A stretch of DNA of 64,000 nt from the human T2T-CHM13v2.0 reference genome, Homo sapiens. Of the stretch, positions 1-64,000 are shown in pieces. The notes beneath the pieces were generated by a model that saw only the letters and a program-made list of their open reading frames with translations, was not told the DNA's origin and searched no databases. Position 1 is the stretch's first letter. The number at the start of each line of letters is the position of its first letter. Position numbers and translations under genes: made by a program. The DNA is taken from assembly GCA_009914755.4 (NCBI GenBank), contig CP068257.2, forward strand, positions 23,168,001-23,232,000. The letters run 5' to 3'.

Positions 1-529
1 GCAATCTAAGTTGCTTATTTTCTTTAATTATAATATCTCAACCTTAATGAAGCAAAAGTAATATGAAGCATCTGTGAAAATATATTATTGACTTCTAAGA
101 TTTCTAAACTTGTTTAGTTTTAAAAATTTACTTCAAATATGACTTCTAGATTTTTCAAAGTTCAGAAGACTGACCTATACTTCTACATGCCTATATTAAG
201 AAAGGATTAAGGGAAGAACACATCGGGAAAAGTAGAGCAAGAACTTCCAAAAATCCACTTTTCCATAAAAACAATGATAACACTGATGACATTGTCAAAA
301 TCAATGTTTTTCAGAACTCTGGAAATTAAACAAATGCTTACAACCATCCAAGGAACGTTTATTCCACAAAAAAGAAAATTGGTGGAACTGGAAGTAGGAA
401 CAGTGAGGTTTGTAGTATTTAAGTTTCCTTATTCCCATGCACATTCGCACACTGCCCTCTCCAACAGCTTCCCAAACATGGTAGCTGTCAAAACCAGCAG
501 GCTAGAAGCAACTTAAGGAAGCAGAACAT

Positions 530-960
530 GTTTGGATCTCCTCAAAAAGCTCTTCTCCTATTGTCCCTATTTGGCCCAACAGCTCCCTAAAAAATCTCCA
601 TTTGCAGGACTTGTCTTTTCTTGACCTGACACAGAGCTCAGGTGATAAAAAGCCCTTGATTCAATTTTAATATCTTACTGCTGACGACGTTTAAGCCCCA
701 CAACTACCTTGCTCTTTCCCTTCTGCTCCACTTCTGGAACTCTAATAAGAAAGTCTAGATGCCACTTCCTTTGGTGTCTTTGCAACTTTTAAACCATGCA
801 ATTCTCTGTCCGTATGCAAGCGCCCTTGCACTGGCACCACCCCCTTATAACAATAAAAATCCCAAGCCTGTCTACTTCTAAGTTTTTAGTCAAGACATTT
901 GGGACCAACTTGAGAGGCCTCTCCTGCTGTCCTCATAAAGCCTTAGTATGTAAATAATAA
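530..960. repeat. Putative LTR-like segment (unclassified ERV LTR?) containing AATAAA-type signals
   Basis: Segment with 'ccccttataacaataaaaatcccaagcctgtctacttctaag' and a second 'aataaa' context resembles U3/R of an ERV LTR. The resemblance is by pattern only and the family is not recognised. Confidence 0.2.
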
Positions 961-1349
961 ACTTTCCATATTTCCAAGTATTTGGTGTGTGCTTATGGCA
1001 TCATTTGCCTTGACATCTGAAACAAATTGTAGATGGGAATTGGTAATGTCTCTGCAGGATGGCCTGAACAATTGCTTCAGTGAGCTGGGTGTCTAGAGAA
1101 TGACCACTGTCACCATGGGTCTGTCTTCTCTTGCGTCAGCTTGTTAACTGACTCTGTTATCTGCAGGTAAGCATAGATTTTGAGCTGCTGCTTGCTGGTT
1201 AGCTTGCACTTTAAGCTGTGCTATGTCGTGCCTCATTTGCCGAATTACACCAAGCCTCTGTTAAAAAAAAACAAGATCTAAGTCAGAAATTTGGGTAATT
1301 GACATTTTGGGACAGGACTACAGGACTGGAAACTTCGTAAAGTCTCTCC

Positions 1350-1612
1350 TTTTTTTTTTTTTTTTTGAGACAGAGTCTCGCTCTCTTGTCTAGGCTGGAG
1401 TGGGCAGTTGCATGATCTGGGCTCATTGCAGCCTCTGCCTCCCAGGTTCAAGCAATTCTCCTGCCTCAGCCTCCCGAGTAGCTGAGACTACAGGCCCATG
1501 CCGCCACACCAGTTAATGTTTTTGTATTTTGAGCAGAGATGGGGTTTGACCATGTTGGCCAGGATGATCTTGATCTCCTGATCTCATGATCCACCCACCT
1601 TGGCCCTCAAGG
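1350..1612 (-). mobile_element. Alu SINE (antisense, 5'-truncated), poly-T 1350-1366
   Basis: Reverse complement of the Alu consensus: 'tttt..gagacagagtctcgctct..ggctggagtg..cctcagcctcccgagtagctg..tttttgtattttgagcagagatggggtttgaccatgttggccaggatg'. It ends within the left monomer. Confidence 0.9.
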
Positions 1613-1899
1613 GTCTTTTGTCTTTATTCCACACCTATCTGTGTATCTTAGCATGAATCATGTCTCTCAATTCCAGCATAAGCCATGACCGATGGTATAC
1701 TCAGGGGAACAACTTCTATACCCTATGTGGTACATGGGCCCTTTGGATGGTAACATATGTGGAGAAAAAGCACTTATTATTTAATAAACAGTAATTCTTT
1801 AAAGATTTGAGTTACCGATGTCTACACTCCTAAAGGTGAATGGCTCAGTTGTACCCTACAAAATGCTTCTGTTGCTGTTTCTGCCTCTGTTAAGACAAA

Positions 1900-2040
1900 G
1901 ATCATGATTCTCAGGACTATAGGGAAATATATCCATAACATTCCTGTGGTACACCCACTTAAGCTCAGACCCTTATGGCCAATAAAACAACTATTATTGC
2001 CATGGCTGAGGCCCTAAAGATGGCAATACTACTGGTCTGA
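1900..2040 (+). pseudogene. Possible degraded gammaretrovirus-like ERV pol remnant (RNase H-like peptide)
   Basis: One frame of 1950-2026 translates to ..LWPNKTTIIAMAEALKMA.. This resembles the MLV-type RNase H motif AELIALTQALKMA. Downstream ~2340-2400 gives ..KLHQFANLRG.., weakly like the integrase N-terminus (DFLHQLTHLSF). The region is heavily degraded with stops and frameshifts. Confidence 0.3.
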
Positions 2041-2099
2041 GGCTTTTTTGGAGGAAGGAACTTAGAAATATGAGCAGGGTAGAAAGCCTACCACCCTAA

Positions 2100-2225
2100 A
2101 GTGTATCAAGTAATCACAGAGATAGGGAGACAGAGAGAAAGAAACAAAAAGAGACAGGGAGGGAGAGAGAAAAAGGACAGAAAGAAAATGGGCAAGGGGG
2201 AGGCAGGGGAAGAAGTCTGGATATA
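2100..2225. repeat. Purine-rich (GA/GGA-rich) low-complexity tract
   Basis: The tract 'gagatagggagacagagagaaagaaacaaaaagagacagggagggagagagaaaaagg..' is directly visible. Confidence 0.8.
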
Positions 2226-3679
2226 GGAAAAGTAAACAAAAACAATGAAACAGAGGTCCCCAATTTGACCTAACTTGAAAACCAAAATTTGCTAAAAGAA
2301 CTTATGTAACAGAAAGATAAAAGGCACTGATTGTATTTTGCACCTCTACAGCAAAGGCTCTGAAATAATTTTAACACCTGCTAAATTACACCAATTTGCA
2401 AACCTTCGTGGCCTTAATACTAGAATTCAAATTACAGTTATAGCTGAGAATCTAATTTAAACAAGATTTAACCTATAAATTTAGGGCAGTTCTTGAACAC
2501 AAAATATAGGACAGTTATAATCCATCTTAACTACACTAACTGTTGTCTTGCTTAAATTCCCCGAGGACGTAGTATTTATTGCCCTAAAATACCTCTAGTA
2601 GTCACAATTGCTGCGATACATTATGTAATAGATTAAAATTAAATGAAACCTTTGGCATTTACAAACTGGCTTGACAAAATGGGGCCCCGTAGATATTGTC
2701 CCTTCTTCCCAGTTAAAATAGTTAATACGTCCCAATGTAAATTAAGATAGGACAATCAAAGATTGAAACCCATTGTATAAGAGCTATTTAGAGGAGGAAT
2801 GATTATCTCCACTCATTTTCACTTAACCCAATTTTCCCAGTTCTTAAATATTGAACAAATGAATGGGATCTCACAATATATTATTGTAGTCTTAATGCTA
2901 AGGCTTCATCTATTGGACATCGATACTCAATATTATTAAAATTACCAACACAGTTGAATCAGCAAAATTATTTTCCTATTATACATCTCAATAATAAATC
3001 CCAGTCAATGCTTATTTCAACAGCTCTCTATCTACAATTTGCCCTTCACTCCAAAGAGATACAATAATCTTTTACCTGGCTATCCATGGGGTATGGGTAC
3101 AGGCCTTGAAATAATGTATAACCATCATAAGCAAGATCTTCACAGCATCTAGCTTTCTTCAATAGCATAGGCATGACGTTATATTGGTGACATCCTTACC
3201 CAAAGAGATTCATTTGACATGCTTACAAGGAAGCTCACAAAAAAAGAGAAAGGGCCATTGCTCCACGCATAGTTCATGGGCCAACTGCCTCAATCAAATC
3301 CATGAGAATTATTTTAATAAGTTAACAGTTGTTTTATCCCTGATAGTATCAAGAAACACCCACAATGTTAAAATAATCCTAATATATTTTAGTTTTTTAT
3401 TGTGCTTTGGGTGCAACATATATCCCTCATATAAAAATTTTACTTAAGCCCATTTATACTGTTGCTTTTAAATTTACTTAGCTTTGAAATGGAGCTTTTC
3501 CCAACAAAACTTTCTAGACTCTGTCAAAATTGCAAGACAACAGGCATCCCCATTTGTTTCTTCAGACACTCTTCATTGTAGAAGCTTTGGAAACCTACTC
3601 TCATATCTTCTGGAGTATGAGTCACCTATGATGACCACATGTTGTCCATAGTCTTGTCCTGAAAAAAACCAGCCCCGTT

Positions 3680-3981
<302 letters not shown>

Positions 3982-6722
3982 CTAGCCCTGTTGGTTCCAT
4001 GCTGTATATAATTACAGCAGCAATTGCTTGTGACAAGCTGGGATCTCCTGGAAACCGAGGATCTCACAGGTTCTGGGTCTTTGGTCCTATCTTTCCAGTT
4101 GCATGTTATGCCTTGGGTCATAGAAGCAGCACCATACAAGCTCAGCATGGCTACTGAGGACTCTCCTGCAGGACGGAGCCAAACTCTGACATATCCCATA
4201 AGCAAGAGGAGGTAGCTACACCTTTACTCACTTCTTTACAGATGCCTTGTTGCCAGAAAATGTCATCCTTCTTTCAGATGCCATGGCTACCTGGGAATAT
4301 CTTTGTGATGACAGCAAGTGACAATAGAGGTTCATACACATCACACTTGATATTACTGGTATTATGCAAGAGGAACCCAGGGGAGAGTTGCTACTTTTCA
4401 CACCTTAACTAGGACATTCCTGATAAAGGACAAGATCCAAGAGTCAGTACATTTGGCAGTCATCTTACCACTGGATGTCCTGGAAAACAGCCTCAGCATA
4501 TAGAATCTTGGGGTATTAACAATGGTTGGCCTTCTGGGTCAAGCCAATGGCAGTGATGATAACTCTTTATCAAAAGTTACCCCCTTAGGAATCTCTTGAC
4601 TCACAGACACTCAAAATATAAACCAAGGTCACACATGTCTCTGCATATACTAAAGCCACAGTAAAGAGCCTCACCTCCTTAATCCCTTCGGACTTCCAGA
4701 CATTGGCAATAATCTTGGAGAAATCACTTATTGCGGTTTCAAGTCTCTTATTTAATAAATTATAGAACTATATATTTTTCTCCTGCAAAAGAAAAGAAAA
4801 TTTCTTTCTCCAGATGTCATATAGAGAGTCTCTTCACCAAGAACTATATTATTTTAATTTTAATAAAGATTTCCATATCATTTGGGTGATGCAACTTAAG
4901 GCAATAGGTCAGCACTTTAGAGCTCTTTAGTTTCTGGTTAATCTTTACCTTAGTCTTTTTTGGATAGAATGATGGTTTAATTACAATTTCTTCTTTTGCT
5001 GTTCCCTAATCTTGCACATAAATCTCCCTAGCCTCAGGAGGATGTCAAAAAGAGAGCTAATTTTTGCAGCATTTTTTTTTCTGGGATCAGAATATGTCTG
5101 CTCTCTTGGCAGAATCAGTTTTTAGTCTAGAATTTTCCCTGGTAATTGTGATGTATCTTATACGACTACCAAGATGCCTTATTTATTTTGTAAAGCCTTC
5201 TAATTATTCTCAGTGAAAAAAACAAATTAAACCACTCAATACTCTATTAACTGATGCAGAACCTTAGCTAATGTTATGTCCTATGAAAAAACTATCATGA
5301 ACTAGCAAAAACAGATTCATAAGTAGTCTTATTCAAGTGTAAGCTGTTAGGTTATTTTATGTATAAAATGACAAAATCATTACTCTAATTCTAATAACTT
5401 GACCTCATGATGGGGTTAGTGTCATCCTTTATGTGTGACTGTCACATTTAAGACACTCTCATCACACTATCAGCCCCAAAATACCTGGAAATTCAAATGC
5501 ATTTCACCTACCTATCTATTCTTGATGAAGATATAAATTCATGAGCATAGCTTTTATTTTAATGATACATCTTAGAAAGATGCTGTATTGCAGTGTCCAG
5601 TCTATCTTTAATCTACGTCTTATAATATTCTTCCATGAAAAACTGTGTAAGTAAACAGATGGTAAGTTTATGTAAATTGTTAAGGTTGTATCTATGTGTA
5701 TGAATACATGAATATTACATACATACAGTACATGTATATGTGTGTATATACGTATATGCATACTTATGCATGCCATTTTTGGCTAGATAACCAGACAACT
5801 TTAGAATCATTTAAGTGAAAATGCTGTATTTTATTTACATATATATTTATTTGTAAACTTCGTCCCCAAAAATGAATCAAAGCAGCAGAATGCACGGCCT
5901 AAATGAAGGAGCTTTCATATCACAGTGCTATGCACATTGTGTAGTATCTTTTTACCTTTCCTAACCAAGTGAAATTCAAAAGAAAAGAAAATGATTTTTC
6001 TTGTATTACAGCTTGATTAAGCTTCTTATTTAGAACACGACTAGATAAATTTACGGGATATTTTATGAAGGTCATCTAAATTCCACTAAGAAAATTAAAT
6101 TAATTCACAAGGGTTGGCTGGGTTTTTATGAAGTATTATGAAGAATTCCATTGTTATTACCTATTTTAAGATAATTGTTAAGAAGTAGATATCCCTTGTT
6201 AAATTAACAGATTAATTTGAAAAATCATAGCTAATATAATAGTTACCCACCCAGTTATATCCTTTAGTTACTCTATGGAAAAAATTACTAATATCAGGGC
6301 CACCAGCAACAAGAATTAATCAAAGTGCCCTCATTATGAAAAGAAAAACAATTTACTTTTTTTCAGTTTTTTACAGTGCACTCAGAAATACAATTATTAA
6401 GCTTTTAGCACTTGACTAATATTACAATTTTGTAATGAACAGATGTATACCATTTCAATTTTTCAATATGATATTATTAATATTAAACATATTATTCCCG
6501 GTGGTGGAAAACAAATTTTGAATATATTCATTCTTATAACTTTAAGAATATAGTTGTTATTGTTCTTGTCATTCTTTATGACTCATTGATTTCCCTCAAA
6601 AATTAAAAATAAAAAAGTCAACAGTTTTTATTACTGTTCAAGAAATGGCACAAACTGGATGCTAATTATTGAAGGCTTAAGAATGGGTTTCAGATATTTT
6701 TAATTCTAACTACATATTCTGA

Positions 6723-7084
6723 GCCAGGGGTTCTTAACGTCCAGTTCGCAGACTGGTACTAGTCCATGGCCTGTTAGGAAACAGGTGGCACATCAGGCAC
6801 ATCAGGAGGTGAGCCGCAGGTGAGTACGCATTACCCACTGAGCTCTGAGCTCCACCTCCTGTCAGATCAGCGGGGGCATTAGATTCTCATTGGAGGAGGA
6901 ACCCTATTGTGAGCTGCACATGTGAGGGATCCAGGTCGCATGCTCCTTATGAGAATCTAATTAATGCCTGATGATCTGAGGTGGAACAGTTTCATCCCAA
7001 AACCATCCCTCACCCACGTCTGTCTGTGGAAAAACTGCCTTCCATGAAACCAGTTCCTGGTACCAAAAAGGTTGGGGACCACTG
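6723..7084. mobile_element. Palindromic non-autonomous DNA transposon (hAT-like MITE, subfamily unassigned)
   Basis: Degenerate terminal inverted repeats: 'caggggttcttaac' at the left and 'ggttggggaccactg' at the right. Internal palindromic arms ('ccagttcgcagactggtactagtccatggcctgttaggaaac' and others) match a common human palindromic DNA element I recall but cannot name with certainty. Confidence 0.55.
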
Positions 7085-7159
7085 TTCTAAGCAATCTGTG
7101 GTATAATACACTTTCTGAAGGCAAACATTTTAGGAGGCATTTGCTTTCCACTTGTAGAC

Positions 7160-7808
7160 TGAATGTTTATGTATCCCTGCCCCCACTTCCTATGTTGAAG
7201 CCCTAATCCCCAATGTGATGATATTTGGAGGTGGGGCCTTTGGGAGGTAATCACATTTATCTGAGGACATATGAGCAGGGGGCCTCATGATGGGATTAGT
7301 GTCCTTATAAAAGGAGGAAGAGAGATCAGGGCTCCCTCGCTTTAGCCACATGAGATCACAGGAGAAGACAGCCATCTGCAAGCCAGGAAGAGGACACTCA
7401 CCAGGAACCTGAGCATGCTGCACCCCAAACTTGGACTTCCTGCCTCCAGAACTATGAGAAAAAATTGTCTGTTGTTTGCAAACACCGCATGTTCTCACTC
7501 ATAAGTGGGAGTTGAACAATGAGAACACATGGACACAGGGAGGGGAACATCATACACGGGGGCCCGTCGTGGGGGTGGGGGGCTAGGGGAACAATAGCAT
7601 TAGGAGAAATACCTAATGTAGATGACAGGTTGATGGGTGCAGCAAACCACCATGGCACATGTACACCTATGTAACAAACTGGCACGTTTTGCACATGCAC
7701 CACAGAACTTAAAGTATAATAATAATAATAATAATAATAAAAATAAATGTTTGTTGTTTAAACCACCTTGTCTATGTTATTCTATGATAGCAACCTGGAC
7801 TAACATAC
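7160..7808 (+). mobile_element. ERVL-MaLR solo LTR (MLT1/MST-type), interrupted by an L1 3' fragment at 7487-7745
   Basis: The 5' part carries 'cctaatccccaatgtgatg..ggaggtggggcctttgggaggtaat..cctcatgatgggattagtgtccttataaaagg..gccatctgcaagccaggaag..tggacttcctgcctccagaactatgag'. The 3' part after the L1 carries 'aaataaatgtttgttgtttaaaccaccttgtctatgttattctatgatagcaacctggactaacatac'. Confidence 0.8.
7487..7745 (+). mobile_element. L1 3'-end fragment (end of ORF2 plus 3' UTR, young L1PA-like) nested in the MaLR LTR
   Basis: The fragment reads 'ccgcatgttctcactcataagtgggagttgaacaatgagaacacatggacacagggaggggaacatca..gcattaggagaaatacctaatgtagatgacag..ccaccatggcacatgtacacctatgtaacaaactggcacgttttgcacatg..aacttaaagtataataataataa'. 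Flanking similarity 'ttgtctgttgtttgcaaacacc' versus 'tgtttgttgtttaaaccacc' suggests a TSD. Confidence 0.9.
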
Positions 7809-8327
7809 CACTCATTCATAAACATCACATTCAAGGCTAATTTGCAAACTTTTGTTCTTGATTGCTTGATACTCTAGCTTCTAATTTGCTAGAACTTATT
7901 TTGCATGTATAAACAACTTAAGCAACCCCAAAAGGATGGTTAAACAAAGAAATGTTTGCAAGTATAAAATACCATTTTCTTGAACTTTGGTCATATACTA
8001 TGGAAATGATAACAAATTTCAAGTTTTTGTTGCTGTGATTATCCTTGCAAATGTTAAAATAAAGAAAAGTGAAAAAATGAATAGACTTTAAAAATAAAAT
8101 AAACAGAAACAAATAATACAAAATTAATTATAGCAATTTATATTTGTTGGATGTTTTAATAATGCCCCTGAATAAAACATTTTTGCTATTGATTTATGCA
8201 GCACAAGCTATAACTATATGGGTTTTCCCTCAAATTCTTGGCCTTTTTAAAAATAGCTTATGCTAACCAGAGGAATAATTTTACTGTAATGTCTGAGAGA
8301 TTAGCTTTTCCCCCCACAGTATTTTTA

Positions 8328-8850
8328 TGCTAGCGGTAAGCTGAATAGTGGCTCCAAAAACACCCAGATCCTAATGCCGGAGTCTGTGGTTCTTATAGCA
8401 CAGAGAAAGAGAAAAAGAGTCTTTGCCACTGTGATTAAATTATGGATATTGAGAGAGAGAGATTATCCTCAGGTTGAACTTAAATATAATCACAGTATTT
8501 GTACAAAAGAAAGTCACAGGGCCAGTTGACTACAAATAGAAGAAAAGTCAGCCATGTAATAGGAACAAAGACTGGCAGAGTCAGAGAGAGAAGATGCTAT
8601 ACCTCTGACTTTGAAGACAGATGGGCACCATGAGCCAAGAAATGTAGCTCTGCATGCAGGAAAAGGGAAGACATAGATTCTGCCCCAGAGCCCCTGAAGG
8701 GAGCACAGCCTTGCCAACAGCTTGATTTTAGTCCCACAGCACTGATTTCTGGTCATCAGAACTGTAAGAAAATTAATTTCTGTTGTCTGAAGTTGGCAAA
8801 TTTGTAGTAACTTGTTACAGTGGCCACAGGATAGTGACGCAATATTGTGA
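8328..8850 (+). mobile_element. ERVL-MaLR solo LTR (MLT1/MST-type), near full length
   Basis: The LTR carries 'cccagatcctaatgccggagtctgtg..tgtgattaaattatggatattgagagagagagattatcctcagg..ctgactttgaagacagatgggcaccatgagccaagaaatg..cagaactgtaagaaaattaatttctgttgtctgaagttggcaaatttgtagtaacttgttacag'. Confidence 0.85.
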
Positions 8851-9474
8851 ATTTATTTTTTCCTCGTTAATATATATTGTTTTTAGTGCTACGCATTCTC
8901 CCCCACTCGCATAAACATCTGAAGGTACATGCAGCATGCTCTTTCCTTGTTTTCAAAATATCCTAATCAAAGTACAAAATTTTTCAATTGATAAATAAAT
9001 TTGACTAATACTCTAAGATCCACTTCTATAAAGGTTAAATTAAATGTGTATACTTTTTGAAGCCTATTGATCAGAATCAAAGGTACTTAAATATGCATCT
9101 ACTCTTCTGAATCCAATTTTGAAGGACATTTTGCATTGTAATGTTAGAAATACTTAGAACCTGAAACGGTGGTTATTTAGGTTAAAATAGCTATTTTTCC
9201 CAAGACAGAGGTTATTCTGATATGTGATAGGAAGAACCTAGGTGGTATTTAACAATCCATTTCTTTGAATTACTGCTTCACACCAAAACAGTCAATCTCT
9301 TTCCATTTAGCATGGAGTTTTAAGATACTGACAAGTTACTATTGATTCAAGAAAGTAAATTCATTTATGACTGGAAAAGTGCCCACTTTCTCATTTTAAA
9401 AACATTATCAGAGTACATATAAGACCGAAGTTCTTGTTCTGTGCTTCTCTAATCATAGCATTACATTCATTCCT

Positions 9475-9690
9475 AACATAATAACTAACTAACTGTATTG
9501 AGTGCTTACTATATGCCAGGCACTGGTTAAAAATTATTCCATGTAGATAGCAAGGTAAGTAATTTATTTTATCACATTAATCCTGTAATATCAATAGCGG
9601 TTATGCTACAATTACAATTTTACTGGTGGAAAAACTGAGAAACAGAGAGGTTACAAAAACTTGCCCAAGAGTGCACACATAATAAACAGA
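9475..9690 (-). mobile_element. MIR SINE (antisense)
   Basis: The stretch 'tattgagtgcttactatatgccaggcactg' followed by 'ctgagaaacagagaggttacaaaaacttgcccaagagtgcacac' matches the reverse complement of the MIR core. Confidence 0.7.
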
Positions 9691-12100
9691 AGAGCGGTTT
9701 ATTTGCAAAAGCCGTATCCTTAACCGTAATGCCTACTGAGTTTCTGTAAGCAGGGGTTGCACGAGCAACTGCTGGCAAGCCACCTAAAGCTCCTGAAGGT
9801 AGCAAGATGGTAAAACATTTCTTAGTCGATGCTAAATATACAATGTATTGTTTACACAAACACACAAATTTTCAGTGTGCAATATAATATTCACCTAGGA
9901 TGGATTAGACTGGCCACACGTTAGCACCGTTCTCCCCAGAGCTGCATATGCTCTAACTATAAAACATTCAAAAGGTTGCTTTTATATGTAGGGTATATGA
10001 AATTTAGTAAGATACAATCTATAGATTCTACTTCTTAATAATTTTTAAACTTAATATGGAATCTAGATACATACATCTGTCTCTAGTACCTGTATAAACA
10101 GTGTAATCTGACCCATAAGTTCAGCATGAAAATCATTTTAAAATATATATATAAACATTTTTAAAGTTTTAAATTACACTTTTTACAACTTTAAAATTTA
10201 AATTTATTACTACAATAATGTTTTTACAGGCAGCAAATATTCCTCTCTTGGATTTTCTAAACACCTCTAGGTTTTCGTAGTTCATCTGCCCTGGAAACCA
10301 GTTACATCTCAAATGAAAGAGTTAAGCTAAGCTGGTTTAGGCAATGAGTGGGGATGCATCTTGCTTTTAATTATCCTGCTGAAAACTGGTCTACACAGTC
10401 TGATATATGATACATATTTTGTATATTTCATGATCTCCTCTTAGACTTCCCATAGGCATTAAACAAGGTGATTTTCTCCTTTCAAGTTAAGCCTGCCTGA
10501 GAGTGCCTGTTCTGGCTTAGGGCAGGAGATGGAGGATTGGGAGGTGGCTACTTATTCACCAGCCCTAATGTTTTCTTCTAGGTGTAAGCGTCTGTATTCA
10601 CTTGGCACTCTTGTTCTTTTTTCACTCCCTTATTTACTCTCCCCATATCCATTTTTCTTCTCTTTTTCCTTTCTTATTTGTCTGCTCAAAAATGACATGT
10701 TTTCAATGGCTCCTGGATGTGCAGTACGCTGAACAGTAAAAGTTCCGTCCCTGTAGGGCATGGTTTTCCAAGATCCTGTGCCTACCAGGGGGTCACACTA
10801 ATACTGACATGCTCTGTTATAAAGCGCATTTCGGACATACCAGATCAAGTCCTTTAGTTCAGCTTTTCGTTTTTAGATAAAAGTATTATTTGATTTTTAT
10901 CTACCTTTCATTGAATATTTCTCATCCTGTTACTTGCTGTAATTCTTACTTTCTAAAAATCTTTTAGATGTTCTTTTTCATTTTAAATGTTCTTTTTCCA
11001 TAATTGCCATCTTATGTTTTTTCATCCTATTCTTGTATTATTAGGTATCCATCTATCTTTTTAATTCTATCGCAGATGAATTATTTGAAACCCTTCCCAC
11101 TTACTCTGTACTACAGTTAAAGAGTTGGGCACAGTCTATTCTGTATCTTGAGAGGAGGGTAAGTAAGGAAGAACCCAGAAAGTATTTAACAGCTCATTTC
11201 CTTGAATTATTGTTTCGCCCCAAAACAGTAGATCTCTTTTTATTTAGAATGGAGTTTCCAGAGAGTAATTTCTTTCGGATGAGTAGTGTCTTACATGGAA
11301 GACTTGAGCTCAGCTCTCTGTTAAGAAATTTTGTGGCCTGACTGTTTTTAGGGCCCAAATATCCTCTGTTTCAGCCCTTAGAAAAATGATTTAAAAGCAT
11401 TGAGGTTTAAATTGGAATTAGATTTTACATTTCATAACATTTCCTTTATGTGGTTGCTGTTTGTCTGAATTTAACTATCCCTTTAATAAGCTATTGATGT
11501 TGGAATACTCTGGAATTTTGCTAGGTAGTCAATGGAATCTCTTCTGAATACCATCCCTCAAGGTTATAACCACAGGCTACATAACTTTCAGACAGTAGCT
11601 ATAAAATTCACCATGATCCATTCCAAGATTGGAATATCAGAGTGTAACTGAAATAAATTATATCTAAAACCTCAAAATGTCAAATTATGCACTTAGTTTT
11701 TGTTGTTGTTTGCTTGTTTGTTTTTTTCTGGGAGACGCCCCCTCCCCATCACGGCTCGTGATCTCTGAAAGGGATTCCCCAAAGGGAGAAGACTGAACTG
11801 ACCTCCAGGCTCTAGTTGGGTAGATGCTGAAGTACGATCAGCCTGTGTTTACCATTGCTTCACTTTGCCACATAGTGTATATTCTGAAAACTGGTCTAGT
11901 GCTGGCCCGGATCCCTGTGCTGGTCCCTATGAATATTTGAGGGATACTGCCATAGTTCCTTCACTGCTTACCCTGTTAAACGTGTTTCCTGGGACACAAC
12001 TGACTCCTAGTGCCCTGAGTGTTCTGGGTCCTGTGTATTCATGAGCTAAATCATGAATCACTACCAAAAATCTTGTGCCAAAATTGGTTTAAACCAATGG

Positions 12101-12312
12101 TTCTCAACCATGAACAATTTAGCTCCCCCAGGAGACATTTGATTATGTTTGGAAACTTTTTGGTTGTCAAAGCAGGGACAGGAGGTTACAACTGGCGTCT
12201 AGTGTGTAGAGGCCAAGGATGCTGCTAAACATGTTACAATGCACGGTGCCGCACCTCAAAACAAAGAATTACATGGTCCCAAGTGTCAACAGGGCTGCAG
12301 TTGAGAAACCCC
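12101..12312. mobile_element. Non-autonomous hAT-type DNA transposon (MER5/MER20-like), TIR 'ggttctcaacc'..'gttgagaaacc'
   Basis: Terminal inverted repeats are 'caatggttctcaaccatg' and 'gctgcagttgagaaaccc'. The internal sequence 'catttgattatgtttggaaactttttggttgtcaaagcagggacaggaggttacaactggcgtctagtgtgtagaggccaaggatgctgctaaacatgttacaatgcacggtgccgcacctcaaaacaaagaattacatggtcccaagtgtcaacagggctgcag' matches a known human element of this family. Subfamily naming is uncertain. Confidence 0.65.
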
Positions 12313-12354
12313 AATTTAAACCCTTAGAAACTTAAGCCAAACTTTCAGTATGTG

Positions 12355-12470
12355 GTATTTGGTTTTCTGTTCCTGAGTTAGTTTGCTAAGGATAATGGCC
12401 TTCGGCTCCATCCATGTCCCTGCAAAGTACGCAATCTCATTCTTCTTTATGGCTGCATCCTCCCACAGCC
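12355..12470 (-). mobile_element. Short L1 fragment (antisense, ORF2 3' region)
   Basis: The fragment 'ggttttctgttcctgagttagtttgctaaggataatggccttcggctccatccatgtccctgcaaagtacgcaatctcattcttctttatggctgcat' is the reverse complement of an L1 segment. Confidence 0.8.
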
Positions 12471-15400
12471 AGGGACCATCTTAAGTGTAGGTCATTATTC
12501 TGAGAGCATTGTAGTTGTGCCTACTGAGGATAAAGAAAATTGTGAAGAGCACCAGACAATGCAGATTAGGCCTTCACCTCAGAATTCTGTTTGCTTAGAA
12601 TTGAGGTTTGGAGTCATGTTCTCATGTCTGATTAGTTTCTAAAGATTTAACATTCCTGTTGTCTTCTGTGTTCTAGAGTTGTCTGATGAAGAAGGGAGAA
12701 TTCGATGTTCCTCTCATAGATGCATTTTGGTTCATAGAAGATTTTGTTCTCTCAGGTGGGACAGTGCTAGGAAGGACAGTGCCACAGCTGTGCCCACCTC
12801 CTTCCTTGCGGTTTCCCATGGGAGGAATGAAGCTAATATGAACAGTTCGATATTGGAGTATCTATTGGGTGACTTTCAACACCTGGCAGCCTTAGAATGA
12901 CCAAAACACAATCAAGTGCTAATCACTCATCCTCTTTCACTTTCTGTTTCAAAGAGCATTAAGGTCTTTTAAATTGATGCTTTCTATAGAATAAATGACT
13001 ATGAAGAGGGCTGCTCTGTTTCCCTGTGTCTTCTTCCAGCTCTCTCTGTACCTGCCAATCTCAGCACTTTCTCTATCCCTGTTTGTGACTGGGTGGAGTT
13101 ATCCTTCCTCAGGAGATAACTTCCATCATGTCACTGGTTGAATGGCCACAAAATTATGGCCAGCTTTGCAGTCTGCTTTGCTATATATACAAAGATTAAA
13201 TTGAATTATAAAATAAATCTAATTACTAGTATTTCCTAAGGCTAAATATATTTGACTTGCTACTCTTATGTAGTCTACGCTCGCACCATTCATTGAATAA
13301 TTAATAACATTGATTTTATCACAAATTCCATATGCTGTATGTGAAAATTAATTACTTTTATGAGAAAGCTATTATTGAACAGAAATGGTTCTTGGCTGTG
13401 GTGTCAGCCACCATGTGTCATTTAGGACCTCTGCAACTGAACCTAGGTCACTACTCCTGTGTACAGTTTTGCAATCTGATCAGCTACAGTGAGGTGGCTT
13501 CATACTGGTAGGCTGGGCTCATTCCTGCTGATCAATGGAATAATCGCTCCTAGAACAGTTTTAATGAATTATGCAAAATGTTCATCTTAATTCTGTCTCA
13601 AGTAGCTCTATGATTTTGTCCATGCCTCTGATTTGCCATTTCTCCATGGTTCAAATGAAAGCATGGCAACAATAAGAGTTCGCCGCCTAATCTGTCAGTT
13701 ATCAAATTTCCAGTGAGGGTCGGGGTAGGGTTCCTGTCATTGTCTGACACTGCTCTTAGTTGAATTAGCAAGTAACCTAATACTTCAATTTCACAGTCAA
13801 TGTAAGTACAGAGGACTACATTTAACTTTCTTTTCCTTTCAGAAGCTAGGCCTTCCAGCTTTCTGTTTTGCTCCTAGACATGAAAATAAGGCTGCAGGTG
13901 GTGACTCTCATTAGCCTAGGTAGTTCATTTTCTATCTGGCAGTGAATAATCATAGTTGTGATCTAGGTAGGCTCTGACAGGAGGTCAGTTTGGTAATCTT
14001 CTATGTTTTTCAGTTCTACTTTTCCACTAAAATTACAAATACATGACTTAATTTCGCATTCACAAATTAAGTACCTCTCAGAGCACTTTTCTTGAAAGAT
14101 GGTTGGTCAGAATCTCTGAACTCTTTGGGATGTCTACAGTGATCTTTATAAGAATTTTGCAGCCTATGATACCTTTCTCTATCCACTGCCTTCATGTCAC
14201 CAAACACACGTAGGCAGATTAGGAGGGATTCTCCTATTGTGAGGTCAAATTTGCACCAATTTTATGGGGGTAGTCACACCTCATCAATATGACTAGATGA
14301 GTTATATTCTGTTAAAAATTTAGGTCTGGGAGGCTCTTTCCTCTAACGTAAATTTGGAAAATGTAAAATAGGAGACAGACTCTTAAAATCAGGTAATATA
14401 AGGAGATTAATATGTCATGTAACTACTGATCCCTCTGCAGTTTTGAATGGAGTATATCAATTTATTACGTATAGAAAAACACCAAAATATTCCCACCTGA
14501 CAGAATATAGCAGACCTAAGTTTCCATTAAATAGTTTTCTGAGCAGAAGGAAAAATGACTCAAATGACTCAATGTTCTCCTAATTCTGGAGGTCCCAAAG
14601 TCTATAAAGAAGCAATTTCCATGTCTCAGTCCCGGTGTCCTCTTACTGATGATGAACTTATTGTAGGAAATCTCTAGCAATATAATGATGCTCAAAATAC
14701 TGAAACAATAATGAATTTCCTATTCATTGTATCTGGAACAAAGCCTTGTATCTTGCAGTTGGGAATATATTTGTGTACATGAGTGTGTGTGTATGAATGT
14801 ATTTACACATATGTTTTGACCTTACTGTTAGAAACATGAATATATTTCTGTACGTAAATATATTTTCATACATATGTTTTGATCACACCATTATCTAAGT
14901 CTGCATACATTTCGTAGATAAATGTTTTTCTAGTTATCTAAGGGATAGGCCATTGTCAGATGTAGTTAGAAGCTTCTTAACTACCCTTTTACACATCTGA
15001 GGTGATGTACAGTCATGTTCTGAGTGACGTCATGCCAATGGCTTTTAGAAATGTCACTTAAACACCACTAAAGGCTTATAATCTCTGTTTAAACGTCTTC
15101 AAAATGTTTTTCTCAGGCAGAAAGTACATTTCTGTTCTTTTCCTTGAAAAGTTTATTGTTTTTGAATTTTTATTTTTTAAGAATAAAATTATTATATTTC
15201 TTGCAATAATTAAAAGCAATTTTCTTCTTCATAATTATAATCTCACTGAATTAAATGAATGCCTGGAAGACATGTGATTTTACATTTCTTCTTGACTGAA
15301 CACTCAATTACAAGGATCCTCATGACAGAAGCACTCAGACTGAGGTAGAAGCACACAACCTGCCAGAAACCTGGTAATGGAGCAAGACACAGAGGGCTCC

Positions 15401-15480
15401 CTGCAAACACACATCTTCACAGTCACAGACCATTCAATATTTAGTGTGATTTGTTTTTAAATTTAAAAATGCATATTAAT

Positions 15481-15540
15481 TATATATTGTGTGTATGTGT
15501 GCATGTGTGTGTGTAAGCATGTGTGTGCATGTATGCCTAA
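15481..15540. repeat. Imperfect (TG)n/(TGCA) microsatellite
   Basis: The repeat 'tatatattgtgtgtatgtgtgcatgtgtgtgtgtaagcatgtgtgtgcatgtatgcc' is directly visible. Similar TG-rich tracts lie at 14775-14800, 16510-16560 and 18905-18940. Confidence 0.8.
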
Positions 15541-17116
15541 ATGCAAGCTGGAGATAAACTTATTCTGAGGCATAGACATGCTATGTAAGTATTTCATATT
15601 TGTTCAGAAGGTCTATGCTTTCATACAGGTATAGATACGTACATATCTATCAGCCATCTATCTATCTTTCTCTATTCTGAGTGAGAAAGAGATCTACCCC
15701 CTTTATTTAAGCATAGTAGACACACACACACATATATGTAAAGAAACAGAGAGAGAAAGAGAAATTCATTCCAGAAAATGGTTCATCTCAAGAAAAGTGA
15801 CTGAGTACTAAAATAAAATATTCTTTGAGGATAAAGAAACAGCTGAGGGTTGGGGAGTAACACTGAATACAGTGCACTTTACTCAAATTTTACCTTATAC
15901 CAAGCGTACTCCTCCTGGACCCTTAGAGTACTGGGTTTGCACTTAATGAACAAGAAAACTCATTAAAAAATATATTAACATTATAATGGGACTTTGAGAG
16001 TACATGGTGAAATGTACAAAGTCAGTCACTGACCCTGGCAGGATCCGGAAGTCACGCTAGTGCTTTAAGCACTTCCAGGAAGAGAGTCCTTAGCACAGAC
16101 AGCAGTCTCAGGTTCAGGCATTACTGTCAGGGGCACAGATGGCAGCCCAGGCCCCATCACAGTGAGGCCAATGCCTTTGCCAGGTATGAGTGCCTTAGTA
16201 GTTTCTCCAGGCACAAAAGCACAGGTGGAATAGAAGAGAAAACTGCCAGTTGCCAGGAAATGCCCAAGGAGACTAATTTATAGAGAAGATTCAAAACAAT
16301 CCCTGAACTTCCCAGATTTTTTTGAGAAGTGTTTGGCTGGAATCCCAATACAGCGATTGGAAGCAGAACTAGAGAAAATTATTTTCTTGTGTTTATAATT
16401 AGCTACATAGTTTTGTATAGAGTTTGATGGTTTGGTTTCCTAGTCATACATTGTTATTTTCTCCATAGTATAGGAACCTAAGAGACCACAGCAACTGGTA
16501 TCAGTATCATTCTGTATGTGTGACTGTGTGTGGGTGTATGTGTGTGCATGTATGTTTGTGACTACATAACATCAATGTCTTATCACAAAGTATCTCTGTA
16601 AAAATCTTATCACATTTTTGTGCATACATGCTGTCAATTTATTTTAAAAGGGACTTTCATTGGATGTAAACATAGAATACCAGCCACTACATTAACACTA
16701 AGGAAATGTTTTGTTTTCATTTTGGATAGATTAGAAAATAAGCATCTATTTTAAAATGCATTTGCATTACAAATGAAATACTACATATTTCAGAGGTTCC
16801 TACATTTTCTCTGTTCATGGAATCCTTTCATATTTTTATTTTTTACTTTTTTGTCAAAGGAACCCTAAACTAAAAGAAATATCTAATAGTTTCATGTATA
16901 GTAGTTAAGCCCAACAACTGACTAAGTATTATTTATTAACAACTTAACACCTACGGCATACAACAACGTCTCACACTTCCAAATCGGATTGCATTCTATC
17001 ACCCTCATTTTCTGCTCTCCACTGTTTTTTCTCAAAGTACTTGCCTTTTATGTTAGCTGTCTCTGAAAGCCCAGGTTCACAATAATAAGACACCACTATA
17101 AGGAGAGTCAGTGATC

Positions 17117-17285
17117 TAATGCTTAACTACGAACTACTTCAAGCGAGTAGTTTTGGAGAAGCTGCTGTGTTCCCTTGAAAATTTAAAATGACTCCTAATC
17201 TCAGTATGAAAATTTTAAAATTTTCAAGGCAACACAGCAGCTTCTCAAAAACTACTAGCTTGAAATAGTTCATAGTTAAGCATTA
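17117..17285. repeat. ~170-bp near-perfect palindrome (two ~74-bp inverted arms, ~18-bp loop); MITE-like or hairpin-forming element
   Basis: Left arm: 'taatgcttaactacgaactacttcaagcgagtagttttggagaagctgctgtgttcccttgaaaatttaaaat'. Right arm: 'attttaaaattttcaaggcaacacagcagcttctcaaaaactactagcttgaaatagttcatagttaagcattag'. The right arm is ~90% identical to the reverse complement of the left arm. I verified this by manual reverse-complementation. Confidence 0.85.
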
Positions 17286-17615
17286 GTTAATATGATGAGT
17301 TGTATTCCAGGTTCTCTCAGTTAGGAATATGAACTTACTGACAGACAATAGTCCTTTTAGGCAGTTGATGAATTCAGAAAAATTACAGATGAAAAATCTG
17401 GGAGAGGTATCTGAAACTCATACATCATCAGTGAAAGTTACTAGTACCCCTTACCTATGTGTGCTTGCTAATACAGCATCCCACTGAAAAGAACCTTATA
17501 TCATCAGGATTTTTTTGCTGTAGATATATTGAGTATGCCCACTTACAACTTTTCACGTGATTATTTAATGGCTCAGCGTTCTTAAGAAATGACTTTCTTC
17601 TTTTATTAAAAAATT

Positions 17616-17877
17616 GAGGCTGAGGCGGGCAGATCATGAGGTGAGGAGATCGAGACCATCCTGGCTAACATGGTGAAACCCCATCTCTACTAAAAATACA
17701 AAAACAAAATTAGGTAGGCATGGTGGTGGGCACCTGTAGTCCCAGCTACTCAGTAGGCTGAAGCAGGAGAATGGCGCGAACCCGGGAGACGGAGGTTGCA
17801 GTGAGCCGAGATCTTGCCACTGCACTCCAGGCTGGGCGACAGAGCGAAACTCCATCTCAAAAAAAAAAAAAAAAAAA
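17616..17877 (+). mobile_element. Alu SINE (sense, 5'-truncated, starts near consensus position 40), long poly-A
   Basis: The copy reads 'gaggctgaggcgggcagatcatgaggtgaggagatcgagaccatcctggctaacatggtgaaaccccatctctactaaaaatacaaaa..gcactccaggctgggcgacagagcgaaactccatctcaaaaaaaaaa'. Confidence 0.9.
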
Positions 17878-20440
17878 GTTTTCCTCTTCATTATCCTCAG
17901 AGAAAAGGAAATGACTTTATCTTATTCAAAAGATGAATGTGAGTTATGTCATGTGATAGTATGTTTAAACTGGCTGATTAGAACCTAAAAAATAATATTT
18001 GAAAAATTTATGACATATAAATAAGATTCAAAAATTAAGTTGCTTTGTTTTTATATTTTAAAAATGACTCATAATCTAATATGACCCTTTAAAAAGTTAA
18101 AACAACCCTGTGAATTCACTGTGCTATACTGGATGGGCCTTAATGCATAATGTAGGAAGAGCAGATGTACTCAAAAGTCAGTGGTAAATATCAGAGTAAT
18201 AAGTACAGTAGTTCTAGACATACATGTTAAAATGTTTACCCTAAGGGAGCACTCAGCAATACTTGTCATTATAGACAAAGGCAAATAAAATTTGATCTTA
18301 TCAAGGTAAATTAAATGTCTAGTGAATAGGGACCTTAGAATTGTATGTATGTTTCTAGGCTAATATTTGCAAGACATGTCTAAGGTTTAAAGTTTTTCCT
18401 ATTCCCAGACAATAGTAATATATTATCTGTAACTGTTTATACAGTGAAAGTGAATAAAAACCAGATAAAGTCATTATTTCATTTTAGTATGAAGGAAATA
18501 GTTTGTCTAAGAATTACTTCTCCACAGACGATTGAGATTTTATTGGCATTAAACTAAGCCATATTAATGATTTGCTGTTTGTATGAAACAATAATAAAAA
18601 TTTTAATTAAAAATTCTAGCACATGAAAGTTTAGTACAAGCAAGAAGCTGTTGCTTTGTTCACTTGTAAGCAGGTGAGATATCAAAAAACAAATAAAAAA
18701 TAAGATTCATTTTTGTCTGAATGAGAATTAATTTATTAAATGCATTATTTTATCTAATATCCCCTTATATGTTCCTAAGGTATTTCCAAATACCATTATG
18801 AAGCTCCACCTTTTTATAGGACTTCCTTTTAAATAATGTAAAGCTAAAATCAAATTTGAATAAAATCATAAATACATAGAATGCATTATTGCAGTGCTAA
18901 AAATGCATAGCAGTTTTGTGTATGTATGTGTGTGTGTGAGTATGTTTTCCTTCCTCTATAATTATCCTTGTCTGTCAGCTTAGTCTATCTGAACACACAA
19001 GCTCCCTGTTGCAGCACGAAATCTTAATCTGGTGTCTTGGGGCTCTTATCACTGGCAATTCTGCAGATCATGTTCCCAGACCCAGCCTTGGGTCACTGTT
19101 CCCTCCAGTGTCTCCAGAAGCAGCTCAGTGGATGAAACAGCCTCTCAGTAGTCACAAGATTCTAGCTTAATTTTTTCAAGGTTTAGAATTTATACTATAC
19201 TAGGTCCAGCAGAATGAACACCATGAAAGCTCTGAACAAAAAATTGGAAGCCTTGGTTATATTTCCTAGTTTCTGTCCTGGAACCCAACAGGCCTGCGGG
19301 CTCAGCCTCAAACATAACTAATTTTTTTACTCTGATTCGGATCCATGGTGATTCACAACTTGTTTTTAAACACAGTTAACTACTTTTTCCTATTTTATCA
19401 AAGTTTTCCATAATTTGGCAAGTGAAGGAATGAAAGATTGTCTAACACGTGAAATAACAGCACCAACTTGACAAGATATTTGCAGGCCAGGAAAAAAAAA
19501 AGCATAAGCAGAGTATGAATCAAATGTGAAGAGGAAATGGAGAAAATAGAGGAAAGTGATTAACATTGTTTAAATATAAAGGTGTAAGAAAAGGGAATTT
19601 CATATTCAGAAATAACTCTCCCTTAGGGTAATGGATTTCAATAGAAAGCAAGTGCAGAGAAATTGAAAGCAGCTCCGTGAAAATTCAGGAAAATATCCTT
19701 AATTCAATTAGGAACTGACTGTCATTACAGCTTTCTATCAGCTCTGGACAGAGCCTGATGGGCACATGCATCAGCCTAATAGTTTAGTTCTTAGTTAAAA
19801 CAAAGTTAAAAAAATAAATATTTAGTTGGAAAGGAAACCTTTTTCTATAAATTTGTTCCATAAACGTTCATATTCCTTTAAATTTGAAATAACTGAAATA
19901 AAAGGTGAATAGTCTACATAAAATGCAACATTATAATTTACCTTCACAGATACTGTTTTGTTTTGGATATTTTTGCAACAACACAACTAAGTTGAAAGGA
20001 TAATTTCCAGCTTTACTGAGGTACAATTAACAAATAAAAATCATATATTTTAAGGAGTACTATGTGATAATTTGGTGTGCATATGCATTGTGTAAAGATT
20101 ACAACAATTAAATTAACACGTTCATCACCACACATCGTTACTCTTGTGTGTGTGGAGGGTGAGGACACTTAAGATCTACTCTTTTTGCAGATTTCAAGTA
20201 AAGAGTACAGTATTGTTACCTATAAAAATTAGATCCCCAGAACTGATTCATCTTATAACTGAAAGTTCCTACTTTTTGAGCAACATGTGAGATCATGTAG
20301 TATTTGTTTTTCTGCATCTGGCTTTTCCATTTAGCACAGTGTTCTCCAGGTTCATCCAAGTTGTCACAAATGGCAGGATTTCCTTCTTTTAAATGTCCGA
20401 ATAATATTAAATTATATATGTATATCTGTACAGTATATAT

Positions 20441-20482
20441 TAGTTTGGTGAAAATGTAATTGCTGTTTTTGCCATTACTTTA
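20441..20482. mobile_element. Partial MADE1/Hsmar1-type TIR fragment
   Basis: The fragment 'gtttggtgaaaatgtaattgctgtttttgccattactttaat' resembles the MADE1 terminal repeat 'ttaggttggtgcaaaagtaattgcggtttttgccatt'. Confidence 0.45.
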
Positions 20483-21189
20483 ATATATGTGTATATGTAT
20501 TGTATATATGTGTATATTTGTGCATATGTACATATATATGTATACACACACCATATTTTCTTCATCCATCAATGAACACTTAGGTTGTTTCCGTATCTTA
20601 GCTACTGTGAATAGATCATTCTTTTCTGTTTAGATGACACTTGCCCTTCTACTCACTAATTCAGTAACCTTTTTTGGGAGGTAACTTAACAATTTGCCCT
20701 GCTTGCATCATATGTAAAATAGGGGTGGTAAAAATAGTTCGCTTACAGCATTGTTGTAGTAATTAAGTAACTTACTATGTGGAAATGTTCAGAGCTACAC
20801 ATAATGATGAATAAGTATCTTCTTTTGTTAACCTTTGATTGCAAAGTTTGATCTAACATGTTTTGTTTGATGGTCAGGACCACAAAACCCCCTCACACCT
20901 TACACATATTTATTACAAAAGTACTCAGGAGAGATCAGTCAACTCCGATGACAAGTGATTTTTGTTTCTATTCTGAGGTTTTGTTGCCTGTTGAAAGAAT
21001 GTGACCAGGTGTATTTCCTAAGATATATAAGGAGTCACATATAAAATTCCGAGATTCCAGGTACCATAATTCAAATTTAGACCAATGTCATAGCATTGCT
21101 TCTACTCTGGTGCCAAATAAGCTTCCCAGATGGCCCATCCATGAACCTGGCTCTGATTTTTAATAGAGTTAGTGTGATATTTTGGAAAG

Positions 21190-21320
21190 AAAATTGGATT
21201 TGGAGTTAAGCAACCAAGTTTGAACCCTAACTCAGAAATTACTTAGCTGTCTAAATTTGGGACAAGTTACTTAACTTGGCTGAGTTTCCATCAGGATAAA
21301 GGTGATAAAACAAGAATCTT
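21190..21320 (+). mobile_element. MIR SINE fragment (sense)
   Basis: The fragment 'gtttgaaccctaactcagaaattacttagctgtctaaatttgggacaagttacttaacttggctgagtttccatcagg' matches the MIR core. Confidence 0.55.
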
Positions 21321-22090
21321 GTAATGATTCTGAAACTTACAGGGAACATAAGTAGGGCAAATAACTCAGTGCTTGGTCTTTCTATTTACCATACTTATGT
21401 TTCTCTCTCTTCTTTTTGATATCAGTGACTTGGTTTTTCTTGAAGAAGCCACATCTTCCTCACTCCCTGTTTAGGCAGTGCAAGGGATCTATAGCAATCT
21501 TGAGCAATGCCACATGCCTAGGCCACCAGCTTTATGAGCACTCTCCCTGTGACTTTTGCAAGAACTAGCGGAGGAGACATTCTGTATGCCATGGAGTGGC
21601 CCAGCTAGTGGGGAGGCCCTATTTTCCACCACTCTGAAAATTTGTCTGAAAATGAAATCAACTCAAAGAATAAAACATATCTGAGCTGCAAGAGCAAGAG
21701 TGATGCCAATCATTCCAGAAGACAAGTTTACCACATGGTTGGAATTAGTCAATAAATTCCTTTTTGTTAGTTAAAAAAAAGTTTCTATATTTTGTAATCA
21801 GTTTTAGTTGCCTCTTACTTTTTGCAAACTGAAATATTCCTGGAAAATATAGTAGCTAATCAATAGTGGAGGGATATATTTATTATTAGTCTATCTCTCA
21901 AATATTAGAGCCCCAAAAAGCAGAAGCCAATATCAATGACCTGGACCATCAGCTTTTTCAGGGTCTCAAGCCTGCTGCCTTTAGACTGGAACAGCACCAT
22001 AAGCCCTTGTGGGTCTCCAGCCTGCTAGTTCACTCTGCAGCCTTATCAGGCTCCATAATCAAGTGAGCCAATTCCTTGTAATAAAAATTT

Positions 22091-22120
22091 GTGTGTGTAC
22101 ACACACACACACACACCCCC
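22091..22120. repeat. (GT)n/(CA)n dinucleotide microsatellite
   Basis: The repeat 'gtgtgtgtacacacacacacacacacc' is directly visible. Confidence 0.9.
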
Positions 22121-22404
22121 TATTAGCTCTGTTTGGTTCTATTTATCTGGAGAACATTGACTACGCAAAGCCCTACTTCTCAAGGTACACGTTTCATTGC
22201 AACAGAATGAGTTTCCAAAAAATCAGGCTCTTCAATTTTGCATGCCAATATAGGCCTCCTAAAAATGAATTTTTATTCCATTCGTTTCAACAACTATTAA
22301 AATCATTAATGGCTTTTTATTGTTAATGAAACTGCAGCATGGCTAATAAAAACTTAGTAGAAGAAATTTACAATCTCTAGAGAAAAGACATTTACTACTT
22401 ATTA

Positions 22405-22860
22405 TGGATATTATACTCCCCAAAGAAATAGGTTGAACCCCTAACTCCCAGCAGCTCGGAATGAGATGCTGTTTAGGAATACAGCCATTGCAGTTAAATT
22501 AATATGAGGTCATATTGGAGTAGGGTGATCTCTTGATCCAATATGACAAGTGTTTTTATAAGAAAAGTGAAAACAATGTAAAGACAAACACAGGAGGAGA
22601 GATCTCCATTGGCAATGGAGGCAGAAAATGAGGTGTTAACAGCTGTAAGCCAAGGAACTACAAGGATTGCCAGCAAACCACCACAATTTAGGAAACAGCA
22701 AGGAAGAATTCTCCCCTACAGGTTTCAGAGGAAGAATGGCCCTGCAGACATCTTGATTTTGGACTCTGATGCTTCAGAACTATAAAAGAGCAATTTTCTA
22801 TTGTGTTAAGCCATGTAGTTTACTGTGCATTGTTATGGCAGCTCTGGGAAACTAATCACT
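22405..22860 (+). mobile_element. ERVL-MaLR solo LTR (MST/MLT1-type)
   Basis: The LTR carries 'ctaactcccagcagctcggaatgagatgctgtttaggaatacagccattgcagttaaattaatatgaggtcatattggagtagggtgatctcttgatccaatatgacaagtgtttttataagaaaag..cagacatcttgattttggactctgatgcttcagaactataaaagagcaattttctattgtgttaagccatgtagtttactgtgcattgttatggcagctctgggaaactaatcac'. Confidence 0.85.
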
Positions 22861-23174
22861 GCCCAAGTAATATTTGTTCATTTCATTTTTTTAGATTTTA
22901 CATCTAAAGTTACTCTATTTATAAGAACAGGATTTGGATGAATTTCTATAAGTTGTGGTATATTTTTTAAATAAATCTTAATTTTTACTACTATGGGGCA
23001 AAGAATAATTTTATATGAAACCAAAGTGAAGGTAGCTGAAAGTAATAGTAGCAATCTAAATTATCATGTCATTTTGTATATTATCTCCCAAAGAAAAATA
23101 CATGGATGCCATTTTGAGAGTATAGAAGTAGCCAATATAGTTACCTACTGACTGTCATTTCAGTCAAAAGTACC

Positions 23175-23300
23175 GGGTACTAGGCTTATTACCTGAGTGA
23201 CAAAATAATCTGTACACCAGACCCCCATGACACAAAATTTACCCATATGACAAACCTGCACGTGTGTTCCCAAACCTAAAATGAAAGTTTTAAAAAAAGT
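23175..23300 (+). mobile_element. L1 extreme 3'-UTR tail fragment
   Basis: The fragment 'gggtactaggcttattacctgagtgacaaaataatctgtacaccagacccccatgacacaaaatttacccatatgacaaacctgcacgtgtgttcccaaacctaaaatgaaagttttaaaaaaa' is close to the L1PA/PB 3' terminus. Compare the copy at 50400-50558. Confidence 0.8.
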
Positions 23301-25153
23301 GTTCTTTGTGATAAAGACTATAACCAACTCAATTCAATTTATTTTGATATTGAGAGCTTTATACAAAGTATCAAAATATCTAACAGAGAAATAAAACAAT
23401 GAGAACTATGTTATTTTATTTTGAAGTACCTTACAAGGACCAAGAGAAGATCCTTGTAAGATAAGAAAGAAAATCAGTATCAAAAATTGCTTTTAAATTA
23501 AATAAATATCCTTAACATTCTTTCTTTGCAGAAGGGGCATTCGGGGGAAAGTGAACACATTTGTACCTGTAATTAATATATTTGAAAGGTATTAAAGAAT
23601 AGTTAAATAAAATATTCTGCAAGAGAGAAATTCTGTTTCAAAAATCTGACACATCTTTGTTTCCTCTTTTTATTTCAAGCCCCACATTTAATTGAAGAGT
23701 ATATACTATTGATTTCAAAATATATCAAAATTAAGCCACCTCTCTCTGCACTCCACTTCTGTGCCAAGCCACTATTGTCTCTTATATGAGACAACAACCT
23801 TCTGGTGTTTAAGCCATCCAGTTTGTAGTAGTTGGTTACACCAGCTTCTTAATGAGTTTTAACCTGACCTTCCTATTTTAAAATTTCTACATCTAGTACC
23901 CCAACCCCACACTGACCCTGTTTACCCTGCTCTATTTTTCCATAGCATTCAATATAATTTGCTTTTTAAATGTTAATTGCTTAATATCTTCTTTCTTCAA
24001 CTAGAATACAAGTTGTACAAAGTCAGATGTTTTTGGTGCTTTCACAGTTGTACAGCAAGCGCTTTGCCTAAAGCTTTATATGAAGTAAGTGCTTTGCTTA
24101 AAGCTTGGTATGAAGTAACTAAGTACTCAATATACTTGCTAAATGAATGAATTAATTACTACAATGTAATATATTCTACATTTCAGTTTGAATAAAGAAT
24201 ACTGTGAGATATTTCAGTGTCACAGTATGGTATACTGGAGTGACTTGTGAATTTGTTATCGTAACAGTTGGAAATGACCATGCGATGCCATTGTGCAGGC
24301 ATATATAAAATTAAATAGATTAAGGAACAATTTGGTTACAATATTTTAGTAACAAACTATCATTTCTAGATAATAAAAGAAGGTAGAATTTCTGACAGGT
24401 TATGAAGCAGCTCTATAGTATTATCCATCAAGGACTAACAAGTAATAACTCCTCCTAGTGTTAGTCAATGCTGTTCTAGGATCTGAAGCGATAATTATAA
24501 CATGAAATACTGGTCCCTGGGTCCACATGTCTCTTGATCTGTCTAAGTGAAAAACAATTAACAATAAAGCAAATTACAAAGCAAATAACTGTGTGATAAG
24601 AACCAAGAGAACTAAAACAAATACATTATTACAGTTCAAAAGCTGGAAAGGATGAAAAGAAGTTGATGGATGGGTACAAATATACACTTAGAAGAAATAA
24701 GACTTGATGTTTGATAGATCAGTAGGGTGACTATAGCTATCATTAATCAATTAACCATTACAAAATAGCAAGAAGAGAAAAATATAAATATTCCTAGCCT
24801 AAAGAAAAGATAAATTTTTAAGATGATGGATATATCAATTGTCCTGTTCTGGTAATATGCATGTATAAAGTCATCACATGTACACTGGAAATATGTCCCT
24901 GTAATATGTATTAATTTAAAAAATACAATTATAAAAGCTGTAAAAAGTCATTATTGAAGAAGTGAAATGAAATGGATCCTGAAAAAAATTCCTAAAAGCT
25001 ATATTCAAGATACACCAGAAGGACTGGTTCATAATTCTGTTTCATCCATTGTATAGACTTAGAATCATTCACAGAAGCAAAGGTATACAAGTCAGAAATG
25101 GCACTATAAATTTTATATGTACAGAAAAAGATTAAAATTGGAGAAATGTAAAT

Positions 25154-25448
25154 TTTTTTTTTTTTTTTTGAGACAGAGTCTCACTGTCGCCCAGGTTGGA
25201 GTGCAGTGGCACGACCTCGGCTCACTGCAAGCTCCGCCCCCAGGGGTTCACGCCATTCTCCTGTCTCAGCCTCCAGAGTAGCTGGGACTGCAGGCGCCCG
25301 CCACCTCGCCCGGCTAATTTTTTGTATTTTTAGTAGAGACGGGGTTTCACTGTGTTAGCCAGGATGGTCTCGATCTCCTGACCTCGTGATCCTCCCGCCT
25401 CGGCCTCCCAAAGTGCTGGGATTACAGGCATGAGCCACCGCGCCCGGC
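25154..25448 (-). mobile_element. AluY-like SINE (antisense), 16-nt poly-T, intact ~16-bp TSD
   Basis: The TSD 'tggagaaatgtaaatt' is at 25138-25153 and again at 25449-25464. The body has high CpG retention ('cacgccattctcctg', 'ggcgcccgccacctcgcccggc'), which suggests a young copy. Confidence 0.95.
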
Positions 25449-25560
25449 TGGAGAAATGTAAATTTTGAAAGCATAATGTATAGCTGTAGCTTAACAAATA
25501 GTGGCACATTTATATTGACCAGATGAAATTGAGGTAATATAAAAATATACACATGAGATA

Positions 25561-25951
<391 letters not shown>

Positions 25952-26112
25952 ATATTATTATATAAATATGTGCCTGTGTATTCTGATCCAAACTCAACAG
26001 CAAAGAAAAAATTTGATATGTATTTTGATTCATCGAGACCAGTAAGTGGTCAAAATTTACTTTGTGAGTGTGTATGATTTCATTAACATGAAATAGTATT
26101 TATTTATTTTAA

Positions 26113-26429
<317 letters not shown>

Positions 26430-26439
26430 TTTAGTATTG

Positions 26440-38597: not shown

Positions 38598-38896
38598 TTT
38601 TTTTGTTTGTTTTGTTTTGTGAGACAGAGTTTCGCTCTTTCACCCAGGATAGAGTGCAGTGGCACGATCTTGGCTCACTGCAACGTCCTCCTTCTGGTTT
38701 CAAGCGATTCTCCTGCCTCAGCTTCCCGGCTGGGATTACAGGTGCCCACCACCACGCCTGGCCAATTTTTATATCTTTAGTAGAGACGCAGTTTCACCAT
38801 GTTGGCCAGGCTGGTCTCGAACTCCTGACCTCATGATCTGCCTGTCTCGGCCTCCCAAAGTGCTGAGATTACAGGCGTGAGCCACCGCACTGGGCC
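38598..38896 (-). mobile_element. Alu SINE (antisense) with 13-bp TSD
   Basis: The TSD is 'gaggtattccatc' at 38586-38598 and 'gaggcattccatc' at 38898-38910. The body begins 'gagacagagtttcgctctttcacccaggatagagtgcagtggcacgatcttggctcactgcaa..'. Confidence 0.95.
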
Positions 38897-41143
38897 AGAG
38901 GCATTCCATCATTTAGGGGTTTCTCTTCTTCAAGTATACTTCCCTTCCTGGTAGCCCTCTACAAAGAGTCAGACGTCCTAAAGAATCATTTTCTCCTTTC
39001 CAAAAACAACTCGTCTCTAGAACACTTGGTCAGTGCCCACTTAGTATACAGCATATTGTAGATTGAGTTCATAAACCTGCTTTGCCAGAATGTGCTGTCA
39101 GCATTCTTTGCATCAGAAGACCAAACTTAGATTTGTTATGTTCGGAAAGAGAATAATATATCATAAATTTAAAATACTGATAATTCTCTATAGAACATGT
39201 TTATGTACAAAATATAGGCAAAATTCTTATCTGTTAAAAGGGTGATTACTATATGATCACAATATTCTTCGATAATATGATCAGATTTGTCTTCTCAAAA
39301 TGTCATAAAGTAATATTTCAAAAAGCATTCTCAAAACAGGTAGGCCACAGTCTGCTAAATAAAAGGAAAAGAAACCAGTGTATATTCATTAACAAGTAGG
39401 TATTCCTTGAATGAATATATTTTTGGCTTTTTACTCTTTTTAGTGTTGCTTTTGCTTCTCTGGACACTTCCCCCTATAAAATGATTAGTTGCCATGCTCA
39501 GATGTCATGTGTTGAATCTGAGACAAGAGTTGCCAAAGTATATTGAAATAGAATCAGACATTCAAAAAGACCAGCCACCTCTTTAGTGATAGCTCCAAGA
39601 CACTATTATTTTGATACTGAATTTTCTGCATCCACCCAAGATAAAAATGTTTAAACCTATGTTAATAATGTAACTTAAACATTAAGAATTGTTTTGGAAT
39701 GCCAATTCATCTCCTTTATGTGCATCGAAGAGATTAAGTTACCTAAGATGCTTTATTTTGGAGGATACAAATATGCTGATTGCAGCAGAATCTGCCCTGG
39801 AAAGAATGTAAATAACATAGTGAATGGTGAACTCAGTGCACTGCATTTATCTTCTAGATTCATTATCAAAGTGTCCTTTGAGTTTAACTTTTTTCATTTA
39901 AAAAATGAAGACCAATACACTAAGGAAGCATTTTGTTTTCAGAAGTGATACATTGGACAATTCTTATGTAGGAATTAATTAAGTAAAATGTCTTCAAGTG
40001 AACAATTGGTTCAATCACCAGATGAATTCAGAAATGTTTCTCTGAAGGCAGACCTATTATATTTTCACCTTTAGGCACCAGGGGGTAACATGTCTTATTA
40101 ATGCCTATATTAAAATTGATCTGCTTCCATAGGTATAGTACCAAATAGACAGCTCATCAAATAAAATGAATGCTTTTAAAAGGATTTTATACATAGTTAT
40201 GCATTTTCAAAAAACAAATTTCCATTTTGATGCAGGAAAATGAGGAAATTTAAATACACTGAATCATTTTGCTAGCTAGAAGACAGCAATTTAAATCATT
40301 ATTATTGGGAAAATACCAGATATGATTATATTATAAAAAGCTACTTAGCAAATAGCATCAGTTATACATTATAAGGATGAATTTTATGTGATTTTCCTTA
40401 TAGAGATCGTGCTTTTTTTCTATAGATAAATGCAATATTAAGGTTGGAAATTTGACTTACCCAGCATGTATTGTTTAAAGAGATAGATTCGTGCGTTCCA
40501 AATCCAATTTAAATAATGCATAAATTGTAACACTAACAGATAAGCTTGGTTTTCCTAAAATATCAGGATCAAGCAGACAAACCCTGTCTGGTTGTAACTT
40601 GATCAGTCATCTCTATGCTGTGGCTTGTATTCATCTGCTGGAGACATCTATGTGATATCCTCAAATAATTACAGACGTTTGTAGAAATTACATAGACTGT
40701 ACACCAGAAAAAGGCAGTGTTCATAATTTGTTAACTGACGAATAAGATAAAATCTCAGACTCTTCATCGTTCTTGACAATTTTGGCAGTGGACATGTGAT
40801 AGTGACAGATGTGTTCTGAAGAAGAGAACTAAGGTCCTTGAGGACGGATTGAGAGGATTTGAGGGAAGCCTGTGTAAGTTATGGTGAAAATGACAAATTG
40901 TATGGTCAACAGCTCTATAAGTGGTCCTCCATTTTATTGCCTATAATCAAGGATGAATTGGATGGGTGATTGCAGAATAAAATACTGAATAGCATCTGGT
41001 TATTACTAACTCCTCTGGGGAGGGAGAGTTACTCATTAACTGGCAGGCAGCCTCTGGTCCACCTCACTTTAACAACTAGTATTAAATCTGTGCAAGGTGG
41101 ATAGAAAATCTAAATTCTTACAAGGTGGATAGAAAATCTAAAT

Positions 41144-41680
41144 CCATTACTGGGTATATACCCAAAGGACTATAAATCATGCTGCTATAAAGACACATGC
41201 ACACGTATGTTTATTGCGGCACTATTCACAATAGCAAAGACTTGGAACCAACCCAAATGTCCAACAATGATAGACTGCATTAAGAAAATGTGGCACATAT
41301 ACACCATGGAATACTATGCAGTCATAAAAAAGGATGAGTTCATGTCCTTTGTAGGGACATGGATGAAATTGGAAATCATCATTCTCAGTAAACTATCGCA
41401 AGGACAAAAAACCAAACACCACATGTTCTCACTCGTAGGTGGGAATTGAACAGTGAGAACACATGGACACAGGAAGGGGAACATCACACTCTGGGGACTG
41501 TTGTGGGGTGGGGGGAGGGGGAGGGATAGCATTAGGAGATATACCTAATGCTAAATGACGAGTTAATGAGTGCAGCACAGCAGCATGGCACATGTATACA
41601 TATGTAACTAACCTGCACATTGTGCACATGTACCCTAAAACTTAAAGTATAATAATAATAAAATAAAATAAAAAAAGAAA
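41144..41680 (+). mobile_element. L1 (young L1PA-like) 3' ~540 bp, sense; ORF2p C-terminus (ORF 41207-41449) plus 3' UTR and A-rich tail
   Basis: The copy reads 'ccattactgggtatatacccaaaggactataaatcatgctgctataaagacacatgcacacgtatgtttattgcggcactattcacaatagcaaagacttggaaccaacccaaatgtccaacaatgatagactg..aaaccaaacaccacatgttctcactcgtaggtgggaattgaacagtgagaacacatggacacaggaagggg..taaagtataataataataaaataaaataaaaaaa'. The ORF is 'MFIAALFTIAKTWNQPKCPTMID.IKKMWHIYTMEYYA.IKKDEFMSFVGTWMKLE.IILSKLSQGQKTKH.MFSL.GGN', which is L1 ORF2p. Confidence 0.95.
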
Positions 41681-44017
41681 ATCTAAATTCTTTTCAGATG
41701 CAGTTTACAGAGATGCACACCAACTCTGGACAGAAAAAGAAGTAATTTACAACTACTCTGTGCAGAAAACAGGCAAATTATTAAATTTCCACTGGTTCTC
41801 TTTGGAAAAGTAAAGGGTGTAATGCTTATAAAGGAAAAATGGCAATAGCTGGGACATCTTAGGGCTTAGACCTTCCTACACTTCTTAGAGTTGTTGGGAT
41901 GAGACAGTAAAAGATCTCAGACTGCCTGTACAGTAGGTCTTAACTGTAATAATGGATCTTTGGCTCTCTAGGAGATAGTTCCTTCAAAGAGATGAATTCC
42001 CATGGGAAAAAAATATCAATGAAACGTTAACTAGTACCAAGGTTTTTATAGCCTTAGATTGGGTTTACGTAGCTGTGACTTCATCCCGCTGCAGAATGTG
42101 AAACAAACAATCTAGGTATATTTTTTTGTGTTTATCCTTGTGTGCCATGGAAAACTTCACTAGATACTATGTAGAGAACTGGGAAGAATTATAGAGATGT
42201 TATCTTAGTAATGGTGCAGGAGATGCTGTGGATTTAGGTGTACTCCTTAAAGGAGTCATGGTTGTGTGAGTCAAACTTGAATCATTCAGAGGGAGAACAT
42301 CCACTGGCCCCAACCCAGAAAGCAGTGTGACTGGCACTGTTGAGAGAAGGGATTCTCAAAACTGCCATAGATAGTGTCAGTCATGATATTCTCACAGCCT
42401 GATGGACCAGACACATTTAAAGTCTGTTTGATTGAGGCATTGGAAACTGAAAGCAAATGTACCTTGCCTGTTAGCTGCAAGCCACTCTCTACTGATGTGA
42501 TCATCTTCTACCCTAGCCTCAGATGCTTTAAGAAAGATGAATAGAACTGGGACCAAGATGCCTCTGTCTCCAAAGAAAAATTAAAATGACATGCACACAT
42601 TCAAGTTTGCAGGGAAACTTTGACCCTGGAATCTAGAACCCTGTAGGTAAGCTACAGCAGACCACTGAATGTGCTACACTGTGAAACATTTCAGTGAATT
42701 ATGTATGAGTATTTATGCAAATGCATGTCTGGGGCAATATATAATATAGCCCATTTTCCATGCTGGTTATGTGACGTGTTGAGTACAAGTTGTAGGAAGG
42801 ACCTTTCAAAGCTTCTTTCTACCCTAATTATCTTATTAACTTTGCCTCAGTTCCCAATTCCTAAGCACCATGATACCTATCTTCCTTTAATCTTTCTTCT
42901 CACTATGTATTTTCCAGGATTGAGACTATGTTATAATTCTCTAGTTTCAACCCTTTCTTAAGTGATGTAGGTATTTTTCATGGCATTTTGCCTGTCCAAG
43001 TATTTAGCTGATGCTTAACCCATTGACTTGACATATCCTTGCTCACATAAAGATATAGACAGAGTCTTCTACTACTACCCGTCTCTTTCCCCACGGAACA
43101 GTTCCTCTGTACATCCCCTTAGGTAAAATGATCAAAATATGAGAAGGAGAGACAAAGTGTGGTTAGCATGAGTAAACCACATTAATACAGAGAGAACATT
43201 TGACTGCGTCAATTTTGCTCTATATGCTTTTTGTAAGTATATTTACCAGCCTTGTTGAGACCAAAATTTGGGCCAAAAATATAAGTACCTGGCTGTTAAA
43301 GCTGAGAGGGAACTATGTAGCATAATTATAACACTCTGAAAAGAAAAAATTTGAAGATGCTCATTTTGATTATGTTTAAAAACTCCAATCATGGATATAA
43401 AATTCCTAATTTGCCTACCGGATGAACAAGTAGTACATCCTTGTATTTGTATAGCATCTGTTTCCATGGAATATAAGTAGTAAATGTTAGCTACAGAATA
43501 TATATATGCAGATTTGAGTATAAAAAATATCTTTTACAAATAACATTTTATTTCCATTTTAGTAATAGCCCCAAACTCAGTCAGAAGTGCAACAGTATTT
43601 TGGCTGAGGGCCTGTTTGTTGTAGGAAAACAGGGCTATTTTCCTCCTATTCATAACATGCTTTTTCTTCTATTCAATTCACAGTGTGTTTCATTTTTAGG
43701 AAAATTCATTTTGGAGAATTTTCCTTATTCTCCATTGCTTCACTATATCAATCTATGTGAATGACATTGATTTCTTAGGGGGAAACACTTCCCATCAAGG
43801 TACATTTGGTTTACACATAACCAGCAGAAGCAGAAAGGAAAAAAAAACAGTCTGATGATATTTAGAAGTAAACAAACTTTACTTAATTTACAGGAACCCC
43901 TACTTAGTTTAATGTGACAGACAATAATGAGGAAAAATATTCTTGTTCATTGTCAGCTCGTTTAGATGTATCTGCGTTGAATTTCAGAAATGAACATACT
44001 TTAGGCTCTAAGTGTAA

Positions 44018-44453
<436 letters not shown>

Positions 44454-45404
44454 TAAACTTCATTTTTAATGGCCCGCATAAGTGACTCTTTCTTCCCAGA
44501 CCATTAAAAATAGTAATAATAGGGAAATAGAAGCAAGAAAGGAGGTCATTCATAAGTTAAAAATTAAATAAAAATGAAATACATCCCTGAAAAAAAAATG
44601 CTGGGAAACACAGAGACTTTGAAGACTAAAAAAAAAACAGCTTCCTCTTTCTCTTGAAGTATTATCTCTTGAATTTGCCTACCATTCATCTGATAGCACC
44701 CAAGGATTTTTTTCTAAAATATGAAAGTTTCAGTAGTATTGAAGCACTACCCTAACTCTCAATGTTTTAGAAAATAAACGAGGATTGATTTCTTCTTCTA
44801 AGTTACCTTAAAAAAAAGAAAAATTGATAAACCAAGAGGATTGAGTTGAGGCATAAAGAGATTTCAAGAAACACTAACTCAGTCTTACCAGAGTCATTAG
44901 CAGATTTCTTCTTTTTTTTTTTTTAATTTGGGTAACTGCTTGTCCCTGGTAGAGTTGGGTACAGCTACATTCTATTGCAACAACAAATGCAAGGACAAAC
45001 ATGGTGATTAAGGTAAAAACATAGAACTCAGAGTTTGCTGGTGCATTGTCTTCACAGAGCAATAGTTACTACAAACCTATCACCATCGGTTATATCATCA
45101 AAAGATCACAAGTGATTACAGGTAAAGTTCTCATCGATAAAGGCAATAACATGAGTTCAAATATGGGTCAGATATCAGAGAGATTCCATATCAACAAAAA
45201 AAAATAATATGTGGTGACTTTAGAATATGATTGCAAATTACTTGACAGTCTTCTCATTAAGACTGTCATCTCCTAAAATCTGGTGGGCTAGTACTATTTC
45301 AACCATTTGAGTATAACTGAAGTTATGCCGGATGATTGTTTTAGTTGACTATGGTATTGCCATAATATAATACCACAGAGTGGATGGCTTAAACAACAGA
45401 AATT

Positions 45405-45745
45405 TATTTTTTCTTTTAGTTCTGGAGGCTAGAACTCCAAAATAAGTTGCCAGCAGATTTGGCTTTTCCAGAGGTTTCTCTCCTTGGTTGCAGACAGCTG
45501 CTTCTTTCTTTCTGTGTCTTTCTTTGGCCTTTCCTTGGTATTTGTCCTTCCCTAGTGTCTCTTCTTCCTATAAAGACATCACTCATAGTGGATTAGGACC
45601 CCACCATTAGGTTCTGGTTTAACCTTAATTACTTCTTTAAAGGTGCTATTTCCAAATGCAGTCATATTGAGTGTTAGGGCTTCAACATATAAATTGGTTG
45701 GGGGCAGAGAGGTGCACTTCAGCTCTTAACAATGACTTTTGAAGC
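45405..45745 (+). mobile_element. ERVL-MaLR MLT1-type LTR fragment
   Basis: The fragment reads 'ttctggaggctagaactccaaaataagttgccagcagatttggcttttccagagg..ttcttcctataaagacatcactcatagtggattaggaccccaccattaggttctggtttaaccttaattacttctttaaaggtgctatttccaaatgcagtcatattgagtgttagggcttcaacatataaattggttgggggcagagaggtgc'. It shows the classic MLT1 motifs. Confidence 0.8.
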
Positions 45746-46586
45746 TAGGTTATAACAGATTGCACGACCTCCAATTTTAATGCTGGAAAATTTAATTTCA
45801 TAGCCTTGAGTTGTCATTTAAAATATTAAAGTACCTTGAGACTACATGCTGTGAAAAAACAAAAGTTGTCTGTGGGGGGCAATGCAGAGAGCAGCCATTC
45901 CATGTTTTAAATGAGACTTGAAGTATACATACAGATACATAGATAGGTTCCATGGATGTGAATATGTTGCATCATCAAGTTATTGACTTTTTACTTTCTA
46001 CCCCTTGGGACTATAGTTGCAGTGTCTGGATCAGAGAATAATGTAATATTGAATTTGAAAGTGAATGTACGAAGAAATGAACATGTGAATGCTGGAATGT
46101 CCCAAGACTTGGTTCTCAGTCTCTTCTCAATGTACAAGTGTATCTCATTATTATTCCCAGTTATTTAAGTTGTGGCAGATTACATAACTGGAGGCAATTA
46201 AGCCAAATTTGAACACATCTGTAGGATCTCAAAGCTCACTGTCTAATGCATGTATCGATAATCTCTCATTTTCAAGTATATCTCCAAATGGACATATAAA
46301 AATAATATATTTATGTAACTACTGTAAAATATATGTGACTTTTGGAAGCAATAAGGATGATCAGAAAACACAGCTTCAAGTAGCTCCAATTGCAAGCTTT
46401 ACCACATATGATCTTTGTGGCTTTGAGCTTCTACAGACATTGCTTCTTTAATAGGCAAAATGAGACTATTAATACCTTCCTGGAAGATTGGTTAAAAAAG
46501 TTAAATGATAAACGGATTCAATATATGAGAAAACATCCTAGAGTGTGTTAAGTACCATGCACATACACTATATTTTTATTATTTTA

Positions 46587-46997
<411 letters not shown>

Positions 46998-48030
46998 TCA
47001 ACACACCTTGAAAGGTATACATGATTTATGTAGCATGCTTCCTACTTGATTAAAATTTAATTAATCAGAAATAATGAAAAACATTTCATATAATGTATAT
47101 ATGCTATATGTAACATATAGCATTTTTGTTGTAACATTTATATTTATTGAAGAAATATAATTTGAACTAACTTCAAAAGTATTTTAAGTTGCTAAGGTAT
47201 TTCTTCATTATTTAAATGTATAGGAACCACAGAAAAAATATTGGATAGTATGTTGTTTGGCTTGCTTTAATCTTTGTGAAAATTCCCAGGTATTCTTTTT
47301 TAATATGGCTAGGTTTGATTATTTTGCTTGCAAAATTTTTTCATTATAATCAGTTCCACCTTTTCTGTATCCTGACATATGGTAAATAAAATATTGTTTT
47401 TACCAAAATAGGCATATAAAATAGATATAAAAGAGTAAAGACTAGTAACATAATTGTCTTTCTCTCCAATTAAAATTTGTAAAATTAAATCATCATAGAA
47501 TTTCTAAGCACAAGCTCATATTTCATTTATTTTATGAATTACAATTTACGGAGTACTATACATGTGCAACTTTGCCTATTTAAAAGCAGGTGATTTCTAT
47601 GCGCTGTCATATTAAAATTCATATTTCTTAACCTCATTTAATAAAAAGCATTCTATGTGATGTAAGTGAATCTTTAAATAGCACAACATATTACAAGGTT
47701 ACCAATGCCAAACATTTAGGGTCAGGAGTGCAACACAACATTTCCTGATGGAATAAAGTAAGAGAAAAGTCTTCTTTTATTTTCTATCTCTGTATTTTTT
47801 TAAATCTAGAATAAGGATTTATTTTATTCCTTAACACTCATTAAGAATAATGGGCTTAGCCAAAATTGCAAGAACATAAAGGAGTCAAAATTAGTTACAT
47901 GTAAAGCATTCATCTTCCTTAAAACACTTTCAGAAGGTCAATTTCAATCTATAAAAACCAGTTAAAGATTATTCAACTATGTATAACGACTTACCCTAGA
48001 GATCAATTCACTTAAAAAAAATTGTCTTTT

Positions 48031-48185
48031 GCCGGGAACAGTGGCAACACATGTAATCCTAGCACATTGGGAAGCCAAGGTAGGAGGATTACTTGAGGCC
48101 AGGAATTTGAAACCAGCCTAGGCAACAAAGCAAGACCCTGTCACTAAAAAAAAGAAAAGAAAAGAAGAAAAGAATGAAGAAGAAA
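48031..48185 (+). mobile_element. FLAM/FRAM-like free Alu monomer with A/GA-rich tail
   Basis: The monomer 'gccgggaacagtggcaacacatgtaatcctagcacattgggaagccaaggtaggaggattacttgaggccaggaatttgaaaccagcctaggcaacaaagcaagaccctgtcactaaaaaaaag' has no right monomer. Confidence 0.8.
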
Positions 48186-48487
48186 GGTTTTTTGACCCAT
48201 ATGGGCATTTCAAAGTCTTAATACTTCCAAATCTGGCTCACAAATAATGATTTGTTTACATATATATGAAAAGTCAATATAATATGTAAATTTATATATA
48301 ATATTAAAGGAACTTGAAATGTACAATGTTTGCTGTAATTATATTTATGTTTTCTTAACAGTTCTTCTCTTGTACCTCAGTTATATCCAAATATTCAGCC
48401 TACACAGGACCTTTCTTAATTTTACCTTCCTTGAACACAACTACTCAACAGCAGCTTGTTTTAAATAAGCAGCCAAATGCACAATTA

Positions 48488-48789
48488 TTTTTCTTTTTTC
48501 TTTTTTTCAGACAGGGTGTCGTCTTTGTCACCCAGGCTGAAGTGCGTAGTGTGATCAGGGCTTACTGCAGCCTTGACTTCCTGGGCTCAGATCATCCTCC
48601 CACCTCAGCCTCCCAAGTAGCTGGGACTACAAGCATGTGCCACCACACCCAGCTAGTTTTTGTATTTTTAGTAGAGATGAGGTTTCACCATGTTGCCCAG
48701 GCTGGCTTTAAAGTCCTGAGCTCAAGCATTCTGTCTGCCTCAGCATCCCAAAGTGATGGGATTACAGGCATGAGCTACCATGCCCAGCC
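48488..48789 (-). mobile_element. AluJ-like SINE (antisense)
   Basis: The copy reads 'ttttctttttttcagacagggtgtcgtctttgtcacccaggctgaagtgcgtagtgtgatcagggcttactgcagcc..cctcagcctcccaagtagctgggactacaagcatgtgccaccacacccagctagtttttgtatttttagtagagatgaggtttcaccatgttgcccaggctgg..gggattacaggcatgagctaccatgcccagcc'. Confidence 0.9.
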
Positions 48790-49019
48790 AAAATTTTTTT
48801 CTAAATGTTCATATATTATTGCCTAAGGCAATTAGCATACTTGCACGTGTGTGTGTAGATATATATGCATAAAATTATATTTCCGTGAATATTTATGGAG
48901 TGACAAGTTTCTGCTAAAATCTCAACTAGTTGTTGGGTATAAGTGATCACTATTCCCATAGCCAGAAAACTAACAATGAGGAGGCTCTCATTGAAAATAT
49001 AGTCTAATATAGATGTACG

Positions 49020-49180
49020 TATGTGTGTGTGCATGTATATATTTTTTTCTGGGAGCTAGAAGTATTACAAATATATATATATATATGATCACACACACAT
49101 ACATACATCTATATGTGCACACACACATACATACATCTATATTAGATGCATATATATATATATATATACACTCACATAAA
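49020..49180. repeat. Compound microsatellite cluster (TG)n, (TA)n, (CATA)n with an internal ~50-bp direct duplication
   Basis: The cluster reads 'atgtgtgtgtgcatgtatatat..atatatatatatatgatcacacacacatacatacatctatatgtgcacacacacatacatacatctatattagatgcatatatatatatatatatacac'. Confidence 0.9.
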
Positions 49181-50175
49181 TATACTAGTGTTCACCAGTC
49201 GTTGTCAAAATTATTTGCAATACTGTCTTCTTCCAGCCTCAGGGTCTCTGCATAGAAAGTTCCTGAGGGCTATTGTTATACCTTCTCCCTGCCCTTATCT
49301 CTTGCTTATCCTGACCCCTTCAAGTCATAGCTCGGCAACCACCTCCTTAAGACATCCTCCTATGACTCTACAGGGTATTGAAAATCACTTAACTAAGTAT
49401 TTCTTATCACATCTATAATTATATGCTTATTTGTCTGATGAATACATAAGGCATTAACTATTCAACTATTATCAGATTTTTCAAGAACTATGACAATTAG
49501 CATTTAATGAATGATTACATGTATAATGGCTTAATGCATCATTTGCTTTAATCCTCACAATGACACACCTAGGATCTGCAGAGCTAGAATTGGAACTGAA
49601 ACAGTGTCAGTCTGGAAATCACAATTCTGTATTTCTGAAAAACTTTCTTTTTTGTGAAGACATTTGTTTACATCACTGGGAAGCTATTAGTAGGGCATTA
49701 GAAGGAAACAGATTTTTTTTCAGTATAAAATATGTTTCATGTCACTCATGTATAAAGTGACGGTAGCATCCTTAAATCCCCAGGTTCTGAGTACACAGTT
49801 CCTAAGCTGATAATTGTCTGCTTTAGTTGAATATTTCTCGCGTTTTTAAAATCTCATACATAGAGAATAGATCTGTTCATTCTTCATGAGAGTAATAGCT
49901 TGTGTCTAGTTTGCTTTGTGTCACTATCTTTATCTTTTACTCTGTTTATGACACCTTCTTTGTGCCTTTTTGCCAGAGAAGCTTCTTGTTCTTCTGCTAA
50001 TTCTGTCAGCTGGGCTGATCAAATGATAATATTTGGCTAGTTCATGGCTCATTTGAAGAAGTGTTTCCTTTTTTCCCACATAGCATTTTCTTAAAAAAGA
50101 ACTTCTTGAGAATATTTTCACTGCTTGAACCTTGAAAGCCTGACTCACCACATGTGAGACAATTAAAAGTTATTA

Positions 50176-50558
50176 TTAAGAAAATGTGGTACATATACAC
50201 CATGGAATACTATGCAGCCATGGAAAAGAATGAGATCATGTCCTTTGCATGGGAGCTGGAGGCCATTGTCGTTGGCAAACTAACATAGAAACAGAAAACC
50301 AAATACCACATGTTATCACTTACAAGTGAGAGCTAAATGATGAAAACACATGAACACAGAGAGGGCAACAACACATACTGGGGCCTGTCAGAGGATGAGG
50401 GTAGGTGGAGGGAAAGGATCAGGAACTAATAAGTAATGGGTACTAGGCTTCATACCTTGGTGTTGAAATAATCTGTACAACAAACCCCAATGACAGAAGT
50501 TTACCTATGTAACAAACTTGCACATGTACCCCTGAACTTAAAATAAAAGTTAAAAAAG
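50176..50558 (+). mobile_element. L1 (L1PA/PB-like) 3' ~380 bp, sense, with probable TSD 'aaaagttat'
   Basis: The copy reads 'agaaaatgtggtacatatacaccatggaatactatgcagccatggaaaagaatgagatcatgtcctttgcatgg..ccacatgttatcacttacaagtgagagctaaatgatgaaaacacatgaacacagagagggcaacaacacatactggggcctgtcag..gtactaggcttcataccttggtgttgaaataatctgtacaacaaaccccaatgacagaagtttacctatgtaacaaacttgcacatgtacccctgaacttaaaataaaagttaaaaaag'. Confidence 0.9.
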
Positions 50559-52353
50559 TTATATAAATTTACCATTCACAGCCATTTCATAGGTTTAAAA
50601 ACATCACTCTTCAAACACAATTTTATTAAAAATTCTTGAATGACAATTTTTAGAAGTTCATGATTTATATCTCAGGTGCGAGAAACAAAACCCAAATAAA
50701 AGTGAACTAAAATTTAGAAAATATTCATTATGTCACTTAAGTTTTTAGATAGATAAATCACAGAGCTGTTCAATTTATTGTCTTAGTGACATTTTTAAAA
50801 AGTGGCTTTTCACCTTTCTGTCATCTTCAGTAAATTGGCTTAGTTCTCCTCATGAAGCTGGCCAGCATAATTCCACAATTTGCATTCATAACAGCCAACT
50901 TTGAACCGTAAAATGTCACTGAGTCTTCCTATAAATATTCTTTGATTAGCCAGAAGACCATCTCAGAAGCATCCAGTGGACTTTCTCTCTTGCTCCACTA
51001 GCTGGAAACCAAAATCATTCTCACTCCTAACTAATAATAACAAAGGAAATTAGATCATTAGGATATGTTCAAGCTTTACTAAAGACAAGAGGGCTACGTC
51101 CTCTTCTTTAAATAAACTAGGGATGAAGAGACAAAAAGGAATTTTGCCTCAAGGGATATAGGGCATAAATGGTTTTTTGGAAGGCAACCAAAAGTATACC
51201 CTAAGGTTTTTTTCAATATTTTACTGTTAAAATAATCTTCAAAAATATATGAAAATGGGTGACACATGGAGTTTTATTGTTTTGTCTTCAAATCAAAAAT
51301 GATTATAAAGCAATTGATCATAGTAATATAGTTAAACTTTAGCTATTAACCATTTTAAAAGTAGTCAAATGAAAGTAAAACCTAACTCATTTATCATCAA
51401 ACATTGAGCTGGTTGAATGTGCCAGATACTCTCAAAGTGTGAAATACTCTGACACAGAGGAATAAAACCCAGCCCCAAACCTCATGGTGGGAGCTGGCAT
51501 CATATAATAAAAGCCTCTTCAGGCAAAAATTACGTGACAGAACCAAAGAATGCTTTTTGGAAGAGGTGATATTGTAAAAGCAATGAAAGCCAAGACTTTA
51601 ATTTAAAAAAAAATGTATTCTGCCAACTAAGGAAAAAAAAAAAAGGTTCTCATTATCTAAACATTGAAGTGGAAAAAGTGTTTTGAGTCCCCAAAAGACT
51701 AAAGTTCTGATATTGTTATCACCAGATATTAAATTCATATTTATCATCCCATTCAGCAGATGAACTTAATTAGGCACTTAGAAGATGTATGGTAAAATGG
51801 GTATAATATAACAATCCAAATCAACATGGAACAAAATTAGAATTTGTGGGAAAAAGATCTAGATAATCAGACCTAATTTAAACCTGACTTAATAAATAAA
51901 GCTCGCAAACATCCCTTATATCTACATTTTAGTTCTAGAATCTATTAGGTTTGTCATGAGCACAGTGGAATATTTTGTTTGAGCACCTGAAAGCTGAAAT
52001 GTTTCATATGTGCCCTCTTTAAGAGACATCAGATTATGCATGAGACAAAATTAAATGGTGAAAAGATACAACAAACAAACCAAACATTTCCAAAACAGTC
52101 TTTTTCTTCAAAAGCTTGTATACATCTTTGTGTCAGATAACCTGTCACTAAGACTGTATTAGGAATTTAAAATGCCTGTAACAAGGAGGAGTGCTGCAGA
52201 CCTACATAAAAAATTCAAAGTTGATGTAAATATTTTCCTGGGAACTAGAAGTATTACAAATATAAATAAAAAATATTTTAATTACAAAGTTTAGAGTATT
52301 TGTTCTGTTAAAATACCATAAAATACACATTGTTATGTATTCTTAGTTTAGTA

Positions 52354-52716
52354 TGTGCTGTGGACTGAATATATGCATCTCCCTCAAATTGATACATTGA
52401 AATCTTAACTTTCGATATGATGGTATAGAAGTGAGGTCTTTAGGAGGTCACAAGTTCATTAGGAAGGAATCCTCATGAATGAGATTAAAGTCCTCATAAA
52501 AGAAAACAGAGGGAGACCCCTCACCCCTTTCTCCAAGTGAGGTTACAGTGAGAACATAGCTGTCTATGAGGAAACAGGGCACCACCAGACACTGTATCTG
52601 CCATTGCTGTGATTGTGGACTTCCCAGGCTCCAGAATTGTGAGAAATAAATTTCTGTTGTATATAATCTATTCAGTTTATAGTATTTTATTATAATAGCC
52701 TAAGCAATCTAAGACA
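52354..52716 (+). mobile_element. ERVL-MaLR solo LTR (MST/MLT1-type)
   Basis: The LTR reads 'tgtgctgtggactgaatatatgcatctccctcaaattgatacattgaaatcttaac..ggaggtcacaagttcattaggaaggaatcctcatgaatgagattaaagtcctcataaaagaaaacagagggagacccctcaccc..tggacttcccaggctccagaattgtgagaaataaatttctgttgtatataatctattcagtttatagtattttattataatagcctaagcaatctaagaca'. Confidence 0.85.
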
Positions 52717-55700
52717 GTATGACTGTTGAAAAGTAGGAATGAGAAATGGGACTGTCAAAACAAGTTAGTTGTCCATTCTCAGACACACTGAGTTGACTTT
52801 CGATGTGTTGTAATGTAAACCGTCCAGAGCATATCCCTAAGCAGTGGAATAATATCACAGATTTTATGTTCTACAATCCCTCACTGATGAAAAATCTACC
52901 TTTTTGTGTGTGTATGTTTGTTTGTTTGTTTGTTTATCTAAAGGCCAAATAAATAAGTCATAGTCCACCTATTTTTCTGCCCCCGTCCTATAAGTGATCA
53001 GACTCAAACTTACGGAAAGAAACTCTAATGGTCTCATTTGTTTTTAGAGCTGGTACTGAGCTCATTTATTTTATTTATTTTACTTAAATAAATGGAAATA
53101 CTGGTGTCTATTTAAAGCACAACTGGACAAACCTCTGGAAACATTTTCTTGTTACTCCAAAAATGTACAATAAAACACTATAATACAAAATGCATTATTA
53201 ATAACACACAGATGTCCTGAATATTTCCTTTAGAGTTTTCAATTAATGTACCGTGGTTTCAAGTTGCAATTATTGTACAGTGCAGAGTGAAGGGAATGCT
53301 CATTGTGATCAGTTCTTTCTCTGTTCTTTAGTCAAAGGCAAAGCACTCTGTAATAAAAGCAACAATATTTCCTTAAATTTGATGTGAGTGTTGGGTCTAG
53401 GGACAATTATAAATTCAATTTGAAAAGGCATATTCTTTAATATCTGGTATTTAATGACTGGAACTATTTCTGTCCGGTGTACAATAAATGACATTTCATG
53501 CTAACCAAATGTCTGAGTTTTCTTTTTGTTAACATTGGTCAATATAGAGCTGTTTTTAATAATAAATGTAGTTTATGACCCCTCATAATTTTACCTATAA
53601 CCCTTAGGTTTTAAAAAGGTAAGGTTAAATTCAGAATATTTTAATATTTTTATAATTATTCTGTTTTTTACTACATGTAAAATACATTGTATACAATTGT
53701 ATAAAACATAATCTAAGAAACTGAACATCCAACAGATTTCCCTTCTTCTTATTTTACAGGTTTTGTTTTGTTAACGTTGGTTCCTGCAAAATCTATATTT
53801 TGAAATGCTTTATTTAATACTTTGGGTTCTTGGGCCAAACTAAAACTGAAATAGCTTCTTTTAAAATACATTTTATTGCAATATAATATTATATTGAAAA
53901 TATGATCACATAGAAATATGGAGAGCTTCCCAATTTATTTAATGGGCTAGTATAAGTCCAATATTAAAAAACAGCTGGCTCAAAAATGAAAAGTAAGAAG
54001 GATATAACTTTCTTATTGTATATTTGCAAATAGAATTTATCACTGTGTTAAAAAGATTACTGTGCCATTAGGGTTTCTAATGTAAAATGGTAATTTCACA
54101 TTAGAAAACTTATTATCTAACTCAGTAGATTTTAAGGAAAAATCTATTAATCTTTTGGGGTTACAAAAGCCAATAGAAGCAACAAAAAAATAAAGTTTGA
54201 TGCATCTTCACAATAAAATTACTTGTGGATTTGAAATAGAACAAAATTTCTTTATCTTCATATGTTTGAAAAGATATATTAATAAAAGCCCTAAATTAAA
54301 CATGATCATTAATATTGAATATGCTAAATGTCCCCATTGAAAATAGAAAGAAGCATGAGGGCTCATTGTCACATAAACTATTTATCTTTTACTGAATCTT
54401 AATCAACACAATCCATAAAGGCAGTAAAACATAAACAACATATTGCAAAAGAAAAACAAACCCTTATTATTTCCAAACTGTACTATTTCCAAGCAAGATA
54501 AAACCCAAATAGTAAAAAACAAAAAACAGAATAGTTTAGCAAGACGACTAAGTAAAAAATCAATTTACAAGAAAACAATTGCCTTACCCTCTATGAGAAA
54601 TGGCATTTAGAACAAAATAAGTACAATGACTTAATTTGCAATGGCAGCATGATCAAAACATACCCAGGAATATGCTTGTCAAGATTTGCGAATTTTTTAA
54701 AGGACATAATAACAGCCATCAATTATATTCTGTGAGGTGGAAGAGGTGTTATGCTATTCAGAAAAGGGCTTTAGTCCCAGTTGTTTGGAGAGCTCTAGGC
54801 AGCTTTCAGCTGTCAGGTGCCTCAGCTAGAGAGAAACAGCTTATTAAAAGTCCTGCCTTTTACAGAGTGGCCCATATCAAATTGCTGATTGATAGAGGCA
54901 TTGGTAAAAACACTTAGCTATTTTAGACCACTATGGGACAATATGGTGGGTGGTTGGTTTTAACTCCAGAGTTCCCAGTGCACTTTGCCAAAGTTTTCAT
55001 GGAGTCTGTATGAGAGCTTGATTTCTCCTTCTGCCTAATCCTGATTTTTTATCCTCCCTTCCACATGTTCATATCCCAAAGGCGCTATCTAATAAAGTAT
55101 CCTGCACACTACTTACCACCTCGGTTGGTGTCTTCTTCCTAGAGAATCCAACTTGCAATACTGGGTGCCAAGAGTGGTCCAAGATATCAGGCAGTAAGAT
55201 AAAGTTTTAGACCTGAATTGTGATGACTAGTTGGTAAGAAGACTTCCATCAATGCTAGTAGGTAGAGCACAAATAGCCCTGGTAAAGGGTGAATTTCCAG
55301 TTGTTCAGGTGGTGATTTAAGTTGGCATGGGTCGAAAAAAATCTACTAGCCAGGAATTGGGTATGTTTGGCTAACCTCTGGTGAGTACTCTGGAACAATG
55401 GTTCTCAGAGTTTGAACCTGGAAATTTGTAAGAAATGCCAATAATCAAGTCTCACATTAAACACACTAACTTAACAGCTATGGAGGTGGGGCCCTGTGGT
55501 CCATGTTAGAGAAATGCCTACCAGATTATTCTGATATACTGCTTTATATGGCAATTAACAGGCATTTGAATGTCAATTTTACAAACTAGAAGTAACCTAA
55601 AATGAATCTATTATCTCCTGGAGCAGAAGAGCAGAAAAAGTAGACGCCAAGGCCCATGATTTTTTTGTCAATACAGACAGGAGAGCTAAACTCTAAGTTT

Positions 55701-55821
55701 AAGTAGTCATGCGGCTACAATGTCTAAATCTAGTCTGGAATGGAGACTTCTTGGCTGATGTTCCTGAAAACATTAAAACTTTATATTCCTGCCAATCTTC
55801 TGAGGCTGTAGAAGTGGCACA

Positions 55822-56050
55822 TTTTTTTTAAACTTTTACTTTAAGTTCAGGTGTACATGTGCATGTTTGTTACAGAGGTAAACTTGGGTCATGGGGATTT
55901 AGGTAGTAAACCCATGGGGGAATTAGGTAGTAAGGCTAATTCCCATTAGTTATTTTTCCTAATCCTCTCCCTCCTCACACCCTCCACCCTCCGATAGACC
56001 CCAGTGTATGTCATTCCCCTCCATGTGTCCATGTGTTCTCGTTTCTATTA
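55822..56050 (-). mobile_element. L1 3'-UTR fragment (antisense, ~225 bp)
   Basis: The fragment reads 'tttactttaagttcaggtgtacatgtgcatgtttgttacagaggtaaacttgggtcatgggg..taaggctaattcccattagttatttttcctaatcctctccctcctcacaccctccaccctccgatagaccccagtgtatgtcattcccctccatgtgtccatgtgttctcgtttc'. This is the reverse complement of the L1 3' UTR. It contains a small internal duplication 'ttaggtagtaa'. Confidence 0.9.
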
Positions 56051-57149
56051 AGGATTAGCATCTGCTTGTCAAGAACACAAGACAAGGAAGACAAAGTTCT
56101 GAAAAATACACCAATAAAGGAACAATGAGCCATTTTAAGATTCAGATAATTTATTATTTCCATAGACAGTGAAGGAAAGAGTGCCCAAAGGTGCTAGCTT
56201 CCCAGGGCGCTTGTACAAGACAACACTAAGGTAAAAGGGGAGAAAAATTCAACATGGGTGATAGAATGCCATTTGCTGAGGCCATTCTAGACTGCAACCA
56301 ACTTGTTTCATGGCCTGCAAGCTGCATCTCAAGAGGGACAGTAGAAATCTTCATGCTTCATCAGAAAATGGGAGGCAATGAAAACATCTCTCATGATCAT
56401 CTCTTTGGTAAATGGGGGAAGCAAGTGAGAAAATGGCCTTGTGGAAGCTTCTTATAAGCCTCACGTGCTCTTATGTTCCAAGAGAATCACAAGGTTTCAC
56501 ACCAAAACTCAGATCAGTGGTGGCTCAAGCCTTTTCCATGTGGCCTACATGGATACACACAAGACCATTGAGTGCTGTCATGGAGTTCTCACCCGCATCA
56601 CTGCCACTCCTTGTTGAAGACAATGCAAAGGCTTCTGCCTAGCAAGCCAATATGTACCCCCACCCTGAATCAAGATCCCACCCTGAATCCTGCTATTAGC
56701 CCTATTCCTTGGGTTAAGTAACAGCAAGACCAAGTTAGGGACATGGTCTCCCTCACGCCCTCTCCATAGGTATTGATCCCCAAAGTACTCCAAATTCAAT
56801 ATTCTGTATGTTGAACACTGTCTTAGGGTCTGCTTCATGGAGACTCAACTTTTGCCAGCAAGAGAACTATGAATCCAGTACATATTCTATTTATTCCCTG
56901 ATACATCTTTTGTACATAAACTCACGGAGATTTTAACTAGTCATAGTTGTAAAACTAGTAAATGATAAAGAAGTACAGACATTATGGAGTGGCTGCTTTT
57001 AACCACAATGCTAAAATGCCTCACTCTCTGAAAGATCTGTACATCAAAAAGGGTGAATTTTACTCAATAAAAATTTTACCTTAAGAAACAAAGAATGATA
57101 CTAAGTTAGTAAAGACATGAAACTAGTCTAACTGCTCTTCAATGGATGA

Positions 57150-57690
57150 CTGAATAATGGAAATATGGTGCACATATACACAACAGAATATCATTCAGCC
57201 TTTAAAAAGAAGAAATTCTTACCATTTGCAGCAACATGGATGAACTTGGAGGACATGATGCTAAGTGTACTAAGCCAAGCATAGAAAAACAAATGCCACA
57301 TGATCTAACTTATATGAAGAATCCAAAAGAGTTGAACTCACAGAAACAATGAGTAGAATGGTGGTTGCTGGGGCTGCTGGTTGGGGGAAATGGAAGATGT
57401 TGGCCAAAGGATACACAATTTCTGTTATAAAATTAATACATTCTGGCAACCTAATGTTCAGCATACTGTCTATAGCTAAAATAATGTATTGTACACTTGA
57501 AATTTGGTAAGAAAGTAGATCTTAAATGTTCTTACTACAAAAAATAGTAACTGTGAGGTGATTGGATATGTTAATTAGGTTGGTTGGGGTCACAATTTCA
57601 CAATGTATACATATATTAAATTGTCATGCTGCATACCTTAAATATATATAACTTTTATTTGTCATTAATATCTCAGTAAAGCTGAAAAAA
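57150..57690 (+). mobile_element. L1M-type (old) L1 3' end, sense
   Basis: The copy reads 'aatatggtgcacatatacacaacagaatatcattcagcctttaaaaagaagaaattcttaccatttgcagcaacatggatgaacttggaggacatgatgctaagtgtactaagccaagcatagaaaaacaaatgccacatgatctaacttatatgaag..agtagaatggtggttgctggggctg..aggttggttggggtcacaatttcacaatgtatacatatattaaattgtcatgctgcatacc'. This matches the L1M 3' consensus. Confidence 0.85.
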
Positions 57691-59679
57691 TAAAATCTAA
57701 AAAGAAAAGCTACAGTCCATATTGACACTAGCATAGAACAAGTGTGTTTTTCTGTTTAATAACAACTATGTCAGCATAAAATTTTCTCTGTGTAAATCCT
57801 GTCAATTTTTGTATGAGAGCAAGAACAGTAAATCAAGCATAAAATATCTCAGATTATTTATAGATTCTAAAATTCCCTTCCTGTTTTATATGCTCAATAA
57901 ACTAAATGTTTTTGTTGTCCATATGGGAGCCTTATGAAAACAAACTGAAGAACAGACTTAAGATGTTATCGACTGTAATGAATAACAATTACATATGGAC
58001 TCATTTGTAGAGTACTCCAAAAAATAAAGGTTACCAAGAAATATACTAAGTGTTTACATTTTTCTAAGAAATATACCAATAACTAATTTTCTATGTTCTG
58101 TCAAATTTTTAAAGAGGTAAATGAAAAATAAAAAAGAATAAAAGTAAGTGAATAAAATGACAGAAAGGAAATATTTGGGGGAAAAGATGAAATAAGAAAA
58201 ACAATGAGTTGATAACTATTGAAGCTGAATGATGGGCCCAGAGGATCATTGTACCATTTTGTCTGTTTTTGACTGGTTGAAACTTTCCACAATAAAAAAT
58301 TTAAAATACAATAGTAAATTGCAAATTATTAAAGTCAAGATGTATGAGAGAGAGAAAATGACAATACCTTTAAAGAAAAAAATCTAGAAAAATAATCATC
58401 TCTTGGTATAGAAATATCTTAAAAATATGATTAAAAAGCCATATTGACAGGATGATACAATTTACTTATTTAAAATTTTAATCATCTCTGTCAAAAAAAG
58501 AATAGAAAAACAATTATGAAAATTGACAACTTGAGGAAAAACTTGGTTCAATTATAAGGGACTTTTACTATTCATAATAAAAGGTTTCTAAAAACTAATA
58601 GATATATGACATCCAGTTAGAAAACTGGCCAAAGAATATTGAACAGAAAATATCCCGAAGAACATATCCAAGTTTGCATGTATACACCACAATGATGACA
58701 CTGGCTAATTCTGGGAAGGTAAATAAGATACATAAGGCGACTCAAGGGACATATTGGCATCTTCTGCAATTTTTACAAATGTTTTTAAAAAAATAATAAA
58801 ATTAATTTTGTTATTTAAGCAGTGTAATAAATATAATAAATATATTTATTATAAAAATAATACTATAGGTATGCAATTTTTATAATAAATAGGTGATTTA
58901 AAATTATATATATTTTAAAAATTGTACTAGTCTATAAAGATAATTTTGAAAAGTTCAATAACAAGAACCACAGATTTGATTTGTTTAAAAAACATAAATT
59001 ATAAACATTGGCTGATAATGTAGAACACCTACATTGTACTGAAAAATAAAAATGTCAAAGAGAAACCTACCCATAAAAACAAAAGTCACAGAAACACCCT
59101 CACCTATATCCCCAAGATCTCAGGTCCAGAGGCTTTTATGTGAGTATTTAAAAGTTAATAAAGAAGGGAAAATATTCATGGTATTCAGTGATCCTAGGAT
59201 TACATGATACAAATCCGCTCAATTACTCTTCTAAACTCAACTTAAAGACAAACATTTACAATGATAATATAATAAAATGTCTGGATTCATTTAATTTATT
59301 AAAGAGACATGCAAAAACCTGACATAATATACTATCAAATTTGGTTCAAATATATATTAAAAGGATAATCCATGGTGATGAGAAGGATTTGCTATAAGAA
59401 TGTAAAAATGACTTAGTGTTAGAAAATCTGGAAATACCGTGATACATTAAGTGTGGCGGTTAGGAGTTAAAATGAAAGTGACAGCTCAATTCTGATGCTA
59501 GTGACTAGAAATCCAAATTGTCAGGCAATCAGCAGTAACTCCAGACTCTGCTTACCTATAGTGCTAGAGACCTAAATATTGTCAGGATTGCCTTCATATG
59601 TTTGAGTTGTTGCAGGAATAAGTTTATAGATTTCAGTTATTTATGCCAGTAAAGAAAGCAGTTGCTGACACTGAAACAC

Positions 59680-59800
59680 AGATGCTCCTTGACTTATGAT
59701 AGGGTCACATCCAGATAAACCCACTGTAAGCTGAAAATTTCCTAAGTCAAAAATACGCTTAATAACCCAATAAATTCAACGCGAAGTTGAAAAATCATTA
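59680..59800. mobile_element. Tigger-type (pogo/TcMar) DNA transposon terminal fragment
   Basis: The fragment 'cagatgctccttgacttatgatagggtcacatccagataaacccactgtaagctgaaaatttcctaagtcaaaaatacgcttaataacc' matches the Tigger/MER44-like terminal 'cagatgctccttgacttacgatggggttacgtcccgataaacccatcgtaagttgaaaatatcgtaagtcgaaaatgcatttaatacacc' recalled from memory. Confidence 0.5.
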
Positions 59801-61436
59801 ACAAACCATTACAAGTTGGAGATTATCTGCTTACCTAAGGGTAAAAAATAGGATCGTGGAAATTATGCAGCATGTTAGTATGTAAATACTTTTTTCTTAA
59901 TCACAATCTTATTGCATAACACTTGAAAATCCCTTGGGTCAAACTACACAGGTTCAGCTATGTAATCAACACTTTACTTGATGTCCTAAGCTACTTAGAG
60001 TAAAATCTTAGAACCACTTGAAAAAAAAAAAAAAAAGTCATAGGCAGTTCATTCTGGAAAAAAGCAAAACCAGCTATTGAAATAAAGACACCAAGAGAAT
60101 TACTTAATACATTAATCATTCAACTTTCCCTTCTGTCTAGATCTGGTTTGTCAAGAATTGTGGAGGCTCTGAGATTTTAGTCTGTTTTCTATTGATAAAA
60201 TAACCTACCGCAATTTTATAGACACTGGCAGAGCCCATTAGAGTTTTTATTCACAACAATAGCAGTAAACAGATTAACATCTTTGCTTGGGTTGACTCAA
60301 TCCCAATTTTCACATGAATGATGGTCAGACGTGCCAGCACACGCAGTGAGGTGCGTTACTGGGGAAGAATATTAGGAAGATGTGATCTTATTAAAAGGGC
60401 TGTTAGCAAACCTGCCCAATCTCTAGAAGAAGAGTTATTTAATATTTATGATCCTGGAAGGTAACCAAATCTTCTCCAAAAGGGCACATTATCTTTACCT
60501 TCAAATTCTTCCAATAATGCCAACGGCATTCGAAAGATACCCTGGAGAAAATTTGCCGATAAATCTTTTGCCAGCAAGATGGGGCAGAAATATTAGAGAT
60601 CCATGAAGAATTGTCTTGGAATACAGACCCTTGCCTACCTTCATAAATAAATTTTTGTTGCAACAGAATCACACTCATTCACTTATGCATAGGCTGTGGC
60701 TACTTTTACATATCAACAGCACCGTTGAGCAGCTGCAACAGAGACTGTGTGGCACACAAAGGATAAAATATTACTATCCGAATTTTTAAAAACATATTGA
60801 TACATGTGTTAGAAAGCAGACTAAATATAAACAAGATCACAGCAATATAGAAAGGCTCCACATGTCTCACTGAAGTTTCCTTCTTTCCTGGTAGCATTAG
60901 CTAACTTAAAATATATAAGCCACTCTCACATAAATAAAGATCCAATATCAACTAAATCTGTGTTTTAGGAAGCCATAATCCTGGTTTGTATGAATATAAA
61001 TCTGAAAATCACATACACTTTTTCTATACTTTTCATGGCAAAGAATGTGTTCAATTTGTATTTCTAAATTTAAAAATAATTTAATTATATCTATTGTTAA
61101 CCTTTAAATTTTATAATTATAACTCAATTATTCTTTGATTTAATATCAATTATGATCTTTAAAATAAATAAAATGCAACAGTAAATTTTTTAAATATAGA
61201 AATAAATATATAATTCATTGTTAGATCTGTTGTAGAAAAATTGCTCCCCATTGTGCCAAGCCAATGGTGGTGCTACAGTGTTCTATAATAGGCAATTAAA
61301 AGTTCTTGTTGAACAAATTGATGTGTGTACCATAGGGTGACAAAGACTGTATTCATTGCAAAATGATGTTGCCCATACATCCATATCAATATGAAATTAA
61401 AATTAATTTAACAACTAAAATGTGCATATTTTAATA

Positions 61437-64000
61437 AATTATATCAACTTTTACTTTAGATGCAGGGAGTACATTTGCAGATTTGTTACATGAGCATATT
61501 GTGTGTGAGATTTGTGGTCTGGATGATCCTCTCACTCAGGTAGTGAACATAGCACCCATTAGGTAGTTTTTCAACCTTTACTCCCCTTTCTTCTTCTCCT
61601 TTCTAGTCGTCCCCAGTGTATGTTGTTGACATCTTTGCATCCATGAGTACCAAATGTTTATCTCCTACTTCTAAGTGAGAACATTTGTCTGTCACTGCGT
61701 TAATTCCTTTAGGATTATGGCCTCCAGCTACATTCATGTTGCTGCAAAAGACATAATTTCATTATTTTTTATAGCTGCCTAATATTCCATTATGTATATG
61801 TACCACATTTTCTTTATCCAATCCACTCAAGTTGATGAACACCTAGGCTGATTCCATGTCTTTGCTACTGTGAATAGTGTTGCAATGAGCATAGAAGTCT
61901 GTGTCTTTTTGGTAGAACCATTCATTTTCCTGTGTGTATATCCCCACTAGTGGGATTGCTGGGTCAAATGGTAGCTCTGTTTTAAGTTTTTTGAGAAAAT
62001 TCCAAACTGCTTTTCACAGTGGCTGAACTAATTTCCGTTCCTACCAACAGTATGTAGGTATCATCTTTTCTCTGCAGTCTCACAGGCCTCTGCATTTTTT
62101 GACATTTTAGTAACAGTCACTCTGACTGGTGGGAAATGGTATCTCCTTGCAATTTTGATTTGCATTTTACTGATGATTAATGATGTTGAACATTTTTTCA
62201 TATGTTTACTGGCCATGTGTATGCCATCTTTTGAGAAGTGTCTGTTCATGGCCTTTGCCCACTTTTTAATGGGGTTATTTGTTTTTTGTGTGTTTAATTG
62301 TTTAAGTTCCTTATAGATTCTGGATGTTAGACTTTTGTTGGATGCATAGGTTGTGAATATTTTCTCCCATTCCATGGGTTGTTTACTCTGTTGATAATTT
62401 CTTTTGCTGTGCAGAAGCACTTAATTAGGTCCCACTTGTCAATTTTTGGTTCTGTTGTCATTGCTCTTGAGGACAGTCATTACGACTTTTCCAAGGCCAA
62501 TGTTCTCAATGATATTTCCTACACTTTCTTCTGGGATTTTTATAGTTTGAGATTTTTCATTTAAATCTTTATATCTTTAACGCATTTTGAGTTATTTATT
62601 TAATGTGCTGAAAGGTAAAGATCTAGTTTCACTCTTCTGCTTGCTAGTTATTCCAGCACCATTTATTGAACTGGGGTTCTTTTCCTATTGCTTATTTTTG
62701 TCATCTTTTTCAAAAACCAGATGGTTCTGGGTGTCTGGCTTTATTTCTGAATTCTCTATTCTATTTCATTGGTCTATGTGTCTGTTTCTGTAACAGTAGT
62801 ATGCTGTTTTGATTACTGTAGCTTTATAGTATAGTTTGAAGTAGGCTAATGTGATGCCTCTGTCTTTGTTCTTTTTACTTAGGATTGCTTTGGCAATCTG
62901 GGCTCTTCTAATTCTGTGAAAAATTACGTTGGTAATTTGATAGAAACAACATTGGACCTGTAGAGTGCTTTGGTCAGTATGGTCACTAACAATATTGATT
63001 CTTTCAATCCATGAGCATGGGATATTTTTCCATTTGTTTGTGTCATCTATAATTTCTTTTAGCCATGTTTTGTAATTATCCTTGTAGAGATCTTTCACCT
63101 TCTTGGTTACATGTATTCCTAGGTATTTTGTGTGTGTAGCTGTTGTATATGTGATTGTGTTCTTGATTTCACTCTCAGCTTGAATGTTTCTGGTGTGTAG
63201 AAATGTTATGATTTTTGTACTCTTATTTTGTATCCTAAAACTTTACTCAAGTTGTTTATCAGTTCTAGGATTTTTTTTGGTAGAATCTATAGGATTTTCT
63301 AGGTATAGAATCATACTTTCAGTGAAGAAAGATAATTTGACTTCTTTTCTTATTTGGATGCCTTTTATTTCTTTCTCTTGCCTGACTGCTCTGACTAGGA
63401 CTTCCCATAGAATGTTGAATACCAGTGGTGAGAGTGGGCTTTCTTGTCTTATTTCTATTCTCAAAGGTAATGTTTCCAGCTTTTGCTCACTCAATATAAT
63501 GTTGGCTATAGATTTATCTTATATGGCTCTTATTGTTTTAGGTAAATTCCTTCAATGCCTAGTTTGTTGAGGTTTTTATCATGAAGGGATGTTCAGTTGT
63601 ATCAAAAGATTTTTTCTGCATCTATTGAGATGCTCACATGGTTTTTATTTTAAATTCTGTTTGCATGATGAATTACATTTATTGATTTTCACATGTTAAA
63701 TCAATTTTTCATCTCAAGAATAAAGCCTACCTGATTACAGCAAATTAACTTTTTGATATGCTGCTGGAATAGGTTTGCCTGTACTTTGTTCAGGATTTTT
63801 GCATCTATATTCAACAGGGATTTTGTCCAGTAGTTTTTTTGTGTGTCTTTGCCAGATTTTGGTATAATATTGAAGCTGCCTTTGTAGAATGATTTAGGGA
63901 GAAGTGCTTTCTTCTCAATTGTCGGGAATAGTTTCTGCAGAATTGGTACTAGCTTTTCTTTGTATGCCTAGAATAATTCAGCTATGGATCCATCTGGTAA
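61437..64000 (-). mobile_element. L1 (L1PA/PB-like) 3' ~2.6 kb, antisense, running off the window end; degraded ORF2 accounts for minus ORFs 62061-62420, 62766-63098 and 63243-63494
   Basis: The 3' UTR reverse complement is 'tttactttagatgcagggagtacatttgcagatttgttacatgagcatattg..'. The ORF2 peptides are '..[54 protein letters not shown]..', '..[29 protein letters not shown]' and '..[54 protein letters not shown]..', which is the RT domain. Confidence 0.95.

What the first reader, a model, noticed from the sequence alone, without database searches (positions are those of the whole stretch)
17117..17285. ~170-bp near-perfect palindrome (74-bp arms, 18-bp loop) that matches no repeat family I recognise
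The two arms are about 90% reverse-complementary, which I checked base by base. This would form a very stable hairpin or cruciform. The structure is typical of MITEs. MADE1 elements of this kind give rise to miR-548 family hairpins. It is also typical of palindromic sites prone to replication slippage or deletion. I cannot assign it to MADE1, MER or another known MITE from its termini. The flanks show no clean TA or TTAA TSD.
Basis: seen in the sequence. Interest (0 to 1): 0.55.

Follow-up and report, generated by a model that had tools for sequence, protein, structure and literature searches.

The report
Isolated 171-bp imperfect palindrome, primate DNA
A real 171-base near-palindrome sits in non-coding, Alu-rich primate DNA; it is most likely a neutral relic of a local inverted duplication or of an old miniature transposon, and nothing suggests that it does anything.

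Summary
Arms 17116-17188 and 17214-17286 are 73 nt long and 92% complementary, with a 21-25 nt spacer. The hairpin is far more stable than chance (RNA -93.7 kcal/mol, z = -17).

The window is catarrhine-primate (human-like) DNA, with Alus, MADE1 copies and an LTR12-like segment. I found no coding signal within about 10 kb.

- **What it is not:** it does not match MADE1/mir-548, and it does not match any Rfam family.
- **Copy number:** there is no second full copy in the window. A Dfam/Repbase or primate-genome search was impossible with these tools, so family membership stays untested.
- **Target-site duplication:** the only candidates are the self-complementary TA and TTAA inside the palindrome itself. 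There is no 3-10 bp non-palindromic duplication.
- **Nearby relative:** a diverged segment (74% identity, 18037-18098) is collinear with the inner left arm and spacer. It does not continue into the rest of the right arm.
- **Inner junction:** it lies in a self-complementary AAAATTTTAAAA tract.

Best reading (confidence about 0.4): a roughly 30-Myr-old local inverted duplication, made by replication template switching or fold-back synthesis. Close rival (about 0.35): a fossil TA-flanked MITE. Either way it is probably neutral, and interest is low to moderate.

The parts
17116..17188 (.). Left arm of the palindrome (73 nt, 37% GC). Under the preferred model this is the ancestral copy.
17189..17213 (.). 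Non-palindromic spacer (TGACTCCTAATCTCAGTATGAAAAT). The RNA and DNA folds leave 22 nt unpaired.
17214..17286 (.). Right arm (73 nt, 31.5% GC), 92% complementary to the left arm. Under the preferred model this is the secondary inverted copy.
17207..17226 (.). Perfect 20-bp sub-palindrome TGAAAATTTTAAAATTTTCA. Its centre (17216/17217) is offset from the main centre (17201). It spans the junction between spacer and right arm and is the candidate microhomology for a fold-back or template switch.
   Evidence: (I2)
17176..17219 (+). 13-nt direct repeat, TGAAAATTTAAAA (17176-17188) and TGAAAATTTTAAA (17207-17219). The same AT tract sits at the inner end of the left arm and at the end of the spacer.
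   Evidence: D2
17273..17290 (+). 7-nt direct repeat TAGTTAA (17273-17279 and 17284-17290) that straddles the outer end of the right arm. It may be microhomology for the switch back, or it may be coincidence.
   Evidence: sequence read; string printed
17117..17118 (.). Candidate TA target-site duplication (partner at 17284-17285) if the element is a Tc1/mariner-type MITE spanning 17119-17283. It cannot be distinguished from arm sequence.
18037..18098 (+). Diverged relative of the palindrome core: 74% identity over 66 columns to 17159-17223 (inner 30 nt of the left arm, the spacer, and the first 10 nt of the right arm). It lies 0.8 kb downstream, on the far side of an Alu insertion.

Best explanation
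The palindrome is a locally made inverted duplication, not a mobile element. An ancestral stretch (left arm plus spacer) ended in a self-complementary AAAATTTTAAAA tract. During replication or break repair, the nascent strand folded back or switched template at that tract and copied about 73 nt of the adjacent sequence in reverse complement. It then returned to the original template near TAG/TTAA at 17284-17290. That single event created a near-perfect palindrome. Its arms have since drifted apart by about 7% (about 3.5% per arm). This dates the event to very roughly 30 Myr ago, with limits of 10-70 Myr. Today it is most likely a neutral fossil. It is a potential hairpin on single-stranded DNA or in a transcript, but it has no demonstrated function.

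- **Shown:** the structure, its statistics, the junction repeats, and the core relative.
- **Inferred:** the mechanism, which arm is the copy, the age, and neutrality.
For: 1. No non-palindromic target-site duplication of 2-10 bp exists at any boundary offset from 0 to 11. Only the self-complementary TA, AT, GC and TTAA, which any palindrome contains, were found.
2. The inner junction lies in a perfect 20-bp sub-palindrome (17207-17226) and a 13-nt direct repeat of the left arm's inner end. This is the kind of microhomology a fold-back needs.
3. A nearby relative at 18037-18098 matches 17159-17223 with a Smith-Waterman score of 26. The best score elsewhere in the 64 kb on either strand is 19, and the maximum over 200 shuffles is 18. 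Its 74% identity makes it older than the 92% arm-to-arm identity. So the core sequence predates the event that made or homogenised the arms.
4. That relative is collinear with 30 nt of the left arm plus the spacer, but with only about 10 low-complexity nt of the right arm. This asymmetry is expected if the left arm and spacer are ancestral and the right arm is a later copy.
5. The relative is itself a weak quasi-palindrome: its self-reverse-complement score is in the top 2% of 86-bp windows. This fits expansion of an existing short inverted repeat.
6. Template-switch events that create hairpins in one step are documented in primate lineages, with lengths of 28 nt and up to 83 nt (PMC10710096). 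Homogenisation and expansion of inverted-repeat arms by template switching is described in yeast (PMC13100816).
7. No second full copy is in the window. There is no Rfam family, and no match to MADE1.
Against: - Typical short-range template switches are about 10 nt long (PMC7954356), so a 73-nt event is far out in the tail and a priori rare.
- The tests that could have proved the model from the window alone failed. After the right arm is deleted in silico, the relative's homology does not continue into the right flank beyond chance (score 26 to 30). It does not continue into the left flank either (31 against a null mean of 30.7).
- The relative is short and AT-rich. Its significance is only about 0.01 window-wide by my own extreme-value estimate from the scores, so it could be spurious.
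- MITEs are the commonest known source of symmetric palindromes of 100-200 bp. A TA dinucleotide does flank ATGC...GCAT.
- The arm divergence matches that of a MADE1 copy in the same window, which fits the primate burst of DNA-transposon activity.
- No outgroup sequence and no repeat library could be consulted.
Confidence: 0.42

Rival explanations
1. The palindrome is a fossil non-autonomous DNA transposon (MITE), most plausibly of Tc1/mariner type. The element would span 17119-17283 (ATGCTTAAC...GTTAAGCAT) and would have inserted at a TA that is now duplicated at 17117-18 and 17284-85. It would have been active during the early-primate burst of DNA-transposon activity. It would belong to a Dfam/Repbase family that neither reader recognises, and it is now immobile and neutral.
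For: - A symmetric palindrome of about 170 bp with a short non-palindromic centre is the classic MITE shape.
- TA dinucleotides sit in the right places.
- Arm complementarity (92%) is close to that of a bona fide MADE1 in the same window (arms about 88%, TA-flanked). The age therefore fits the last wave of human DNA transposons (about 40 Myr ago or earlier; from my memory of Pace & Feschotte 2007, not checked here).
- The window holds at least three MADE1-derived segments.
- About 24 of 238 Repbase MER consensus sequences are palindromic (PMC5424272), so palindromic families beyond MADE1 and MER53 exist.
Against: - The TA cannot be distinguished from arm sequence. No unambiguous target-site duplication exists.
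- A TTAA (piggyBac) reading would need 7 further flanking bases to be complementary by chance, about 6e-5 (my calculation from the sequence).
- There is no 8-bp hAT-type duplication.
- The termini do not resemble the usual superfamily ends (CAG.., TTAGG.., CCC..). This rests on my own knowledge and was not tested.
- From memory, the known young human MITE families have much shorter inverted termini than 73 nt.
- There is no other full copy in 64 kb.
- Exact 19-20-mer scans of the viral, prokaryotic-genome and metagenome collections gave only chance bacterial matches. This is weak evidence, because those collections hold almost no primate DNA.
- The nearby core relative is older than the arms and asymmetric. 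A simple single insertion does not predict that.
Confidence: 0.35
2. Hybrid or other repeat origin. The core (about 60-75 bp, inner arms plus spacer) would come from an ancient short palindromic repeat that is present twice locally (17159-17223 and 18037-18098). One copy was later lengthened and homogenised. Alternatively, the palindrome is an internal palindromic segment of a larger, unrecognised interspersed repeat.
For: - The core relative is at 74% identity.
- The relative is a weak quasi-palindrome centred on the same spacer.
- Expansion of inverted-repeat arms by template switching is documented (PMC13100816).
Against: - Homology is limited to about 62 bp. A full-length alignment of the palindrome to the second site is not better than controls (19 of 1244 controls score as well; 38.8 against a null maximum of 40.4).
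- The 1.5 kb to the left and 0.33 kb to the right of the palindrome have no significant relative elsewhere in the window. No other inverted repeat brackets the palindrome.
Confidence: 0.12
3. The hairpin is a functional small-RNA locus: a lineage-specific miRNA or endo-siRNA precursor, or an ADAR-edited dsRNA element. This concerns function rather than origin, and is compatible with any of the origins above.
For: - The RNA hairpin is very stable.
- MITE-derived and template-switch-derived hairpins have both given rise to primate miRNAs (PMC1784062, PMC10710096).
Against: - No Rfam family reaches threshold.
- The stem is about 69-73 bp, twice the roughly 35 bp preferred by the Microprocessor (PMC10710096).
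- The arm mismatches are uncompensated.
- 14-16-mers from the arms, as DNA or RNA, occur in no paper text apart from one unrelated paper.
- There is no evidence of transcription, and no recognisable coding exons within about 10 kb.
Confidence: 0.05

Closest known systems
Hairpins and inverted repeats created by short-range replication template switching (Loytynoja & Goldman 2017, PMC5453318; Monttinen et al. 2023, PMC10710096)
   Same: - A single event yields a near-perfect inverted repeat next to its template.
- No target-site duplication is produced.
- The junctions lie in microhomology.
- Such events occurred in primate lineages, with documented lengths of 28 nt and up to 83 nt.
   Different: - Most events are about 10 nt long (PMC7954356), whereas this one would be 73 nt.
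- The ancestral state has not been seen, so the event is inferred and not reconstructed.
MADE1 / Hsmar1-derived MITE (source of mir-548)
   Same: - An almost fully palindromic short element with a TA at both ends.
- Similar arm divergence to a MADE1 copy in this same window.
   Different: - No sequence similarity to MADE1.
- 171 bp against 80 bp, with arms of 73 nt against 37 nt.
- No Rfam mir-548 hit.
- The TA cannot be separated from the arms.
MER53 and other palindromic MER families (MER5A1, MER81, MER91C, MER117; PMC5424272, PMC2996404)
   Same: The length class (114-197 bp) and a palindromic consensus.
   Different: - From memory, these families are old and mammal-wide, so I would expect their arms to be far more diverged than 8%.
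- Rfam finds nothing here at gathering score and no sequence-level hit to any curated miRNA family. I did not check which MER-derived miRNA families Rfam holds.
- The MER consensus sequences themselves were not available to compare.
PATRRs (palindromic AT-rich repeats) and other unstable human palindromes (PMC7999016)
   Same: A non-coding, non-TE-like near-palindrome able to form a hairpin or cruciform.
   Different: - PATRRs are several hundred bp long, more than 90% AT and nearly spacerless.
- This palindrome is 171 bp and 66% AT, with a 21-25-nt spacer and 8% arm mismatch.
- Its expected instability is therefore much lower.

Membership tests
MADE1 (Hsmar1 MITE) / mir-548 | Sequence similarity to the 80-bp MADE1 consensus | tested here: not met
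It does not hit 17116-17286.
MADE1 (Hsmar1 MITE) / mir-548 | Match to the Rfam mir-548 covariance model | tested here: not met
   No hit at gathering score in the window. mir-548 is not among the 21 hits with E <= 10 in 16900-17500.
Any curated RNA family (Rfam 15) | Score at or above the family's gathering threshold | tested here: not met
   Zero matches in 64 kb. The best sub-threshold hit is MIR7533 at 60.4 bits against a gathering score of 230. The aligned positions are structure-driven, with little sequence identity.
MITE (generic non-autonomous DNA transposon) | Terminal inverted repeats | tested here: met
   Met trivially, because the whole element is an inverted repeat.
MITE (generic non-autonomous DNA transposon) | Target-site duplication flanking the termini | tested here: inconclusive
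   Only self-complementary TA and TTAA inside the palindrome were found. There is no direct repeat of 3-10 bp at offsets 0-11.
MITE (generic non-autonomous DNA transposon) | Many dispersed copies with the same ends (a family) | not testable with these tools
   No primate genome or Dfam/Repbase library is available. Within the window there is one full copy plus one 62-bp partial relative. Scans of the viral, prokaryotic and metagenome collections gave only chance hits. A protein-word search with the read-through peptide found nothing.
MITE (generic non-autonomous DNA transposon) | Termini typical of a transposase superfamily (hAT YAG.., pogo CAG.., mariner TTAGG.., piggyBac CCC.. with TTAA) | tested here: not met
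   The ends read CTAATGCTTAAC.. / ..GTTAAGCATTAG. The comparison with superfamily motifs rests on my own knowledge, not on a library search.
Template-switch (TSM) generated inverted repeat | The ancestral or outgroup sequence has the source arm but not the inverted copy | not testable with these tools
   No orthologous sequence could be obtained. Three ORFs next to the palindrome are not on record in the assembly index.
Template-switch (TSM) generated inverted repeat | Switch points lie in microhomology; no target-site duplication | tested here: met
   There is a 20-bp perfect sub-palindrome and a 13-nt direct repeat at the inner junction, and a TAGTTAA repeat at the outer junction. There is no unambiguous target-site duplication. 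These features are suggestive, not specific.
Template-switch (TSM) generated inverted repeat | Copied length within the documented range | tested here: inconclusive
   The 73 nt is below the 83-nt maximum documented in PMC10710096. It is far above the expected length of about 10 nt (PMC7954356).
PATRR | More than 90% AT, several hundred bp, near-perfect and spacerless | tested here: not met
   66% AT, 171 bp, a 21-25-nt spacer and 92% arm complementarity. The definition is taken from PMC7999016.

The most novel reading that the evidence does not exclude
The palindrome would be the product of one exceptionally long (about 73 nt) template-switch event in the catarrhine lineage. That event turned an older short quasi-palindrome into a 69-bp-stem hairpin. 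The locus would be transcribed and processed, or A-to-I edited, as a lineage-specific small-RNA or dsRNA element. It would then be a fresh example of de novo hairpin-gene birth at the upper size limit of the mechanism. An alternative novel reading is that it is the first recognised copy of an uncatalogued primate MITE family with unusual termini.
Probability: 0.08. Interest if true: 0.5.

Novelty: new member of a known kind. Interest (0 to 1): 0.25.

Why it matters
If the template-switch origin is right, this is one more instance, an unusually long one, of a mutational process already shown to create hairpins and occasionally miRNA genes in primates. It would be a useful data point on the upper size limit of such events. 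It would also be a site with some potential for replication slippage or deletion.

If it is a MITE copy, it is ordinary genome annotation.

Nothing here opens a long-standing question. The practical value is as a caution: a symmetric palindrome with TA or TTAA in its ends is not by itself evidence of transposition.

Tried and rejected
1. **Rfam.** The whole window at gathering score gave nothing. A 600-bp E-value scan gave only generic hairpin matches.
2. **BLAST of the palindrome against the window.** It found only itself and the 62-bp relative.
3. **Consensus sequences typed from memory (AluY, B1, MIR, MADE1).** These identified the host as a catarrhine primate and ruled out MADE1.
4. **Exact-pattern scans of public collections.** I used two 19-20-mers conserved in both arms:
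   - viral contigs: 0 hits both times;
   - GTDB genomes: 0 hits, then one chance hit in a rumen Bacteroidaceae MAG;
   - JGI metagenomes: one chance hit in a GC-rich contig.
   These collections hold almost no primate DNA, so the negatives carry little weight.
5. **The look-up of encoding contigs.** Three ORFs in or beside the palindrome are not on record, so no orthologous primate DNA could be fetched.
6. **The search for homologous proteins.** The 47-aa read-through peptide was used to look for exonised or ORF-called copies. No candidate was found.
7. **Full-text search for 14-16-mers from the arms, as DNA and RNA.** It returned one hit, in an unrelated AML paper that I did not open.
8. **The equine MER paper.** No supplementary consensus sequences are held for it.
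9. **Extending the homology of the relative.** Extension into the flanks after deleting either arm in silico was not better than chance. Full-length alignment was not better than chance either.
10. **Pfam scan.** All 146 open frames of at least 45 aa between 6 and 29 kb, outside Alus, gave no family. There is no recognisable exon nearby.
11. **GC-rich block at 29.8-30.1 kb.** I considered that it was a promoter or first exon. I rejected this because the adjacent sequence carries the CCAATCAGC-type repeats of an LTR12/HERV9 LTR (recognised from memory).
12. **Assembly or library fold-back artefact.** Rejected, because such artefacts give identical arms, not 92% complementarity.

Full report
**What is there.** The stretch 17116-17286 is a genuine imperfect palindrome.
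- The repeat finder reports arms 17116-17188 and 17214-17286, 73 nt, 92% complementary, 25 nt apart.
- A gapped arm-against-arm alignment has 75 columns with five substitutions and one single-base indel in an A/T run.
- The 171 nt fold into one hairpin with 69 base pairs and a 22-nt loop.
- For the 183-nt stretch 17110-17292, the RNA fold is -93.7 kcal/mol against -32.4 +/- 3.6 for dinucleotide shuffles. The DNA fold is -63.0 against -15.4 +/- 2.8. Both give z of about -17, and no shuffle came close.
- BLAST of the region against its own reverse complement gives E = 6e-50.
- Among short-range inverted repeats in the 64 kb, only two inverted Alu pairs have longer arms.

- An AluY consensus matches 13 loci, the best at 97.5% (44173-44453).
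- There are MADE1 copies and a MIR fragment, and open frames that look to me like L1 ORF2 remnants (identified by eye, not tested).
- The only GC-rich block (about 29.5-30.1 kb) carries the CCAATCAGC-type repeats of an LTR12/HERV9 LTR (recognised from memory).
- GC content averages about 36%.
- None of the 146 open frames of at least 45 aa between 6 and 29 kb, outside Alus, matches a Pfam family.
- Rfam finds no RNA gene in the whole window.

The palindrome therefore lies in non-coding, repeat-rich sequence. A 5'-truncated Alu was inserted 330 bp downstream of it (17616-17878).

**What it is not.**
- It has no similarity to MADE1. The consensus finds three other loci in the window but not this one.
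- No Rfam family reaches its gathering score. A permissive scan of 16900-17500 lists only structure-driven matches to unrelated long-hairpin models, mostly plant MIR families. All are far below threshold (best: MIR7533, 60 bits against 230) and show little sequence identity in the alignments.
- It is not a PATRR: it is 66% AT, not over 90%, is 171 bp, not several hundred, and has a spacer (definition from PMC7999016).
- It is not an assembly fold-back artefact, because the arms differ at 8% of positions.

**The search for a family.** A MITE is defined by terminal inverted repeats, a target-site duplication and membership of a dispersed family.
- The first feature is trivially present.
- For the second, I compared the k bases outside each end, for k = 2-10 and boundary offsets 0-11. 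Only TA, AT, GC and TTAA matched. All are self-complementary strings that any palindrome contains.
- If the element is 17119-17283, it is flanked by TA, as a Tc1/mariner insertion would be. The TA then cannot be told from arm sequence.
- If the element is 17127-17275 flanked by TTAA, seven further flanking bases would have to be complementary by chance (about 6e-5, my calculation). I reject the piggyBac reading.
- There is no 8-bp hAT-type duplication.
- From my own knowledge, the ends (CTAATGCTTAAC...) do not resemble the usual hAT, pogo, mariner or piggyBac termini.
- For the third feature there is no usable resource here, neither a Dfam/Repbase library nor a primate genome.
  - Inside the window there is no second full copy.
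  - Exact 19-20-mer scans of the viral, GTDB and JGI collections gave only chance bacterial matches.
  - Three ORFs at the locus are not in the assembly index.
  - A protein-word search with the 47-aa read-through peptide found nothing.
  - A full-text search for arm 14-16-mers returned a single hit in an unrelated AML paper, which I did not open.

These negatives are weak, because the collections contain almost no primate DNA. Family membership remains untested, not refuted.

**Internal clues to origin.** Four features point away from a simple insertion.
1. The junction between the spacer and the right arm lies in a perfect 20-bp sub-palindrome, TGAAAATTTTAAAATTTTCA (17207-17226). Its centre is 15 bp from the main centre. 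The last bases of the spacer repeat the inner end of the left arm (TGAAAATTTAAAA at 17176-17188 and TGAAAATTTTAAA at 17207-17219). A nascent strand ending in this self-complementary A/T tract can pair with the upstream copy and be extended along the left arm. That would give exactly the observed right arm, apart from one extra A in the run.
2. At the outer end of the right arm, TAGTTAA occurs twice, 11 bp apart, across the boundary (17273-17279 and 17284-17290). This is a possible return microhomology.
3. A related segment lies 0.8 kb downstream: 18037-18098 matches 17159-17223 at 74% over 66 columns.
   - Its Smith-Waterman score of 26 compares with 19 for the best match of the palindrome anywhere else in the window on either strand, and with a maximum of 18 in 200 shuffles.
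   - It includes the non-repetitive spacer motif AAATGACTC[C/A]TAATCT.
   - Since 74% is well below the 92% between the arms, the core sequence is older than the event that made or homogenised the arms.
4. The relative is collinear with 30 nt of the left arm plus the whole spacer, but with only about 10 low-complexity nt of the right arm. That is expected if the left arm and spacer are ancestral and the right arm is a secondary inverted copy.

The relative is itself a weak quasi-palindrome centred on the same spacer (top 2% of 86-bp windows).

**Limits of those clues.**
- Homology of the relative does not extend to the outer arms.
- After either arm is deleted in silico, it does not continue into the flanks beyond chance. 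So I could not reconstruct an ancestral arrangement from the window alone.
- The relative is short and AT-rich. I put its window-wide significance near 0.01, my own extreme-value estimate from the scores.

**Most likely mechanism.** I favour a local inverted duplication by replication template switching, or fold-back (snap-back) synthesis, primed in the AAAATTTTAAAA tract. It would have expanded an older short quasi-palindrome into 73-nt arms.
- Such events create perfect inverted repeats in one step and leave no target-site duplication. They are documented in primate lineages at lengths of 28 nt and up to 83 nt (PMC10710096; PMC5453318).
- Homogenisation and expansion of inverted-repeat arms by the same process is described in yeast (PMC13100816).
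- The weakness is size. The expected copied length in great-ape events is about 10 nt (PMC7954356), so 73 nt is far in the tail.
- My confidence is about 0.42.

**The main rival.** A fossil TA-flanked MITE stays close, at about 0.35.
- It has the right shape and a permissible TA.
- Its arm divergence is like that of a TA-flanked MADE1 in the same window (arms about 88%).
- About 24 of 238 Repbase MER consensus sequences are palindromic (PMC5424272), so a family unknown to both readers is quite possible.

**Age.**
- Five substitutions in 74 aligned positions give p = 0.068 and K = 0.071, or about 3.5% per arm. The 95% binomial limits on p are 2.2-15%.
- With the catarrhine substitution rates I remember (about 3% per lineage since the split from Old World monkeys), this is roughly 30 Myr, with limits of about 10-70 Myr.
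- The age is an inference. It does not separate the two models.

**Function.** Nothing indicates one.
- The arm mismatches are uncompensated.
- No curated RNA family matches.
- The 69-73-bp stem is about twice the roughly 35 bp preferred by the Microprocessor (PMC10710096), so the whole hairpin is not a canonical pri-miRNA.
- If transcribed, it would be a better substrate for Dicer-type endo-siRNA processing or ADAR editing. There is no evidence of transcription.
- At the DNA level, longer arms, higher identity and shorter spacers raise instability. Inverted Alus stall forks in eukaryotic cells with a 12-bp spacer but not with a 52-bp spacer (PMC7999016). With 73-nt arms, 8% mismatch and a 21-25-nt spacer, this site is at most mildly at risk.

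**Verdict.** A non-transposon origin is at least as likely. Whichever origin is right, this is a member of a known kind of sequence and is probably a neutral relic. A Dfam search, a genome-wide copy count and an outgroup alignment would settle the question in minutes.

Noticed in passing
window 25559-25952: A TA-flanked MADE1 element is split by an Alu insertion. MADE1 positions 1-53 lie at 25561-25613, the Alu at 25614-25892, and MADE1 positions 39-80 at 25908-25950. The 15-bp overlap AAAGTAATGGCAAAA is repeated on both sides of the Alu and is the Alu's target-site duplication.
   Followed up: partly
window 25244-25448 / 25615-25819 and 25740-25900 / 26137-26297: Two inverted Alu pairs with short spacers: 205-nt arms, 89% complementary, 166 nt apart; and 161-nt arms, 74% complementary, 236 nt apart. 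They are larger potential hairpins than the finding itself and are classic ADAR-substrate or instability configurations.
   Followed up: no
window 18037-18098: A 62-bp segment is 74% identical to the inner left arm plus spacer of the palindrome, including the motif AAATGACTC[A/C]TAATCT. It lies 0.8 kb downstream, beyond an Alu. It is itself a weak quasi-palindrome.
   Followed up: yes
window ~29500-30120 (- strand): The only GC-rich block in the window carries repeated CCAATCAGC-type motifs typical of an LTR12/HERV9 LTR (recognised from memory). Its long GC-rich open frames looked like a first exon at first, but are probably LTR sequence.
   Followed up: partly
window 49003-49146: Another inverted repeat: 49-nt arms, 84% complementary, 46 nt apart. 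It lies in TG/TA-rich low-complexity sequence and is probably a by-product of the simple repeats.
   Followed up: no
window 35572-35626: A spacerless (TA)n-based palindrome of about 54 bp, GTGTGATTGA(TA)n..TCACA.
   Followed up: no
They are young insertions and place the source genome among the catarrhine primates.
   Followed up: no
window 20440-20481: A half-length MADE1 remnant (42 bp, about 90% to either arm of the consensus) lies directly next to a (TG/TA)n simple repeat at 20483-20527.
   Followed up: no
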